From assembly GCF_003018255.1 (NCBI RefSeq), contig NZ_CP027440.1: DNA of 64,000 bases; one strand, written 5' to 3'. The stretch's first letter is position 1, and each line of letters starts with the position of its first letter. Made by a program: the position numbers and the translations under genes. This document shows, one piece after another, positions 1 to 64,000 of the stretch. The notes under the pieces are model-generated. The model did not search any database. It was not told where the DNA came from and saw only the letters and a list, made by a program, of their open reading frames with translations. Origin of the DNA: Escherichia coli (GTDB lineage: Bacteria > Pseudomonadota > Gammaproteobacteria > Enterobacterales > Enterobacteriaceae).

Positions 1-6994: not shown

Positions 6995-7554
6995 TAAATA
7001 GTCTCCTCTTCATGGCTGTTTGCATACACGTAAATAAACGTCTGCCATGCAGGCTTATAACGGTTCAGAATACATTCCAGCGCACCGCCTTCATAAATAC
7101 GCAGCGGCGTGAGAATATCATCCAGCACATTCATATTCCGGTAGCCGGTTTCACTGTTAATCGTGACAATACTGACCCACTGTGAATCCGGTGATGGCTG
7201 AATATCTATTTCATAACCAAACTCTGCCGCAAACCGGATATAAAATTCACGGTTAAGAGAGGGTTTCATCCGGTATTTATTCCCGGCATAACGCTGACGC
7301 TCCTGAATGGTTGCGCCGGTCATATCACATTCCGGTAACCCCAGATAACGCTCCCAGTCTTCCAGCAGCAGACGGGATGAATCAGGAAAACGTTCTGCCA
7401 GCATCTGGTTACCGGTCCAGGAAACACGCTCCGTGGAATGACTGAGGCCCAGGCACAAAGCCGCAAGAACGGATGACGGCCGCTTATCCCATGCCAGCCC
7501 GTCAGGCAGCAACTGCAACAGGGCACGCTGATGCGGGGTCAGGGTTACAGCCAT
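6994..7554 (-). CDS. Baseplate/tail protein, Mu gp48-like (DUF2313, P2 gpI-like)
   Basis: 186-aa ORF. Sequence LLPDGLAWDK..., and position between the gp47-like gene and the tail fiber. Confidence 0.75.
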   Translation of the reverse strand: MAVTLTPHQRALLQLLPDGLAWDKRPSSVLAALCLGLSHSTERVSWTGNQMLAERFPDSSRLLLEDWERYLGLPECDMTGATIQERQRYAGNKYRMKPSLNREFYIRFAAEFGYEIDIQPSPDSQWVSIVTINSETGYRNMNVLDDILTPLRIYEGGALECILNRYKPAWQTFIYVYANSHEEETI

Positions 7555-8630
7555 GTGATTTCCCCCACGGTCAGCAACTCTGTATCTCCGGCCATCACGG
7601 ACTTCAGCGGGCTGCGAACTTCAAAATCCTCCAGTCCTTTCACCCCTGCAACAGCCCGCCAGAATGATGAAGGCAATACAAGTCCACCCGGCCGCGATTC
7701 GTTATAAAGCAGGTCCGTTAATGCCTGTTTTACGGCAGCCTGATTTTCCGGCGTTTTGGGTACAATCCTGATCTCAAACGCCACCGGCTTATTGGTCAGC
7801 TTAAACACGCTGATTGTCGGCCCAAGTGGCTGACCAACGGGCTGGCCCGTCGCCGGATCATCATGACTGCGGATATAATCCGCCACCCGCTTCACATCAC
7901 CTTCTCCGGGGAAAATGTCAGGGTTATTATCCTGAACAAAAGTCACACCAACACTACCCGCCTCAGGCCATTCAGGCTTACACCATGCCCGCGTCACGCC
8001 CGGTACTTCCCGTGCCCAGCGTTCAAAATCATACTGTGTTCCCCCTGATGGCGGGTTCTGTACCCGGAATACCAGCCTGGACAGCAACTCCGGCACCGTT
8101 TCCACATCCGCACCACCGGTGAGTCCCGTGCCGGTGACCGTGGCTGTCTGGTTGATGCCCGCCTGTGGCGTGATAAAGGACAGGCGGGTTCCGGTCGGGG
8201 TATTTCCAGCGCGCCCCGCACTTTCCGCCTCCACATTAACATTCAGTGTTCCGGCTTTTCCGGTCGCAGAGCCGGTGATGCGGTACACAACACCATCGCT
8301 TCGCTGAAGGAGTACGCCTTCCGTGATCCCTGCATCCGTGGTCAGCATCAGTTGTACCGGTCCGTCAGCGCGGGAAGCCGGTTTACGGATGACACCCCAG
8401 AATGCGCAGTGTTTCAGGAGTTCGGCTTCATCAGCTTCTGTCGGAATTATCTGCCGGGAGATCCAGGCCAGATGTTCATGCTCCTGTGCTGACAGACCCG
8501 CCAGTGCATACGCAATGGCATTCAGGGTGGTTTCATTCACGCCCGGCTGCGAACCGGGCAGGCGCTGGCTGATATCCTGTTGTGTCTGTGTGATCAGTTG
8601 CGCCAGTGGTAAGGGCTGATAAGGCATCAT
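7545..8630 (-). CDS. Baseplate wedge protein, Mu gp47 / P2 gpJ-like
   Basis: 361 aa, in Mu synteny, with overlapping start and stop codons with its neighbours. Confidence 0.8.
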   Translation of the reverse strand: MMPYQPLPLAQLITQTQQDISQRLPGSQPGVNETTLNAIAYALAGLSAQEHEHLAWISRQIIPTEADEAELLKHCAFWGVIRKPASRADGPVQLMLTTDAGITEGVLLQRSDGVVYRITGSATGKAGTLNVNVEAESAGRAGNTPTGTRLSFITPQAGINQTATVTGTGLTGGADVETVPELLSRLVFRVQNPPSGGTQYDFERWAREVPGVTRAWCKPEWPEAGSVGVTFVQDNNPDIFPGEGDVKRVADYIRSHDDPATGQPVGQPLGPTISVFKLTNKPVAFEIRIVPKTPENQAAVKQALTDLLYNESRPGGLVLPSSFWRAVAGVKGLEDFEVRSPLKSVMAGDTELLTVGEITWL

Positions 8631-9064
8631 TCCCCCTTCATATCAGCATAAAAAATCATCGGATGTCTGCTTCCGTCCGGCAGGGTGATTTTCACGGAAA
8701 GCGAAAGGCGAGCATGCCCCACACGCATGGCATGGCATACCACGGATGTGGCAGCACCGCTTTTATGCAGCCACGCCAGCGCTTCATCAGCATAGGCCTG
8801 TGCACGGCTGACCACGGAGGACAGCGTCTTTTCACGGCTTAACAGCCAGAGACGGGAGCCAACGGGGCGCTCCCGGAAACTGTCTCCCCACCATCCCCGA
8901 CGGTCACGGGTGCCGTCAGGGATTTCATCGGAATCCAGCGCCCGCCTGTCCGTAAACAGTGAAATAATGACCGCAGTCAGCAGGCTGTTATCCGTCAGAA
9001 GATCTGCGCCGTTCAGTTGCAGGGAACCGCAACCCTGATCCCAGACGACAGCAATATCAGCCAT
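8627..9064 (-). CDS. Baseplate protein, Mu gp46 / P2 gpW-like
   Basis: The internal start MADIAVVWDQGCGSLQLNGADLL... overlaps the gp45-like stop by 8 nt. The track ORF 8627..9277 is an out-of-context extension overlapping the upstream gene. Confidence 0.75.
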   Translation of the reverse strand: MADIAVVWDQGCGSLQLNGADLLTDNSLLTAVIISLFTDRRALDSDEIPDGTRDRRGWWGDSFRERPVGSRLWLLSREKTLSSVVSRAQAYADEALAWLHKSGAATSVVCHAMRVGHARLSLSVKITLPDGSRHPMIFYADMKGE

Positions 9065-9671
9065 TCTCTGGTCCTCCCGTTTTGCTGCCTTCACCGTTAT
9101 CGTGATGCACATGACCTGAATAGGTGATCCCGGCAATAACCGCTTCGGACATCGTGAACGTCCCCTGTGATCTTCCGGTGCCGTCAATGGACACATTGCC
9201 TTTGACATGCAGGTTCTTATCCACTGTGACATTACCGGTAAAGTGAGCCTCCGGTGTATCCACCTGAACACCTTCATCGGCGTAAATCTCCAGCGTCTTA
9301 CAGGTCACAATGATCCGGCCGTTCTTTGTCAGACGTATACGGTGCCCCTCATGGTGATACACGCCGGTATCTCCGGCGGTAAGTCCGGTCGGGCGACTGC
9401 GGCGGTCTTCCACCACAAGCACCACGGCCTGATCCCGTTGTCCGCCAGCACAGGCCAGAAAAACTTCCGCACCAGGCAGGGGGACGCTGATTTGCCCGTA
9501 CTGCTGGGGGCGTTCAACGTCATCAAAGGTTTCACCATCCATACCGGTGATTTGCACATTCTGGATTTTTAGCGTGTCCGTTGTGCCGGTCAGTACACCA
9601 CGCCCGAACAGCAGACGAACACCCCGCATTACGGGGGCCAGAAGGCGGCTGATGACTTCGTCATTCATCAT
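9057..9671 (-). CDS. Baseplate spike/assembly protein, Mu gp45 / P2 gpV-like
   Basis: 204 aa with a gpV-like OB-fold N-terminus and a C-terminal HVHH motif region. In Mu synteny. Confidence 0.8.
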   Translation of the reverse strand: MMNDEVISRLLAPVMRGVRLLFGRGVLTGTTDTLKIQNVQITGMDGETFDDVERPQQYGQISVPLPGAEVFLACAGGQRDQAVVLVVEDRRSRPTGLTAGDTGVYHHEGHRIRLTKNGRIIVTCKTLEIYADEGVQVDTPEAHFTGNVTVDKNLHVKGNVSIDGTGRSQGTFTMSEAVIAGITYSGHVHHDNGEGSKTGGPENG

Positions 9672-10785
9672 TGAATTTAATCCCCTGTTTTTTCATCTGT
9701 GCCCGCACGAAGGCGTCCACGTCACCCGCATTTCCGCTTCCGCTGTTTCCCGGCTCTGCCGGAACAATAAAGCCGTCACGGGGTGCCAGAATCAGACGGG
9801 TGGTTTCGCCGTGATTTGCATCCAGCGAAAACTCCACCTGACAGACAAGAAGATCACGCTCTTCCACTCCGGTGCGGGGAGCCGTGACAGCCGTCAGCAG
9901 GTTGATATCCCACAACTGGCCGTTCTCCCGAAACCAGTGCCGCACGGTGGCTGTCAGGCGCACAGAGCGGGCAACCGCCCGGCGCATTTCTCGGACAGCC
10001 CTCTGGCGTGCACCGTCTGCATCAACAGCATGATCCGCCAGCACAATTTTCGGTCTGTAACGGTGGATGGCACTGTCTGTCACCGTACCAACGGGTGCGG
10101 CCAGCGTTCCGGCTGTCAGTGCATCCCCGGCATGACCACCACCACGCCCGTGCCCCCGTACACGGTATTCACTGTGGCGCAGACGGTGATCCACGTTGTG
10201 ATCCAAATCCAGCAGATTTTCGCCCAGCGTCAGCGTGTCGCCACGCTGACTGCCGGCCTGAGTGAAAACCAGTTCACCGGCGGCATTACTGGTTACCAGG
10301 ACGCCTCTGTGTCTCGCGGCCCGTGTCAGCGCATCTGCCACGGTTTCTGAGTTTTCCAGTGTGAAGGTGGAAAAGGGCCGGGCTGCCGTTGCATCATTTA
10401 CCTGCCAGCGCACCGTGACCCCGAACGGAGCACACAAATCTGAAGCAATGTGCTCCAGCGTGCGGTTCCTCCACTGGCTGCCCGGATGAATGGCTGAACA
10501 GTCCACCAGGTCACCGGTTTTATCCCGTCCGCTGAGCGTGATCTGAAAACGCGTGGCGCTGATGCGCTGCCGGACCTGATCCAGCCAGCCAGTGATCACA
10601 GGCTGACCGTCAATGCGCAATTCCAGAGACTGACCGGCACGGACGGATGACGGAAGGCGTACACCGGGCATCATTACCCCCAGTTCAAAGGAGCCCGCCA
10701 GATGTTCAAGAGAGCGACGAACACTCACCGTCAGCCAGCCGGAAAAAATCTCACCGCCCAGATACAGTTCAACCCTGCTGCTCAC
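9661..10785 (-). CDS. Tail/baseplate hub protein P (Mu gp44, P2 gpD-like)
   Basis: 374 aa, MSSRVELYLGGEIFSGWLTVSVRRSLE... In Mu synteny after N. Confidence 0.8.
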   Translation of the reverse strand: MSSRVELYLGGEIFSGWLTVSVRRSLEHLAGSFELGVMMPGVRLPSSVRAGQSLELRIDGQPVITGWLDQVRQRISATRFQITLSGRDKTGDLVDCSAIHPGSQWRNRTLEHIASDLCAPFGVTVRWQVNDATAARPFSTFTLENSETVADALTRAARHRGVLVTSNAAGELVFTQAGSQRGDTLTLGENLLDLDHNVDHRLRHSEYRVRGHGRGGGHAGDALTAGTLAAPVGTVTDSAIHRYRPKIVLADHAVDADGARQRAVREMRRAVARSVRLTATVRHWFRENGQLWDINLLTAVTAPRTGVEERDLLVCQVEFSLDANHGETTRLILAPRDGFIVPAEPGNSGSGNAGDVDAFVRAQMKKQGIKFNDE

Positions 10786-12139
10786 TAATCACCTCCACTG
10801 AATGGCCTCCGGGAATGAACAGCGGATCAACAATACCGTTACGGCGCACAAAACGTTGCCAGCCGGTACTGTTCCCGGTGGCACGGTACAGGGTCACCAG
10901 TGCAGGCTCGGTGGTACGTACAGTCACTACTGTTGCACCGGGTAGCTGAACTCCCCGTGTATTCAGATCCTCTGTCAGTGCCAGTCTGGCATCACGAAGC
11001 GTCAGCGCCGTGGCGGTATACCCCTGCCCGGACAGTGTCATCACCTGCCGTTCGAGCGCTTCGCTTAAGTCACGGTTAATGCGCTGAAGATCAACTGAAC
11101 TTTCCAGCCAGACAGGCCAGGTACGGTGGGCTGCGTCACTGTCCGGCAGGGTTTCCTGACTGAGAACCTGATCCAGCAGTTTTCCCACGGTCTGTGCCTG
11201 GGCCACCACGGCAGCACTCTGCATTACCGCCCGTATCAGACGAATATTCTTTTGTGCTGCCGGTGTCAGACCGATGAGAGTCTGCGGATTATCCTGCTCA
11301 TCCAGCACGTAACGCAGGGAAGATAATGTCCTGTACAGTTGCGGCATTCCCTGAGAGACGGCGGATGTCGTCCGGCCGATACTGCCACCGGGCCGGGTAT
11401 TCAGGCCTCCTGAAGACAGTGACGGCAGCGATGGCAGGGTGATCAGGGCACTGAAAAGCCCCGCAAAAGATGAGGCCATGCGGGAAGGTGCTGTCAGTAA
11501 TGCCGTGGCATTCCCTTTCAGCGCCGTGAACGTGGCAGTAAAGGCACTGATATCCTGTACAATCCCCATGCCGGAAACGGCATTTTCCAGGGCGGACACC
11601 TTATCGCTGATGGTTTCGGTCATTGCCTGGACATCGTGCATTCCGTCAGAAATCACCGTCCAGCCCGCTTCCAGGGTTTCAAAAACCTTCCCGAGCGCGG
11701 TGGTACTCTTCTGCTCCAGAATGGCGGCCGTGTCCTGTGTGACAGCAGGTGCGGTATCATCACTTACCGGCGTGACATTAATGGTGAACTCAACCACGCC
11801 CTGTTCAGCAGCGTTATAACGACTTTCAAAGCTGTTTATCAGCACATTTAACGTGCCGTAATCCGGGTGAAGCAGCTCCCCGGCACCGGGAGCACGAAGG
11901 GCATCACGCAGACGATTTCGCTGTGTCTGAACATCATCCCCCATCACAAGTACACTGAACGTAAATTCAGCCAGTTTAGGTCCCAGATCGTCTGCACCAC
12001 CGGTTTCCCGTAACGGATATTCCCGACGGACAATGTTTCGCCCGCCACGTTCGCGCTGCTCACGCCAGACGAGGAACGGCACACCACGGAACGCACCACG
12101 ACCGTCACCAGAGGCCATAATTCCCTCCGTTCCAGACAT
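10769..12139 (-). CDS. DNA circularisation protein N (Mu gp43-like)
   Basis: 456 aa. The N-terminal FRGVPFLVWREQRERGGRNIVRREYP motif is typical of the DNA_circ_N family. Confidence 0.8.
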   Translation of the reverse strand: MSGTEGIMASGDGRGAFRGVPFLVWREQRERGGRNIVRREYPLRETGGADDLGPKLAEFTFSVLVMGDDVQTQRNRLRDALRAPGAGELLHPDYGTLNVLINSFESRYNAAEQGVVEFTINVTPVSDDTAPAVTQDTAAILEQKSTTALGKVFETLEAGWTVISDGMHDVQAMTETISDKVSALENAVSGMGIVQDISAFTATFTALKGNATALLTAPSRMASSFAGLFSALITLPSLPSLSSGGLNTRPGGSIGRTTSAVSQGMPQLYRTLSSLRYVLDEQDNPQTLIGLTPAAQKNIRLIRAVMQSAAVVAQAQTVGKLLDQVLSQETLPDSDAAHRTWPVWLESSVDLQRINRDLSEALERQVMTLSGQGYTATALTLRDARLALTEDLNTRGVQLPGATVVTVRTTEPALVTLYRATGNSTGWQRFVRRNGIVDPLFIPGGHSVEVISEQQG

Positions 12140-14180
12140 TCACATCCAGTCCGTGACCGGACGTGTCATCAATATCAATACTGCGAGCCTGCCACCCTTC
12201 CGGGGCAACCAGCTCCACACGGGCAGAGGCTTTTTGTACCGCCTGTCCACTGCTTTCATCATCACTGCCCCGTAATTTCTGCCAGGCTTCAGTCAGCCAT
12301 CCCCCCAGATAGTTACCGAGATAGCTGCCCACCGTAGAACCAATGGCAATCCCCACAGGTCCGGCTGCCGCCCCCAGCGCACCACCGGCAATACTGCCTG
12401 CAAGAGAGCCGACCGCTTCTCCCTTGTCTGTGGCACTGGCGCTGCCATCCAGCAGAACCGGGGCTGCCATCGCGCCAGCCCACAGGGCACCTCCACCCAG
12501 CCGGCCGGCCAGTCCACCGGCACTGCGGAAAAAGCCGGAGAAACGCCCCAGCCCCATGCGGCTACCGACAGACGAAAGTAACCCACCGGCGCGCCCCATC
12601 ATGCGCCCCCAGAACCCTGCCCCACCAGAAGAGGGAGACGGTGGCACTGGGGACGGTGGCAGGGGAGGCGTGACCGGTCTTCCGCGCCCCGGTCCGCGTT
12701 TCCTGCGGCCCCGCCCCTGACGTCCGCCTGAGGATGTATCGGTCGCGCCGGTGCCGGACAGTCCTCCTGTGGGCCAGTTTGTTACAAGTACTGGCTGAAC
12801 GGCTGCCGGATTTACCCCGGTAAGAAAGTTTATAAAACGTTGCCCTCGTCCCTGAGATGTGCCTGGTGGTGTTCCGGCCGGAGGAGAGCGCCGGAAAGGT
12901 GAAGTCAGGAAGGCCGCCGCTGATAATCCGTATCCCAGCAATGCAGCACCCGGACGTATAATCCCCGTTCCGACAGCCCGCGCCATTTTCAGGGCACGGG
13001 TGGCGAGATACATGTACAGCAGGTATTTCGCGGCAGTCTGTGCCCCCTGACCAATGCGATCCAGCGCATCACCATAGCCCGCATCCCGCAGAGCCTGAAG
13101 CGTGTCGCGTACCTTTCTGATCGCCTGATAAAACCCTGTCACTGCATCACGGGCATACTCAAAGCCCTGGTTCATGGCTGATGCCGTGCTTTCCGCCAGG
13201 GAATGGTAACTGCCATCAGATTTGGCACTGTCAACCCATGAAAGAAATCCCCTGAGATTACCCTTCAGTTTTTCAAATGGCCCACTGTCCATCACATCCC
13301 GGGCAAACTGGTCCCAGACGTCACCCATCATGGCCGTCAGGCCACTCCAGGAATTCATTGCGTCCTTTTGTGCTCCCCTGGCCTGTTCCGCCAGCGTCTG
13401 AAATAACAGGCGAATACTGTCCGGCCCAAGCAGCCCTTTTTCACCAAGTTTTCTGACCACTTTCTGGTCCACACCCAGACGATCAGCCAGCACGCGGTAG
13501 GCATTAATGCCGTAGGTGGCAAGAATATTTGCATCCGCCGCCTGAATACTGCCTCTTGCATACATCTGTTTCAGTTGCAGGGATGCCCCCTGTGCATCGG
13601 ACAGTGACCAGCCGCCCACGGCCCCCTGATCCTGAAGCATGGTGACAAAATTTCGGGCCTCCCTGTCACTCATACCAAAGCCCAGACTGGACGTATATTC
13701 CTGCATGACGCCAGCCAGCCCCCAGGTGGTTTCCTTCGCATTCTGTATTGCCCACCTGCGGACATCATCCGTTTTCGCCCGATCCCCTTTGTAAAGGGAG
13801 TTCAGGCGAATCATATAGGTTTCCATCTCCGCTGCCGGGCGAATAAATCCCCGGTTAAAGCCATATACAGCAGCACCACCGGCCAGCATTCCGTAAAGAT
13901 TGCTGATCCGCCCGATGGTGCCGGTAATACTGCCCTGAAGACGGTCAAAATCAGAAGTGACATGGCGGATACTGCCCCGCACCCCGGCCAGCGTGCGCTG
14001 CATCCTGCTTCCGAGTACATCTGTTTCCTGCCCGGCACGGCGGGCAGCATTTCCCAGGCCACCCAGCCCCGCCTGGCCGGAGCGTGAGAATGCCCCCAGC
14101 TCCTGTGACCACTGGCGGGATTTGGCTGAGATATTGCCGAGCAAATCAACTATCAGAGATGCTCTGAGATTTCGGGCCAT
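12105..14180 (-). CDS. Tail tape measure protein
   Basis: 691 aa, helical, with a Gly/Pro-rich and glycine-zipper C-terminal part. It lies downstream of the tube and chaperone genes. Confidence 0.85.
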   Translation of the reverse strand: MARNLRASLIVDLLGNISAKSRQWSQELGAFSRSGQAGLGGLGNAARRAGQETDVLGSRMQRTLAGVRGSIRHVTSDFDRLQGSITGTIGRISNLYGMLAGGAAVYGFNRGFIRPAAEMETYMIRLNSLYKGDRAKTDDVRRWAIQNAKETTWGLAGVMQEYTSSLGFGMSDREARNFVTMLQDQGAVGGWSLSDAQGASLQLKQMYARGSIQAADANILATYGINAYRVLADRLGVDQKVVRKLGEKGLLGPDSIRLLFQTLAEQARGAQKDAMNSWSGLTAMMGDVWDQFARDVMDSGPFEKLKGNLRGFLSWVDSAKSDGSYHSLAESTASAMNQGFEYARDAVTGFYQAIRKVRDTLQALRDAGYGDALDRIGQGAQTAAKYLLYMYLATRALKMARAVGTGIIRPGAALLGYGLSAAAFLTSPFRRSPPAGTPPGTSQGRGQRFINFLTGVNPAAVQPVLVTNWPTGGLSGTGATDTSSGGRQGRGRRKRGPGRGRPVTPPLPPSPVPPSPSSGGAGFWGRMMGRAGGLLSSVGSRMGLGRFSGFFRSAGGLAGRLGGGALWAGAMAAPVLLDGSASATDKGEAVGSLAGSIAGGALGAAAGPVGIAIGSTVGSYLGNYLGGWLTEAWQKLRGSDDESSGQAVQKASARVELVAPEGWQARSIDIDDTSGHGLDVNVWNGGNYGLW

Positions 14181-14182
14181 AC

Positions 14183-14365
14183 TTACTGCTTCGTTCTGAT
14201 GATTTTTTCTGTCTGTCGGCAGTGCCGGTAAAGTTGCGACAGGGGGAGGTTAAGCGCCCATTCCGGACCGCTTTTTGTCACCATCCCCAGGATAATTGCC
14301 GCTTCTTCAATCTGATCCCGACACTGCGCCTGATCGCCCCCGGTCAGCTGCCAGCTTTCCGGCAA
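14183..14365 (-). CDS. Frameshift extension of the tail assembly chaperone (gpT-like part of a G/GT pair)
   Basis: This open frame overlaps the last 59 nt of the chaperone gene, exactly fills the gap to the tape measure start, and has no RBS of its own. It is in the +1 (= -2) frame relative to the chaperone. Confidence 0.5.
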   Translation of the reverse strand: MPESWQLTGGDQAQCRDQIEEAAIILGMVTKSGPEWALNLPLSQLYRHCRQTEKIIRTKQ

Positions 14366-14801
14366 GCGCGGTATCCAGCAGGCTGACCGCTGCCATCAGG
14401 CGGGAGAGATCGCGCTCGCTTAACTGTCCAATCTGACGGGGTGACAACGGACCTTCAATGTCTCCCACTGCGGCAATCTGACGGCGCAGCAGTGCAACAC
14501 CGCGTAACGACGGAGACGCTATCAGCATCGGGCCATTGTTTGTCTCCACCACGCGCTCGGCTTCTGCTTCTGCGTCAATACTGTCTTTCGCTGTCAGTTC
14601 CCGGAACGTGACACGATATTCACGGGTCTCACCAAACGGCAGACCATCAAGCAGATCCACATATCCCTTTGCCAGTTGCTCTGTCAGCCCGGCAGTGCGT
14701 GGATCAGCCCCCTCAAGTGCTTCCCGGATTGCCTCCATCACGGCTGCCTCGGAAACTGCCGTTTTTTTCTTACGTGTGGTCATTTTATTTTTCCTGATCA
14801 C
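14307..14801 (-). CDS. Tail assembly chaperone (Mu gp41-like)
   Basis: 164 aa. It lies between the tube and tape measure genes, and its start overlaps the tube gene stop. Confidence 0.75.
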   Translation of the reverse strand: MIRKNKMTTRKKKTAVSEAAVMEAIREALEGADPRTAGLTEQLAKGYVDLLDGLPFGETREYRVTFRELTAKDSIDAEAEAERVVETNNGPMLIASPSLRGVALLRRQIAAVGDIEGPLSPRQIGQLSERDLSRLMAAVSLLDTALAGKLAADRGRSGAVSGSD

Positions 14802-15163
14802 TGAACACGGGTACTGGTGGCGCTGGCGAACTTCACGGAGATCTCCCCGCCACCGTCAAGCGAGGCCGGTTCACTGCTCCAGGCCTTCGTCATCATGTGG
14901 ACTTCGCCGGTATCCGCCACAAACTCGATAGTGACCGCAGTCCAGTTGTTGATTTCATCAGCGGCTGGTGAGCCTTCTCCGCCTGCCGGAAATTTGCAGT
15001 CCAGCGTCGCTTCACGTGGTTTCTGGCGGTAACCATAGACTTTCGCGCCTTTCACCACTTCACGTTCAAAACCTGACGGAGAAAATGTAGCCCCCTCAAG
15101 CGTCTCGTATTCCTGACCGTTCACACGGATAGTGGCCGTGCCCTGATACTGTTTTCCGCTCAT
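14798..15163 (-). CDS. Tail tube protein (Mu M-like)
   Basis: 121 aa, immediately after the sheath gene. Confidence 0.8.
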   Translation of the reverse strand: MSGKQYQGTATIRVNGQEYETLEGATFSPSGFEREVVKGAKVYGYRQKPREATLDCKFPAGGEGSPAADEINNWTAVTIEFVADTGEVHMMTKAWSSEPASLDGGGEISVKFASATSTRVQ

Positions 15164-15171
15164 GCCTTACC

Positions 15172-16674
15172 TCACAAAATGAAACGGATCTGTGCTGCCA
15201 GGAAGCGGAACTGGTTAACCAGATCCGGCGTGCATAACACGTCAAGACGGTTTCGATCTGACGCATTACGCTCCACAAGCAGATTCTTTTTAAAGGTGTC
15301 CAGATTTTCGACCAGCCCGAGTTCCACCCACTCTTCACCCAGCGAAATTAACTGAAGCTTCATGATCTCCGGCGTCACGATATTCTGACCGGCACGAACG
15401 GGCGTCCCGTCATCAGCCAGTTTATGGCGCGGAAAACGTTGTGTGATAAAAGTACGCAGGGAATAACGCAGCCAGGAGAGGGTGTAGATGGTTTCCACAT
15501 CCAGATAGCTGGGATCACTTTCGCCGTACACGTTCTGGCGATACATGGTCACCTGACGTTCGATCTGAACCACATCACCGGCAGCCACACTGACCGTGGC
15601 AATCCCTCCCCACAGCAGACTGTTACGCTCTTCACGCGTCAGACGATCGGCCGGAGCCGGGGCCATGCGTGACGGAAGCGCCAGCGTCTGAAGCGGACGC
15701 GCAGGATCTGCTCCCAGAGAGGGTGCACAGGTGGCACAGACCGCCGCTGCCCAGAGGTAATCCGGTTCAGGGGCTTTGGGAATGGATGTGCAGGTCGCCA
15801 GAAAATCATTGCGTTTTGCCCCGAATGCCTGCACCTCACCAAACGTGCCGGTATGTGCCAGCCACAGCACGCCGTCAGACATTTTGGCCGGTCCCCAGCG
15901 TTTCAGAAGCTCATCACTGATGATTTTCAGGTTTGCATCATCCTTATAGGGCATGACGACATAGTTGTACTGGCGATCGCCCATCCCCGCCACGCTTCGG
16001 GTGATATCCGGGTTAGCCGCTTTTTGTTTCGGATAGGCTATAGCGACCTGTATTCCTTCCGGGGTTGCTTCCCCGTCGTGATAGTTCAGGCGCACATCAT
16101 GAACGGAGCATTCACCGGTAAAGCGGGCGGTGATCCCCAGAGACCCTTTCAGACCTGCGCCATTATCACCACTTCCTGCACCAGAGGAGGCCGTGAAGGG
16201 CGCGTCAGGATCGGCATTGATCAGCGCGGCCAGCTCGTCGGTCAGTTCTTTGCCTTTCTTACCTTTTGGTGCCGGGAGTGTATAACGCCGCCCCCCCACG
16301 CAGGCATAAACAATCCCGTCACGGGTGACCGTTCCGGTCAGATTCATGGCCGCAGCCGTTGCCTGTCCGGTGCCGTTCCCCTGAGCAATGGCATACAGTT
16401 CAGCATCAGGATTGATGGCGATAAATTCCGCCACCATCAGGGCAATCATGGAACCGCGCCCCCAGAGTTCTGTTGCCTGAGACGCACGGGTGATCCTGAC
16501 CGGAACATCCAGAACACCGGCACCGTCCACGGCATTCTCTTTCATTCTCGCCTGACCAAACAGCAGCACACACTGACGCTGTGCCGGAGTGCCGGTGACA
16601 GCCATGGAGTTATTAAACTCAACCTCAATCAGCGGTATACGGCGGTCATTACCGATCCCGTCAAAATTAATCAT
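15172..16674 (-). CDS. Contractile tail sheath protein (Mu L-like)
   Basis: 500 aa, in Mu synteny. Confidence 0.85.
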   Translation of the reverse strand: MINFDGIGNDRRIPLIEVEFNNSMAVTGTPAQRQCVLLFGQARMKENAVDGAGVLDVPVRITRASQATELWGRGSMIALMVAEFIAINPDAELYAIAQGNGTGQATAAAMNLTGTVTRDGIVYACVGGRRYTLPAPKGKKGKELTDELAALINADPDAPFTASSGAGSGDNGAGLKGSLGITARFTGECSVHDVRLNYHDGEATPEGIQVAIAYPKQKAANPDITRSVAGMGDRQYNYVVMPYKDDANLKIISDELLKRWGPAKMSDGVLWLAHTGTFGEVQAFGAKRNDFLATCTSIPKAPEPDYLWAAAVCATCAPSLGADPARPLQTLALPSRMAPAPADRLTREERNSLLWGGIATVSVAAGDVVQIERQVTMYRQNVYGESDPSYLDVETIYTLSWLRYSLRTFITQRFPRHKLADDGTPVRAGQNIVTPEIMKLQLISLGEEWVELGLVENLDTFKKNLLVERNASDRNRLDVLCTPDLVNQFRFLAAQIRFIL

Positions 16675-16916
16675 TGCGGTTTCTCCTTATCGGATGCCGG
16701 TTGGGCGACCGGTTTTTCTGTCGCAGTCGTTGCATCCGCAGATACAGCCGGAGCCTCTTCAGCGGCTTTTTCAGCCTGAATGACATCGCCGTCATCAAGA
16801 CGCCGACACCAGAACGGCGTAAAGGGCTTTTCCTCCCCCTCCTGTGCCAGCGGGCGCATTGTGTCGGGATCACGAATCAGGCGTCCCGGCGCGGGTTTGA
16901 TAAAGATGGTTTTCAT
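16671..16916 (-). CDS. Mu gp38-like small protein (DUF2635-like)
   Basis: 81 aa, MKTIFIKPAPGRLIRDPDTMRPL..., upstream of the sheath gene. Confidence 0.65.
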   Translation of the reverse strand: MKTIFIKPAPGRLIRDPDTMRPLAQEGEEKPFTPFWCRRLDDGDVIQAEKAAEEAPAVSADATTATEKPVAQPASDKEKPQ

Positions 16917-17477
16917 TTACAGTTCCTCCGGCGGTTCGACCGCCGTTGTCGTGTTCCCCGGCAAATCAATATGTGCCTCAAACGGCGGCGTACCGGGCGG
17001 CTCCACAAAGGTTTCGTAATGACGCAGGAAGTCGTCCAGCGAGCTGGTATCGGTCAGCGGTGCGATCATTTCCTCGCAGGAGAAATAAAGCGCATACATC
17101 ACCGCACCACTGTCCGCCTGGGTTTCGGTGTAACCGTTGACCGCCTTTTCAAAGTAAAGCGGTGAGGTTTTTTCTGTTCTGAAGCCGTTAAGCACGGCAA
17201 TCAGCCGGGCCACAATCTGATACAGTCCGGGACGGCTGGCCTCACGCCCGTTGAGCATGTCGCCGATGACGTAGAACACCCAGTGACTGACCAGGCGACC
17301 ACGGGTACGGCCTTCACCGGCACCCAGCCAGGCAACGTAGATCGCCGGGGCGTTAATCAGCATGGTGCGCAGTACGCTGTCGCTCCAGTCGCCGGGATGC
17401 GTGTCAACAGACACCAGTTCATTCCCGAAATACTCACGGATACGGGCGATGTATGCCTGTTCGGTTTCCGTAATCAT
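16917..17477 (-). CDS. Mu gp37-like head-tail joining/tail completion protein (DUF1834-like)
   Basis: 186 aa, in Mu synteny. Confidence 0.65.
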   Translation of the reverse strand: MITETEQAYIARIREYFGNELVSVDTHPGDWSDSVLRTMLINAPAIYVAWLGAGEGRTRGRLVSHWVFYVIGDMLNGREASRPGLYQIVARLIAVLNGFRTEKTSPLYFEKAVNGYTETQADSGAVMYALYFSCEEMIAPLTDTSSLDDFLRHYETFVEPPGTPPFEAHIDLPGNTTTAVEPPEEL

Positions 17478-17893
17478 ATGAAGCCCTTCTGGTTGCGCCC
17501 GAATACCGCTGCATCAGACTGAACCTGTGGTAAATCCCCGGATTCAGGGGCCGCACCGTTCGTATCCACACCGACCGGCACATTGCCGTTCATGACATCT
17601 TTCAGCCAGGCCAGCGCTTCACGGTAACGGTCACGCGCCTGATCGGAGGCTCGCTGATCGCACAGGTAATAAAAGGCAATCGCGCAACAGTGCTGAACAA
17701 GAACGGCCGGAATAACCTCCAGCGGCAACGTGTAACGGGCGGACAGATAGCTGTCGATAAGGGCTGACGCATCTGTCAGCGCCCGGTTCAGCTTGCGCGT
17801 GTCCGGCTCATCCGAACGGGGCACAGCCAGTAACGGCCTGAGCAAATCCTCGCGGTAACGCGCCCGCATATCGGTTTCAGTGGCGTAATTCAT
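17474..17893 (-). CDS. Mu gp36-like head-tail adaptor (DUF1320-like)
   Basis: 139 aa, in Mu synteny. Confidence 0.65.
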   Translation of the reverse strand: MNYATETDMRARYREDLLRPLLAVPRSDEPDTRKLNRALTDASALIDSYLSARYTLPLEVIPAVLVQHCCAIAFYYLCDQRASDQARDRYREALAWLKDVMNGNVPVGVDTNGAAPESGDLPQVQSDAAVFGRNQKGFI

Positions 17894-18243
17894 GCGCGGG
17901 CCTTTTTCGCCTGTTTCGCTTTGTTACCGGTCTTTTTCCGGGGAGTATCCTGTCCGGCTTCGGCTAAATCTGTACCGGCCACTGCATGAACCACACCCGC
18001 CACGCTCCCCGCATCATCAGCAGGCGTCTGTAGTATTCGCACAGTGAGGCATGGCTCCGCCTCCAGTCGGGCAAGCTGCTCCGGGGAGACCTCAACCTGC
18101 TGACGTCCACGCGTGAACAGGAACCCCGCACGACGAAACGCCGAACGACTGCAACGCACTTCTGCCAGCACTGTGACAGAATTGTCACCACTGACCTGAA
18201 GACCTGAATCATCTGTTGCTGCCACAGTGTGATGTTCATTCAT
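17890..18243 (-). CDS. Hypothetical head-associated protein (Mu gp35 position), Lys-rich C-terminus
   Basis: 117 aa, directly downstream of the major head gene. Confidence 0.55.
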   Translation of the reverse strand: MNEHHTVAATDDSGLQVSGDNSVTVLAEVRCSRSAFRRAGFLFTRGRQQVEVSPEQLARLEAEPCLTVRILQTPADDAGSVAGVVHAVAGTDLAEAGQDTPRKKTGNKAKQAKKARA

Positions 18244-18286
18244 ATTTGCCCTCCGCAGGGGCCGGGCCGTAAGCCCGGCTCACCGT

Positions 18287-19234
18287 TTACAGATAATCCG
18301 CGACAACCAGCTCCAGCTTGCCCTTCATCTCGTTAGAGACGGTTGCGTTTCCGTCTGCGAACAGTTCACGCTCCAGCAGCTGCACCGCCTGTTTTTCCAG
18401 CGAGGTGGGGACAACAATATGGGTGGGTTTGATGCCGAGTTTGCGGCCACCGTCAGCGGTAAATTCGCGCATGGCTGACCAGCCGTGCCACAGTGCATCC
18501 AGCGTCAGCGGTGACTGCATCATGTAGGCCATCTGCCAGAAGCCGTAGCCCACATTGCGACGGGCGGATGCACCAAACACAAATTCGTTATCGGTGAATG
18601 CGCGACCTTCATCGACTTTGGTCTGGGCAACCAGTTCAGCCTTACGGCGATCCTGATAAATCAGCGGTTTGATTGCGCGTGAACAGTCGAGCAGATACCA
18701 GGCAGGACCGCTGTAATCCGCTTGTGCACCGACAGAGCCGGTTTTTGCCACAAACATATTGCTGACCATCTGCGCATCCCCGGAGCCATCCACTTTGGGG
18801 TAAACAGGATGTTCGGTATCAAAGAAGTTCTGGCCGTCATAGCAGGCCGCATTAATCCCGTCACGAAGAGCAGCAAAGACCAGTTCATCCGGTTGTGCCG
18901 CAGCAGCGCGCCCCATCTCCTGGAACAACGGGGAATAAATACCGAGGTTATCGTCTTCGAAGTCATCGCGGTTAATGGCGACGGTGCCTTCAAAGGTTTT
19001 GTTCACGATGGCATAGCCATAGGCCTTCATCTTCTCGATGACGCGGGAGCCGATCCACTCACGGAACTGCGGGAACTGCCCCAGCCAGCCGTAGGTGTTG
19101 GATTTCGACGTGGACGGTACGGTCATCGCAATTTTTTTGTACTGCGACGGGGCCATGGACATCCCGGCCTGAAAATCAGAACGGTAGCCCGTCATCAGGG
19201 CGGTGATCATCGCCGGTGTAATCGGGGTAGGCAT
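18287..19234 (-). CDS. Major head subunit T (Mu gpT-like)
   Basis: 315 aa, MPTPITPAMITALMTGYRSDFQAG...KSNTYGWLGQFPQFREWIG. A GC hairpin (18250-18280) follows the stop. Confidence 0.85.
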   Translation of the reverse strand: MPTPITPAMITALMTGYRSDFQAGMSMAPSQYKKIAMTVPSTSKSNTYGWLGQFPQFREWIGSRVIEKMKAYGYAIVNKTFEGTVAINRDDFEDDNLGIYSPLFQEMGRAAAAQPDELVFAALRDGINAACYDGQNFFDTEHPVYPKVDGSGDAQMVSNMFVAKTGSVGAQADYSGPAWYLLDCSRAIKPLIYQDRRKAELVAQTKVDEGRAFTDNEFVFGASARRNVGYGFWQMAYMMQSPLTLDALWHGWSAMREFTADGGRKLGIKPTHIVVPTSLEKQAVQLLERELFADGNATVSNEMKGKLELVVADYL

Positions 19235-20358
19235 TATTGCATTTCCTCTTTCATTTTCAGGAACTCGGCTTCGGTTTTACCCAGCAGTTTGGCGGCCGCG
19301 ATATCTTCAGCCGACAGCACAGCGGTGGCAGTCTTTTTATCCGGCACGGTCACGGTGTCGGTCTGAAGGCCGGTCAGGGCCGCAACCGGCTGGCGGGCGT
19401 CAAGCTGTGCAGAAAGTGCCGCAACGCCAATCTGCCCGCCCAGTTGTTCCAGATAGCCGCGTTCGCTTTTGAAGATGCGCCCTTCGGATTCAGCCTTGTC
19501 CAGCACCTGCTCCAGCGTGGTGCTGCCGTGCTGCGCCGACAGCGCAACGTATTCGGTACGCAGGGCGTTATACGTTTCAACGGGCACGTATTTCGTCAGA
19601 TCAATACTGCCGCCAGCCGGTGTGCCTTTTGCGGTTTCCAGCTCTGCCGACAGACTGGCGACCTGTGTTTTCAGGTTGTCGTGTGCATCCGCACGGGTTT
19701 TGATCCCGGTGAGGGCAGACAGCGCCGCCGTGCCCAGCTCCGGCGTAAATTCGTCACCGTCAGCCACGGTCAGACCGAGCGCCGTCAGCAACTGGCGTAA
19801 TTGCTCATTCATGGAGGTATCCTTTAAAGGAGGGTTTAAGGCGTTATAAAGGTCATCCGCCGACAGTGCGGCGACAGGATTCATGCCGGTCAGACCGGGG
19901 TCACCGGTAATAGCCAGCATCCGAAGTTCGACAGGTTCGCCGGTGCTCTCGTCATAGCCAATCACCGGTGAAAACCAGGGGAATTCGTTATTACGCAGAT
20001 GTTCAAGGGCCGGAGGGTTCCACTTCGGGCGCACCTCGAAACCTCGCTCTTCACTGAAGCGAAAATTCTCCGGTGAGGCCATCACAAAACCGGCAGCCGG
20101 TGCCGGATGTCCCTCAATCAGGGTCTGGTGGTTGTAGTCAATTTTCACCGGCTGATTGAGCGCCACAACACGGGAGACCATGCGCTCAACGGCTGCATGG
20201 TTGATCAGCCAGCCCTCGGCCGGTTTTTCCGGGCGACCGTCACGGGCCTTTACCCGACCGGCTGGCATGATCTGACACCAGTCACCGTCCCCGTCTGCGG
20301 ACAGGCTGATGGCATTCAGAATGGCATAAGCAAGTTTGGGCGTGTTTTTCGTCTTCAT
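19234..20358 (-). CDS. Head maturation protease/scaffold I (Mu gpI-like)
   Basis: 374 aa with an N-terminal protease-like domain and an Ala/Leu-rich coiled C-terminal scaffold part. Its stop overlaps the T start. Confidence 0.8.
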   Translation of the reverse strand: MKTKNTPKLAYAILNAISLSADGDGDWCQIMPAGRVKARDGRPEKPAEGWLINHAAVERMVSRVVALNQPVKIDYNHQTLIEGHPAPAAGFVMASPENFRFSEERGFEVRPKWNPPALEHLRNNEFPWFSPVIGYDESTGEPVELRMLAITGDPGLTGMNPVAALSADDLYNALNPPLKDTSMNEQLRQLLTALGLTVADGDEFTPELGTAALSALTGIKTRADAHDNLKTQVASLSAELETAKGTPAGGSIDLTKYVPVETYNALRTEYVALSAQHGSTTLEQVLDKAESEGRIFKSERGYLEQLGGQIGVAALSAQLDARQPVAALTGLQTDTVTVPDKKTATAVLSAEDIAAAKLLGKTEAEFLKMKEEMQ

Positions 20359-20534
20359 TCCGGCAGCATAGGCCGGGAATTTTCAGGGCGGGTTTTGCGG
20401 GATTTCAGGAAGTGCTTCCAGGGGAAAAATACAAAGGCGCTTCACGCAGATTTTAAAGCCCGTTAAATACAGGTTAGAAAATCACGACACGCGCCTGAAG
20501 GGGGTAAGGTAATGCATTTGCATACCTTAAACAA
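20359..20534 (-). promoter_or_regulatory. G-I intergenic region (expected late promoter, Mu P_I position) with near-perfect palindrome
   Basis: This is a 176-bp non-coding gap in an otherwise tightly packed late region. It holds TAAGGTAATGCA-TT-TGCATACCTTA at 20505-20529, immediately after the G stop. Confidence 0.45.
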
Positions 20535-21008
20535 TTAAGGCGTTTCTGTGGCCTTTTTAAAGCGTTTTCTGATTTCGTCCATGATCTCCTGCTCTGCCAC
20601 CTGATCAAAGCCCATATACGGACGTGCACCAATGGCCGCCGGTCCCGGCGGCATACCTGGCAGGCCACCCCACTGATGAATGGCCGCATAAGGCTCATTT
20701 GATCCAATCAGCGCCCAGGTGTCGCCATAATCCGTGGTCAGGCGTCGGGCCAGATCGCCGTTCAGCGTCAGGATTTTGCCGGGCATGTATCCCTTACGGG
20801 TACGCCACTTGCGGTAAGGATCTGACCAGTCATGCCAGCGTTCGCCGTCCGGCTCTTTTTCCTGTTCAAACGCCATTTCTGACGATGACAGAAGGCTGGA
20901 CGCCACACTGCGGGCCAGGTCTTTTCCGCCACCCACAAACTGAAGCCGGGCAAAGACCCGCTGGAGACGCGTAACGTCAACAACGACGGCGGCATCAATG
21001 GATGACAT
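20535..21008 (-). CDS. Virion morphogenesis protein G (Mu gpG-like)
   Basis: 157 aa. GGAGG RBS. In Mu synteny between F and I. Confidence 0.75.
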   Translation of the reverse strand: MSSIDAAVVVDVTRLQRVFARLQFVGGGKDLARSVASSLLSSSEMAFEQEKEPDGERWHDWSDPYRKWRTRKGYMPGKILTLNGDLARRLTTDYGDTWALIGSNEPYAAIHQWGGLPGMPPGPAAIGARPYMGFDQVAEQEIMDEIRKRFKKATETP

Positions 21009-21046
21009 ATTGCCTCCGTATAAAATATGAATATAAAATAAGCAGG

Positions 21047-21129
21047 CGGTCAGTGTACGCTTAACTGGTAAAGTCGGTGCCTGCCTCCGGGTGGATCATG
21101 TATGCGGGTTCGACCCCCGCCACTGACCG
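21047..21129 (+). other. tRNA-like structured element (acceptor-like stem plus canonical T-arm), not a canonical tRNA
   Basis: Closing stem CGGTCAGTG (21047-21055) pairs with CACTGACCG (21121-21129). T-arm is GCGGG-TTCGACC-CCCGC (21104-21120). TA follows the 7-bp stem, and a D-like hairpin has loop AACTGGTA. No convincing anticodon stem and no encoded CCA. Confidence 0.4.
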
Positions 21130-22461
21130 TTAATCAATATCTCCTTCCAGTACCTCAAGCATTCCGCCCCGGATATCCGATTTCAGCTTATCCATATTGA
21201 TAACCCGGTAAGCATTAACAATCACATCCAGTTTATCCGGCTGACGCTTCAGGCTGTACGGTGCATTAACGGCAATCTGCACACTGCCATCCTGATTTTC
21301 CACGATATACATCAGATTGTTGTGCCGTTTGTCCCACAGTACCGCTTTTGGCCTTGCCAGCATTGCCGGTAAGCGCCCGAAATCCTCCGGTGTCAGGGCG
21401 ATACCGTCATTCTGATGTTTCATGCTGTCCGCATGGAGCACATTTTTACCGCTCATCGCCAGCAGGCGGGCCGGTGGCGTTCCCGTCCGGCTTTCCACCG
21501 CCTGCGCAATGCTTTCGGTCATAAAGCCCAGCGTGCGGATATCGTTACCGCCTCGCCGGGTTTTCATGATGTTTTTTGCCCAGATGCGGAACGCCAGCTG
21601 CCGCTCCGGGCTGTTGTTCATCTCCTGAACCACCATTTCCCGTAACGCCGGGCTTTTCACCTCGATCAACTTGCGGAGCAGCGCCTGGTCTGTGCCGAAC
21701 GCCGCCGAACCGGGGTTATATGACCAGCCCACATCCGGTGTCATGGTTCTGGTGCCATCTGAATATGTGGTCACCGGCATTTCTCTGACTTCTCCGGTCT
21801 GCTTATCCACGCCAGCCTCAACATTGCGGGTGGAAAGATGATCCTGACCGGATGAAACGGATAACCCCATTGCATCCAGACGGGTCTGAGACAATGGCCG
21901 GACACGGCAGCGGCAGTTCCAGCCATTGGGTGGGTAGTGTGTATTCCAGAACGGATCGTCATAGCGGAATACCAGACCGTTAAGGGCGGAATGCGCCGGG
22001 CGGGTGCGGCTGTCCATCACCGCCACATACTGCCAGAACGGATGCGTGTCCGTGTTGTTCATCATCTGCGTGTAACGCCCGGCATTGTAAGCCACGCGGG
22101 TGTTCACGTTGTAAATCAGCGCCAGACGGCGGGGACAGCCCAGCTGCACTTCTTCTGCGTTACCGGCGCTGTCCACCACAATCTGCTTTCCCCACCATCC
22201 CAGCTTTTGCAGGCGGGGGGTCAGTGTGCGGATAAATGCTTTCTGTGAAATCCCCTCATCAATGGCCCGTTGCACTTCCGCCTGTAGTGTGGTCAGTACG
22301 TCCAGGCGTGCCACTTTTGCCGCCGTGAACGAACGGGCATGAACATCCGCGTCTGTTTCGAACCAGTTCCAGCTGATATGCGCCCCTTTGGCGCGGAAGT
22401 ATGCCACCGCCTCTTTTGAGGGAAGCGTGGCGGCATAACCTAAATCAATCCCCTGTGCCAT
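21130..22461 (-). CDS. Head morphogenesis protein F (Mu gp30-like, SPP1 gp7 family)
   Basis: 443 aa with the motif RTRPAHSALNGLVFRYDDPFWNTHYPPNGWNCRCRV typical of this family. Confidence 0.85.
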   Translation of the reverse strand: MAQGIDLGYAATLPSKEAVAYFRAKGAHISWNWFETDADVHARSFTAAKVARLDVLTTLQAEVQRAIDEGISQKAFIRTLTPRLQKLGWWGKQIVVDSAGNAEEVQLGCPRRLALIYNVNTRVAYNAGRYTQMMNNTDTHPFWQYVAVMDSRTRPAHSALNGLVFRYDDPFWNTHYPPNGWNCRCRVRPLSQTRLDAMGLSVSSGQDHLSTRNVEAGVDKQTGEVREMPVTTYSDGTRTMTPDVGWSYNPGSAAFGTDQALLRKLIEVKSPALREMVVQEMNNSPERQLAFRIWAKNIMKTRRGGNDIRTLGFMTESIAQAVESRTGTPPARLLAMSGKNVLHADSMKHQNDGIALTPEDFGRLPAMLARPKAVLWDKRHNNLMYIVENQDGSVQIAVNAPYSLKRQPDKLDVIVNAYRVINMDKLKSDIRGGMLEVLEGDID

Positions 22462-24043
22462 CCAGCATCCCCTTCATTTCCGCAGCAAACATGGCATCAC
22501 TGAGCAGCGTCATCAGGCGGGAATCATCCATTTCACGGTAAAGGGCAGGCAGGTCTGCCAGTGCCTCCGCCAGCCCCCGCGTTCTGATGGCATCAATGAC
22601 CGGCTCCAGTACCGGGTCGATGGCCTCCTGTAACCGGCGGGCAGGCACCGCATCCCCCATGTCGTCCAGTTCATCTCGGGGGCTGCTTTTCGCTTCCGGC
22701 AGTCTGGCAGCCAGCGCTGTCTGCTCTGTCTTCTCCTGTTTTTCCGGTGGCATCTCTTTGTCTGTCTGAGCAGGTTCATTGCCACTCTGACGGACACGGA
22801 AGATGGCTTCACCGGGGGCAGGCTGTGGAATACCGGTCTGCTCCCGTACCCAGGGATCAGGAATATCCATCCCCGTACTGAGCTGCATCACCGCACTGGT
22901 GATTTTGGTGATATCCCCCGGCTCTTTTGTCTGGAAACAGATACGCGGCAGGCGACGGATATCAATGGCGTGGGCGGTGTTCAGGGCATACAGCGGATAC
23001 ACCAGATCGCGGTTCAGCGTGGCGGCCAGCTGACGTAAATCAGAATCCCTGATTTCCCGGCGCACCTCGTTATGCACTTCACCCAGCGAACGTGCGCCCT
23101 TGTCTCCGGCTTCCGTGGTCAGCGTGCCGCCGAGGATAGCTTTGGAGATGGAACGCTCCCCCCACGAAATCATGGTTTCAAACGGATCGGCCTGACCGTT
23201 CGCTGCCGCCTGAAACTCCAGCGACATCCCGGCCGGGATGATCCCGCCTGTACGTCGCCCGATATCCATCACCGCCCGCATCAGGGCGCTTTTCTGCTCC
23301 GGTGTTGCCCCGGAGGGGTATTTACCGACCTTCATCGGCAGGCCGTACACCTCCAGAAATTCAGCCAGATCGCGCACGGAATAGTTTTTGAAAATGAACG
23401 GCCAGATAAGCGTTCTGACAAGCCCCGTCGCACCACCGTAGCCGGTGCGTGAACGTGACTGATGCACTATCCAGCCAAAGGGCTGAAACGCCACCCCGGC
23501 ATGGCTGCCGTCACGCAGCCGCAGTTCGCTCAAATCATCCGGGTTAAGGCAGAAATGCCCGCTGTCACGCCAGCGGATGGCGCGGATGATGTGCATTTTA
23601 CCGAGCATCCCGTGCTCAATCTCCATGCAGGAATAGCCTTTCAGGATGGCATCGGTGGCATCAAACAGCATGGCATCAAACCAGTCGGCGGAATGCAGAT
23701 ATTCGTCGAGCATTTCCGCGTCCTTTTTCTCATTCGCGCTGGCGTTCGGGGGCGGCTCAATACTCCAGGGCACGCCCTGAATGGCAAGACGTCGCTTGCC
23801 CAGCTCTGCAAAAAGGTGGGTATCCTTTTCTTCAATGTCAGCGGCCAGATCGGACTGGGCAATCAGATCGCCACGTTCAGCCCCGCGAAGGCACTGTGCC
23901 GCCCGGTTCGGGGTGATACCCGAGGCCGGATGTTCAATATAACGGCTGGCAATCTGCGGAATATCCAGCGCGGCGCTCTGCATCTCCGGGTCAAAGGAGA
24001 AAGGTTTTCCGTCAAGATCAATTATACGTCCCACTACCAGCAC
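22445..24043 (-). CDS. Portal protein H (Mu gp29-like, DUF935)
   Basis: 532 aa, between the large terminase and F. Confidence 0.85.
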   Translation of the reverse strand: MLVVGRIIDLDGKPFSFDPEMQSAALDIPQIASRYIEHPASGITPNRAAQCLRGAERGDLIAQSDLAADIEEKDTHLFAELGKRRLAIQGVPWSIEPPPNASANEKKDAEMLDEYLHSADWFDAMLFDATDAILKGYSCMEIEHGMLGKMHIIRAIRWRDSGHFCLNPDDLSELRLRDGSHAGVAFQPFGWIVHQSRSRTGYGGATGLVRTLIWPFIFKNYSVRDLAEFLEVYGLPMKVGKYPSGATPEQKSALMRAVMDIGRRTGGIIPAGMSLEFQAAANGQADPFETMISWGERSISKAILGGTLTTEAGDKGARSLGEVHNEVRREIRDSDLRQLAATLNRDLVYPLYALNTAHAIDIRRLPRICFQTKEPGDITKITSAVMQLSTGMDIPDPWVREQTGIPQPAPGEAIFRVRQSGNEPAQTDKEMPPEKQEKTEQTALAARLPEAKSSPRDELDDMGDAVPARRLQEAIDPVLEPVIDAIRTRGLAEALADLPALYREMDDSRLMTLLSDAMFAAEMKGMLDGTGD

Positions 24044-25698
24044 CCCCGATCAAATTCATGATATGCCTCATCGTCATCACGATAACCGCCCTCCATGGCC
24101 CGCGACCGCTCCGGCAGCGCCTGACAGGCTGATTCATCCAGGATGAAGCCCTCCATGTATGACGCCCGGTTTGCCATACAGAGCGCCACGGCAAAATCGC
24201 CATGGCGGCGGGCGTTCACAGCCGTTGCGTTCTGGTCCTTCGTACGCCCCTTGTCAATTTGCGGGATACCGTTCACCACCTTCACATGGCGCAAATCATC
24301 AAGCGTGGTCTGATGGCGGGCGACGAGGATATTCTGATCCTCAAACTCGGCCTTCAGTTTTGGCATCCACTCGCCGTACCACTTCGGCGATAACATCACG
24401 CAGTCGATGATGTCCGGGCCAAAGGCCAGCAGCGCGGCTTCGGCCAGATAGCCGCCGTTACCGGTGGCGTCGAACGCCGCACCGACCAGCGCCGGAACGC
24501 GGGTCAGGATGTACATCATCACCTGCTCCTGCTGGGCATACGGCAGGTTGCGCAGCTCCACGCGAAACACCTCGCGTTTTGCCAGGGATTCAGTGATTTC
24601 CAGCAGCACAAAGCAGGAGAGGTCACCGATGCGGGCAAAGTCTTCCCCGAAGCTGAAGCGGGAACGGGGATTTAACGCCTCTAAAAGCGGTTTTAAATGT
24701 TCTTCACACCAGGTTAAAACCTCCGATTCACGCAGCCATGCGGCACGGCTGATGAAGTCGTCCGGGGCTTCAAACGTCAGAATCGGGATGTCGCGGAGCA
24801 TCGCCATTTCAATAAGCGCGTGAGGAATATAGGCACCGCCGGATTTTTTCGGGATACAGCCGTATTCCTCGTCGGCATCCTCACGGGTCGGGGCGTTTTT
24901 GTAGAGATCATCACGCCACTTCTGCTCGCTTTCCGGTGACCATTCGCGGCCGGTGACATAACAGATACGACGGTACAGCCCGTCCGCAATGGCATCATCC
25001 AGGGTAATGCGGTGGACGCTGTAATCCTTGCGCCCCTCGCGGGCTTCCTGAATGTACTGATTAAACAGATTATCGACGCCGTTATGCGTGGAGATAATAC
25101 GCACGCGCGCGCCCCACATGGTGAGCGCCATTGCCGCCTTGAGAAGCTCATCCAGTGACTCGTGGAACGCGGCTTCATCAATCACCACATCCCCCTGAAG
25201 GCCGCGCAGGTTTGACGGACGGGAAGACAGTGCCTGAATTTTGAATCCACTGTTCGGAAAGCGGATCATGTAGGTCAGAATTTCTTCTTTTTTATCCCGA
25301 TCCCAGAAGGTCTGCTCATACACATCAGCATCTGCCAGCTGGTTAAAGGCACGGGAGAACAGTGCGCAGGCAGAAATATATTCCAGCGCCATCTCCTGCT
25401 TTGACCCCACATAAAACACATTGCGGCCACCACGCCGCTTAGGCTTTGCGGCGGTAATGACGTTACGCCCGGCTTCCGCCCAGGTAAGCCCGGTGCGGCG
25501 GGATTTTTCCGCGATGCAGACCTCGCTTTCATCCTCAAACCAGCGGGCCTGATAATCCAGAAATACCGGCATATCACCGGGCAAATCAAGGCTGTCCGGC
25601 ACATCCACGCCCAGCAGGGCTTTTTCACCGGCCAGATCAATTTTGCGGGTGGAGACGGTATTCGTCAGTAAGGGGGAGAGTTCTTCGGCGTTATTCAT
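24034..25698 (-). CDS. Terminase large subunit (Mu gp28-like)
   Basis: 554 aa with a Walker-type segment VVIDEAAF. In Mu synteny. Confidence 0.85.
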   Translation of the reverse strand: MNNAEELSPLLTNTVSTRKIDLAGEKALLGVDVPDSLDLPGDMPVFLDYQARWFEDESEVCIAEKSRRTGLTWAEAGRNVITAAKPKRRGGRNVFYVGSKQEMALEYISACALFSRAFNQLADADVYEQTFWDRDKKEEILTYMIRFPNSGFKIQALSSRPSNLRGLQGDVVIDEAAFHESLDELLKAAMALTMWGARVRIISTHNGVDNLFNQYIQEAREGRKDYSVHRITLDDAIADGLYRRICYVTGREWSPESEQKWRDDLYKNAPTREDADEEYGCIPKKSGGAYIPHALIEMAMLRDIPILTFEAPDDFISRAAWLRESEVLTWCEEHLKPLLEALNPRSRFSFGEDFARIGDLSCFVLLEITESLAKREVFRVELRNLPYAQQEQVMMYILTRVPALVGAAFDATGNGGYLAEAALLAFGPDIIDCVMLSPKWYGEWMPKLKAEFEDQNILVARHQTTLDDLRHVKVVNGIPQIDKGRTKDQNATAVNARRHGDFAVALCMANRASYMEGFILDESACQALPERSRAMEGGYRDDDEAYHEFDRGCW

Positions 25699-26279
25699 CA
25701 GGCTTTACCCAACAGAATCCCCTTAATACGGGACTCAAGCTGTTCACTCATCCCGTCCACGCCGCGCAGCTCGTCGGTGACGGCGTTTGCCATCTCTTCA
25801 GCAAATGCAGCCCGGATTTCTTTTTCACGCTTAATGCTGCGCTCGGCGGCACTTTCCGCACGCTGTGCTGACAGGAGGATGTCCTTAATAAGACGCATAT
25901 CCACGTCGCTGTCACTGTTCAGGGATTCGGTCGCGGCACGCAGACGGCGGTACATCAGGGCGCGGGACATCTCCAGAATCAGCGCTGTGGTTTCACCGGT
26001 TGGCTTGTCTCCCAGTTCGGCCATCATGGCTTTTGTCTGCTCGCGTAAATCACGCAGGTTACGGGCAATCAGCTCATTACGGGAGGCTTCCCGGCTGATG
26101 GCCGCCGGTGAAAGCTGCTGCTCTTCCGGCAGGCCCGCCTCACGGATCAGACGGTTGATTTCCTCGCGTATCTGGACCTGCGTCAGACGTTTTTCACGCA
26201 GCATTTCCAGCAGTGGCTTACGGATGCTGTCGGGGAGCAAATCCACCTTGCGCACGCGTCCACGCGTCGGCTTGTCCAT
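25698..26279 (-). CDS. Terminase small subunit candidate (Mu gp27-like, DUF3486)
   Basis: 193 aa with an N-terminal HTH-like segment DLLPDSIRKPLLEMLREKRLTQVQI. Confidence 0.7.
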   Translation of the reverse strand: MDKPTRGRVRKVDLLPDSIRKPLLEMLREKRLTQVQIREEINRLIREAGLPEEQQLSPAAISREASRNELIARNLRDLREQTKAMMAELGDKPTGETTALILEMSRALMYRRLRAATESLNSDSDVDMRLIKDILLSAQRAESAAERSIKREKEIRAAFAEEMANAVTDELRGVDGMSEQLESRIKGILLGKA

Positions 26280-26281
26280 CG

Positions 26282-26572
26282 TTACCCCCTTGCGCGTGGT
26301 TTCTTCACACCCGGAACGCTGGCGCGACCTTCCGCCACATCCTGACCCCGGCCGGTCAGTTCGGCGATGAAATAACCGTTAACGAGCGTGCGCTTACGCA
26401 CCAGTCCCTGCTCGGCAAGCCAGGCAATGTGGGTGTGAACGGTGTCGCGGGACACGCGGTGGCCGTAATCATCCAGACAGTCCTGGAGCACGGATTCACC
26501 CAGTTCACCGTTGTAATCTGCCAGCGACCGCAGAATGACCAGACGCTGATCTTCAGTAATGAAATCACTCAT
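26282..26572 (-). CDS. Mu gp26-like winged-helix protein
   Basis: 96 aa, in Mu synteny. Confidence 0.55.
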   Translation of the reverse strand: MSDFITEDQRLVILRSLADYNGELGESVLQDCLDDYGHRVSRDTVHTHIAWLAEQGLVRKRTLVNGYFIAELTGRGQDVAEGRASVPGVKKPRARG

Positions 26573-26877
26573 TGCGTTTTTTTCCTTACAGCCTGCTCCA
26601 GCAGCAGTTCGTTCTGATAGGAGACAGAGCGGAGCGTGGCGTTCGTGGTTTTCAGTTCACCCCGCAGGGTCACGATTTCCACATTCAGACGGTTGACCTC
26701 GGCTTCTGTCGGCAGTGACGACAGGCGGGTTTCCACCTTCTCAACGCGGTCGGAGAGTTTTTCAAAGGCCTCGCGGGGGACAAACGTTTTGCGCATCAGC
26801 GCCATGAATATCCCGCCAGCGGTTGCCGTCGCCGAAAGGATCGGCACAACATAATCTTTAACGATGCTGACCCACAT
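26569..26877 (-). CDS. Mu gp25-like membrane-anchored coiled-coil protein (DUF2730-like; lysis-associated in Mu)
   Basis: 102 aa with an N-terminal TM helix and then a coiled coil. Confidence 0.55.
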   Translation of the reverse strand: MWVSIVKDYVVPILSATATAGGIFMALMRKTFVPREAFEKLSDRVEKVETRLSSLPTEAEVNRLNVEIVTLRGELKTTNATLRSVSYQNELLLEQAVRKKTQ

Positions 26878-27085
26878 GACGGGCCTCCATGATGTTCTGG
26901 CAGTTCACACAACGGATGGCATCCGGCACAGCAACAAGACGTGCGGCGGGGATCTCTCCGCCACAGTCCGCGCAGACACGTCTGCCCGGAGCATCCATTG
27001 CCCGGCGCTTACGTGTCAGCCGGTTACAAAGGGCGCGTTCTGATCCCCGCTCCATCACAGCCTGAGCACGATCTGAATCATCCAT
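26858..27085 (-). CDS. TraR/DksA-family C4 zinc-finger protein
   Basis: MDDSDRAQAVME...CADCGGEIPAARLVAVPDAIRCVNCQ. The start was trimmed from the track ORF 26858..27151. Confidence 0.75.
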   Translation of the reverse strand: MDDSDRAQAVMERGSERALCNRLTRKRRAMDAPGRRVCADCGGEIPAARLVAVPDAIRCVNCQNIMEARHVGQHR

Positions 27086-27095
27086 ACCTTTTTCC

Positions 27096-27467
27096 TTACT
27101 TCGTCTTTCCTGCCGGAACAGCAGGCGTTCCGGCCATATCAGTAAATTCATGTTGTCGCCGCGCCTCCAGACGACGAATACTGGCCTTGTCCACGTTGCA
27201 GTTCTTGATCACCGCCAGCAGTTGCAGGTTGTAAGTGACCGATGCCCCAAACGTGAACGGCTCCGGCGCAGGAGGGACCAGGCAGTCAGCCAGCCATTCA
27301 GCGGGGATCGGCACCGGCTTCACAGGCACGTATTTCACAGACGGCCCGGCGCACCCGATCAGCCACATCATCAGGAACAGGGGCAGAGGCCGCAGGCACT
27401 GCCGCCAGCGACCGGCGGACAACGCTCTGCTGCCCCTCGCTGTGCTGAATGTTCTGTTGTTTTTCAT
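27096..27467 (-). CDS. o-spanin (Rz1-like outer-membrane lipoprotein), overlapping the i-spanin gene in another frame
   Basis: It has a lipobox LIGC after a hydrophobic stretch (PLPLFLMMWLIGCAGP) and a Pro-rich mature part. The start codon is uncertain. Confidence 0.6.
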   Translation of the reverse strand: MKNNRTFSTARGSRALSAGRWRQCLRPLPLFLMMWLIGCAGPSVKYVPVKPVPIPAEWLADCLVPPAPEPFTFGASVTYNLQLLAVIKNCNVDKASIRRLEARRQHEFTDMAGTPAVPAGKTK

Positions 27468-27798
27468 TCGTGGCCGCCTCACTGATTTGTGAAATGAGTT
27501 GCAGGGTGTGCTGCTGATTTGCCAGCACCTGACGCGCCTCATCCCGCTCACGCACAAGCACCTGATTATTGTCTTCAAGGCGCTGCGTCTTCTGGTGCAT
27601 TCCCCATATAGCGGCAACCAGTACAGCGATAATCCCCAGCGCCGCCATGCACGCCCCGGCAATCAGGGCCGGTAAGGCATTATTCACCGCAGCCACAGGA
27701 CACCCCGTAACAGCAGTACCGCACACAGCAGCGCTATCATGAGCGGTCGCCAGAAGCGGTTCAGACTTTCGGCAAGTCGTAGCGACATAACCATTCAT
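27298..27798 (-). CDS. i-spanin (Rz-like): TM helix plus coiled coil
   Basis: ALPALIAGACMAALGIIAVLVAAIWGM is followed by a Gln/Glu-rich coiled coil. The start is uncertain (ATG 27798, GTG 27687 or ATG 27648). Confidence 0.6.
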   Translation of the reverse strand: MNGYVATTCRKSEPLLATAHDSAAVCGTAVTGCPVAAVNNALPALIAGACMAALGIIAVLVAAIWGMHQKTQRLEDNNQVLVRERDEARQVLANQQHTLQLISQISEAATNEKQQNIQHSEGQQSVVRRSLAAVPAASAPVPDDVADRVRRAVCEIRACEAGADPR

Positions 27799-28261
27799 CC
27801 GCCGAACGGCGGGCCTCAAGGCCGGGGAGTTTCACCCCCTTTGAATAAATCCAGCGGATATACTGCTTACAGGACGCGGGCATCTGCCCGGCATTGATCA
27901 GGCGCAGAAGCGTGGAGTTGCGAAAGTTCGTTTCACCGGCCCAGAAGATCCACGAAGCCAGCGCCACCGTCTGACCACGGGTAAGCGGCACCTGAACACG
28001 CCGATCAATGGCCGCAAAGGCCCATTTCATGTCCTTTTCCAGTAGTTCCAGGCATTCTTCATCTGTCAGGGTCATACCCGGTTTCACATCCGGGCCGGTA
28101 TGGCCGTAACAGATGGTGGGTGTACCGGAGGGATCGATATACGTGGAGTTTTCTTTCCCTTCCCAGTAACCGGTGTAATGCGTGGCAATCGTGAACGTCC
28201 CGGCACCGGCCAGAACAAGGGCAATCAGCTTTTTACGCAGTGGTGCGGGGAGTTTTGGCAT
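27761..28261 (-). CDS. SAR endolysin (T4-lysozyme-like, GH24)
   Basis: It has an N-terminal weakly hydrophobic signal-anchor LIALVLAGAGTFTIA. The catalytic spacing E-x8-D-x5-T is seen in YWEGKENSTYIDPSGTPT. Confidence 0.8.
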   Translation of the reverse strand: MPKLPAPLRKKLIALVLAGAGTFTIATHYTGYWEGKENSTYIDPSGTPTICYGHTGPDVKPGMTLTDEECLELLEKDMKWAFAAIDRRVQVPLTRGQTVALASWIFWAGETNFRNSTLLRLINAGQMPASCKQYIRWIYSKGVKLPGLEARRSADEWLCRYDLPKV

Positions 28262-28332
28262 TGTTACGCTGTCTCATGATGTTCTCTGAGTCAGCGTAAC
28301 GGTGAAGGAGAGGCGGCAGGCTTTGCGGAATA

Positions 28333-28758
28333 TCAGAAAAGTGGCGGTTGCGTTCTTGCCAGATGCAGACGGCGCTGTTCGCGTATGACGGTATAAATCT
28401 GGGTTTCTGACATCCGGTAATGGCGGCGAAGGGATTCAATTTTCTCGCCCCGGTCCCAGCGCGAAAATATCTCATTGTTTCGCAGCTCGGCAAAGAGAGA
28501 TTCCCCGACCGGCAGGTAATAACCCCGTCCGCCCATATAGGCTGCCTGAGCCGCAGCCACCTTGCGTGCCAGTTTACCGGCCAGTACCGGCTCAATCCCC
28601 TGACGCTGAAGTTCTGCGCCGGTGACTTCAACCAGTTCTGACAGGGTCCGCGGCCAGTTCTTTTTGAGAACATCATCAGGGATGTCATCAAGGCGGTCGA
28701 TAAGGGCGTGCAGTTGCTCACTGTCACCACCAAACATGCTCATCTGAGTTTCTGCCAT
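28333..28758 (-). CDS. Mor/C-family transcriptional activator
   Basis: 141 aa. The C-terminal segment YYLPVGESLFAELRNNEIFSRW...MSETQIYTVIREQR is typical of the Mor family. It lies downstream of a gemA-like gene as in Mu. Confidence 0.75.
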   Translation of the reverse strand: MAETQMSMFGGDSEQLHALIDRLDDIPDDVLKKNWPRTLSELVEVTGAELQRQGIEPVLAGKLARKVAAAQAAYMGGRGYYLPVGESLFAELRNNEIFSRWDRGEKIESLRRHYRMSETQIYTVIREQRRLHLARTQPPLF

Positions 28759-28827
28759 ATCAGCCTCCGGTTCTCGCGTTCCCGGTAAGTTTAAAATAAA
28801 AATCCCGCGTTGTGGCGGGATTTGGAG

Positions 28828-29337
28828 TTAACGGGGAAGTGATTTTTCATACTGCCTGCAAACGGCGTCATACCCCATCAGCGTGCGTTCGGGCATTCCC
28901 ATCGCGGCCAGCATTTTGCGGCGGTGCCATCGCTTGAGACGCTCCAGCACATCTGAGGCCAGGGCGGGGTGTTGCTCCAGCCACTGCCAGTTTGCCACAC
29001 CTTCGCCGCCGTTTTGCGCGGCCGTCTGCGATTTCACCCAGCGGTTAAGGGCGGTTTCCGCACCATCGGTGATAAAGCCCTGCCGGTGCATCACCTTCCA
29101 GATGGCGCGAATTTTGGCGGTCACCGTACCCGGTTTTAAGGCCCGGTTAACCGGGTTCTGACGCACTTTAAAACCGCGTTTTTTGAAAACATCCAGCACG
29201 CGGGATAACTCATCCGGTGACATATCCCGGCAGCTGGTTTTGCCGGTGGCTGCCAGCAGCGCGGATGTATAAGTCTCATCATCCAGGGCAAGCTCGCGCT
29301 TTGCCACATGAATGGCGGATATCAGTTTTCCTCTCAT
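28828..29337 (-). CDS. GemA-like regulatory protein (Mu gp16, DUF1018)
   Basis: 169 aa, MRGKLISAIHVAKRELALDDETY... is typical of the gp16 family. Confidence 0.7.
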   Translation of the reverse strand: MRGKLISAIHVAKRELALDDETYTSALLAATGKTSCRDMSPDELSRVLDVFKKRGFKVRQNPVNRALKPGTVTAKIRAIWKVMHRQGFITDGAETALNRWVKSQTAAQNGGEGVANWQWLEQHPALASDVLERLKRWHRRKMLAAMGMPERTLMGYDAVCRQYEKSLPR

Positions 29338-29630
29338 ACCGTATTTACCTTTTTACGGACATGGAAAGCCTTTTCTGCCTCATCCCACCGGGCATGGTGT
29401 GTTGGTGGAATAATCATTATGTGCCAGCCATCTCTGGTTGTTATCCGGCAGAAAAATTCACCGCTATATAACACAATGGCCTGCTGAATGAGCGCATCAG
29501 CCGCCCGTTCAACCGGATGTCTTTTATCAAAAAAGCAGATGATTTTTCGACATAACCACCGGGTAATAACAAATGCGCCGAAAAAGGATGTGATATATAA
29601 GCACCAGAACAACAGAGAACTATTGTCCAT
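29334..29630 (-). CDS. Hypothetical membrane-anchored protein, 98 aa
   Basis: N-terminal TM LLFWCLYITSFFGAFVITRWL. It overlaps gemA by 4 nt and lies in the AT-rich block. Confidence 0.5.
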   Translation of the reverse strand: MDNSSLLFWCLYITSFFGAFVITRWLCRKIICFFDKRHPVERAADALIQQAIVLYSGEFFCRITTRDGWHIMIIPPTHHARWDEAEKAFHVRKKVNTV

Positions 29631-29817
29631 TATCTTTCTCCTTATTCAGTCTTCTGCGACATTCGGCACAGTCATCAGGGCTTTCAAATGTATCCGGCTC
29701 GCGATTATGAGCCAGATATAACCACCGCCTACATATACTGATATTATCGCCAGTTTTAAAAAAATGATGCTTCTTAGCCATCAGAGGGCGCGCCCATCCA
29801 GCGGGTAGACTATTCAT
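29620..29817 (-). CDS. Hypothetical Cys-containing small protein, 65 aa
   Basis: Cys residues at ISICRRW and DDCAECRR suggest possible metal binding. It overlaps both neighbours. Confidence 0.45.
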   Translation of the reverse strand: MNSLPAGWARPLMAKKHHFFKTGDNISICRRWLYLAHNREPDTFESPDDCAECRRRLNKEKDNGQ

Positions 29818-30184
29818 TTGCTTTATCCTCCATACTGGACAAAATCATCTGTATTAATGTCGGGCGTGGAGATATACGCATTTCATTAAGCGTCTGAAGG
29901 GCAGCAACAGCTGCCTGTTTATCGGTGCCTTTGGCAATTTCCGCAAGAGAATGCACAATCCATAACGGACTTAACGCCACGACTGAATCCAGAATCATGT
30001 CATCCATAATAATTTCTGACACATCCCGCTTATCACATTCCTTATCCATAAAAGAAACGATTTTTTCCACATCTTCCGGTTTCATGCCTCCGGCGATAAG
30101 AAATTTGCGATACTCATAAGACGATCTTAATTCAATACTCATATTCATCTCCTGTAACTCTGACAAGGACGTGATTTTTCTCAT
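29810..30184 (-). CDS. Hypothetical acidic helical protein, 124 aa
   Basis: Net acidic with no recognisable motif. ATGA overlap with the upstream ORF. Confidence 0.5.
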   Translation of the reverse strand: MRKITSLSELQEMNMSIELRSSYEYRKFLIAGGMKPEDVEKIVSFMDKECDKRDVSEIIMDDMILDSVVALSPLWIVHSLAEIAKGTDKQAAVAALQTLNEMRISPRPTLIQMILSSMEDKANE

Positions 30185-30366
30185 TTATGTTTTCCAGTAA
30201 TACGGATATATATGTCGATAAGAAGATTCATAATAAACAGGAAGAGCGACATCCTGATAAAGAACCAAATATCTGGCATCATGGACAGGTTTCCTGTAAT
30301 CGCAAATATAACCCCCCCCCCCAACACCGGAACGAAAATTGCGAAAAATACAAGTCTCTTTATCAT
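30181..30366 (-). CDS. Hypothetical two-TM membrane protein, 61 aa, containing a G11 homopolymer
   Basis: MIKRLVFFAIFVPVLGGGVIFAITGNLSMMPDIWFFIRMSLFLFIMNLLIDIYIRITGKHK. ATGA overlaps at both ends. Confidence 0.5.
   Translation of the reverse strand: MIKRLVFFAIFVPVLGGGVIFAITGNLSMMPDIWFFIRMSLFLFIMNLLIDIYIRITGKHK
30312..30322 (-). repeat. Homopolymeric tract C11 (G11 on the coding strand)
   Basis: Counted directly: 30312-30322 are all C. The tract encodes L-GGG-V of the 61-aa ORF. Confidence 0.9.
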
Positions 30367-30914
30367 GGCGTTAACTCCCGTAATACAGCGTCCTCGGCAG
30401 TCCGGCGATGGTGATAAATAAAATTCACCGTACTCTCGGATAATTCAAATTTCTCGCCTATTTCCCGGAAGGTAAGACGTCGTGGTGATTCAGCATCCCG
30501 TAATTCACGAATAAGATGAACATCATCGTCAGGTATACGGGTGAAGGGCAGCAATTCTCCGTATTTTTTCATGCTTACGCCAATATATCGCGCCCGATTG
30601 TGGACAGAATCCCGGTCTCGCCCCAGATATTCTCCTATTTGCTTACCGGTCATCGTTCTGGCATTTTTTCGGATAAATTTATCTTCATCATGTTTAAATC
30701 TTGGACGTTTGCATTTGAGCAACTCCGGGTAAGTACCGCGTAATAAAACAATCCGGTTATGTACACCCCAGAAACTTCTTTTTACCCTGACAGCAATATC
30801 CTTAACCGGGGTGGATGGATAAAGCGCAATCAGCAGCGCATCTTCTTCAGGTGTCCACGCACGGACATGAGCAGGTGCCTGACCTTTTCGCCCCATGGGT
30901 TGTAAAATCATCAT
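30363..30914 (-). CDS. Putative DNA-binding protein with three HTH-like modules (Myb/SANT-like WTPEEDALL plus two further HTH segments)
   Basis: 183 aa. Candidate modules are WTPEEDALLIALY...DIAVRV, MTGKQIGEYLGRDRDSVHNRARYIG and LTFREIGEKFELSESTVNFIYHHR. Confidence 0.5.
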   Translation of the reverse strand: MMILQPMGRKGQAPAHVRAWTPEEDALLIALYPSTPVKDIAVRVKRSFWGVHNRIVLLRGTYPELLKCKRPRFKHDEDKFIRKNARTMTGKQIGEYLGRDRDSVHNRARYIGVSMKKYGELLPFTRIPDDDVHLIRELRDAESPRRLTFREIGEKFELSESTVNFIYHHRRTAEDAVLRELTP

Positions 30915-30917
30915 ACA

Positions 30918-31433
30918 TCACCCCCTGACTCGCTTTTCAGCAGCATAAAACTCATCAGACAGAATTTCGGTCATTTTCTGATTTGCGGGTTTTACGCCGC
31001 ACTCAAGGTAAATCACATCGTCAACGCAGAACCACTTCACAGGGCCAAACATGATTGCCGAGAAATCAATACCCAGCCAGAACAACAGTGCATCGGTTCT
31101 GGCATACGTGACGGGCGAATATTCACGCCACAGACTGTTAAGTTCGTCAGAGGCAACGCGCAGGGCTTTGGGAATACGTGATGTGCGCGGTGTGCAGCTC
31201 CAGCCATTCGACGCAGTCGGTTTTCGCCATAAGTCGCGATGAAAAGGATATTTGTCATCCATAAAGCGCAGCCCTTTAAAACAAAAGCCACTGATACCGG
31301 ATACAAATACCGACCGGCACGCAACATTCAGCACGGCCTCAAGGCGTTTTGCCTCATCCTTAACTTTCTGGCAGTCCTGCTGATATTTTTGCCACGCGGC
31401 CAGCGCGGAAGGGTTTGATGTTTTAAAGAACAT
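30918..31433 (-). CDS. Hypothetical protein, 171 aa (distant paralog of 31970..32512)
   Basis: It shares ordered landmarks with the 180-aa ORF: KYQQ, F-x-F-x-G, WRK, D-x-L-x-x-WL. Confidence 0.5.
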   Translation of the reverse strand: MFFKTSNPSALAAWQKYQQDCQKVKDEAKRLEAVLNVACRSVFVSGISGFCFKGLRFMDDKYPFHRDLWRKPTASNGWSCTPRTSRIPKALRVASDELNSLWREYSPVTYARTDALLFWLGIDFSAIMFGPVKWFCVDDVIYLECGVKPANQKMTEILSDEFYAAEKRVRG

Positions 31434-31966
31434 TACGCCACCTCCGCAGATATCCCGGCAGGCGCGGCCGTCCGGTCAACAATCAGGTAACGCAGAACGC
31501 GCGAGGTGATATTCCAGCCGCTTAAACCGCAGATAATGACACCCAGGCGTATGTCGATATACGCCATCACAAACTGGGGCACGCCTTCTTTCATGGCCTG
31601 CTCATCAACTTCAGCCACCACATAAACGGTTTCACAGGTCAGAACGCCCTGAGCAAATTCCCACGCCATTGACGGAATATCATGCCCCTCAATCCACGGC
31701 AGGGATTTTCTGAAGCTGCACCACTGAACATCATCAGCCGCACCTTCCTGGCTGCATTTGCGACGAACCGGCTGCACCGGGCGGGGACGCGGAATATCAT
31801 AAAAACCGTTACATTCCGTCAGCACCCCGGCATCGACCGCATCACGCAGAAAATAAACCATCGAGGATGGCGGCATATTCATTTTTTCAGCCAGAATGCC
31901 GCAGGTCAGACGCCCGTAAATACTCAGCCAGTTTTTAACCCCTTCAAGCACTTTTGCATCAATCAT
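31433..31966 (-). CDS. Hypothetical protein, 177 aa, N-terminal winged-helix-like segment
   Basis: The ORF is tightly packed between the two paralogs, with a 1-nt overlap downstream. Confidence 0.5.
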   Translation of the reverse strand: MIDAKVLEGVKNWLSIYGRLTCGILAEKMNMPPSSMVYFLRDAVDAGVLTECNGFYDIPRPRPVQPVRRKCSQEGAADDVQWCSFRKSLPWIEGHDIPSMAWEFAQGVLTCETVYVVAEVDEQAMKEGVPQFVMAYIDIRLGVIICGLSGWNITSRVLRYLIVDRTAAPAGISAEVA

Positions 31967-31969
31967 GAA

Positions 31970-32512
31970 TTATTCCTCCGTCAGCGCCACATATTCAGAA
32001 TGTTTAATCTCCTGGCATTCTTCAGGAATACCCCCTTTTATTTCCCTGCCATAAGCGCCTACTTTAAACACCACGCACAGGGCATCACGGGAGAGCGACG
32101 GGGTCCACCAGGAGTCCATGTTAAACATGGAGGGGATTCTCATTACCCCCAGCTTTTCACAGAGCCAGACAAGGAAATCAGGACGCTTTCTTAACTCGCG
32201 TTCAGCGGCTTCAATCATTGCGGCAATCGCCGGTCCTTCAGGGCATGACTCATCAGGTCTGGCAATAAAGCACGGTCCGTCCCCGATAAAAGCCACATCA
32301 TCGCGCTTACGCCAGCCCGCAGGCAGAGCACCAGAAAAATAAAACTCACTGATTACGTCCATGGCAAACGGCTTTAAGCGCAATCCGGCAGCGCCTGTAT
32401 TTTTCAGTAATGCCCGAAGAATACTGTTGCGTAGCGGTAAAACAGTCTGTTGATATTTGGTGAAATATTTATTTGTCTGCACACGGTCTAATTTGAAATA
32501 AAAATATGCCAT
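31970..32512 (-). CDS. Hypothetical protein, 180 aa
   Basis: First gene after the gam-proximal 97-bp gap. See the paralog note at 30918..31433. Confidence 0.5.
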   Translation of the reverse strand: MAYFYFKLDRVQTNKYFTKYQQTVLPLRNSILRALLKNTGAAGLRLKPFAMDVISEFYFSGALPAGWRKRDDVAFIGDGPCFIARPDESCPEGPAIAAMIEAAERELRKRPDFLVWLCEKLGVMRIPSMFNMDSWWTPSLSRDALCVVFKVGAYGREIKGGIPEECQEIKHSEYVALTEE

Positions 32513-32609
32513 ATATCCTGTTCCTTATTTTCAGTTTACAGGCGCAGGCAGTCCCCTGACGCGAGCGCCATACTTAAAACGATGTGATATTTAAAGATTT
32601 AATGCGGTG

Positions 32610-33140
32610 TTATTTATTCAGTCCGGCGTCCTGTTCAAAAGGCTCGACATAAAAACTTTCAGCGCCTTTATTCACCTTAATACCGGCAATGCCTTTCACT
32701 GCATCCGGCTCCGCCAGGACCGCTTCCTTGTTCACTTCCTCTTTCGTGCGGATGAATCGCTCAAGCCCCATACGGCGCAGCATTTCAATCACACCTTCCA
32801 CATCACGGCTGACGCTGCATGATGGATTTCCCAGCCGCCATGATACTGTTCCGGTGGTCAGATTGGCTGTTTTGGTTTTGCCGCCGTTCGTCAGCTCATC
32901 GCGGTTGGTTTTGCACCAGTCCTGAATCCCCTTAAAAAGCACTTTGATTTCTTTTTTAAGGTTTTCAATCTGCGGCGTATAACGGGCGGTGATTTCTGCC
33001 ACTTCATCATTCATCGCCGTTTCCAGCCGCAGCGCCTCTCGCTGAATATCGCCCAGGGTACGGATATCGCGGCTGACTTCTTCGCGGGTCTGCGGTGCAG
33101 CCTCGGCTGCGGCCTTTAATTTTGTAACACGTTTAGCCAT
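32610..33140 (-). CDS. gam: Gam host-nuclease inhibitor (Mu Gam, Ku-like)
   Basis: 176 aa, MAKRVTKLKAAAEAAPQTREEVSRDIRTLGDIQRE...KTKTANLTTGTVSWR is typical of Mu Gam. Confidence 0.85.
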   Translation of the reverse strand: MAKRVTKLKAAAEAAPQTREEVSRDIRTLGDIQREALRLETAMNDEVAEITARYTPQIENLKKEIKVLFKGIQDWCKTNRDELTNGGKTKTANLTTGTVSWRLGNPSCSVSRDVEGVIEMLRRMGLERFIRTKEEVNKEAVLAEPDAVKGIAGIKVNKGAESFYVEPFEQDAGLNK

Positions 33141-33151
33141 TTTGTTTTTCC

Positions 33152-33445
33152 TTATTGCAGTGTGCCTGATGCTTTATGCACGCGGTGGCGTTTAATGATG
33201 GCATCCGCCCCAAAAGCCTGTACAGATGCCTGAAATTCCGCTGAGAGAAACTGAATAATTTCAGGACTGTGATACTGGAGAATACTTGCATAAACGTCAC
33301 AGAGTGACGTCGGCCTGTTATTCGTATCACGTTCTGTTTTTACATCCACACCAATCTTTTCATGCACTTCAACACAGTCATTGCCTGCCGGTTTTTCGTC
33401 ATGCGAAACATGCTTAAATTCAAAAATAACGCGTACTTTGCTCAT
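33152..33445 (-). CDS. Hypothetical early protein, 97 aa (N-terminus paralogous to the upstream gene)
   Basis: MSKVRVIFEFKHVSH.... GGGG RBS. The start was trimmed from the track ORF 33152..33472. Confidence 0.5.
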   Translation of the reverse strand: MSKVRVIFEFKHVSHDEKPAGNDCVEVHEKIGVDVKTERDTNNRPTSLCDVYASILQYHSPEIIQFLSAEFQASVQAFGADAIIKRHRVHKASGTLQ

Positions 33446-33449
33446 GGAA

Positions 33450-33722
33450 TTACCCCTGCTGATTAAATTCATTACCTTTAATAACCCCGGAACGCATGCT
33501 CATATCTTTCATGAGCGCACTGGCTTTCATTGCCACAAGTTCAGCAAAGTCTCTGCTTTCCGCGAGCATAACCACCCCAAAAATCATGGCGGGTCCATCA
33601 CCTTTCTGCTTTATCCCGGTTGAACGTATGTCCAGACTTACCCCCATGCGCACTGTTCCATCAGCGTTTTTATGGATAACGTGCTCCTTGTATTCGAAAA
33701 TAATGCGTACGACTTTACTCAT
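33450..33722 (-). CDS. Hypothetical early protein, 90 aa
   Basis: MSKVVRIIFEYKEHVIH... shares its first ~15 residues and the underlying DNA with the next gene. Confidence 0.5.
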   Translation of the reverse strand: MSKVVRIIFEYKEHVIHKNADGTVRMGVSLDIRSTGIKQKGDGPAMIFGVVMLAESRDFAELVAMKASALMKDMSMRSGVIKGNEFNQQG

Positions 33723-34000
33723 CCTCTGGTCCTCGTTCTGTTTGGATAACTGACCCGGCGTCTGACCTCACGGCAGAACCGAATCATGGCATTAAAGGCT
33801 TCTTCCTCCGTCACCGCTTCCGGTATCCCCGGAACCAGTAACTGCTCCTGTTCATCACGTCCATGACGCGCCATAACCTCAATCACATGCCGTACCGTGG
33901 CAGGCTTTCCGGCAACTATCGGCAATGCACCTTCCGGCAGGACGTAACCAAACTCAATAAGACCACTCGACCACGCCCATGCAATGAGATTTTTTTTCAC
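33719..34000 (-). CDS. Hypothetical early protein, 93 aa
   Basis: ORF with a 4-nt overlap to the downstream gene. Confidence 0.45.
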   Translation of the reverse strand: MKKNLIAWAWSSGLIEFGYVLPEGALPIVAGKPATVRHVIEVMARHGRDEQEQLLVPGIPEAVTEEEAFNAMIRFCREVRRRVSYPNRTRTRG

Positions 34001-34001
34001 C

Positions 34002-34268
34002 TCACACCTCCCAGTAAACCGTGCAGCCGCTGATGCGGGTGGCCTTCACACGGCGGCGCAGGCCGTTGGTCTGTATGGTGATTTCAATTTCACCGGTTCC
34101 CTGCACGTTGCCTACCGGCGGCGTGGTTTTCAGTGCAAAACGTTGCGGATAGCGCTTACTGCGTTCCAGTACCGCACCGGCAAGTTCGGTCAGACGGCGC
34201 GCGCTGTTCAGGGAGTCGAATAAATTCATTTTGTTACCGCAGGATTGCATATTCATATAACACCTCAT
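34002..34268 (-). CDS. Hypothetical early protein (start uncertain; possibly at 34229)
   Basis: ORF packed between its neighbours. Confidence 0.4.
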   Translation of the reverse strand: MRCYMNMQSCGNKMNLFDSLNSARRLTELAGAVLERSKRYPQRFALKTTPPVGNVQGTGEIEITIQTNGLRRRVKATRISGCTVYWEV

Positions 34269-34496
34269 TTAGCTGACTTGTTTCGCACCAACAGAACGGC
34301 ATATTCCGCTGTAAACGTCTGTCGCACCTTCGCGATCAAGTCCGGCAGATATCACCATTCGTGTGCGGTCATTAAATTCAAAAAGAAAATCGCCACATTC
34401 TTTATTTTCGGCCAGTGAAATCACCTTCACGTTATCGAAATTAACCAGGTAAAAGCGTCCGTAAATATCAGGAATATTAAATACCGCCATAATCAC
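34269..34496 (-). CDS. Hypothetical early protein, 75 aa, in the position of Mu kil
   Basis: It lies immediately downstream of B and overlaps the B stop by 4 nt. The assignment is by position only. Confidence 0.45.
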   Translation of the reverse strand: MIMAVFNIPDIYGRFYLVNFDNVKVISLAENKECGDFLFEFNDRTRMVISAGLDREGATDVYSGICRSVGAKQVS

Positions 34497-35425
34497 ACCT
34501 GTGAGAGTAATTCAGGGTTGGTATAAACCTCTTTAAAGGCCGCATTAATATGTTTTTCTGTCAGCGCCGCGCCTTCACCGCTGGCGGTGAGCCACGCCTG
34601 GTTAAGCGTATGTGTCAGAACGCGTAACGCTCCCGGCTTTTCAGCGATAGCCTGCATGACGGCCAGCTCGGCCTCACCACTGATCCCCCACGCCCTGGCA
34701 ATGGCCAGCACATCCGCCTTTTTGGCCTTGCGAAGTTGTTTTGTACGGGCAAGACGGCTGAACAGGCGCGATAAATCATCAAAGGCGCGGCGTCCACCTT
34801 TAAACAATCCGCGCGGGTTACCAATAAGCACCATCCCGATCCCCGTGGCGTCCTGAATTGCCCGGAGTTGCTCCAGACCGTCAATACCAAGATGATCCGC
34901 CTCATCCACAATCACCAGTCCACGCGTTCCCATCAGGCGACGGCGGATGGCGCGGGATAATGCCCCTTTGTTCGCGCGGGTGTAATCAATCCCCAGCGCA
35001 TCGGCCAGCTCCAGCAGACACTCCGTGACGCTGGAGTGCGCGGGTGACAGGGTGATCATCCAGGTGTTTGGTTGCTCCTGGCAGTAATTACGGGCAGTGG
35101 CCGTTTTACCCACACCCGGTACGCCCACAATAACGTTAATACAGCCCATCAGACGAACCGCCTGAAACAGTGCGCGCAGCTCCTGGACTGTCTGCGTTTC
35201 CACAAACTGCGGCGGTTCCGGCAGTGCGCTTTGTTTATTCCAGTTCTCATACCAGGAACGCAGGGAAGCAGCCACAGCAGCGTTATCGCCTTTATATTTT
35301 CCCTTACGGAAAGCCGATAATGTGCCGTCGGAAATTCCCGCCTCTCTGGCGATGGCATACTGCGTCAGTACGCCGCCATCAATAAGTTCATCAATGGTCT
35401 TGATTACATCGTTAATATCAGTCAT
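34493..35425 (-). CDS. Transposition ATPase B (MuB-like AAA+)
   Basis: 310 aa with an N-terminal HTH, Walker A GVPGVGKT and Walker B LVIVDEADHL. Confidence 0.9.
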   Translation of the reverse strand: MTDINDVIKTIDELIDGGVLTQYAIAREAGISDGTLSAFRKGKYKGDNAAVAASLRSWYENWNKQSALPEPPQFVETQTVQELRALFQAVRLMGCINVIVGVPGVGKTATARNYCQEQPNTWMITLSPAHSSVTECLLELADALGIDYTRANKGALSRAIRRRLMGTRGLVIVDEADHLGIDGLEQLRAIQDATGIGMVLIGNPRGLFKGGRRAFDDLSRLFSRLARTKQLRKAKKADVLAIARAWGISGEAELAVMQAIAEKPGALRVLTHTLNQAWLTASGEGAALTEKHINAAFKEVYTNPELLSQV

Positions 35426-35496
35426 ATTATTAACCTCTCATTTGATACCTTGTTTAATCAAATAACCTGAGTCGCCGCTCGGGTTATTTTTTTATT

Positions 35497-37587
35497 TCAG
35501 GCCAGCGGGTCATTTTCTTTTAATTTCGCTTCCAGCAACTGCAATCCCCGCTGGAAATTACGCTCGTATTCTTCATCAGGTTCATCGTCAGCGACCGGTT
35601 GCTGAACGGTCACCGTATTACCCACAGGGCGGTATATGTTTTCCAGCCAGGGCTCCTGCGGCTTGTGCTCCAGCACGTTGACAACCTCATCCTCGGCATC
35701 ACGGATTTTTTCCTCTGCGCGTTTACGCATGCCTTTAAGGCGTTGCTGCTGTTTGTAGTATTCCGCGCTAACCGGGAAGGCTTCGCGTTTATTACCGTCC
35801 CATACCGCCTCGCAAATCACGCTGCCATCCAGGCGACGTACGGTAATTCGTTCGGCATCATGAATGTCATAGCTGATAAGCACCTTACGACCATGCTCGT
35901 CACGCAGCTCGGGCGCGTAGTAAATATTATTCAGCCAGCGTATTTCACAGCGTCTTACAGGGCGTTCCACCATCGGCCGGAACATATCCCGCAGCTCAAC
36001 ATCGGACAGCCATTCAATTTCCGTGTCCTCTTCCGCCAGGCGTTTTTTTCTGAACTCCGCCGGGCTGTAATGCTTGCCGTTCGGCTTCACCGGTAATTCA
36101 TCGTGCGGCCGGTTGTTGTACCACTCAACACCGTCACGAATGGCATCAATCAGTTCAGACCAGGACGGTAAATCACGCATCGCTGACTGCTGCCGGGCGT
36201 TCAGCCGTTTGCCCTGTTGCAGGGCAGTAAATGCCGAGCGTAAATCGCGGTTGGTTTTGCGTAACGTCTCGCGATCTGCACCTTTCCCGAAATAGGTGCG
36301 GTATTTACGGGCTATGCGCATCGGTAATGTGCGGTTAAGCCGTTCGATAATGCCTCGTCCCTGCGGATTACCGGCAATCCCGGTCGGGTGATTAATCCCC
36401 AGTCGCGGCAGTATCCCCACAACCTCCTTATCCAGGATGTCGGCGGTTTCCCCGGAGCCGTTATCCGAGTAATACAGAAACGGTTTGCCGTGATGGCGAA
36501 TGCCGTGCTGTATGGCACCGGCTACGGCGAAAACATTTTCAGCCAGGTCAAGGCTCCAGCCCACCACAAAGCGCGTGCCACCGTCGATAACAAAGGTCAC
36601 TTCCGGTGCAAATGGCCGACCGTGAACCGGGTGTGCGCATTTCAGCTTCATGCCGTGACCGTCACCAATCCAGACATAATTCACCGGCATTCTGGACCAG
36701 TCGCGGCGCGTGAATCCCTCAAGCTGGCGGTATTCACTGCCGGTCACCCGGCCTTTTTGTTTCACCACTTCCGGCAGTTTCTTCATTGCGCGGCGAATGG
36801 TGTCATAAGACGGCATGATATCGAGCATATAAGGCTCATCAGCGTGCCGGTGCTGCCATTCAGCGACAAAATCCTCGTAAGCCTCGGTCATTGGTCGGCC
36901 GTTTGACTGGCGATACTGCGCCAGAAATTCGGGCAGCCAGTTAATATCTTCAGCTTTTATTTCCTGGCGCTTACCCGGTGCCAGTAAAAGCAGGCGTTCA
37001 GCGGCGTTCTGCGCCTTGTTAAAGGCCGCAATCCAGCGTTTCAGCGTTATTTCACTCAACGCACGGCTGTTTCCCTTTTTGGCGTTCGCCGTCTCAACCA
37101 TTGCCACAATGCGCTCGTCCAGTTGCGAACGTGCCAGGTTGTCAACGATAAACCGGATAGCTTTCGCACAGCTGAAACCGGGTTGTTGCGCGACTTTCAT
37201 CACTTCGCTGACGATCGCAATTCGTGCATCAGCCACCTGGCGCTGGTTTTCAGTCAGGGCATTAAGGCGTTCAACCATCAGTTGTGGTGATCCGCGATAT
37301 GCCTCCACCGCATCAACCACGGCAGGCGAGCGTCTGGCCTTTGTCACCACCGGAGCCGGTGATTCATCAGCTTTTTGCGTCATCAGTTGAAGGGCATAAC
37401 GTTCACGCAATACTTGTTGCGCGCCAGAAGGCAAACAATCGATATTAAATTCGATTGCTTTTGTCCCCTTACGTTTGCGTAACATGGCTGCATTTCCCGC
37501 AGCTGCTTTTGTGAGTCGATGGCGAATGTTATGTTCCATCATTGGTAAATCAGGAAGACCAACACATTCTTTTGCTGTTACCCACAT
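35497..37587 (-). CDS. DDE transposase A (MuA-like)
   Basis: 696 aa with an N-terminal DNA-binding region, a central rve-like core (WIGDGH...YYSDNGS) and a C-terminal acidic tail. It follows a ner-like gene. Confidence 0.9.
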   Translation of the reverse strand: MWVTAKECVGLPDLPMMEHNIRHRLTKAAAGNAAMLRKRKGTKAIEFNIDCLPSGAQQVLRERYALQLMTQKADESPAPVVTKARRSPAVVDAVEAYRGSPQLMVERLNALTENQRQVADARIAIVSEVMKVAQQPGFSCAKAIRFIVDNLARSQLDERIVAMVETANAKKGNSRALSEITLKRWIAAFNKAQNAAERLLLLAPGKRQEIKAEDINWLPEFLAQYRQSNGRPMTEAYEDFVAEWQHRHADEPYMLDIMPSYDTIRRAMKKLPEVVKQKGRVTGSEYRQLEGFTRRDWSRMPVNYVWIGDGHGMKLKCAHPVHGRPFAPEVTFVIDGGTRFVVGWSLDLAENVFAVAGAIQHGIRHHGKPFLYYSDNGSGETADILDKEVVGILPRLGINHPTGIAGNPQGRGIIERLNRTLPMRIARKYRTYFGKGADRETLRKTNRDLRSAFTALQQGKRLNARQQSAMRDLPSWSELIDAIRDGVEWYNNRPHDELPVKPNGKHYSPAEFRKKRLAEEDTEIEWLSDVELRDMFRPMVERPVRRCEIRWLNNIYYAPELRDEHGRKVLISYDIHDAERITVRRLDGSVICEAVWDGNKREAFPVSAEYYKQQQRLKGMRKRAEEKIRDAEDEVVNVLEHKPQEPWLENIYRPVGNTVTVQQPVADDEPDEEYERNFQRGLQLLEAKLKENDPLA

Positions 37588-37597
37588 ACATCCCCCA

Positions 37598-37864
37598 TCA
37601 AGCCACTTCTCTGGCGTCCACCTGGTATCTGCTGGGCCAGATTACAGCAGGTTCAACCCCTATTTTTTCGGCGATGGCGGCTTCGTATTTACGGCACTGG
37701 CGGTAAAACACATTGCGCATTGATCCGCTTTTTAATCCTAACTCCCTTTCCAGTTCAGGGAGGTCTGTGCCTTTGTTTTCAAGGGCTGCATATACCGCTT
37801 TAGCAGACCAGTCACACCCCTCTCGAACAAACAAATTATTCGATGCTTGTCTGGATACCCTCAT
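37598..37864 (-). CDS. ner: Ner-like early repressor (HTH)
   Basis: 88 aa. The C-terminal PAVIWPSRYQ matches Mu Ner (PEVIWPSRYQ). Confidence 0.8.
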   Translation of the reverse strand: MRVSRQASNNLFVREGCDWSAKAVYAALENKGTDLPELERELGLKSGSMRNVFYRQCRKYEAAIAEKIGVEPAVIWPSRYQVDAREVA

Positions 37865-38020
37865 TGTGTGATCCTCTCATGTTTACCTGAACCGATAATC
37901 AAAACCGGTTATCGATTTAGGTAAATCATAATCGCAAAATAATTCGATATCAACGGTTTTTTGCGAGCATATCGAAATTAAATGCGATGTCGATAATTTC
38001 TTTGTTTTATAGGGGGTTAT
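37865..38020. promoter_or_regulatory. Divergent immunity/operator region between ner and the repressor gene
   Basis: Five or more TCGATA/TATCGA-type hexamers lie at about 37892, 37909, 37943, 37969 and 37989. The region contains the early promoter candidate. Confidence 0.6.
37925..37953 (-). promoter_or_regulatory. Early promoter candidate (Pe)
   Basis: On the minus strand: TTGATA (37953..37948), 17-nt spacer, TATGAT (37930..37925). It lies about 60 nt upstream of the ner start. Confidence 0.55.
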
Positions 38021-38632
38021 ATGGATAAGGCAGAAAAAACCGTATCCAGTGCGGAACGGTTTATTGATATGGAAGGAATAAACCGATTTTCAGAACGCTT
38101 AGCTATGGCTATGGGAAACATGACAAACGTCGAACTGGCGACCCTTTGTGGACTATCTGAAGCCACAGTAAGAAATTACAGGAAGGGGAAAAACTTCCCT
38201 CCTTTGGATAAACTGGCCTTAATAGCTAAAGCCTGTAATTGTTCACTCGAATGGTTGGCCACAGGCAAGAACGAAGATGAATGCGGAAAAATCGAAAACA
38301 ATTGCGATTCAGGTTCGGGTATTGATCAGGCGCTTAGCTCTCTAAGCCCCCAAGAGAAGCAATTAATCCTTACATTCATCAGGCGAGAAGGTACTAATAA
38401 CCTTGTCAGGCTGGCAGCAATGAATACATCTACAATCAGCCAGGATGCGGTAGAAAGCATCATTGATGCCTTGCCATTACGTCCCGTACTAAAAAATGCA
38501 ATAAAGATAGGAATGGCGGGAAGTGAAGAAACAGACAAAGAGATTTTGCGCGTTATTGAGAAGTACAACTCGAGCAATAACGCCACCCAGGAATCAGGGG
38601 CAGTGACAGTAAAGAAAAATGTTGTTGGTTAA
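38021..38632 (+). CDS. Prophage repressor, XRE/Cro-CI-type HTH N-terminus with uncharacterised C-terminal domain
   Basis: 203 aa. The HTH is TNVELATLCGLSEATVRNYRKGKNFP. It is divergent from ner-A-B and occupies the Mu c position. AGGGGG RBS. Confidence 0.75.
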   Translation: MDKAEKTVSSAERFIDMEGINRFSERLAMAMGNMTNVELATLCGLSEATVRNYRKGKNFPPLDKLALIAKACNCSLEWLATGKNEDECGKIENNCDSGSGIDQALSSLSPQEKQLILTFIRREGTNNLVRLAAMNTSTISQDAVESIIDALPLRPVLKNAIKIGMAGSEETDKEILRVIEKYNSSNNATQESGAVTVKKNVVG

Positions 38633-38773
38633 GCGCCATCGCTATCATGAGGTGGTGCTGTAAATACATATAGAGATCATATGACTCATCCCAAGATAAT
38701 CACGCTATTGAATAGTAATTCATGATGATTATCATACTGATTATAGTTAGATCGATTATGTGAGCATTTTGGC

Positions 38774-38809
38774 AGTTTGAAGATGTTTTGAAGATGTTTT
38801 GAAGAAGAT
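38774..38809. repeat. Three tandem ~11-bp repeats (GTTTTGAAGAT)
   Basis: AGTTTGAAGAT GTTTTGAAGAT GTTTTGAAGAAGAT, read directly from the sequence. Confidence 0.8.
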
Positions 38810-38827
38810 TTTAAGGGTAAATTAGCA

Positions 38828-38999
38828 GTATCAAATGTGTCGCCGTTTTTTGATCTTTTGACTATTTGTTGAGCAGTCGGTATCAAAAAGAGTTTTCCGT
38901 CCGAAGTATACATCACCTGTTTTATTTCAGCATCTTACAGGTGATTTCACCTCCTTTCACTAAAACCCTTGTCGGTATCAAATGATTCACCTGGTTACA
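38828..38999. repeat. Prophage left-end terminal region with inverted TTTGATAC motifs (candidate transposase binding sites)
   Basis: GTATCAAA occurs at 38828-38835, 38880-38887 and 38975-38982. The last is 17 nt from the terminal ...GGTTACA. Confidence 0.7.
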
Positions 39000-39311
39000 A
39001 ACGATGGATTGATTGATAACCTGCCACAAGGATGTTGCGTGGAAGTAGCCTGTCTGGTTGATGCTAATGGCATTCAGCCGACCAAAGTCGGTACGTTACC
39101 TTCGCATCTGGCCGCCCTGATGCAAACCAACATCAACGTACAGACGCTGCTGACCGAAGCCATTCTTACGGAAAATCGCGACCGTGTTTACCACGCTGCG
39201 ATGATGGACCCGCATACTGCCGCCGTGCTGGGCATTGATGAAATATATGCTCTTGTTGACGACCTGATTGCCGCCCACGGCGACTGGCTGCCAGGCTGGT
39301 TGCACCGTTAA
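39000..39311 (+). pseudogene. melA: melA downstream part (C-terminal ~103 codons)
   Basis: ...NDGLIDNLPQGCCVEVACLVDANGIQPTKVGTLPSHLAALMQTNINVQTLLTEAILTENRDRVYHAAMMDPHTAAVLGIDEIYALVDDLIAAHGDWLPGWLHR*. The ATG at 38982 in the track lies inside phage DNA. Confidence 0.85.
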
Positions 39312-39958
39312 GGGGTAATCGCTTCCGGCGCTCTGGTGATTAAGCCAAAGCGCCGTAGCTGGCGGCAATGAAAGCGAGCGAGGAATATCACCGTCGTTAA
39401 TGCGCCAAGCAGCGCGCAGAACATATCGGATTGCGTGTCCCACTGGTCGCCCTGGGTGCCGAGAAAATCATCCGCTCCCTGACCCATTGCCAGCGCCGCC
39501 CACCACTCGATTAATTCATACATCGCGCTTATCGCCAGCGCCACGCAGCAGACCAGAAACGCCACCATCTTATGTCCGTGAACGTACATCCCGCGCACAA
39601 GGATCTCTCGTGCCACCAGTGCAGGCACCAGCCCCTGGAAAAAATGTCCCAGTTTGTCATACGGATTACGGCTCAACCCCAGCCATTCCTGCACCTCAAA
39701 ACCAACGGGGACTTTCGCGTAGGTGTATTGTCCGCCGACCATCAGGATGATGGCGTGAAAGAAAATGAGCGTATAGAGCAGCGGCGTTAACGGATAACGT
39801 TTAGCGGTGGCAAGCAGTAGCGGCACGACAATAATCACCGGTGTCACTTCCATCAGCCAGGTGAGTTTGTCATTGGCCGAAATGCCGGTATAAATCAGGA
39901 TTAACGTTAGCGCCAGTGCGCCGGTGTTAAGAATTAACGGCTTGAGTGTGCGGGTCAT
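39308..39958 (-). CDS. yjdF: YjdF inner membrane protein (DUF2238)
   Basis: 216-aa multi-TM ORF recognised as YjdF. Its stop overlaps the melA stop tail-to-tail, so the C-terminal residues may be altered by a deletion junction. Confidence 0.75.
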   Translation of the reverse strand: MTRTLKPLILNTGALALTLILIYTGISANDKLTWLMEVTPVIIVVPLLLATAKRYPLTPLLYTLIFFHAIILMVGGQYTYAKVPVGFEVQEWLGLSRNPYDKLGHFFQGLVPALVAREILVRGMYVHGHKMVAFLVCCVALAISAMYELIEWWAALAMGQGADDFLGTQGDQWDTQSDMFCALLGALTTVIFLARFHCRQLRRFGLITRAPEAITP

Positions 39959-40080
39959 GGTGAGTTCGCAAGTCAGGGAAAATACTGACTATTGACCAGT
40001 AAGCGTGAAATTACAATCGCAAAAGAGGTGGCCCAGGGGGATCACCTGGCAGCATGCTGCCAGGCGCTGGGCCGAAGAGG

Positions 40081-41727
40081 TTACTTAGTGCAGTTCGCGC
40101 ACTGTTTGTTGACGATTTGCTGGAAGAAGTCGTTACCTTTGTCATCGACCAGGATAAACGCCGGGAAATCTTCTACTTCGATTTTCCAGATAGCTTCCAT
40201 ACCCAGCTCCGGATAAGCGACGCATTCCAGATGCTTGATGCTCTGCTGCGCCAGTACCGCCGCCGGACCGCCGATACTACCGAGGTAGAAGCCGCCATGT
40301 TTATGACACGCGTCGGTAACCTGCTGACTGCGGTTACCTTTCGCCAGCATGATCATGCTGCCGCCGTGGGATTGCAGCAGATCCACGTAGGAGTCCATAC
40401 GACCTGCGGTGGTTGGGCCAAGTGAACCTGATGGATAACCGGCAGGGGTTTTCGCCGGACCCGCGTAGTAGATCGGGTGATCTTTGATGTACTGCGGCAG
40501 TTCTTTACCGGCGTCAATCAGCTCTTTCAGCTTGGCGTGTGCAATATCTCGGCCCACGATAATGGTGCCGGTGAGCGACAAACGAGTGGAAACCGGATAT
40601 TGCGAAAGCTGGGCGAGGATCTCTTTCATCGGGCGGTTAAGGTCGACCTTCACCGCTTCGCCTTCACCGGCCTGGCGCAGTTCTTGTGGAATGTACTGGC
40701 CTGGATTGCGTTCCAGCTTTTCGATCCAGATACCTTCGCGGTTGATTTTCGCTTTAATGTTACGGTCAGCGGAGCAGGAGACGCCCATGCCTACCGGGCA
40801 GGATGCACCGTGACGCGGCAGACGGATAACGCGAATATCGTGCGCGAAGTATTTACCACCAAACTGCGCGCCAAGACCGAGTTTCTGGGCCTCTTCCAGC
40901 AGTTCCTGTTCCAGCTGGACATCGCGGAACGCCTGACCATGTTCGTTCCCTTCCGTCGGCAGTTCATCGTAATAGTGGGCGCTTGCTAACTTGACGGTTT
41001 TCAGGTTGGTTTCCGCAGACGTACCGCCAATCACAAACGCGATATGGTACGGCGGGCAAGCTGCCGTACCGAGGGTACGCATTTTCTCGACGAGGAAGTT
41101 TTTCAGTTTGCCGGGCGTCAGCAGGGCTTTGGTTTCCTGGTAGAGATACGTTTTGTTGGCAGAGCCGCCGCCTTTCGCAACGCAAAGGAATTTGTACTCA
41201 TCGCCATCTACCGCGTACAGGTCGATTTGCGCAGGCAGGTTCGTGCCGGTGTTGACCTCTTTATACATGTCCAGCGGCGCGTTCTGTGAATAGCGCAGGT
41301 TATCTTCGATATAGGTGTTATAGACACCTTTCGACAGTGCTTCTTCATCACCGCCACCGGTCCACACGCGCTGGCCTTTTTTACCGACGATGATCGCGGT
41401 GCCGGTATCCTGGCAGGTCGGCAGCACGCCTTTGGCGGCGATTTCGGAGTTTCTTAAGAATTGCAGCGCCACGTACTTGTCGTTTTCGCTGGCTTCTGGA
41501 TCGTGAAGAATAGCCGCAACCTGTTTCTGGTGTGCTGGGCGGAGCATGAAAGAAGCGTCGTGAAAGGCTTGCTGCGCCAGCAGGGTCAGGGCTTCTGGTT
41601 CCACTTTCAGGATGGTTTCGCCGTCGAAGTCGGCAACGCTAACGTAATCGGAAGTGAGTAGATAGTATTCGGTATTGTCTTTCCCCATCGGGAAAGGTGC
41701 CTGGTAGATAAAGGGTTTGTTTGACAT
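40081..41727 (-). CDS. fumB: Class I fumarate hydratase (anaerobic)
   Basis: 548 aa, [31 protein letters not shown]..., upstream of dcuB as in E. coli. Confidence 0.95.
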
Positions 41728-41804
41728 AGCTTCCAGCCTGTAACTCTGTATTTGTTATTCGAAAATGGCGTGCCGCGTAGTCACGGGCGGCACGCAAAGT
41801 GCAT

Positions 41805-43145
41805 TTATAAGAACCCGTACATCGCGGCGAAGATCCAGCCGAAGACGCACGATACGCTCACACCAATCAACCCCGGCAGAATAAAGCTGTGGTTGATGAC
41901 GAAGCGACCGATGTGGGTGGTGCCGGAACGGTCAAACTGAATCGCTGCCAGATCGCTCGGATAAGTCGGCAGGATGTAATAACCGTAGCAAGCCGGTGCT
42001 GAAGCCACGATGTATGCCGGATCAACGCCGATCGCCAGCGCGACCGGAACAATCGCCGCCAGCGCCGCAGCCTGAGAGTTTACAAACTTGGAAACCAGCA
42101 GCAGAACAATGGCATAGGCCCACGGATACTCTTTCACCATTTCGCCCAGTACGCCCTGAATTTCAGACATATGCGCACCGAACATGGTTTCAGCCATCCA
42201 TGCGATACCGTACACCGCCACGATGGCGATCATACCGGAACGGAAGACTTCGTTTTTTGAGATAGACGCGGGATTGGTTTTGGTCAGGATAATAATCAGC
42301 GCCCCGGTCAGCAGCATAAACATCTGAATAACCAGTACCATCGACAGCGGTTTGCCACCGAAGGATGGACGCAGGTCCGAATCAGCACCAAGAAGTGCGA
42401 CTACAGCGATTGCCCCGAGGAAGATCCACATTGCAAGCCAGTTGCTTTTCGGCAGTTTTTTATCGAGCAGCGTCGCGGTATCACCGTAAACATACTCACG
42501 GTTTTCCGGTATGGAGATGAATTTCTGGAACTCTTCGTCTTTATCCAGATCTTTACCGCGGAACCAGCTGAAGATACCGATCGCCAGGATACCGATTAAC
42601 GTCGATGGAATGGTGATTGCCAGCAGGTCGAGGAACTCAAGATGGCGACCATCAAAGGTGACATTACCCAGCATCGCAACCAGAGACACGACTGCAACCG
42701 ACACCGGACTGGCGATAATCCCCATCTGTGCACCGATAGAACTTGCCGCCATCGGGCGTTCCGGACGGATGTTGTTCTTAATGGCGACGTCGTAGATGAT
42801 CGGCAGAATGGTGTAAACCACATGACCCGTACCGCAAAGAATGGTCAGCGTACAGGTCACAAACGGCGCGACAATTGAGACATATTTCGGGTTGCGGCGC
42901 AGCAGCTTCTCGGCAATTTGCAGCATGACATCAAGACCGCCCGAAGCTTGCAAGGTCGCCGATGCTGCCACCACCGCAATGATAACCAGCATGACATCAA
43001 CCGGTGGTTTACCTGGCTGAAGGTGGAAGACGAAGACCAGAATGACCAGACCGATACCGCCTAATAAACCCAGCGCGATACCACCCTTTCTGGCACCATA
43101 AAACAGACATATCAGTATTATGATAAGTTGGATAGTAAATAACAT
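41805..43145 (-). CDS. dcuB: Anaerobic C4-dicarboxylate transporter
   Basis: 446 aa polytopic membrane protein in K-12 synteny. Confidence 0.95.
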
Positions 43146-43715
43146 GTGTGAACCCTCGCGATAATCCTATTTAAATTTTTGCTGAATAGATCACAGTCAC
43201 GTTCTGTTTTGTATGAACTGTTTTCAGAGCCTGACTAAATATCCGTTTGGTCGTTACCGGCTTGAGCAAATACCTCACAGTGAATATTGGCTGATTAAAG
43301 CAGCGGCAAATTTATGCACTGTGATAAGCGGCTTTTTCAGAGAGAAAAACTCTCTGGCGATGGGTTTATAGTTTGTACTGCGCAGATGTTAATGTTTTGT
43401 TTGCTGTTATCTTATTGATATTTATCGGTCTATTTTTTGTTCTCAGGGCAGATATCATTAGGTTTATAGATTAATCTGATCTACCCATTTGTGGGTAAAA
43501 ATACACATAATACGGGTGACATAATAGTTAATTAACTTTTGTTAGCGTTTTGAAATTAAAAACACCGTTCACCTGAAGAGATATTAATTTTTAGCGATGA
43601 TGGAGGGATAATTATATTTGATCTGGCACAAGTTTTACTGATGAAGGATGTAACTTGTGCCAGGGGTATTTTGCATTACAGTAATAATTATTACTTACAG
43701 ATAACCAGCGATCCG

Positions 43716-44435
43716 TTATTGGCAATATTGTTTCAGTAGTGAGTAGTGTTCTGCCTGAATACGGTAACGGTAAACCGGACGCCCCGTGACGCCATAATGG
43801 ATACTGGTGAACAAGATGTGGCAGTTGACCAGCCAGATGAGGTATTTACGGCAGGAAACACGCGAAATGTTAACCTCGTTAGCCAGCTCGTCGGTTGAAA
43901 ACTCATAGTCCTGATGCGCGTCAATCCACTGACACAGCGTGCGTAACGTCTGCGGCGTTAAGCCTTTTGGCAAGCGACGAGGATCCTGCTCGTTGGAGCT
44001 GCTGCCGTGGATTAGCTGATCAAGCTCGGCCTGGTCATAATACTGATGTTTTTCCAGCGCCATTTTCTTTTGCCGCCAGCCGGTGAGCGCCTCTTCAAAG
44101 CGGGAAGCCTGGAAGGGTTTGATCAGGTAATCCACGACACCGTAATGCAGCGAATCTTTAATGGTTGCCGCATCGGCTGCGGAGGAGATGACAATCACAT
44201 CACTTTTGCAACGCGCGTTATGCAGGACAGGCAGTAAATCGAGCCCGTTCTCTTTTTGCATATAGATATCGAGCAATATCAGGTCGATAGGCGTATCGCT
44301 ATTGAAGATAATCTCTTTGGCTTTCTCCAGCGTCGAAGCCGTTCCACAGCATTGAAAGCCCGGGATTTGTGCCACGTATCGGCGATTCAGCTCCGCGACC
44401 ATTGCGTCGTCATCGATAATTAATACATTGATCAT
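43716..44435 (-). CDS. dcuR: Response regulator DcuR
   Basis: 239 aa with a receiver domain (IIDDD...DIYM). It overlaps the dcuS stop. Confidence 0.95.
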   Translation of the reverse strand: MINVLIIDDDAMVAELNRRYVAQIPGFQCCGTASTLEKAKEIIFNSDTPIDLILLDIYMQKENGLDLLPVLHNARCKSDVIVISSAADAATIKDSLHYGVVDYLIKPFQASRFEEALTGWRQKKMALEKHQYYDQAELDQLIHGSSSNEQDPRRLPKGLTPQTLRTLCQWIDAHQDYEFSTDELANEVNISRVSCRKYLIWLVNCHILFTSIHYGVTGRPVYRYRIQAEHYSLLKQYCQ

Positions 44436-46063
44436 CTGTTCGACCTCTCCCCGTCCCAGGGTATCTGGACAAAAAATTGTGTGAAAATCCCGGGTTCCGA
44501 TTCCACGGCGATGCTGCCGCCGAGATTTTCTACCTGTTGTTTGACAAGTGCTAAACCGACGCCTCGCTCGCTTCCTTTTGTCGAGACACCTTTGTCAAAA
44601 ATGTGATCGATTTTGTCGGGTGCGATCCCCGGTCCATCATCGTTAACTTCGCAGTGCAGCCAGCCGTGACGGTAGTGCAATGTTACGCTAATTTCGCCAC
44701 CGGGTTCCGGTCCTAATGCCTCCAGCGCGTTTTCTATCAGATTTCCCAACGTGGTAATCAGCGTCGCGACCTGATCCTCACTACCGCTGTCTGGCAGCTG
44801 GCTTTCACTGTTTAAAATCAGCGTATGGCCTAAATCGGTCGCGCGGTTAATCTTGCTGATTAAAAAACCAGCGATAACCGGAGATTTGATCTTACCCAGC
44901 AGAGAGCCAATCTCTTCCTGATAGTTATTGGCTGTTTTGAGAATGTAATCTTCCAACTGCTTATAACTCTTCAGATGCAATAATCCGAGAATCACATGCA
45001 ATTTATTCATAAATTCGTGGGATCGTTCACGAAGTGCGTCAGCATAGTTGACCAGACCGTCGAGTCGCTGCATCAGTTTACGTACTTCAGTTTTGTCCCT
45101 GAAGGTTGAAATGGCACCGATGATAACGCCATTACTGCGCACCGGAACGGTGTTGATCAGTAATAGTCGGTCCTTAATCGTAATCTCTTCGTCGCGGCGT
45201 GGAGTACCGTCGCGTAACACTTCCGAGACATCTACCACCTGTGACCACGAGTGGCTTAGCGTCGACAGTTTCTCATCGTCCTGCGACTTACGGTAATTCA
45301 GCAATTCTTGTGCGGCATCGTTGATCAGCGTGACTTCACCGCGATCGTCCACGGCAACGACGCCTTCTTTGATAGACTGCAACATGGCCTGGCGTTGCTC
45401 AAACAGCGTGGAGATTTCGTAGGGTTCCAGGCCGAAAAGGATTTTTTTCAGTACTTTAACCAGAATGCAGGTGCCGATCAGCCCGACCAGCATGCCAAAT
45501 AATACCGACCAGATGATGCTCCAGCGACTGTCATTGATCTGTTGGGTCACGCGACTTAACTCAAGGCCGATCGCCACCACGCCAATTTGTTTATGATTTT
45601 CATCGTAGATGGGGGTAAATACGCGTAAAGCCTGCGCCAGAAAACCGCGATTGATAGCGACATTTTCTTCGCCATTCAGCGCTTTAAGGATGTCATCACC
45701 TTTAAATGGCTGACCAATACGCTGGGCTTCAGGATGCGAGTAGCGAAGACTTTGCATATCGGTAACGACAATAAACAGCAGATCGTTGCGTTTGCGCACG
45801 GCTTCCGCGATGGCCTGGATTCCACTCTCCTGTGGTTTTTTCTGCAAGCCCTGACGGATTTCCGGCGAGTCGGCGAGGGTACGCGCTACTGCCAGTGCCT
45901 TGTTAGCTAGCCCGTCTCGCGTCATATCACTGATTTGCGAGAAGTAAATCAGATGCACCACCAATAGCACCGAGAACAGTACCGCGCTGACCATTAAGAT
46001 CACTGTGGTACTCAATTTCATCGGACGTTTGCGTAACATGCGGTAGGGCAATGAATGTCTCAT
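44432..46063 (-). CDS. dcuS: C4-dicarboxylate sensor histidine kinase DcuS
   Basis: 543 aa with two TM helices, PAS domains and an HATPase C-terminus. Confidence 0.95.
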   Translation of the reverse strand: MRHSLPYRMLRKRPMKLSTTVILMVSAVLFSVLLVVHLIYFSQISDMTRDGLANKALAVARTLADSPEIRQGLQKKPQESGIQAIAEAVRKRNDLLFIVVTDMQSLRYSHPEAQRIGQPFKGDDILKALNGEENVAINRGFLAQALRVFTPIYDENHKQIGVVAIGLELSRVTQQINDSRWSIIWSVLFGMLVGLIGTCILVKVLKKILFGLEPYEISTLFEQRQAMLQSIKEGVVAVDDRGEVTLINDAAQELLNYRKSQDDEKLSTLSHSWSQVVDVSEVLRDGTPRRDEEITIKDRLLLINTVPVRSNGVIIGAISTFRDKTEVRKLMQRLDGLVNYADALRERSHEFMNKLHVILGLLHLKSYKQLEDYILKTANNYQEEIGSLLGKIKSPVIAGFLISKINRATDLGHTLILNSESQLPDSGSEDQVATLITTLGNLIENALEALGPEPGGEISVTLHYRHGWLHCEVNDDGPGIAPDKIDHIFDKGVSTKGSERGVGLALVKQQVENLGGSIAVESEPGIFTQFFVQIPWDGERSNR

Positions 46064-46242
46064 CAGCTTCCTTGTGTGACAAATTTCTTAAGCATTATCT
46101 CTGATGAGGCGGGTAATTCAAAGGGAGTAAGAATGATTGGCATATAGGGGAAGAGACTCTGGCAACGGAAACTGCCAGTGCTGTATGAAGATTCCAGGGC
46201 TATGCTTATAGTGAAAACCATACTGATGAGAGAGGGAAGGTC

Positions 46243-46473
46243 ATGGATCAGGCGCTACTGGACAGGGGTTATCGCTGTTATACCGGCGAAAAGATCGATG
46301 TCTATTTCAACACTGCGATATGTCAGCATTCTGGCAATTGCGTACGTGGCAACGGCAAGTTATTTAATCTCAAACGAAAGCCGTGGATCATGCCGGATGA
46401 AGTCGACGTCGCCACTGTGGTTAAAGTGATTGATACGTGCCCGAGCGGCGCGCTGAAATACCGTCATAAATAA
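46243..46473 (+). CDS. yjdI: YjdI, small Cys-containing protein (DUF1271-like)
   Basis: 76 aa, in K-12 synteny. Confidence 0.8.
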
Positions 46474-46484
46474 GCGAGGGTAAA

Positions 46485-46757
46485 ATGGAAATACGCGAAG
46501 GCCACAATAAATTTTACATTAATGACGAACAGGGCAAGCAAATCGCTGAAATTGTCTTTGTGCCGACCGGAGAGAATTTAGCGATTATCGAACATACCGA
46601 TGTCGATGAAAGCCTGAAAGGGCAAGGGATTGGTAAACAGCTGGTTGCGAAAGTCGTGGAAAAAATGCGTCGGGAAAAACGAAAAATTATCCCACTATGC
46701 CCATTTGCGAAACACGAATTTGATAAAACGCGGGAGTATGATGATATTCGCAGTTGA
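46485..46757 (+). CDS. yjdJ: YjdJ, GNAT-like small acetyltransferase
   Basis: 90 aa, in K-12 synteny. Confidence 0.8.
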
Positions 46758-46983
46758 TGGGAGAGTACAGAGTCACGATATTTTTCATGCTCTCCGCGGT
46801 GTGATGCAGGAGAGCATCTGAAGGGTAGGGGGATGCACAAAGAATGGGCAGAGAGCGCGTTTTTTTGTCCCAAGTCATCCCCTTTACTGAGCAAAAAAAA
46901 GAATATCTCCTATATGAGAATCATCAATCGGGGTTAATAAGTTTTGCGTCCCCAGAGCGTTTAATATTGATAGGAGTCATATT

Positions 46984-47280
46984 ATGGAAGGTAAAAACAA
47001 GTTCAATACTTATGTTGTTTCTTTTGATTATCCATCATCTTATTCCTCAGTGTTCTTAAGGTTAAGATCATTGATGTATGATATGAGTTTCTCCTCTATC
47101 GTGGCTGATGAATATGGGATACCACGACAACTGAATGAAAACTCCTTCGCAATAACGACATCGTTAGCCGCAAGTGAAATCGAAGATTTAATCAGGCTTA
47201 AATGCTTAGACTTACCGGATATTGACTTTGACCTCAACATTATGACAGTTGATGACTATTTCCGTCAGTTTTACAAGTAG
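46984..47280 (+). CDS. ghoS: GhoS, type V antitoxin (endoribonuclease)
   Basis: 98 aa, MEGKNKFNTYVVSFDYPSSYSSVFLRLRSLMYDM..., recognised as YjdK/GhoS. Confidence 0.9.
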   Translation: MEGKNKFNTYVVSFDYPSSYSSVFLRLRSLMYDMSFSSIVADEYGIPRQLNENSFAITTSLAASEIEDLIRLKCLDLPDIDFDLNIMTVDDYFRQFYK

Positions 47281-47307
47281 CCAGGAAGGATAAGAAGAAC
47301 ATAAAAA

Positions 47308-47481
47308 ATGGCACTATTCTCTAAAATATTAATTTTTTATGTGATTGGTGTGAACATATCCTTTGTCATTATCTGGTTTATCTCACATGAGAAAACACAT
47401 ATTCGTTTACTTAGTGCATTTCTGGTCGGAATAACCTGGCCAATGAGTCTGCCTGTGGCATTACTTTTTTCTCTCTTTTAG
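47308..47481 (+). CDS. ghoT: GhoT, small membrane-lytic toxin (below the track cutoff)
   Basis: Manual translation gives MALFSKILIFYVIGVNISFVIIWFISHEKTHIRLLSAFLVGITWPMSLPVALLFSLF (57 aa), recognised as YjdO/GhoT. Confidence 0.85.
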   Translation: MALFSKILIFYVIGVNISFVIIWFISHEKTHIRLLSAFLVGITWPMSLPVALLFSLF

Positions 47482-47556
47482 GAGCTGTAGTTGAGTGGAC
47501 CCGCTGGTTATCTTGAAACGAAGCGTCTCTCCTCAAAACTGGATTTGCGGAATGAC

Positions 47557-47586
47557 GAACGAAGCAGTCGCCTGACTGCTTCGTTC
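47557..47586. terminator. Strong hairpin between convergent ghoT and lysU
   Basis: 13-bp stem GAACGAAGCAGTC/GACTGCTTCGTTC with a 4-nt loop. There is no clear U-tract. Confidence 0.45.
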
Positions 47587-47599
47587 ATTAAAGTGAAAT

Positions 47600-49117
47600 T
47601 TATTTCAGTGGGCGCATCGCCGGGAAGAGAATAACGTCGCGAATAGTATGACTGTTTGTAAACAGCATAATCATTCGGTCGATACCAATACCCAGACCAG
47701 CGGTTGGCGGCAGACCATATTCCAGCGCAGTTACGTAATCTTCGTCATAGAACATGGCTTCGTCGTCACCTGCAGCTTTAGCGTTAACCTGTTCCTGGAA
47801 ACGTTCAGCCTGATCTTCTGCGTCGTTTAATTCGCTAAAACCATTACCAATTTCACGACCACCGATGAAGAATTCAAAACGGTCGGTGATTTCCGGGTTA
47901 ACATCATTACGGCGCGCCAGCGGTGACACTTCTGCCGGATATTCCGTGATAAAGGTTGGCTGAATCAGATGTGCTTCTGCCACTTCATCAAAGATCTCCG
48001 TGACAATGCGTCCCAACCCCCAGCTTTTCTCTACCGTAATTCCGATAGATTCAGCTAATGCTTTAGCAGCATCAAAATTATCCAGATCCGCCATATCGGT
48101 TTCTGGACGATATTTTTTGATTGCTTCGCGCATGGTGAGTTTTTCAAACGGTTTGCCGAAATCAAACACATGCTCGCCATAAGTGACTTTAGTGGTACCC
48201 AGTACCTCTTGTGCCAGAGTGCGGAACAGTGATTCCGTCAGTTCAATCAAATCGTGGTAATCCGCATACGCCATGTAGAGTTCCATCATCGTGAACTCAG
48301 GATTATGACGAACAGAAATACCTTCATTACGGAAGTTACGGTTGATTTCGAATACCCGTTCAAAACCACCTACAACCAGACGTTTCAGATATAGCTCCGG
48401 CGCGATACGCAGGTACATATCTAAATCCAGAGCGTTATGATGGGTAATAAACGGGCGAGCAGATGCTCCACCTGGAATTACCTGCATCATCGGGGTTTCT
48501 ACTTCCATAAAGCCGCGAGCGACCATGAACTGACGGATAGCGGCCAGAATTTTTGAACGGACAACAAACGTTTGACGGGATTTATCGTTAGCGATGAGGT
48601 CCAGATAACGTTGACGATAACGGACTTCCTGATCCTGCAGACCATGGAATTTATCTGGTAAAGGACGTAGTGCTTTAGTCAGCAGGCGCAGCTCAGTACA
48701 GTGAATGGAAAGCTCACCCGTTTGCGTCTTAAACAGCGTACCGCGGGCACCGATAATGTCACCCAGATCCCATTTTTTAAACTGATCGTTATAAACACCT
48801 TCTGGCAGGCTATCTCTTGCAACGTACAGTTGAATACGGCCACCGACATCCTGCAACGTTACAAAGGAGGCTTTCCCCATAATACGACGGGTCATCATTC
48901 GGCCAGCAACCGAGACTTCAATGTTTAAGGATTCCAGTTCCTGGTTATCCTTCGCATCAAACTCTTCGTGCAACTGGTCAGAGGTATGGTCGCGGCGAAA
49001 ATCATTGGGAAACGCCACACCTTGCTGACGTAGTGCCGCCAGTTTTTCGCGGCGATTTCTCAGTTCATCGTTAAAATCAATAGCCTCATTGGCTCCCCGT
49101 GTTTCTCGTTCAGACAT
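47600..49117 (-). CDS. lysU: Lysine--tRNA ligase, heat-inducible
   Basis: 505 aa from [33 protein letters not shown]. The track ORF extends 9 codons upstream. Confidence 0.95.
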
Positions 49118-49353
49118 TTTGGTTCCTCTAAATCCAGCTTTCAATTTAGCGTAGATAAAGAGACAGATCGGTACACTGTATTATCTGCCTCGACTATTAA
49201 TAACTCAGTTTATCTTATCGAAACTAACGCTTACCTCAAGTTGATATCACTAATAAATAACCATAAAAATGGTTTAAATGACTTATTAATCTCGATTTGC
49301 TAGTGTGATAAACTGAAAGTTAATTTATTCATAACCAATTGTTTTTACGACAG

Positions 49354-50811
49354 TTAATCGTTGCTCTCCTGTATCATATTCGTCGGCGTGCTAAACAGAA
49401 AACGGGTAGCAAAGGCCAATACCACGATGATCGCGACACAAGCCAACGTCCACTCTCCCATCTGAGAAAAGAATCGCTGGTAAGCGGCAATTGCCATACC
49501 GCTAATTTGCGACTCTGTCGTCTGCTGTGCCACGACGCCTGCCAGCCAGTTGGCGACCGCGCCTGTTGCCAGCATATAAATACCGGTTAATACGCCAGAC
49601 ATTTTCAGACGCGTGATTTGCGCAATCGCCACCGGGTCAATAAAGAGTTCAGCAAAGCCCATTAGCGCCAGCCCGGATATCATCACGCCCATTGACGCTT
49701 GACCGCCAGCCGCTGCATGTCGGGCATCAAATGCCAGCAACATAAAGCCACAAGCCATCAGCAGTAGGCCAAAGGCAAACTTCAGCCAGACGCGCAATGC
49801 TGAATTGCCGCGGCTTTCTGGCGACGCCAGCCAGGCCAGAACAACCCCAGCGAGCATCACCGCAATAGCATTCACCGACTGGAATAGTGCTGTAGGTACT
49901 TCAATATTGAATGCCTGACGATTCACAAAGCGATCGATAAACAAGCTGATGGTACTGCCGCCCTGTTGTGCCAGTACCCAGAACAACGTCCCGACAAACA
50001 TCAACAATACAATTTGCCAAAGAGCACGGCGGTGTTCGGGGAATTTGATCATCATGCGGGCAATGATTTGTGCTGCAATGAGGCAAACGATCGCCAGCAA
50101 ATATCCGGACCAGTCGTTCTCCAGCAGCAGGGTAAAAAATACTGGGGCTAAACAGAGCATCACCACTAACCAGCTCCATACTGGTAAGGCAAATTTGACG
50201 CTAGTGAGCGCTTTTTTATCCATACTACGCGTGGACTGGAAATGACGATGACCACTTAAGAAAATCAACAAACCGATAAACATGCCGCCTCCCGCAAGGG
50301 CAAAGCCAACATGCCATCCATACCACTGAGCAGCCAGGCCGCAGGCGATGGGCGCGGCGATAGAACCGATATTGCCCGCAGCATATAGCAGCGAAAAACC
50401 GCCATCACGTCGATGATCGTTCTCGTCGTAGAGCTCGCCAAGCAAACAGCTGATGTTTGATTTGAATAAACCGTAGCCACAAATAATGATTGCCAGCGCC
50501 AGATACAGGCTAAAGGTTGAATTTGTATCAATGCCCAGCACCACATGGCCAAGGGTCATTAACAGCGCGCCGGCAATCACTGCAGTGCGGTTGCCGAGCA
50601 GGCGGTCGGCAAGCCAGCCGCCGAGAATAGGGGTAACGTAAACCAGAGAAGCATATGCGCTGAACAGGCTGATGGCATGGTTATCATCAAAACCAAGCTG
50701 ATGGGTGAGATAGAGAATGAGTAAGGCACGCATGCCGTAAAAACTGAAGTACTCCCAGATTTGGATCGCCACGATATAGTATATCGCGCGCGGCTGTGAG
50801 GGTGTTTTCAT
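49354..50811 (-). CDS. dtpC: Dipeptide/tripeptide:H+ symporter (POT family)
   Basis: 485 aa, in the YjdL/DtpC position. Confidence 0.9.
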
Positions 50812-50825
50812 GTGTTCTCCTTATG

Positions 50826-50858
50826 AGCAAAAAAGGGAAGTGGCAAGCCACTTCCCTT
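50826..50858 (-). terminator. cadBA intrinsic terminator
   Basis: AAGGGAAGTGGC..GCCACTTCCCTT followed by TTTTTGCTC on the minus strand, just after the cadA stop. Confidence 0.8.
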
Positions 50859-50869
50859 GTACGAGCTAA

Positions 50870-53017
50870 TTATTTTTTGCTTTCTTCTTTCAATACCTTA
50901 ACGGTATAGCGGCCATCAGCCTGACGGTATGCACCGTGAATATCGGTTTCAAAGCCCGGATAGTGAGCGCCGATTTCACACAGCATCTGCAGGAACTCCA
51001 GAACCGGACGGCTTTCTTCGGTGATCATTTCACCCGGCATTACCAGAGGAACTCCCGGCGGATACGGAAGGATCATATTGGCGTTAATACGACCTACCAT
51101 TTCGTCGAGGTAAACTTCTTCGGTCATACCGTGCAGCTCTTTCTGGAACGCCGCATACGGAGTCATAACCATTGTCGGCAGAACTTCAAATGCGCGATAC
51201 ATCAGATCCGGCAGATTGTGGTGAACAATCAGTTTGTGGATATTCTGAGCCAGTTCCTGAATACGCATATCTTCATAGAATTCAGGATCTTCACGATATA
51301 GAGACGGCAGCATGTTTTTCACACGCAGGTTCAGGTCGAACGCACGTTTGAAGTCAGTCAGAGCACGCAGCAGGCTCAATGCTTTGGTCTTATCAATACC
51401 GATGCTGAACAGGAACAGCAGGTTATACGGGCCGGTTTTCTCAACAACGATGCCATGTTCGTCGAGGTATTTCGCCACGATGCTGGCCGGAATACCAAAG
51501 TCGCTCATGGTGCCGTCTTTTTCCATCCCCGGGGTCAGCAGGGTGACTTTGATCGGGTCAAGATACATGTGCTCATTGTCGATGTTCTTGAAGCCGTGCC
51601 AGGAGCTGTCAGAACGCAGCGGCCAGCATTCAGTGGTATCGATATGATCCGGCTGCCATACATCAAAGAACCAGCCATCAGATTCCGTTCTCAGACGTTT
51701 GATCTCTTTACGGAACTTGATCGCACGTTCAATGGAACCGTTGATCAGACGCTTACCAGCATTACCTTTCATCATCGCCGCAGCGGTTTCAGTGGACGCC
51801 ACGATACCGTAGTGCGGAGAGGTGGTGGTGTGCATCATGTAGGCTTCGTTAAAGGTTTCTTCGTTTACGTCACCTTTAACGTGGATCATGGAAGCCTGAG
51901 AGAACGCCGCCAGCAGTTTGTGAGTGGACTGGGTTTCGTAAATCACTTTCCCTTCTACACGGCCACCGCTCATACCGCATTTACCTTCGTAAATCGGCGA
52001 GAAGTTGGTGTAAGGCACCCACGCGGAGTCAAAGTGGATGGATTTCACATCCAGCGTTTTCTTGATGAAGTCGGTGTTGTACAGCAGACCATCATAGGTA
52101 GAGTTGGTAATTACGGCATGTACCGGCCAGGTTGCGTTTGGTGTTTCTTTAACGCGCTTAGCAATGGTTGCGTGCTGGAATTCACTCTGTGGGATACCAC
52201 CAAGAATACCGTAAGCGTTACGGGTCGGGCGGAAATAGATTGGGGTAACATCGCTCATCATCATTAGGTGGGTTAGCGATTTGTGGCAGTTACGGTCAAT
52301 CAGAATGGTGCTGCCTGCCGGAGCAGAGTACATACCGACAATTTTGTTCGCAGTGGAAGTACCGTTGGTCACCATGTAGCTGCGGTCTGCGTTAAAGACG
52401 CGAGCGATATACTGTTCCGCTTCTTTGTGTGGACCGCTGTGATCCAGCAGAGAACCCAATTCAGATACTGAAATGGAAATATCAGATTTCATGGTGTTCG
52501 GACCAAAGAAATCATAGAACAGGCTACCTACCGGGCTTTTCTGGAATGCAGTACCGCCCATGTGACCAGGAGTACAGAAAGTATATTTACCTTCACGAAC
52601 ATATTTAAACAGTGCTTTGGTCAGCGGAGGCAGAATAGTGTTGATATATTCGTCAGTGGTCTGCTTGATCTTGTTAGCAATATCATCAGCAGCACCCAGC
52701 GCATATTCAAAGAAGCTAATCTGTAAACGCAGATCGTTCAGGCTTACATCGAGTGTGGAATACGTATTAGCGAACGCGTACAACGGCAGGTTCTCGTTCA
52801 TTTTGCTAATTTCTTCGCACAGCTCGAGATTATATTTATCCCAGTCAAAAATAACACCGCACAGACGCGCATTGTTTTCGATCAGTTTTAATAAGTCGTC
52901 ACGGTCATTCGGGTAAACAATCTGGAAGTTCAGACGTTCAAGCGCGCGATGAAGTTCACGGATGGGTTCTTCTTTAAAATAAACACCCATGTGATTCAAT
53001 ATTGCAATAACGTTCAT
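50870..53017 (-). CDS. cadA: Inducible lysine decarboxylase
   Basis: 715 aa from MNVIAILNHMGVYFKEEPIRELHRALE. The track ORF has a 13-codon upstream extension. Confidence 0.95.
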   Translation of the reverse strand: MNVIAILNHMGVYFKEEPIRELHRALERLNFQIVYPNDRDDLLKLIENNARLCGVIFDWDKYNLELCEEISKMNENLPLYAFANTYSTLDVSLNDLRLQISFFEYALGAADDIANKIKQTTDEYINTILPPLTKALFKYVREGKYTFCTPGHMGGTAFQKSPVGSLFYDFFGPNTMKSDISISVSELGSLLDHSGPHKEAEQYIARVFNADRSYMVTNGTSTANKIVGMYSAPAGSTILIDRNCHKSLTHLMMMSDVTPIYFRPTRNAYGILGGIPQSEFQHATIAKRVKETPNATWPVHAVITNSTYDGLLYNTDFIKKTLDVKSIHFDSAWVPYTNFSPIYEGKCGMSGGRVEGKVIYETQSTHKLLAAFSQASMIHVKGDVNEETFNEAYMMHTTTSPHYGIVASTETAAAMMKGNAGKRLINGSIERAIKFRKEIKRLRTESDGWFFDVWQPDHIDTTECWPLRSDSSWHGFKNIDNEHMYLDPIKVTLLTPGMEKDGTMSDFGIPASIVAKYLDEHGIVVEKTGPYNLLFLFSIGIDKTKALSLLRALTDFKRAFDLNLRVKNMLPSLYREDPEFYEDMRIQELAQNIHKLIVHHNLPDLMYRAFEVLPTMVMTPYAAFQKELHGMTEEVYLDEMVGRINANMILPYPPGVPLVMPGEMITEESRPVLEFLQMLCEIGAHYPGFETDIHGAYRQADGRYTVKVLKEESKK

Positions 53018-53096
53018 AGTCATATCTCCAGGTAAAAAAGGCCCCTCCCAACACATGGGACAAAATGAAAGGAGGAGCCTCGGAAAATACTTTTAA

Positions 53097-54431
53097 TTAA
53101 TGTGCGTTAGATGCTGTGTGGTTATCCATTGAGTGGCTCTGGCGCTCGTGCATTTTGCGAGCGTAGAACATCAGGATAATCAGGCTGACGATGAAGGTAC
53201 CAGCCAGCTCGAAGGAGCTTGCGCCCATCAGAGCGATGAAGCAGAACACGCAACCCAGTACAGAGCAGATCAGGCTGACAAAGTTGCGGATGTTAACGCC
53301 TTCAAAACGAATCAGGTCAACGCAAGAGTAGAAGTACGGCAGCATAGTCAGCAGTACTGCGATACCGGTCAGTTCACCGAACAGGTCAGATGCTTTACCA
53401 CCGGCAGAGTTCATCAGAGTGATGAGGATCATCAGGGCAGTCATTTTCACTGCAGCCAGCAGCAGACCTTTTTTCGGAATACCGTTGCTGTCGACTTCAC
53501 CATAAACTTTCGGGAAGTTACCGTCGTTAGCGGCACGCACACCTGCCTGGCCGACCAGCATCATCCAGGAGCCCAGAGAAGTCAGGCACGCAAAAGCGGT
53601 GAATGCAGAAACCATCGGCGCAGCCCAGTTACCCAGGATAGTAGAAGCACTGATTGCAAACGGAGCACCGGAGCCTGCCATTACAGAAGACGGATACATA
53701 CCGGAAAGAACCTGAGTCGCAGCAATGTAAACAATACCTGCTAAACCAGTCCCCAGCATGGTTGCCAGTGGAACAGTACGTTTCGGGTTTTTAACCATAC
53801 CAGTACTTACAGCTGCGGATTCCACACCCACGAAGGCCCACAGGCAGAGCAGAATACTTTTAATGATTGCATGACCATCAGTAGTACCTGCGGTATTCCA
53901 GTTAGCTGCATAAGTTGCAGCATCAAACCAATGCCAGCCAACAATAGCAGTCATAACCACAGGAATAAGAACCAGTACCAGGCCAATAGTGGTTAAACGG
54001 CTTACCCAGGTACCGCCGAGCATATTTACAAAGGTAAATACCCAGACGATAGCAATACAGGCGATACCCGCCGGAGCAGGATCATTTAATACTGGGAAGA
54101 AGGTGGAAAGATAAGATACAGCGGTAATACCAATTGCCAGGTTACCAATCCAGTTAGCATGGTAATAAAGAACACCTGTCTGAAAACCAAATGCAGGAGA
54201 AATTTCTCCGGCATACGCAATTGGGCCACCTTGTTGCGGGTTTTTTGTTGCCAGTCGGGCATATACATATGCCAGCGACATTGCACCAATAATAGAGATA
54301 ATCCAACCCCAGATAGCAATACCACCGATACTTGCTAGGTTCGCAGGTAATAATGCAATACCGCTCCCCATCATATTACCGGCAACAACACCGGTACAGG
54401 CAAATAGCCCGATCTTCTTGGCAGAACTCAT
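53097..54431 (-). CDS. cadB: Lysine:cadaverine antiporter
   Basis: 444 aa APC-family transporter upstream of cadA. Confidence 0.95.
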   Translation of the reverse strand: MSSAKKIGLFACTGVVAGNMMGSGIALLPANLASIGGIAIWGWIISIIGAMSLAYVYARLATKNPQQGGPIAYAGEISPAFGFQTGVLYYHANWIGNLAIGITAVSYLSTFFPVLNDPAPAGIACIAIVWVFTFVNMLGGTWVSRLTTIGLVLVLIPVVMTAIVGWHWFDAATYAANWNTAGTTDGHAIIKSILLCLWAFVGVESAAVSTGMVKNPKRTVPLATMLGTGLAGIVYIAATQVLSGMYPSSVMAGSGAPFAISASTILGNWAAPMVSAFTAFACLTSLGSWMMLVGQAGVRAANDGNFPKVYGEVDSNGIPKKGLLLAAVKMTALMILITLMNSAGGKASDLFGELTGIAVLLTMLPYFYSCVDLIRFEGVNIRNFVSLICSVLGCVFCFIALMGASSFELAGTFIVSLIILMFYARKMHERQSHSMDNHTASNAH

Positions 54432-54796
54432 GCTCTTCTCCTAATTTCATTTTTGAATTTGGAGTCCGGGTCATGATGTATAACTATTTCCTGACCAGAC
54501 CAAACTGGCGCTAAGATTACTCACGAAAAAAGGATTAATCCTAAAGATTAGGTGAAATAACACAAAAGTTTCTGTAAGTGAGAACTTGAGGTTTTTTATT
54601 AACACATCAGGATCGCAAGTTGATATCATGAAAAGATAAACATTCAATGTTTACAATGTGTTATGTGACATTTTCTGGTTAAATTTATGTAATAAAAATT
54701 ATGCGACAAATAAATTGCCGCAACATATTATACCAACAGGAACATACAAAAACTCAACAACAAATATTCCCGAGCATGAATCAACCCGGGAGTTAC
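54432..54796 (-). promoter_or_regulatory. cadC-cadB intergenic region containing Pcad and CadC binding sites (not mapped at nucleotide level here)
   Basis: Assigned from established organisation of the cad operon. It is a 365-bp AT-rich spacer. Confidence 0.6.

Positions 54797-64000: not shown

Follow-up and report, generated by a model that had tools for sequence, protein, structure and literature searches.

A tRNA-shaped, very probably non-decoding RNA gene conserved between late genes F and G of Mu-like phages

Small stable RNAs with tRNA-like features are encoded by phages and satellites: c4 of phages P1 and P7 and CI of P4 are antisense immunity RNAs, occur in both a phage and a satellite, and owe their maturation to tRNA-processing enzymes of the host, including RNase P; they are not known to retain a full D/T-loop core. 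All known tRNA genes of Escherichia coli encode CCA, and the tRNAs of phage T4 set a precedent for lacking it; for an 8-bp acceptor stem with a paired position -1:73, the comparison is with tRNA-His and tRNA-Sec. The tRNA function of the host's tmRNA reportedly matters for the control of the Mu prophage. To our knowledge, non-decoding tRNA mimics in bacteria are scattered cases only. The tRNAOther of Bacillus cereus is, according to the abstract of its report, a pseudo-tRNA associated with a mobile region that has no translation function and whose deletion alters cell physiology (PMC3399842). On that account, it offers an earlier case of a tRNA mimic that acts in trans and does not decode; it belongs to an unrelated organism, however, and flanks a genomic island instead of lying in a phage late operon or a satellite (PMC3399842).

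Here, we describe a tRNA-shaped RNA gene in a Mu-like prophage of E. coli, within a window (the whole stretch of DNA analysed) of 64,000 nt from contig NZ_CP027440.1 (GCF_003018255.1). Its features, in window coordinates, are the following.

21010..21015, plus strand: -35-like hexamer TTGCCT from a promoter scan, overlapping the complement of the Shine-Dalgarno region of G
21034..21039, plus strand: -10-like hexamer TAAAAT, separated from the -35 by an 18-nt spacer; the same hexamer occurs in E. coli alleles with a differing spacer
21048..21128, plus strand: tRNA-like RNA gene, 81 nt (Rfam tRNA, family covariance model R1, covariation, RefSeq label)
21048..21055, plus strand: 5' strand of the acceptor-type stem, GGTCAGTG, pairing with 21121-21128; all 8 pairs are changed on both sides among 25 homologues
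21056..21074, plus strand: equivalents of U8 (T21056) and A9 (A21057), one extra C, then the D arm; invariant columns
21059-21074, plus strand: D arm, GCTT-AACTGGTA-AAGT, with equivalents of A14, A15, G18, G19 and A21
21075..21103, plus strand: central arm in place of the anticodon arm; proximal pairs swap and the distal hairpin varies
21104..21120, plus strand: T arm, GCGGG-TTCGACC-CCCGC, with a canonical T-loop (equivalents of T54, Psi55, C56, R57 and A58)
21121..21128, plus strand: 3' strand of the acceptor-type stem, CACTGACC, without CCA, ending 1 nt before the stop codon of F (21130-21132)

The stop codon of F (21130-21132, complement TTA) and the start codon of G (21006-21008, complement CAT) leave a gap of 121 nt, the length given by a first-pass annotation of this DNA, and the tRNA-like element that it placed there, on the plus strand and antisense to the late genes, is confirmed and now supported by comparative data. 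Predicted promoter and then RNA gene (21010-21128, plus strand) make up an inserted, self-contained unit of some 120 nt that separates the two late genes; the RNA gene is oriented like the repressor gene, against all lytic genes. In Mu-like phages that have the RNA, the F-G gap measures 114-122 nt and is filled by promoter and RNA, as against -4 to 20 nt in phages without it (Mu and D108). The RNA adjoins the stop codon of F in all Mu-like homologues, always antisense, with the promoter always packed against the start of G; promoter and RNA are conserved as a block across a wide set of Mu-like phages. The unit thereby resembles a phage moron, being likewise discrete, about 120 nt long and set between late genes that overlap in relatives without it, with a predicted sigma-70-type promoter of its own whose type, like the orientation, suggests prophage expression; it differs in that its cargo is an RNA instead of a protein gene and that no terminator-like site follows. 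Among the flanks examined, no gene co-varied with the presence of the RNA, and no transferase or ligase gene was found near the locus.

The promoter, predicted to be of the sigma-70 type, conforms to a pattern (TTGNNN, a 16-18-nt spacer and TANNNT) that precedes 22 of the 23 distinct Mu-like copies and turns up in 3.5% of shuffled upstream sequences. Because the -10 hexamer ends 8 nt before the 8-bp stem, spacing predicts that transcription starts near 21045-21047, where the extended helix has its base. A promoter-like sequence written as TTGCCT-16-TATAAA had been noticed before: the prediction of a promoter and its TTGCCT stand, and the exact -10 gives way to the conserved TAAAAT (21034-21039), which overlaps TATAAA. 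Conservation does not extend to the TATAAAATA direct repeat once seen around it: at the first copy, the commonest E. coli allele reads CATAAAGGA. A scan of 20800-21400 found no terminator-like site on the plus strand after the RNA.

Read arm by arm, the element has the upper half of a tRNA. The acceptor-like stem, previously put at 7-9 bp, has an 8-bp core (21048-21055 with 21121-21128) instead of 7 bp with an unpaired discriminator: the outermost pair (-1:73) covaries, being G-C in 10, A-U in 9, G·U in 3 and U-A in 2 of the 25 homologues. As read from the sequence, the helix extends further through C21047-G21129, G21046·U21130 and G21045·U21131, and GTT directly follows the stem, with no CCA encoded. 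The TA expected at the positions of U8 and A9, the D-like hairpin with GG in its loop and the T arm with a canonical T-loop are all found where they had been proposed (T21056 and A21057, 21059-21074 and 21104-21120, respectively). Among the 25 homologues, the D-stem pairs are 92.9% paired and the T arm 99.2%; in the T arm, three of the five pairs covary and GGTTC, A58 and CC are invariant.

The central arm departs from this plan. Its proximal helix has 3 bp (21077-21079 with 21097-21099), two of which swap between lineages (U-A/C-G and G-C/A-U), and leads through an internal loop to a distal hairpin, CTGCC-TCCG-GGTGG (21081-21094); the arm ends with G21100 and a short junction, TAT (21101-21103). 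Among homologues, this hairpin differs in both length and sequence, its cap often being a tetraloop (loops are UCCG, UUCG, UCAG or 9-14 nt long). A 5-bp anticodon stem, a 7-nt loop and a shared anticodon are absent among the homologues, so that the earlier remark that the element lacks a 5-bp anticodon stem and an encoded CCA holds, and extends to any 5-bp stem with a 7-nt loop. Because a variable rod with no conserved loop replaces the anticodon arm, the RNA cannot read a codon. Compared with phage tRNA genes and the Rfam tRNA family (RF00005), it shares the acceptor, D and T arms, all universal core nucleotides and the phage location, and differs in its 8-bp acceptor stem, the extra base after A9, the lack of a conserved anticodon and the absence of decoding.

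In a search of 20900-21250 (351 nt, permissive filters), RF00005 matched the plus strand only, scoring 31.0 bits (E 9e-5; gathering score 29), by an alignment that bypasses the anticodon arm with a local gap, and no other Rfam family matched even at E ≤ 10. An Rfam run of the whole window with default filters and the gathering threshold did not report the element, and ARAGORN made no call by default, with its intron option or in tmRNA mode. Of the ARAGORN and Rfam runs that the first-pass annotation had proposed, the Rfam search with permissive filters gave a plus-strand tRNA match, and ARAGORN (tRNA and tmRNA) and the whole-window Rfam run gave no call for the element. At a 70% threshold, ARAGORN named five homologues Arg, Leu, undetermined, Pro/Val and Cys. 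The family covariance model, R1, scores the element at 92.1 bits and finds it to be the sole copy of its family in the window; the same model gives 48.8 and 42.8 bits to two sequences (L060 and L017) that ARAGORN calls tRNA-Thr and tRNA-Ile, decoding tRNAs with a long extra arm on a scaffold similar to that of the RNA.

Comparison among homologues is, at the level of sequence, the decisive evidence that the element exceeds chance; single-sequence folding of the plus strand is unremarkable against shuffled sequence (z = -1.3 to -1.5). To test the fold, 25 distinct, diverse homologues were aligned independently with MAFFT. In this alignment, 92.8% of cells are paired (38-52% when the partners are slid), compensatory changes on both sides occur in 17 of the 21 base pairs and none of 500 shuffles reaches any of the five measures used. 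A smaller set of homologues also shows covariation, and the check for it among related prophages that had been called for is in this way answered in the element's favour. The invariant columns are those of the universal tRNA core (equivalents of U8, A14, G18, G19, A21, G53, T54, Psi55, C56, A58 and C61). A G·U pair stands at columns 30:68 in 18 of the 25 sequences, with further G·U pairs elsewhere, and these near-invariant G·U pairs, together with the tRNA-type loops, place the RNA on the plus strand. We are highly confident that the locus holds a real, selected, plus-strand, non-decoding, tRNA-shaped RNA gene.

The RNA is carried by 229 of 5426 complete E. coli genomes (about 4%), many of them Shiga-toxin-producing strains, and RefSeq labels the locus 'tRNA-OTHER' in many E. 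coli genomes. Farther afield, it occurs in Mu-like contigs of IMG/VR whose F protein is only 43-66% identical, and in Pasteurella phage Pmp9, where it scores 57.3 bits and occupies the F-G gap; the annotation of this isolated phage omits it. The 'alleles' of E. coli represent deep lineages, found in distant phages too. Exact-pattern scans of 185,579 species-representative genomes returned no family member, merely unrelated tRNAs and chance matches, a null that concerns exact motifs in representatives only. Outside Mu-like phages, small satellite-like islands with integrase, primase and Mor end in one to three tandem copies of the RNA. These copies follow mor, share the strand of the island genes, lie in intergenic DNA and are antisense to no annotated gene. 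The ileX island, for instance, runs from int through Mor to such an array.

What the RNA does is a separate matter from its existence. We favour, with about even confidence in the statement as a whole, a sigma-70-type promoter that drives a non-decoding tRNA-shaped small RNA acting in trans as a tRNA mimic. A tRNA-mimic small RNA expressed from the prophage was among the options first listed, and it fits an element that is tRNA-like, has its own promoter and lacks a usable anticodon arm and CCA; the accompanying comparison with the tRNA-like domain of tmRNA does not fit, for want of a G3·U70 pair and of any tmRNA found by ARAGORN. Like the RNA, that domain corresponds to a tRNA's top half and has no anticodon; the RNA differs from it in having neither G3·U70 (columns 3:96 and 4:95 are not G·U), nor a tag reading frame, pseudoknots or an encoded CCA, in having a normal D stem, and in its negative result with ARAGORN's tmRNA mode in five homologues. 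The trans-acting mimic would probably be made in the lysogen, since its predicted promoter appears to need no phage activator. As no plus-strand terminator-like site follows (20800-21400), the transcript would probably be excised by host tRNA-processing enzymes that read the stack of acceptor stem and T arm and the elbow of D and T loops: RNase P would cut the 5' end, and 3' trimming, possibly with CCA addition, would follow. The stable, L-shaped product would then serve in trans as decoy, competitor or cofactor, its target being a factor whose recognition of tRNA depends on the top half and not on the anticodon.

Action in trans draws support from the island copies, which are antisense to no annotated gene. 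Three points count against it: the fixed antisense position at the stop codon of F in every Mu-like phage could reflect a role in cis, a decoy must compete with the whole cellular tRNA pool, and, given the conserved -1:73 pair and the lack of an encoded CCA, the 3' end may not be tRNA-like.

The first of these points is the basis of a reading that we consider possible but unlikely, in which the plus-strand RNA pairs with the F-G spacer, its perfect complement, in the late polycistronic mRNA and causes cleavage or altered expression of G. It would thereby silence leaky late transcripts in the lysogen, with the tRNA shape serving stability and processing only, as in c4 (P1) and CI (P4). Position and orientation are indeed invariant in all Mu-like copies, and transcription, having no plus-strand terminator, probably reads on antisense into F. 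In the window's allele alone, moreover, the distal hairpin contains TGCCTCCG (21082-21089), complementary to the Shine-Dalgarno region of G. The candidate pairing of this hairpin with the ribosome-binding site of G (TGCCTCCG recurs at 21011-21018 and 21082-21089) was rejected, however, as it is not conserved in other alleles. It is the only loop complementarity seen and is confined to one allele; no target repeats matching the loops by complementarity came to light, and the RNA, compared with c4 and CI, gives no match to the Rfam C4 family at E ≤ 10. Antisense action in cis also leaves the invariance of every universal tRNA tertiary nucleotide unexplained; the ribosome-binding site of G lies outside the RNA, closed tetraloops, UUCG among them, cap many of the distal hairpins and make poor partners for loop-loop contacts, and the satellite copies oppose no annotated gene.

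Those satellite copies suggest a further, speculative possibility, which we think rather improbable: that the RNA serves as a shared currency when helper phage and satellite are in conflict, being a cofactor or decoy of tRNA shape that Mu-like development or lysogeny requires at some step and that the arrays of the Mor islands mimic, hijack or jam. Arrays holding both ancient paralogue types would then match the RNA of whichever helper was met. If true, this would be a new class of phage/satellite non-coding RNA, working by tRNA mimicry instead of base pairing. Three arrays (L002, L136 and L164) differ in ways explicable by unequal crossing-over between neighbouring copies; the idea that the distal hairpin is a hypervariable specificity cassette was rejected on this ground and because the E. 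coli alleles are deep lineages.

It is very unlikely that the RNA is chargeable, that is, that it receives CCA and is then charged with an amino acid by a synthetase indifferent to the anticodon (of the Ser, Leu, Ala or His type) for a use outside normal decoding, such as an aminoacyl donor or sink. In its favour are the complete tRNA core and elbow, an 8-bp acceptor stem whose paired -1:73 recalls tRNA-His and tRNA-Sec, and a scaffold like that of the long-extra-arm decoding tRNAs (L060 and L017). Set against this are the absence of an encoded CCA, of G3·U70 and of a transferase or ligase gene nearby, and a -1:73 pair that is G-C in only 10 of 25 homologues, so that a histidine-type identity is not conserved.

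Very unlikely too, and slightly the more so, is an element that acts as DNA, where attachment or recombination takes place or phage modules are exchanged, instead of an RNA gene. Such an element would accord with an island of divergence of about 400 bp in E. coli (62-74% identity), made up of the RNA and the last ~85 codons of F in prophages that are otherwise 96-100% identical. It would also accord with a metagenome contig (L144) on which two copies of the RNA flank a stand-alone MuF_C open reading frame, and with satellite arrays that appear reshuffled by unequal crossing-over. The G·U pairs and compensatory changes, however, indicate selection on an RNA fold, and the promoter is conserved; in 228 of 230 E. 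coli records the match covers at least 80% of the query, and no split copy flanking an insertion was seen at the loci examined.

A functionless relic of a phage tRNA gene, whether a decayed tRNA or a dead insertion, is most improbable. The destroyed anticodon arm, the lack of an encoded CCA, rejection by ARAGORN and a borderline Rfam score are what a relic would give, but covariation in 17 of 21 pairs and invariant core bases are not. Compensatory covariation and core invariance across phages whose F proteins are 43-66% identical contradict the decayed phage tRNA that had been the first option listed, the promoter is kept from Enterobacteriaceae-type to Pasteurella-type Mu-like phages, and the element is also retained in satellite-like islands. 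Scarcely credible, finally, is a structured processing or attenuation signal ahead of G on the late-mRNA (minus) strand, another of the options first listed, for although the complement is necessarily present in the late mRNA and has a cloverleaf-like fold (-29.9 kcal/mol, z -0.83), that fold is weaker than the plus-strand one, the near-invariant plus-strand G·U pairs become C·A mismatches there, and the tRNA-type D and T loops, the Rfam match and the conserved promoter all belong to the plus strand.

Beyond the automatic label 'tRNA-OTHER', the RNA family is unnamed, and a literature search over tRNA-like RNAs in Mu-like phages, Sp18 small RNAs, prophage tRNA-OTHER and Mor satellites found no description of it. 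The family as a whole bears clear signs of selection: covariation in 17 of 21 pairs, an invariant tRNA core and a conserved promoter. Its position in a classic group of phages is fixed, and copies of it have entered satellite-like elements. The RNA offers a compact, easily mutated handle on the use of an anticodon-less tRNA shape in a phage, and could lead to a factor, of host or phage, that recognises tRNA and takes part in lysogeny, defence or satellite parasitism.

The divergence island had also suggested that F might be a MuF polymorphic toxin with the RNA as its immunity factor. This was rejected, since the C-termini of the F alleles are homologous to one another and to Mu gp30, with which F aligns over its whole length, and the C-terminus is an ordinary MuF_C domain (PF18819) with no variable toxin domain.

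The Mu-like prophage spans approximately positions 160 to 39,000 of the window, and its lytic genes all lie on the minus strand. The 121-nt gap between F and G holds the tRNA-like RNA, whose features are read on the plus strand:

18287-19234, minus strand: T, lytic gene
19234-20358, minus strand: I, lytic gene
20535-21008, minus strand: G, lytic gene (Phage_tail_S family)
21048-21055, plus strand: acceptor stem, GGTCAGTG, paired with CACTGACC at 21121-21128
21056-21057, plus strand: T21056 and A21057, followed by one extra C
21059-21074, plus strand: D arm, GCTT-AACTGGTA-AAGT
21075-21103, plus strand: central region
21104-21120, plus strand: T arm, GCGGG-TTCGACC-CCCGC
21130-22461, minus strand: F, lytic gene (Phage_Mu_F and MuF_C protein)
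22445-24043, minus strand: portal, lytic gene
35497-37587, minus strand: transposase A
38021-38632, plus strand: repressor-like HTH gene

The acceptor-like stem, U8/A9, D-like hairpin, and perfect T arm described in the first-pass annotation are thus all present, and, as it also stated, no CCA follows the acceptor stem in the window sequence; the stop codon of F (21130-21132) lies one base past that stem. Gene finders, which the same annotation had proposed running, gave a divided answer. The Rfam tRNA model scores 31.0 bits at the locus (gathering score 29, E 9e-5), on the plus strand only, in an alignment that covers the entire RNA except the anticodon arm, which is skipped. However, Rfam run over the whole window with default filters did not report the RNA, nor was it called by ARAGORN with default settings. 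The folding energy of the single sequence is not significant (z about -1.4). Judged on one sequence, the RNA is a borderline tRNA look-alike, and the case depends on comparison.

The 141-nt region is present in 229 of 5426 complete E. coli genomes. At these loci, the NCBI pipeline applies the label ‘tRNA-OTHER’, between ‘phage virion morphogenesis protein’ and ‘phage head morphogenesis protein’; the commonest allele, which has a single change within the RNA (T-loop G57 to A, a permitted purine), carries no tRNA annotation in RefSeq. A literature search found no paper describing the RNA, whose annotation is so far automatic only.

Several diverged versions (72-76% identical to that of the window) occupy the same spot in E. 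coli prophages. Mu-like contigs were retrieved from IMG/VR through alignment of F and searched with R1, a covariance model built from the first 14 versions (its E-values are rough). Where F is 63-66% identical, the element is found at 57-68 bits with position and orientation unchanged; where F is 43% identical, it is found at 37.7 and 20 bits. The isolated Pasteurella phage Pmp9 (OR544140.1) has a family member at 2010-2089, on the minus strand of the locus (57.3 bits), which is absent from the annotation of its GenBank record.

The cloverleaf was scored on a MAFFT alignment of 25 distinct sequences that was not fitted to any structure, and the covariation that the first-pass annotation suggested looking for among related prophages is evident: 92.8% of cells are paired, a figure that drops to 38-52% once the 3' partners are shifted by 1-3 columns; in 17 of 21 pairs both sides have changed; and none of 500 shuffles attains any of the five measures. 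Covariation extends to all eight acceptor pairs, including the outermost (position -1:73: G-C in 10 sequences, A-U in 9, G·U in 3, and U-A in 2), and the stem is therefore 8 bp rather than 7 bp with a free discriminator. The invariant columns are those of the universal tRNA core, i.e. the equivalents of U8, A14, G18, G19, A21, G53, T54, Psi55, C56, A58, and C61.

Several observations fix the strand. In the alignment, 18 of the 25 sequences have G·U at columns 30:68, and the D, T, and acceptor stems contain further G·U pairs, each of which would turn into a C·A mismatch on the strand of the late mRNA. The GG of the D loop and the TTCRA of the T loop can be read on the plus strand only, and the minus-strand fold is poorer. 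Together with the Rfam match, these features bear out placement antisense to the late genes. Between the D and T arms, the 5-bp anticodon stem that the first-pass annotation could not draw is replaced by a 3-bp helix, two pairs of which alternate between lineages (U-A/C-G and G-C/A-U), followed by an internal loop and a hairpin. Hairpin length and loop vary widely (C(UCCG)G in the window; C(UUCG)G, UCAG, or UCAA elsewhere), the longest stems reaching eight layers, some with tandem G·A mismatches, and closing loops of 9-14 nt. ARAGORN with a lowered threshold called five homologues as Arg, Leu, undetermined, Pro/Val, and Cys, i.e. with no conserved anticodon. Its tmRNA mode was negative for these five, and G·U occurs at neither candidate 3:70 position in the 25-sequence alignment, which argues against the TLD-like mimicry suggested earlier. 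As defining features of a decoding tRNA, a tmRNA, and a C4/CI member were looked for and not found, the RNA is assigned to none of these classes.

A single sigma-70-like site is present in 20800-21400: TTGCCT (21010-21015), 18 nt, and TAAAAT (21034-21039). The promoter-like site of the first-pass annotation stands, with the -10 element and spacer revised from TTGCCT-16-TATAAA, whereas the TATAAAATA direct repeat is not conserved among E. coli alleles. Taken alone, the site is no more than chance (0.5 such sites expected). TTGNNN, 16-18 nt (nearly always 17), and TANNNT are, however, found upstream of 22 of 23 distinct Mu-like copies, versus 3.5% of shuffled upstream sequences. The hexamers take several forms (TTGCCT, TTGCCC, TTGAAC, and TTGACT; TAAAAT, TATACT, TATAAT, and TAAATT), and the sequence between them varies freely. 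From the end of the -10 hexamer to the stem is 7-20 nt, and transcripts are therefore predicted to start at the helix base or up to about 13 nt upstream. No terminator-like site was found downstream on the plus strand within 20800-21400. The octamer TGCCTCCG occurs twice on the plus strand, at 21011-21018 (complement of the Shine-Dalgarno region of G) and 21082-21089 (distal hairpin), a repeat not conserved in other alleles.

Promoter and RNA gene make up the entire F-G spacer. The gap measures 114-122 nt wherever the RNA is present (about 114-123 nt in Pmp9, depending on the G start); in its absence, F and G either share 4 nt (Mu and its close relatives) or are separated by 9-20 nt. This is the anatomy of a moron, a discrete unit with its own predicted promoter, but here the cargo is an RNA.

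Four E. coli prophages are 96-100% identical across 6 kb except for approximately 400 bp (window 21000-21390) at 62-74% identity, comprising the RNA together with the 3'-terminal ~85 codons of F, where divergence is greatest over the final ~20 residues of the protein. The window's ‘type 1’ and ‘type 2/3’ are both matched in distant phages and satellites. The RNA versions are old lineages, and mosaic recombination between diverged phages is the preferred reading of the divergent stretch. An alternative, in which F would be a MuF polymorphic toxin and the RNA its immunity factor, was ruled out: F aligns end-to-end with Mu gp30, and its variable part is a normal MuF_C domain.

The RNA also occurs in small integrative islands without annotated virion genes, which terminate in 1-3 tandem copies on the same strand as the island genes. 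These encode an integrase, an HTH regulator, Icd-like proteins, a primase or helicase (RepA type, or toprim plus DUF927), SSB, PerC, and a Mor-family activator that shares 47% identity with the Mor of the prophage; judged by gene content only, the islands look like satellites of Mu-like phages. One (~8 kb, both ends visible) lies at the ileX tRNA gene (RefSeq label tRNA-Ile) next to nfeF in NZ_AP045176.1 and another next to dinD in NZ_CP027586.1 (L136); others are in metagenome loci (L153, L159, L162, and L164; several are gut-metagenome contigs). A tandem pair is present in 14 of 5426 E. coli genomes. Both lineage types occur in the arrays, which differ from one another in ways consistent with unequal crossing-over. 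Upstream of the first copy stand TTTACC, 17 nt, and TACTAT; the copies after it each lack a promoter-like site. GTGAAA iteron-like repeats precede the tandem copies. As the island RNA is antisense to no annotated gene, it points to action in trans.

On these comparisons, we consider it established at the sequence level that tRNA-like genes lacking an anticodon form a conserved family in Mu-like phages and their presumed satellites, and that the element is a selected, plus-strand, tRNA-shaped RNA gene that has a conserved predicted promoter and cannot decode. We propose that the RNA works like a pseudo-tRNA or tRNA mimic. Host RNA polymerase would transcribe it without phage activators, which would imply production in the lysogen, and its gene has the same orientation as that of the repressor; enzymes recognising the acceptor/T stack and elbow would cut it out; and it would act on a factor blind to the anticodon. 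This mechanism as a whole has about an even chance of being correct, and a prophage-expressed tRNA-mimic small RNA, among the options offered at first pass, is the one favoured by the conserved promoter, tRNA core, and satellite copies. A precedent is B. cereus tRNAOther (PMC3399842), reported to be a non-decoding tRNA-like gene with a phenotype.

The main rival, cis-antisense action on the late F-G mRNA, would suit the fixed position of the RNA gene but sits poorly with the invariant tRNA core, closed tetraloops, and satellite copies, and we regard it as doubtful. Charging by an anticodon-blind synthetase is possible but unsupported, and a site acting at the DNA level is unlikely. Also unlikely are a decayed phage tRNA, covariation with an invariant tRNA core not being expected of a relic, and an element of the late mRNA, given the strand on which pairs, loops, and Rfam agree.

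Some further loci may be mentioned. A short environmental metagenome contig (Ga0209599_10049188) has two diverged copies with 10-bp acceptor stems (122-195 and 756-831, minus strand) on either side of a frameshifted MuF_C reading frame that stands alone and is homologous to residues 287-442 of F (30% identity). Two decoding tRNAs with long extra arms, a Bacteroidetes MAG tRNA-Thr(UGU) (L060, 1561-1644; 48.8 bits with R1) and a tRNA-Ile(UAU) in a phage tRNA cluster (L017, 3775-3867; 42.8 bits), have the GTAC-CTTAATCGGTAAAG D-arm signature and T arm in common with the family and may hint at the kind of tRNA ancestral to it.

Elsewhere in the prophage, the 176-nt G-I spacer (20359-20534) may be the equivalent of a strong gyrase site, as the corresponding spacer of phage Mu holds an annotated gyrase cut site. 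The immunity region (37421-38910, including the repressor-like ORF) is unlike its counterpart in strain E2855, where the same phage, elsewhere 98-99% identical, is located within a lambdoid prophage. The right prophage end (about 38990-39311) adjoins ORF 38982-39311, which resembles the C-terminal part of a truncated gene, a situation that Mu-type insertion into a host gene would be expected to produce. The sole canonical tRNA of the window is an ordinary host tRNA-Phe (GAA) at 56952-57027 on the minus strand (Rfam 68.3 bits).

What the first reader, a model, noticed from the sequence alone, without database searches (positions are those of the whole stretch)
30312..30322. G11 homopolymer inside the 61-aa membrane ORF: potential slipped-strand switch with polar reach toward gemA-mor
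Eleven consecutive G (coding strand) encode the Gly-Gly-Gly of FVPVLGGGVIF. Tracts of this length are rare in E. coli and its phages, and they are classic phase-variation substrates. A +/-1 slip would truncate this ORF. Every downstream gene is start-stop overlapped (124, 65 and 98 aa, then gemA, with mor after a 69-bp gap). A slip could therefore lower expression of the whole distal early operon, including the activator needed for late genes.
Basis: partly seen in the sequence, partly recalled or inferred. Interest (0 to 1): 0.6.

Follow-up and report, generated by a model that had tools for sequence, protein, structure and literature searches.

The report
Recently evolved slippery poly-G in prophage gene
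A run of eleven G's inside a tiny membrane-protein gene of a Mu-like prophage is real, arose recently in one E. coli lineage, and changes length between otherwise identical isolates, but the sequence gives no sign that it controls the downstream phage regulators gemA and mor.

Summary
G11 lies on the minus strand at 30312-30322, inside a 61-aa two-helix membrane ORF (30366..30181) in the early region of an Sp18-like Mu-like prophage. The window matches E. coli strain War.

The tract is not conserved. Most relatives carry interrupted versions of the same 13 nt: G5TTGGTTTT, G6TGGTTTT or G9TTTT. Of 5,426 complete E. coli genomes, only War has G11. The nearest relatives differ from the window by 6-9 substitutions in 19 kb, and three of these lie inside the tract. 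The run therefore grew recently by local T-to-G changes.

The tract does vary in length. Draft assemblies that match the window over 3-6 kb, apart from one SNP private to War, carry G8, G9, G11 (228 contigs), G12 (21-22 contigs) or G13.

A polar effect on gemA-mor is not supported:
- The +1 frame stays open and stops 4 nt before the normal stop.
- The -1 frame stops on an ATGA overlap with an in-frame ATG.
- The next gene has its own AGGAG site 38 nt downstream.
- The exposed RNA would be at most 136 nt and is not C-rich.

Verdict: a lineage-specific hypermutable on/off tract in an accessory gene. It is a new member of a known kind and of modest interest.

The parts
30312..30322 (-). G11 homopolymer (C11 on the plus strand), codons 15-19 of the 61-aa ORF. 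This is the hypermutable tract.
   Evidence: Searches confirm the run. Length variants G8, G9, G12 and G13 occur in otherwise identical contigs.
30310..30322 (-). The 13-nt allelic block. The window has G11TT. Relatives have G5TTGGTTTT, G6TGGTTTT, G9TTTT, G6TTGGTTTT (Sakai Sp18, in frame via TGG) or G4ATTGGTTTT.
30181..30366 (-). 61-aa ORF encoding a small protein with two hydrophobic segments (about residues 4-27 and 33-58). The tract sits in the first segment. No Pfam family, one weak unknown-function PHROG hit, and homologues only in E. coli and Shigella Sp18-like prophages.
30375..30379 (-). GGGAG Shine-Dalgarno-like site 8 nt upstream of the 61-aa ORF start. The ATG overlaps the stop of the upstream 183-aa gene as ATGA.
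   Evidence: Read directly from the sequence.
30363..30914 (-). Upstream 183-aa helix-turn-helix gene (phrog_323, a D5-like transcriptional regulator). Its stop overlaps the start of the 61-aa ORF.
30279..30281 (-). TGA reached after a -1 or +2 slip (G10 or G13). It lies inside ATGATG, the in-frame codons M29 and M30, so termination and possible re-initiation overlap. The remaining 33-aa ORF is recorded on 117 contigs.
30185..30187 (-). TAA reached after a +1 or -2 slip (G12 or G9). It ends 4 nt before the normal TGA (30183..30181).
   Evidence: The G12 and G9 products are recorded on 21-22 and 5-6 contigs.
30149..30153 (-). AGGAG Shine-Dalgarno site 6 nt upstream of ATG 30142, the start of the next gene.
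   Evidence: Sequence. PGAP and the collection's gene calls use this start. The phrog_1988 profile aligns from its position 1 to residue 1 of the 110-aa form.
29810..30142 (-). Next gene, 110 aa (phrog_1988, function unknown). The 124-aa longest ORF would start at 30184.
29620..29817 (-). 65-aa early gene (phrog_2358, function unknown).
29334..29630 (-). 98-aa early gene (phrog_17269, function unknown).
28828..29337 (-). gemA homologue (PF06252, E = 3e-30).
28333..28758 (-). mor homologue (PF08765, E = 3e-32), followed directly by the lysozyme gene.

Best explanation
The G11 is a real, recently arisen, lineage-specific hypermutable homopolymer inside a small accessory early gene of an Sp18-like Mu-like prophage.

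Origin. The ancestral sequence was G-rich but interrupted (G5TTGGTTTT or G6TGGTTTT, encoding L-G-V/G-G-F). Successive local T-to-G conversions next to the G run produced G9TTTT and then G11TT. There are two possible routes. One is misalignment (dislocation) mutagenesis at the run boundary. The other is a +G slip followed by a frame-restoring -T slip. The changes also replaced the nearly invariant Phe19 with Val. This suggests the tract is a product of mutation pressure rather than of selection on the protein.

Consequence. At 11 G the run slips readily during replication. Descendants of this prophage carry G8 to G13, and this switches the 61-aa two-helix membrane protein between intact (G11, or G8 in frame) and destroyed (G9, G12, G13 and presumably G10).

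Reach. The effect is most likely confined to this one protein. Both shifted frames keep ribosomes on almost the whole ORF, or terminate on a restart codon, and the next gene has its own strong ribosome-binding site.

Shown: the tract, its allelic series, its length polymorphism among near-identical prophages, and the reading-frame consequences.
Inferred: the mutational mechanism, the actual switching rate, the absence of polarity, and the absence of an adaptive role.
For: Tract and rarity.

The tract is derived and rare:
- Only strain War among 5,426 complete E. coli genomes has G11. One genome (93_0495) has G9TTTT and about 15 have G6TGGTTTT.
- IMG/VR and metagenome loci all carry interrupted forms.
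- Exact-protein counts are at least 1000 contigs each for VLGVGFIF, VLGGGFIF and the Sakai form, against 228 for the G11 form.

Local hot spot: over 19 kb the closest prophages differ from the window by 6-9 substitutions, and three of them are at 30312, 30313 and 30316. The chance of such clustering is about 1e-6 to 6e-6. A parallel V17G change occurs in the Sakai-type lineage (P0038, 46 contigs).

Length polymorphism: G12 (L022, L023), G9 (L025), G8 (L026) and G13 (L027) contigs are identical to the window over 3-6 kb, apart from the tract and one SNP private to War. G11, G9 and G13 sit on what appears to be the same contig in different isolates, with lengths of 55,580, 55,578 and 55,582 nt.

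OFF fraction: at least about 10% of contigs with the long tract are out of frame (26 or more against 229). For the short-tract alleles it is 6 out of more than 2000 for the +1 class.

Frame consequences and downstream start.

The gene is dispensable-looking and restricted. It has no homologue in 50,697 phage records other than an inserted Mu-like region, and the family is confined to E. coli and Shigella.

Precedent: gonococcal pgtA has G11 alleles that phase-vary, also when cloned in E. coli, and GGGAGCGGGG alleles that do not (PMC2193922).
Against: - No raw reads could be examined. Within-culture heterogeneity, the switching rate and reversibility are untested.
- Some length variants could be homopolymer errors of sequencing or assembly. 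Several other variants I met came from visibly error-rich assemblies (L028, L033, L042) and were set aside.
- G10 could not be detected by the protein look-up, because its 28-aa product is too short to be called.
- The absence of polarity is inferred from sequence only. Rho-dependent effects were not measured.
- The long-G allele type also occurs in a second prophage background (L040, G9TTATA). That could mean recombination, independent origin, or selection for the tract.
Confidence: 0.68

Rival explanations
1. The G11 is a phase-variation switch whose slips truncate the 61-aa ORF. Through translational coupling and polarity this lowers expression of the distal early operon (the 110/124-, 65- and 98-aa genes, gemA and mor) and so of late genes.
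For: The tract is hypervariable among isolates. With longest-ORF starts, the genes from the 61-aa ORF to gemA overlap start to stop. Mor and GemA are confirmed at the end of the same strand. From established knowledge of phage Mu, mor is the last gene of the early transcript and is needed for later transcription.
Against: - The +1 class stops 4 nt before the normal stop. The -1 class stops on an ATGA overlap with in-frame ATG ATG, preceded by AGGA.
- The next gene is called at 110 aa by PGAP and by the collection's gene calls, and the phrog_1988 profile starts there. It has AGGAG 6 nt upstream and lies 38 nt after the stop.
- At most 136 nt of RNA would be exposed, with C about equal to G at 17-18%.
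- The tract is absent from nearly all related prophages, so it cannot be part of their regulatory design.
- Frameshifted alleles sit in prophages with all neighbouring genes intact.
Confidence: 0.06
2. An adaptive contingency locus. The long tract was selected in this lineage because stochastic ON/OFF switching of the membrane protein gives a bet-hedging benefit to the lysogen or the phage. The protein might, for example, cause exclusion, toxicity or a membrane effect.
For: - The tract meets the length and position criteria used for phase-variable genes: poly-G of 7 or more, inside the ORF (PMC6321876).
- Length varies among near-clonal isolates.
- The long-G allele type occurs in two prophage backgrounds.
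- Glycine substitutions arose in parallel in another lineage.
- Contingency loci have just been reported in lytic coliphages (PMC12633550).
Against: - The protein has no known function or phenotype.
- The tract is confined to a small minority of carriers.
- Its growth replaced the nearly invariant Phe19.
- The ORF is also frameshifted at short runs in other lineages, which suggests a gene under weak constraint.
- G11 remains the clear majority state, as expected for a recent ancestor plus slippage noise.
Confidence: 0.15
3. The tract is real, but its length variation is a technical artefact. G11 is stable in the bacteria, and G8-G13 come from homopolymer errors in library PCR, sequencing or assembly.
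For: - Long G runs are hard to sequence. The pgtA authors warned that PCR shifts poly-G lengths.
- Several other variants of this ORF come from assemblies with many broken genes (L028, L033, L042).
- About 20 NCBI contigs start right after the tract (P0024). This shows that assemblers have trouble there.
Against: - The variant contigs have no other difference from the window in 3-6 kb, and all flanking genes are intact.
- Differences of two or three bases (G9, G13, G8) as the assembled majority are unlikely from read errors.
- G12 recurs in 21-22 contigs from different runs.
- The OFF fraction is much higher for the long tract than for short-tract alleles handled by the same pipelines.
Confidence: 0.1

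Closest known systems
Neisseria gonorrhoeae pgtA poly-G alleles (Banerjee et al. 2002, PMC2193922)
   Same: Some strains have an in-ORF G11 (or G14) that is the ON length, and +1 or -1 slips truncate the protein. Other strains carry an interrupted, non-variable version of the same codons (GGGAGCGGGG) in an otherwise nearly identical gene. The G11 allele also slipped when cloned in E. coli.
   Different: pgtA has a known enzymatic function and a clinical correlation, and its switching was shown experimentally. Here the protein has no known function and switching is inferred from differences between assemblies. The host is E. coli and the gene is on a prophage.
Simple-sequence contingency loci of Campylobacter, Haemophilus and Neisseria (criteria as in PhasomeIt, PMC6321876)
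   Same: A poly-G of at least 7-8 inside a reading frame. Tract length differs between closely related isolates, with ON and OFF frames.
   Different: Those loci are usually conserved as repeats across strains and affect surface or restriction-modification functions. This tract is a minority, recently derived allele in an accessory prophage gene.
Contingency loci in lytic coliphages T2 and T4 (Gomez, Barrick and Waters 2025 preprint, PMC12633550)
   Same: A homopolymer inside a phage gene gives frequent, reversible frameshifts that diversify the population.
   Different: Those are mostly A runs of 6-9 in lytic phages, replicated by phage polymerases and tied to defence evasion. This is a G11 in a temperate, transposable prophage. 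It is copied mostly by the host replisome while integrated, and has no known selective trade-off.
Misalignment (dislocation) mutagenesis and run-adjacent mutagenesis
   Same: Substitutions convert the base next to a homopolymer into the run's base, so runs grow. This rests on my own knowledge of Kunkel's dislocation model. Guanine runs also raise substitution rates in nearby DNA in yeast (PMC4928981). The series G6TGG to G9 to G11 fits this pattern.
   Different: The mechanism was not tested here. An alternative route of +G slip followed by compensating -T slip is equally compatible. The frameshifted forms G6TTGGTTTT, G7TGGTTTT and G11TTT exist. The yeast effect was seen for runs of 13 or more and depends on REV1.
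Nonsense polarity in operons (Rho-dependent termination after premature stops)
   Same: A premature stop in an upstream gene of a long polycistronic early transcript could lower distal genes.
   Different: The features it needs are not found here: a long untranslated stretch, C-rich and G-poor RNA, and dependence of the next gene on upstream translation.

Membership tests
SSR-mediated phase-variable (contingency) locus | Repeat tract above the length at which slippage becomes frequent (poly-G/C of at least 7-8) | tested here: met
   G11 at 30312-30322. The cut-off is from PMC6321876.
SSR-mediated phase-variable (contingency) locus | The tract is placed so that length changes switch expression (inside the ORF or promoter) | tested here: met
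   The tract covers codons 15-19 of the 61-aa ORF. G8, G11 and G14 are in frame. G9 and G12 give a 59-60-aa out-of-frame product. G10 and G13 give 28-29 aa.
SSR-mediated phase-variable (contingency) locus | Tract length differs among closely related isolates | tested here: met
   G8, G9, G11, G12 and G13 occur in contigs that otherwise match the window over 3-6 kb, apart from one SNP private to War. Sequencing error was not excluded by read-level data.
SSR-mediated phase-variable (contingency) locus | High-frequency, reversible switching within a clonal population | not testable with these tools
   No raw reads or cultures were available. It needs per-read length histograms, fluctuation assays or reporter fusions.
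SSR-mediated phase-variable (contingency) locus | The repeat is maintained across strains or relatives, as a signature of selection for mutability | tested here: not met
   Only 1 of 5,426 complete genomes has G11. The common alleles are interrupted, each on at least 1000 contigs against 228 for G11. All 13 IMG/VR and metagenome loci are interrupted.
SSR-mediated phase-variable (contingency) locus | The gene product has a function subject to fluctuating selection | tested here: inconclusive
   The product is a small two-segment hydrophobic protein with no Pfam family and only a weak hit to a PHROG of unknown function. No homologue was found in characterised phages.
Polar (operon-wide) switch through nonsense polarity or translational coupling | The frameshift leaves a long ribosome-free stretch of mRNA | tested here: not met
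   The +1 class stops 4 nt before the normal stop. The -1 class leaves at most 136 nt and stops on an ATGA overlap with in-frame ATG ATG.
Polar (operon-wide) switch through nonsense polarity or translational coupling | The downstream gene depends on upstream translation (overlapping stop-start, no ribosome-binding site of its own) | tested here: not met
   AGGAG lies 6 nt before ATG 30142, with a 38-nt spacer. The 110-aa start is used by PGAP and by the collection's gene calls, and it matches position 1 of the phrog_1988 profile. An overlapping ATG at 30184 exists but has only a weak GGAAAA upstream.
Polar (operon-wide) switch through nonsense polarity or translational coupling | C-rich, G-poor RNA suitable for Rho loading downstream of the premature stop | tested here: not met
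   The stretch is 17% C and 18% G. In 78-nt windows C/G is at most 1.5, with only 13-17 C. This is a crude proxy.
Polar (operon-wide) switch through nonsense polarity or translational coupling | Measured drop of distal gene expression in OFF variants | not testable with these tools
   It needs RNA or protein measurements in isogenic G10, G11 and G12 lysogens.
Mu-like (Sp18-type) transposable prophage early operon | Mu-type gene order with Gam, gp11 and gp12 homologues, GemA and Mor on one strand, downstream of transposase A and B | tested here: met
   Pfam finds GemA and Mor. Gam, Gp11_C and Phage_Mu_Gp12 appear on identical loci. A Mu transposase and an AAA ATPase lie upstream. The region is 92.5% identical to Sakai Sp18, which is described as a predicted-intact Mu-like prophage (PMC2669165).

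The most novel reading that the evidence does not exclude
The locus may show the birth of a contingency locus in E. coli, caught with its intermediates. An interrupted G-rich codon block (G5TTGGTTTT) is converted step by step (G6TGGTTTT, G9TTTT, G11TT) into a homopolymer that now switches a prophage membrane protein on and off. The long-tract allele has spread to a second prophage background. If switching is selected, it would be a bet-hedging device of a temperate, transposable phage or its lysogen in Shiga-toxin-producing E. coli, a host that my general knowledge suggests makes little use of simple-repeat phase variation.
Probability: 0.12. Interest if true: 0.6.

Novelty: new member of a known kind. 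Interest (0 to 1): 0.33.

Why it matters
If the tract slips in vivo as the assemblies suggest, it is a natural marker of very recent divergence among isolates that carry this prophage. It is also a predictable site of false frameshift or pseudogene calls and of contig breaks in surveillance assemblies. The allelic series, from interrupted to pure G run within near-identical prophages, is a clean natural example of how a hypermutable homopolymer can arise from ordinary codons. It has little bearing on control of the Mu-like lytic programme, because the sequence gives no support for an effect on gemA or mor. Its biological value depends on the unknown function of the 61-aa membrane protein.

Tried and rejected
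1. Detecting G10. Its 28-aa product and a G10-specific 55-aa TTG ORF are not in the protein collection. G10 could only hide among the 117 contigs with the 33-aa residual ORF. The look-up showed just one representative of the matching group, and it was G13.

2. Scans of public collections with a conserved 30-mer from the ORF. The species-representative genomes gave no hit. IMG/VR gave 9 loci and metagenomes gave 4, none with a long tract.

3. The phage GenBank collection. It held only two Stx-phage records with an inserted Mu-like region, and no homologue of the 61-aa protein in any other phage record.

4. A compensated double-frameshift allele (P0049), which looked like evidence for selection to keep the frame. 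I rejected it because its assembly has many fragmented genes and is probably error-rich. For the same reason the T6 and G5 variants in L028 and L033 were not used.

5. Templated origin of the G run from another copy. The window has no other G11 or C11.

6. Poly-G read-end artefacts and single-assembly error as the source of the G11 itself. I rejected both because a complete genome and 228 contigs share it.

7. Literature on strain War by accession number. Nothing was found.

8. One literature search failed on a formatting limit.

9. I considered programmed ribosomal frameshifting or transcriptional slippage at the run, which would make both products from one DNA length. Nothing available here could test it, and no supporting feature was seen.

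Full report
**Observation.** The plus strand reads C11 at 30312-30322, which is G11 on the minus strand. It is the only homopolymer longer than 8 nt in the 64-kb window. Dinucleotide-preserving shuffles give 0.03 such runs on average, and 3 of 100 shuffles had one. The tract lies in a 61-aa minus-strand ORF (30366..30181). The ORF starts 8 nt after a GGGAG and overlaps the stop of the upstream 183-aa helix-turn-helix gene as ATGA. The run encodes L15-G-G-G-V19 in the first of two hydrophobic segments.

**Context.**
- The region is the early operon of a Mu-like prophage. On one strand, downstream of a Mu-type transposase and an AAA ATPase, lie Gam, homologues of Mu gp11 and gp12, the 183-aa regulator, the 61-aa ORF, genes of 110, 65 and 98 aa with no known function, GemA, Mor and then lysozyme.
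- The window is identical to E. coli strain War (NZ_CP074717). At this locus it is 92.5% identical to prophage Sp18 of O157:H7 Sakai. Sp18 has been described as a predicted-intact Mu-like prophage (PMC2669165).
- The 61-aa protein has no Pfam family and only a weak hit to a PHROG of unknown function.
- It has no homologue in 50,697 phage records other than a Mu-like insert in an Stx phage. A search of 5.8 billion proteins found 16 clusters, all those with a source name from E. coli or Shigella.

**The tract is a derived, minority allele.** At the same 13 nucleotides, relatives carry the following forms:
- G5TTGGTTTT, encoding L-G-V-G-F.
- G6TGGTTTT, encoding L-G-G-G-F.
- G9TTTT, the same protein, found in strain 93_0495.
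- G6TTGGTTTT read as W-G-V-G-F, in Sakai Sp18.
- G4TGGTTGGTTTT and G4ATTGGTTTT.

Among 5,426 complete E. coli genomes, only War has G11, only 93_0495 has G9TTTT, and about 15 have G6TGGTTTT. Exact-sequence look-ups give at least 1000 contigs for each of the three common proteins and 228 for the G11 protein. One Logan contig with that protein was read and has G11 at the DNA level (L024).

**The tract is a mutational hot spot.**
- Over 19 kb, the closest complete-genome prophages differ from the window by 6-9 substitutions. These are the copy on plasmid p8479-1, Show KS 470-1 and strain 107.
- Three of those substitutions are T-to-G on the coding strand at 30312, 30313 and 30316. The chance of three such hits within 5 nt is about 1e-6 to 6e-6.
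- 93_0495 has the intermediate G9TTTT.
- A parallel Val17-to-Gly change occurred in the Sakai-type lineage (P0038, 46 contigs), and a further expansion to G8TGG is annotated there as frameshifted.
- The last step of the growth replaced Phe19, which is nearly invariant in the family, with Val.

I infer that the run grew by misalignment mutagenesis at its boundary. The alternative is alternating +G and compensating -T slips, and the frameshifted forms G6TTGGTTTT, G7TGGTTTT and G11TTT do exist. Neither route was tested. The dislocation model rests on my own knowledge. Guanine runs are reported to raise nearby substitution rates in yeast (PMC4928981).

**The tract varies in length among near-identical prophages.**
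- The predicted G12 product (60 aa) is on 21-22 contigs. The G9 product (59 aa) is on 5-6. The in-frame G8 product is on 1-2. A G11TTT product is on 2.
- The DNA confirms G12 (L022, L023), G9 (L025), G8 (L026), G13 (L027) and G11TTT (L041).
- Across 3-6 kb, the G8, G9, G11, G12 and G13 loci that were aligned differ from the window only in the tract and at 28129, where War is the odd one out.
- G11, G9 and G13 sit on contigs of 55,580, 55,578 and 55,582 nt, which appear to be the same contig in different isolates.
- Out-of-frame forms make up at least about 10% of long-tract contigs. For the short-tract alleles the +1 class is 6 in more than 2000.
- G10 cannot be seen this way, because its product is only 28 aa.
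- About 20 NCBI contigs begin just after the tract (P0024). This fits assembly trouble at the run, or differences between co-resident prophage copies.
- I could not inspect reads, so technical error remains possible for some variants. Majority calls two or three bases away from G11, in otherwise perfect contigs, argue for real changes.

- +1 or -2 (G12, G9): the new frame stays open for 41 more codons and stops at TAA 30187..30185, 4 nt before the normal stop. Ribosome cover of the mRNA is unchanged.
- -1 or +2 (G10, G13): translation stops after 28-29 codons at TGA 30281..30279. That TGA lies inside ATGATG, the in-frame Met29-Met30 codons, with AGGA 9 nt upstream. Gene callers call the resulting 33-aa ORF on 117 contigs.
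- Without re-initiation, only 136 nt would be bare before the next start. That stretch is 17% C and 18% G.
- PGAP and the collection's gene calls start the next gene at ATG 30142, 6 nt after AGGAG and 38 nt after the 61-aa stop. The phrog_1988 profile begins at that residue.

The features that polarity would need are therefore not found. This is inference from sequence, not a measurement.

**Comparison with known systems.**
- The closest parallel is gonococcal pgtA. Some strains have an in-frame G11 (or G14) that phase-varies, also when cloned in E. coli. Others have GGGAGCGGGG at the same place and are constitutive (PMC2193922).
- The tract meets the length and position criteria used to predict phase-variable genes (PMC6321876), and it varies between isolates. 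It fails the conservation criterion, and the gene has no known selectable function.
- Homopolymer contingency loci were recently described in lytic coliphages (PMC12633550). A G11 in a temperate Mu-like prophage would be one more instance of that idea.

**Verdict.** The proposed reach to gemA and mor is not supported. The tract is best read as a recent, mutation-driven hypermutable allele of an accessory gene. It is a new member of a known kind, of modest interest. It is useful mainly as a natural example of homopolymer birth and as a caution for annotation and assembly at this locus.

Noticed in passing
L029 1467 onward (GCA_047308285.1, JAPYXC010000002.1); corresponds to window 30316: Homology to the window starts inside the G tract: five G plus TTATATTT are kept. 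Upstream is unrelated DNA with a 361-aa minus-strand ORF and a gene with rve and Mu-transposase C-terminal Pfam hits. This is a rearrangement or insertion breakpoint within a long-tract-type allele.
   Followed up: partly
L040 3001-3180 (Logan SRR21910924): A second Sp18-like prophage background carries G9 followed by TTATA, the long-tract allele type, frameshifted. This background has Ile11 in the ORF and different downstream genes of 107 and 105 aa, a GemA of 170 aa and a Mor of 140 aa. Transfer by recombination or independent origin was not resolved.
   Followed up: partly
L039 858-1749 (LC727881.1); window 30155-30174: An Stx2c phage record with an inserted Mu-like region has an insertion of about 890 nt between the 61-aa ORF stop and the start of the 110-aa gene. 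Its tract is G4ATTGGTTTT.
   Followed up: no
window about 30150-30270 (-): The 3' two thirds of the 61-aa ORF and about 40 nt downstream are identical at the nucleotide level in the window, Sakai Sp18 and the more distant L009. The 5' third differs at roughly one site in ten. This could be a recombination patch or a constraint at the nucleic-acid level.
   Followed up: no
window about 30344-30350 (-); L002, L028, L032, L033: In the Sakai-type lineage the same ORF has a T7 run at codons 6-8. It appears as T6 or T8 in some assemblies, and some of those are visibly error-rich. The window has it interrupted as TATTTTT.
   Followed up: no
window about 21049-21128 (+): In closely related prophages, PGAP annotates a 'tRNA-OTHER' between the virion-morphogenesis and head-morphogenesis genes. 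ARAGORN finds no tRNA there in the window. It finds only tRNA-Phe at 56952-57027.
   Followed up: partly
NZ_CP074995.1 (plasmid p8479-1) and NZ_CP074994.1 (chromosome) of strain 8479: The same Mu-like prophage is present on a 167-kb plasmid and on the chromosome of one strain. Some genomes hold up to 4 matching places at this locus, and up to 6 for the 20-kb query. This fits active transposition.
   Followed up: no
window 28129: War has a private substitution in the lysozyme gene region. Every relative examined has the other base, including the draft contigs that share the G11-type allele and cover this position.
   Followed up: no
window 38775: Strain 107 has an 11-nt insertion (TTGAAGATGT plus one T) relative to the window, near the repressor end of the prophage.
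   Followed up: no
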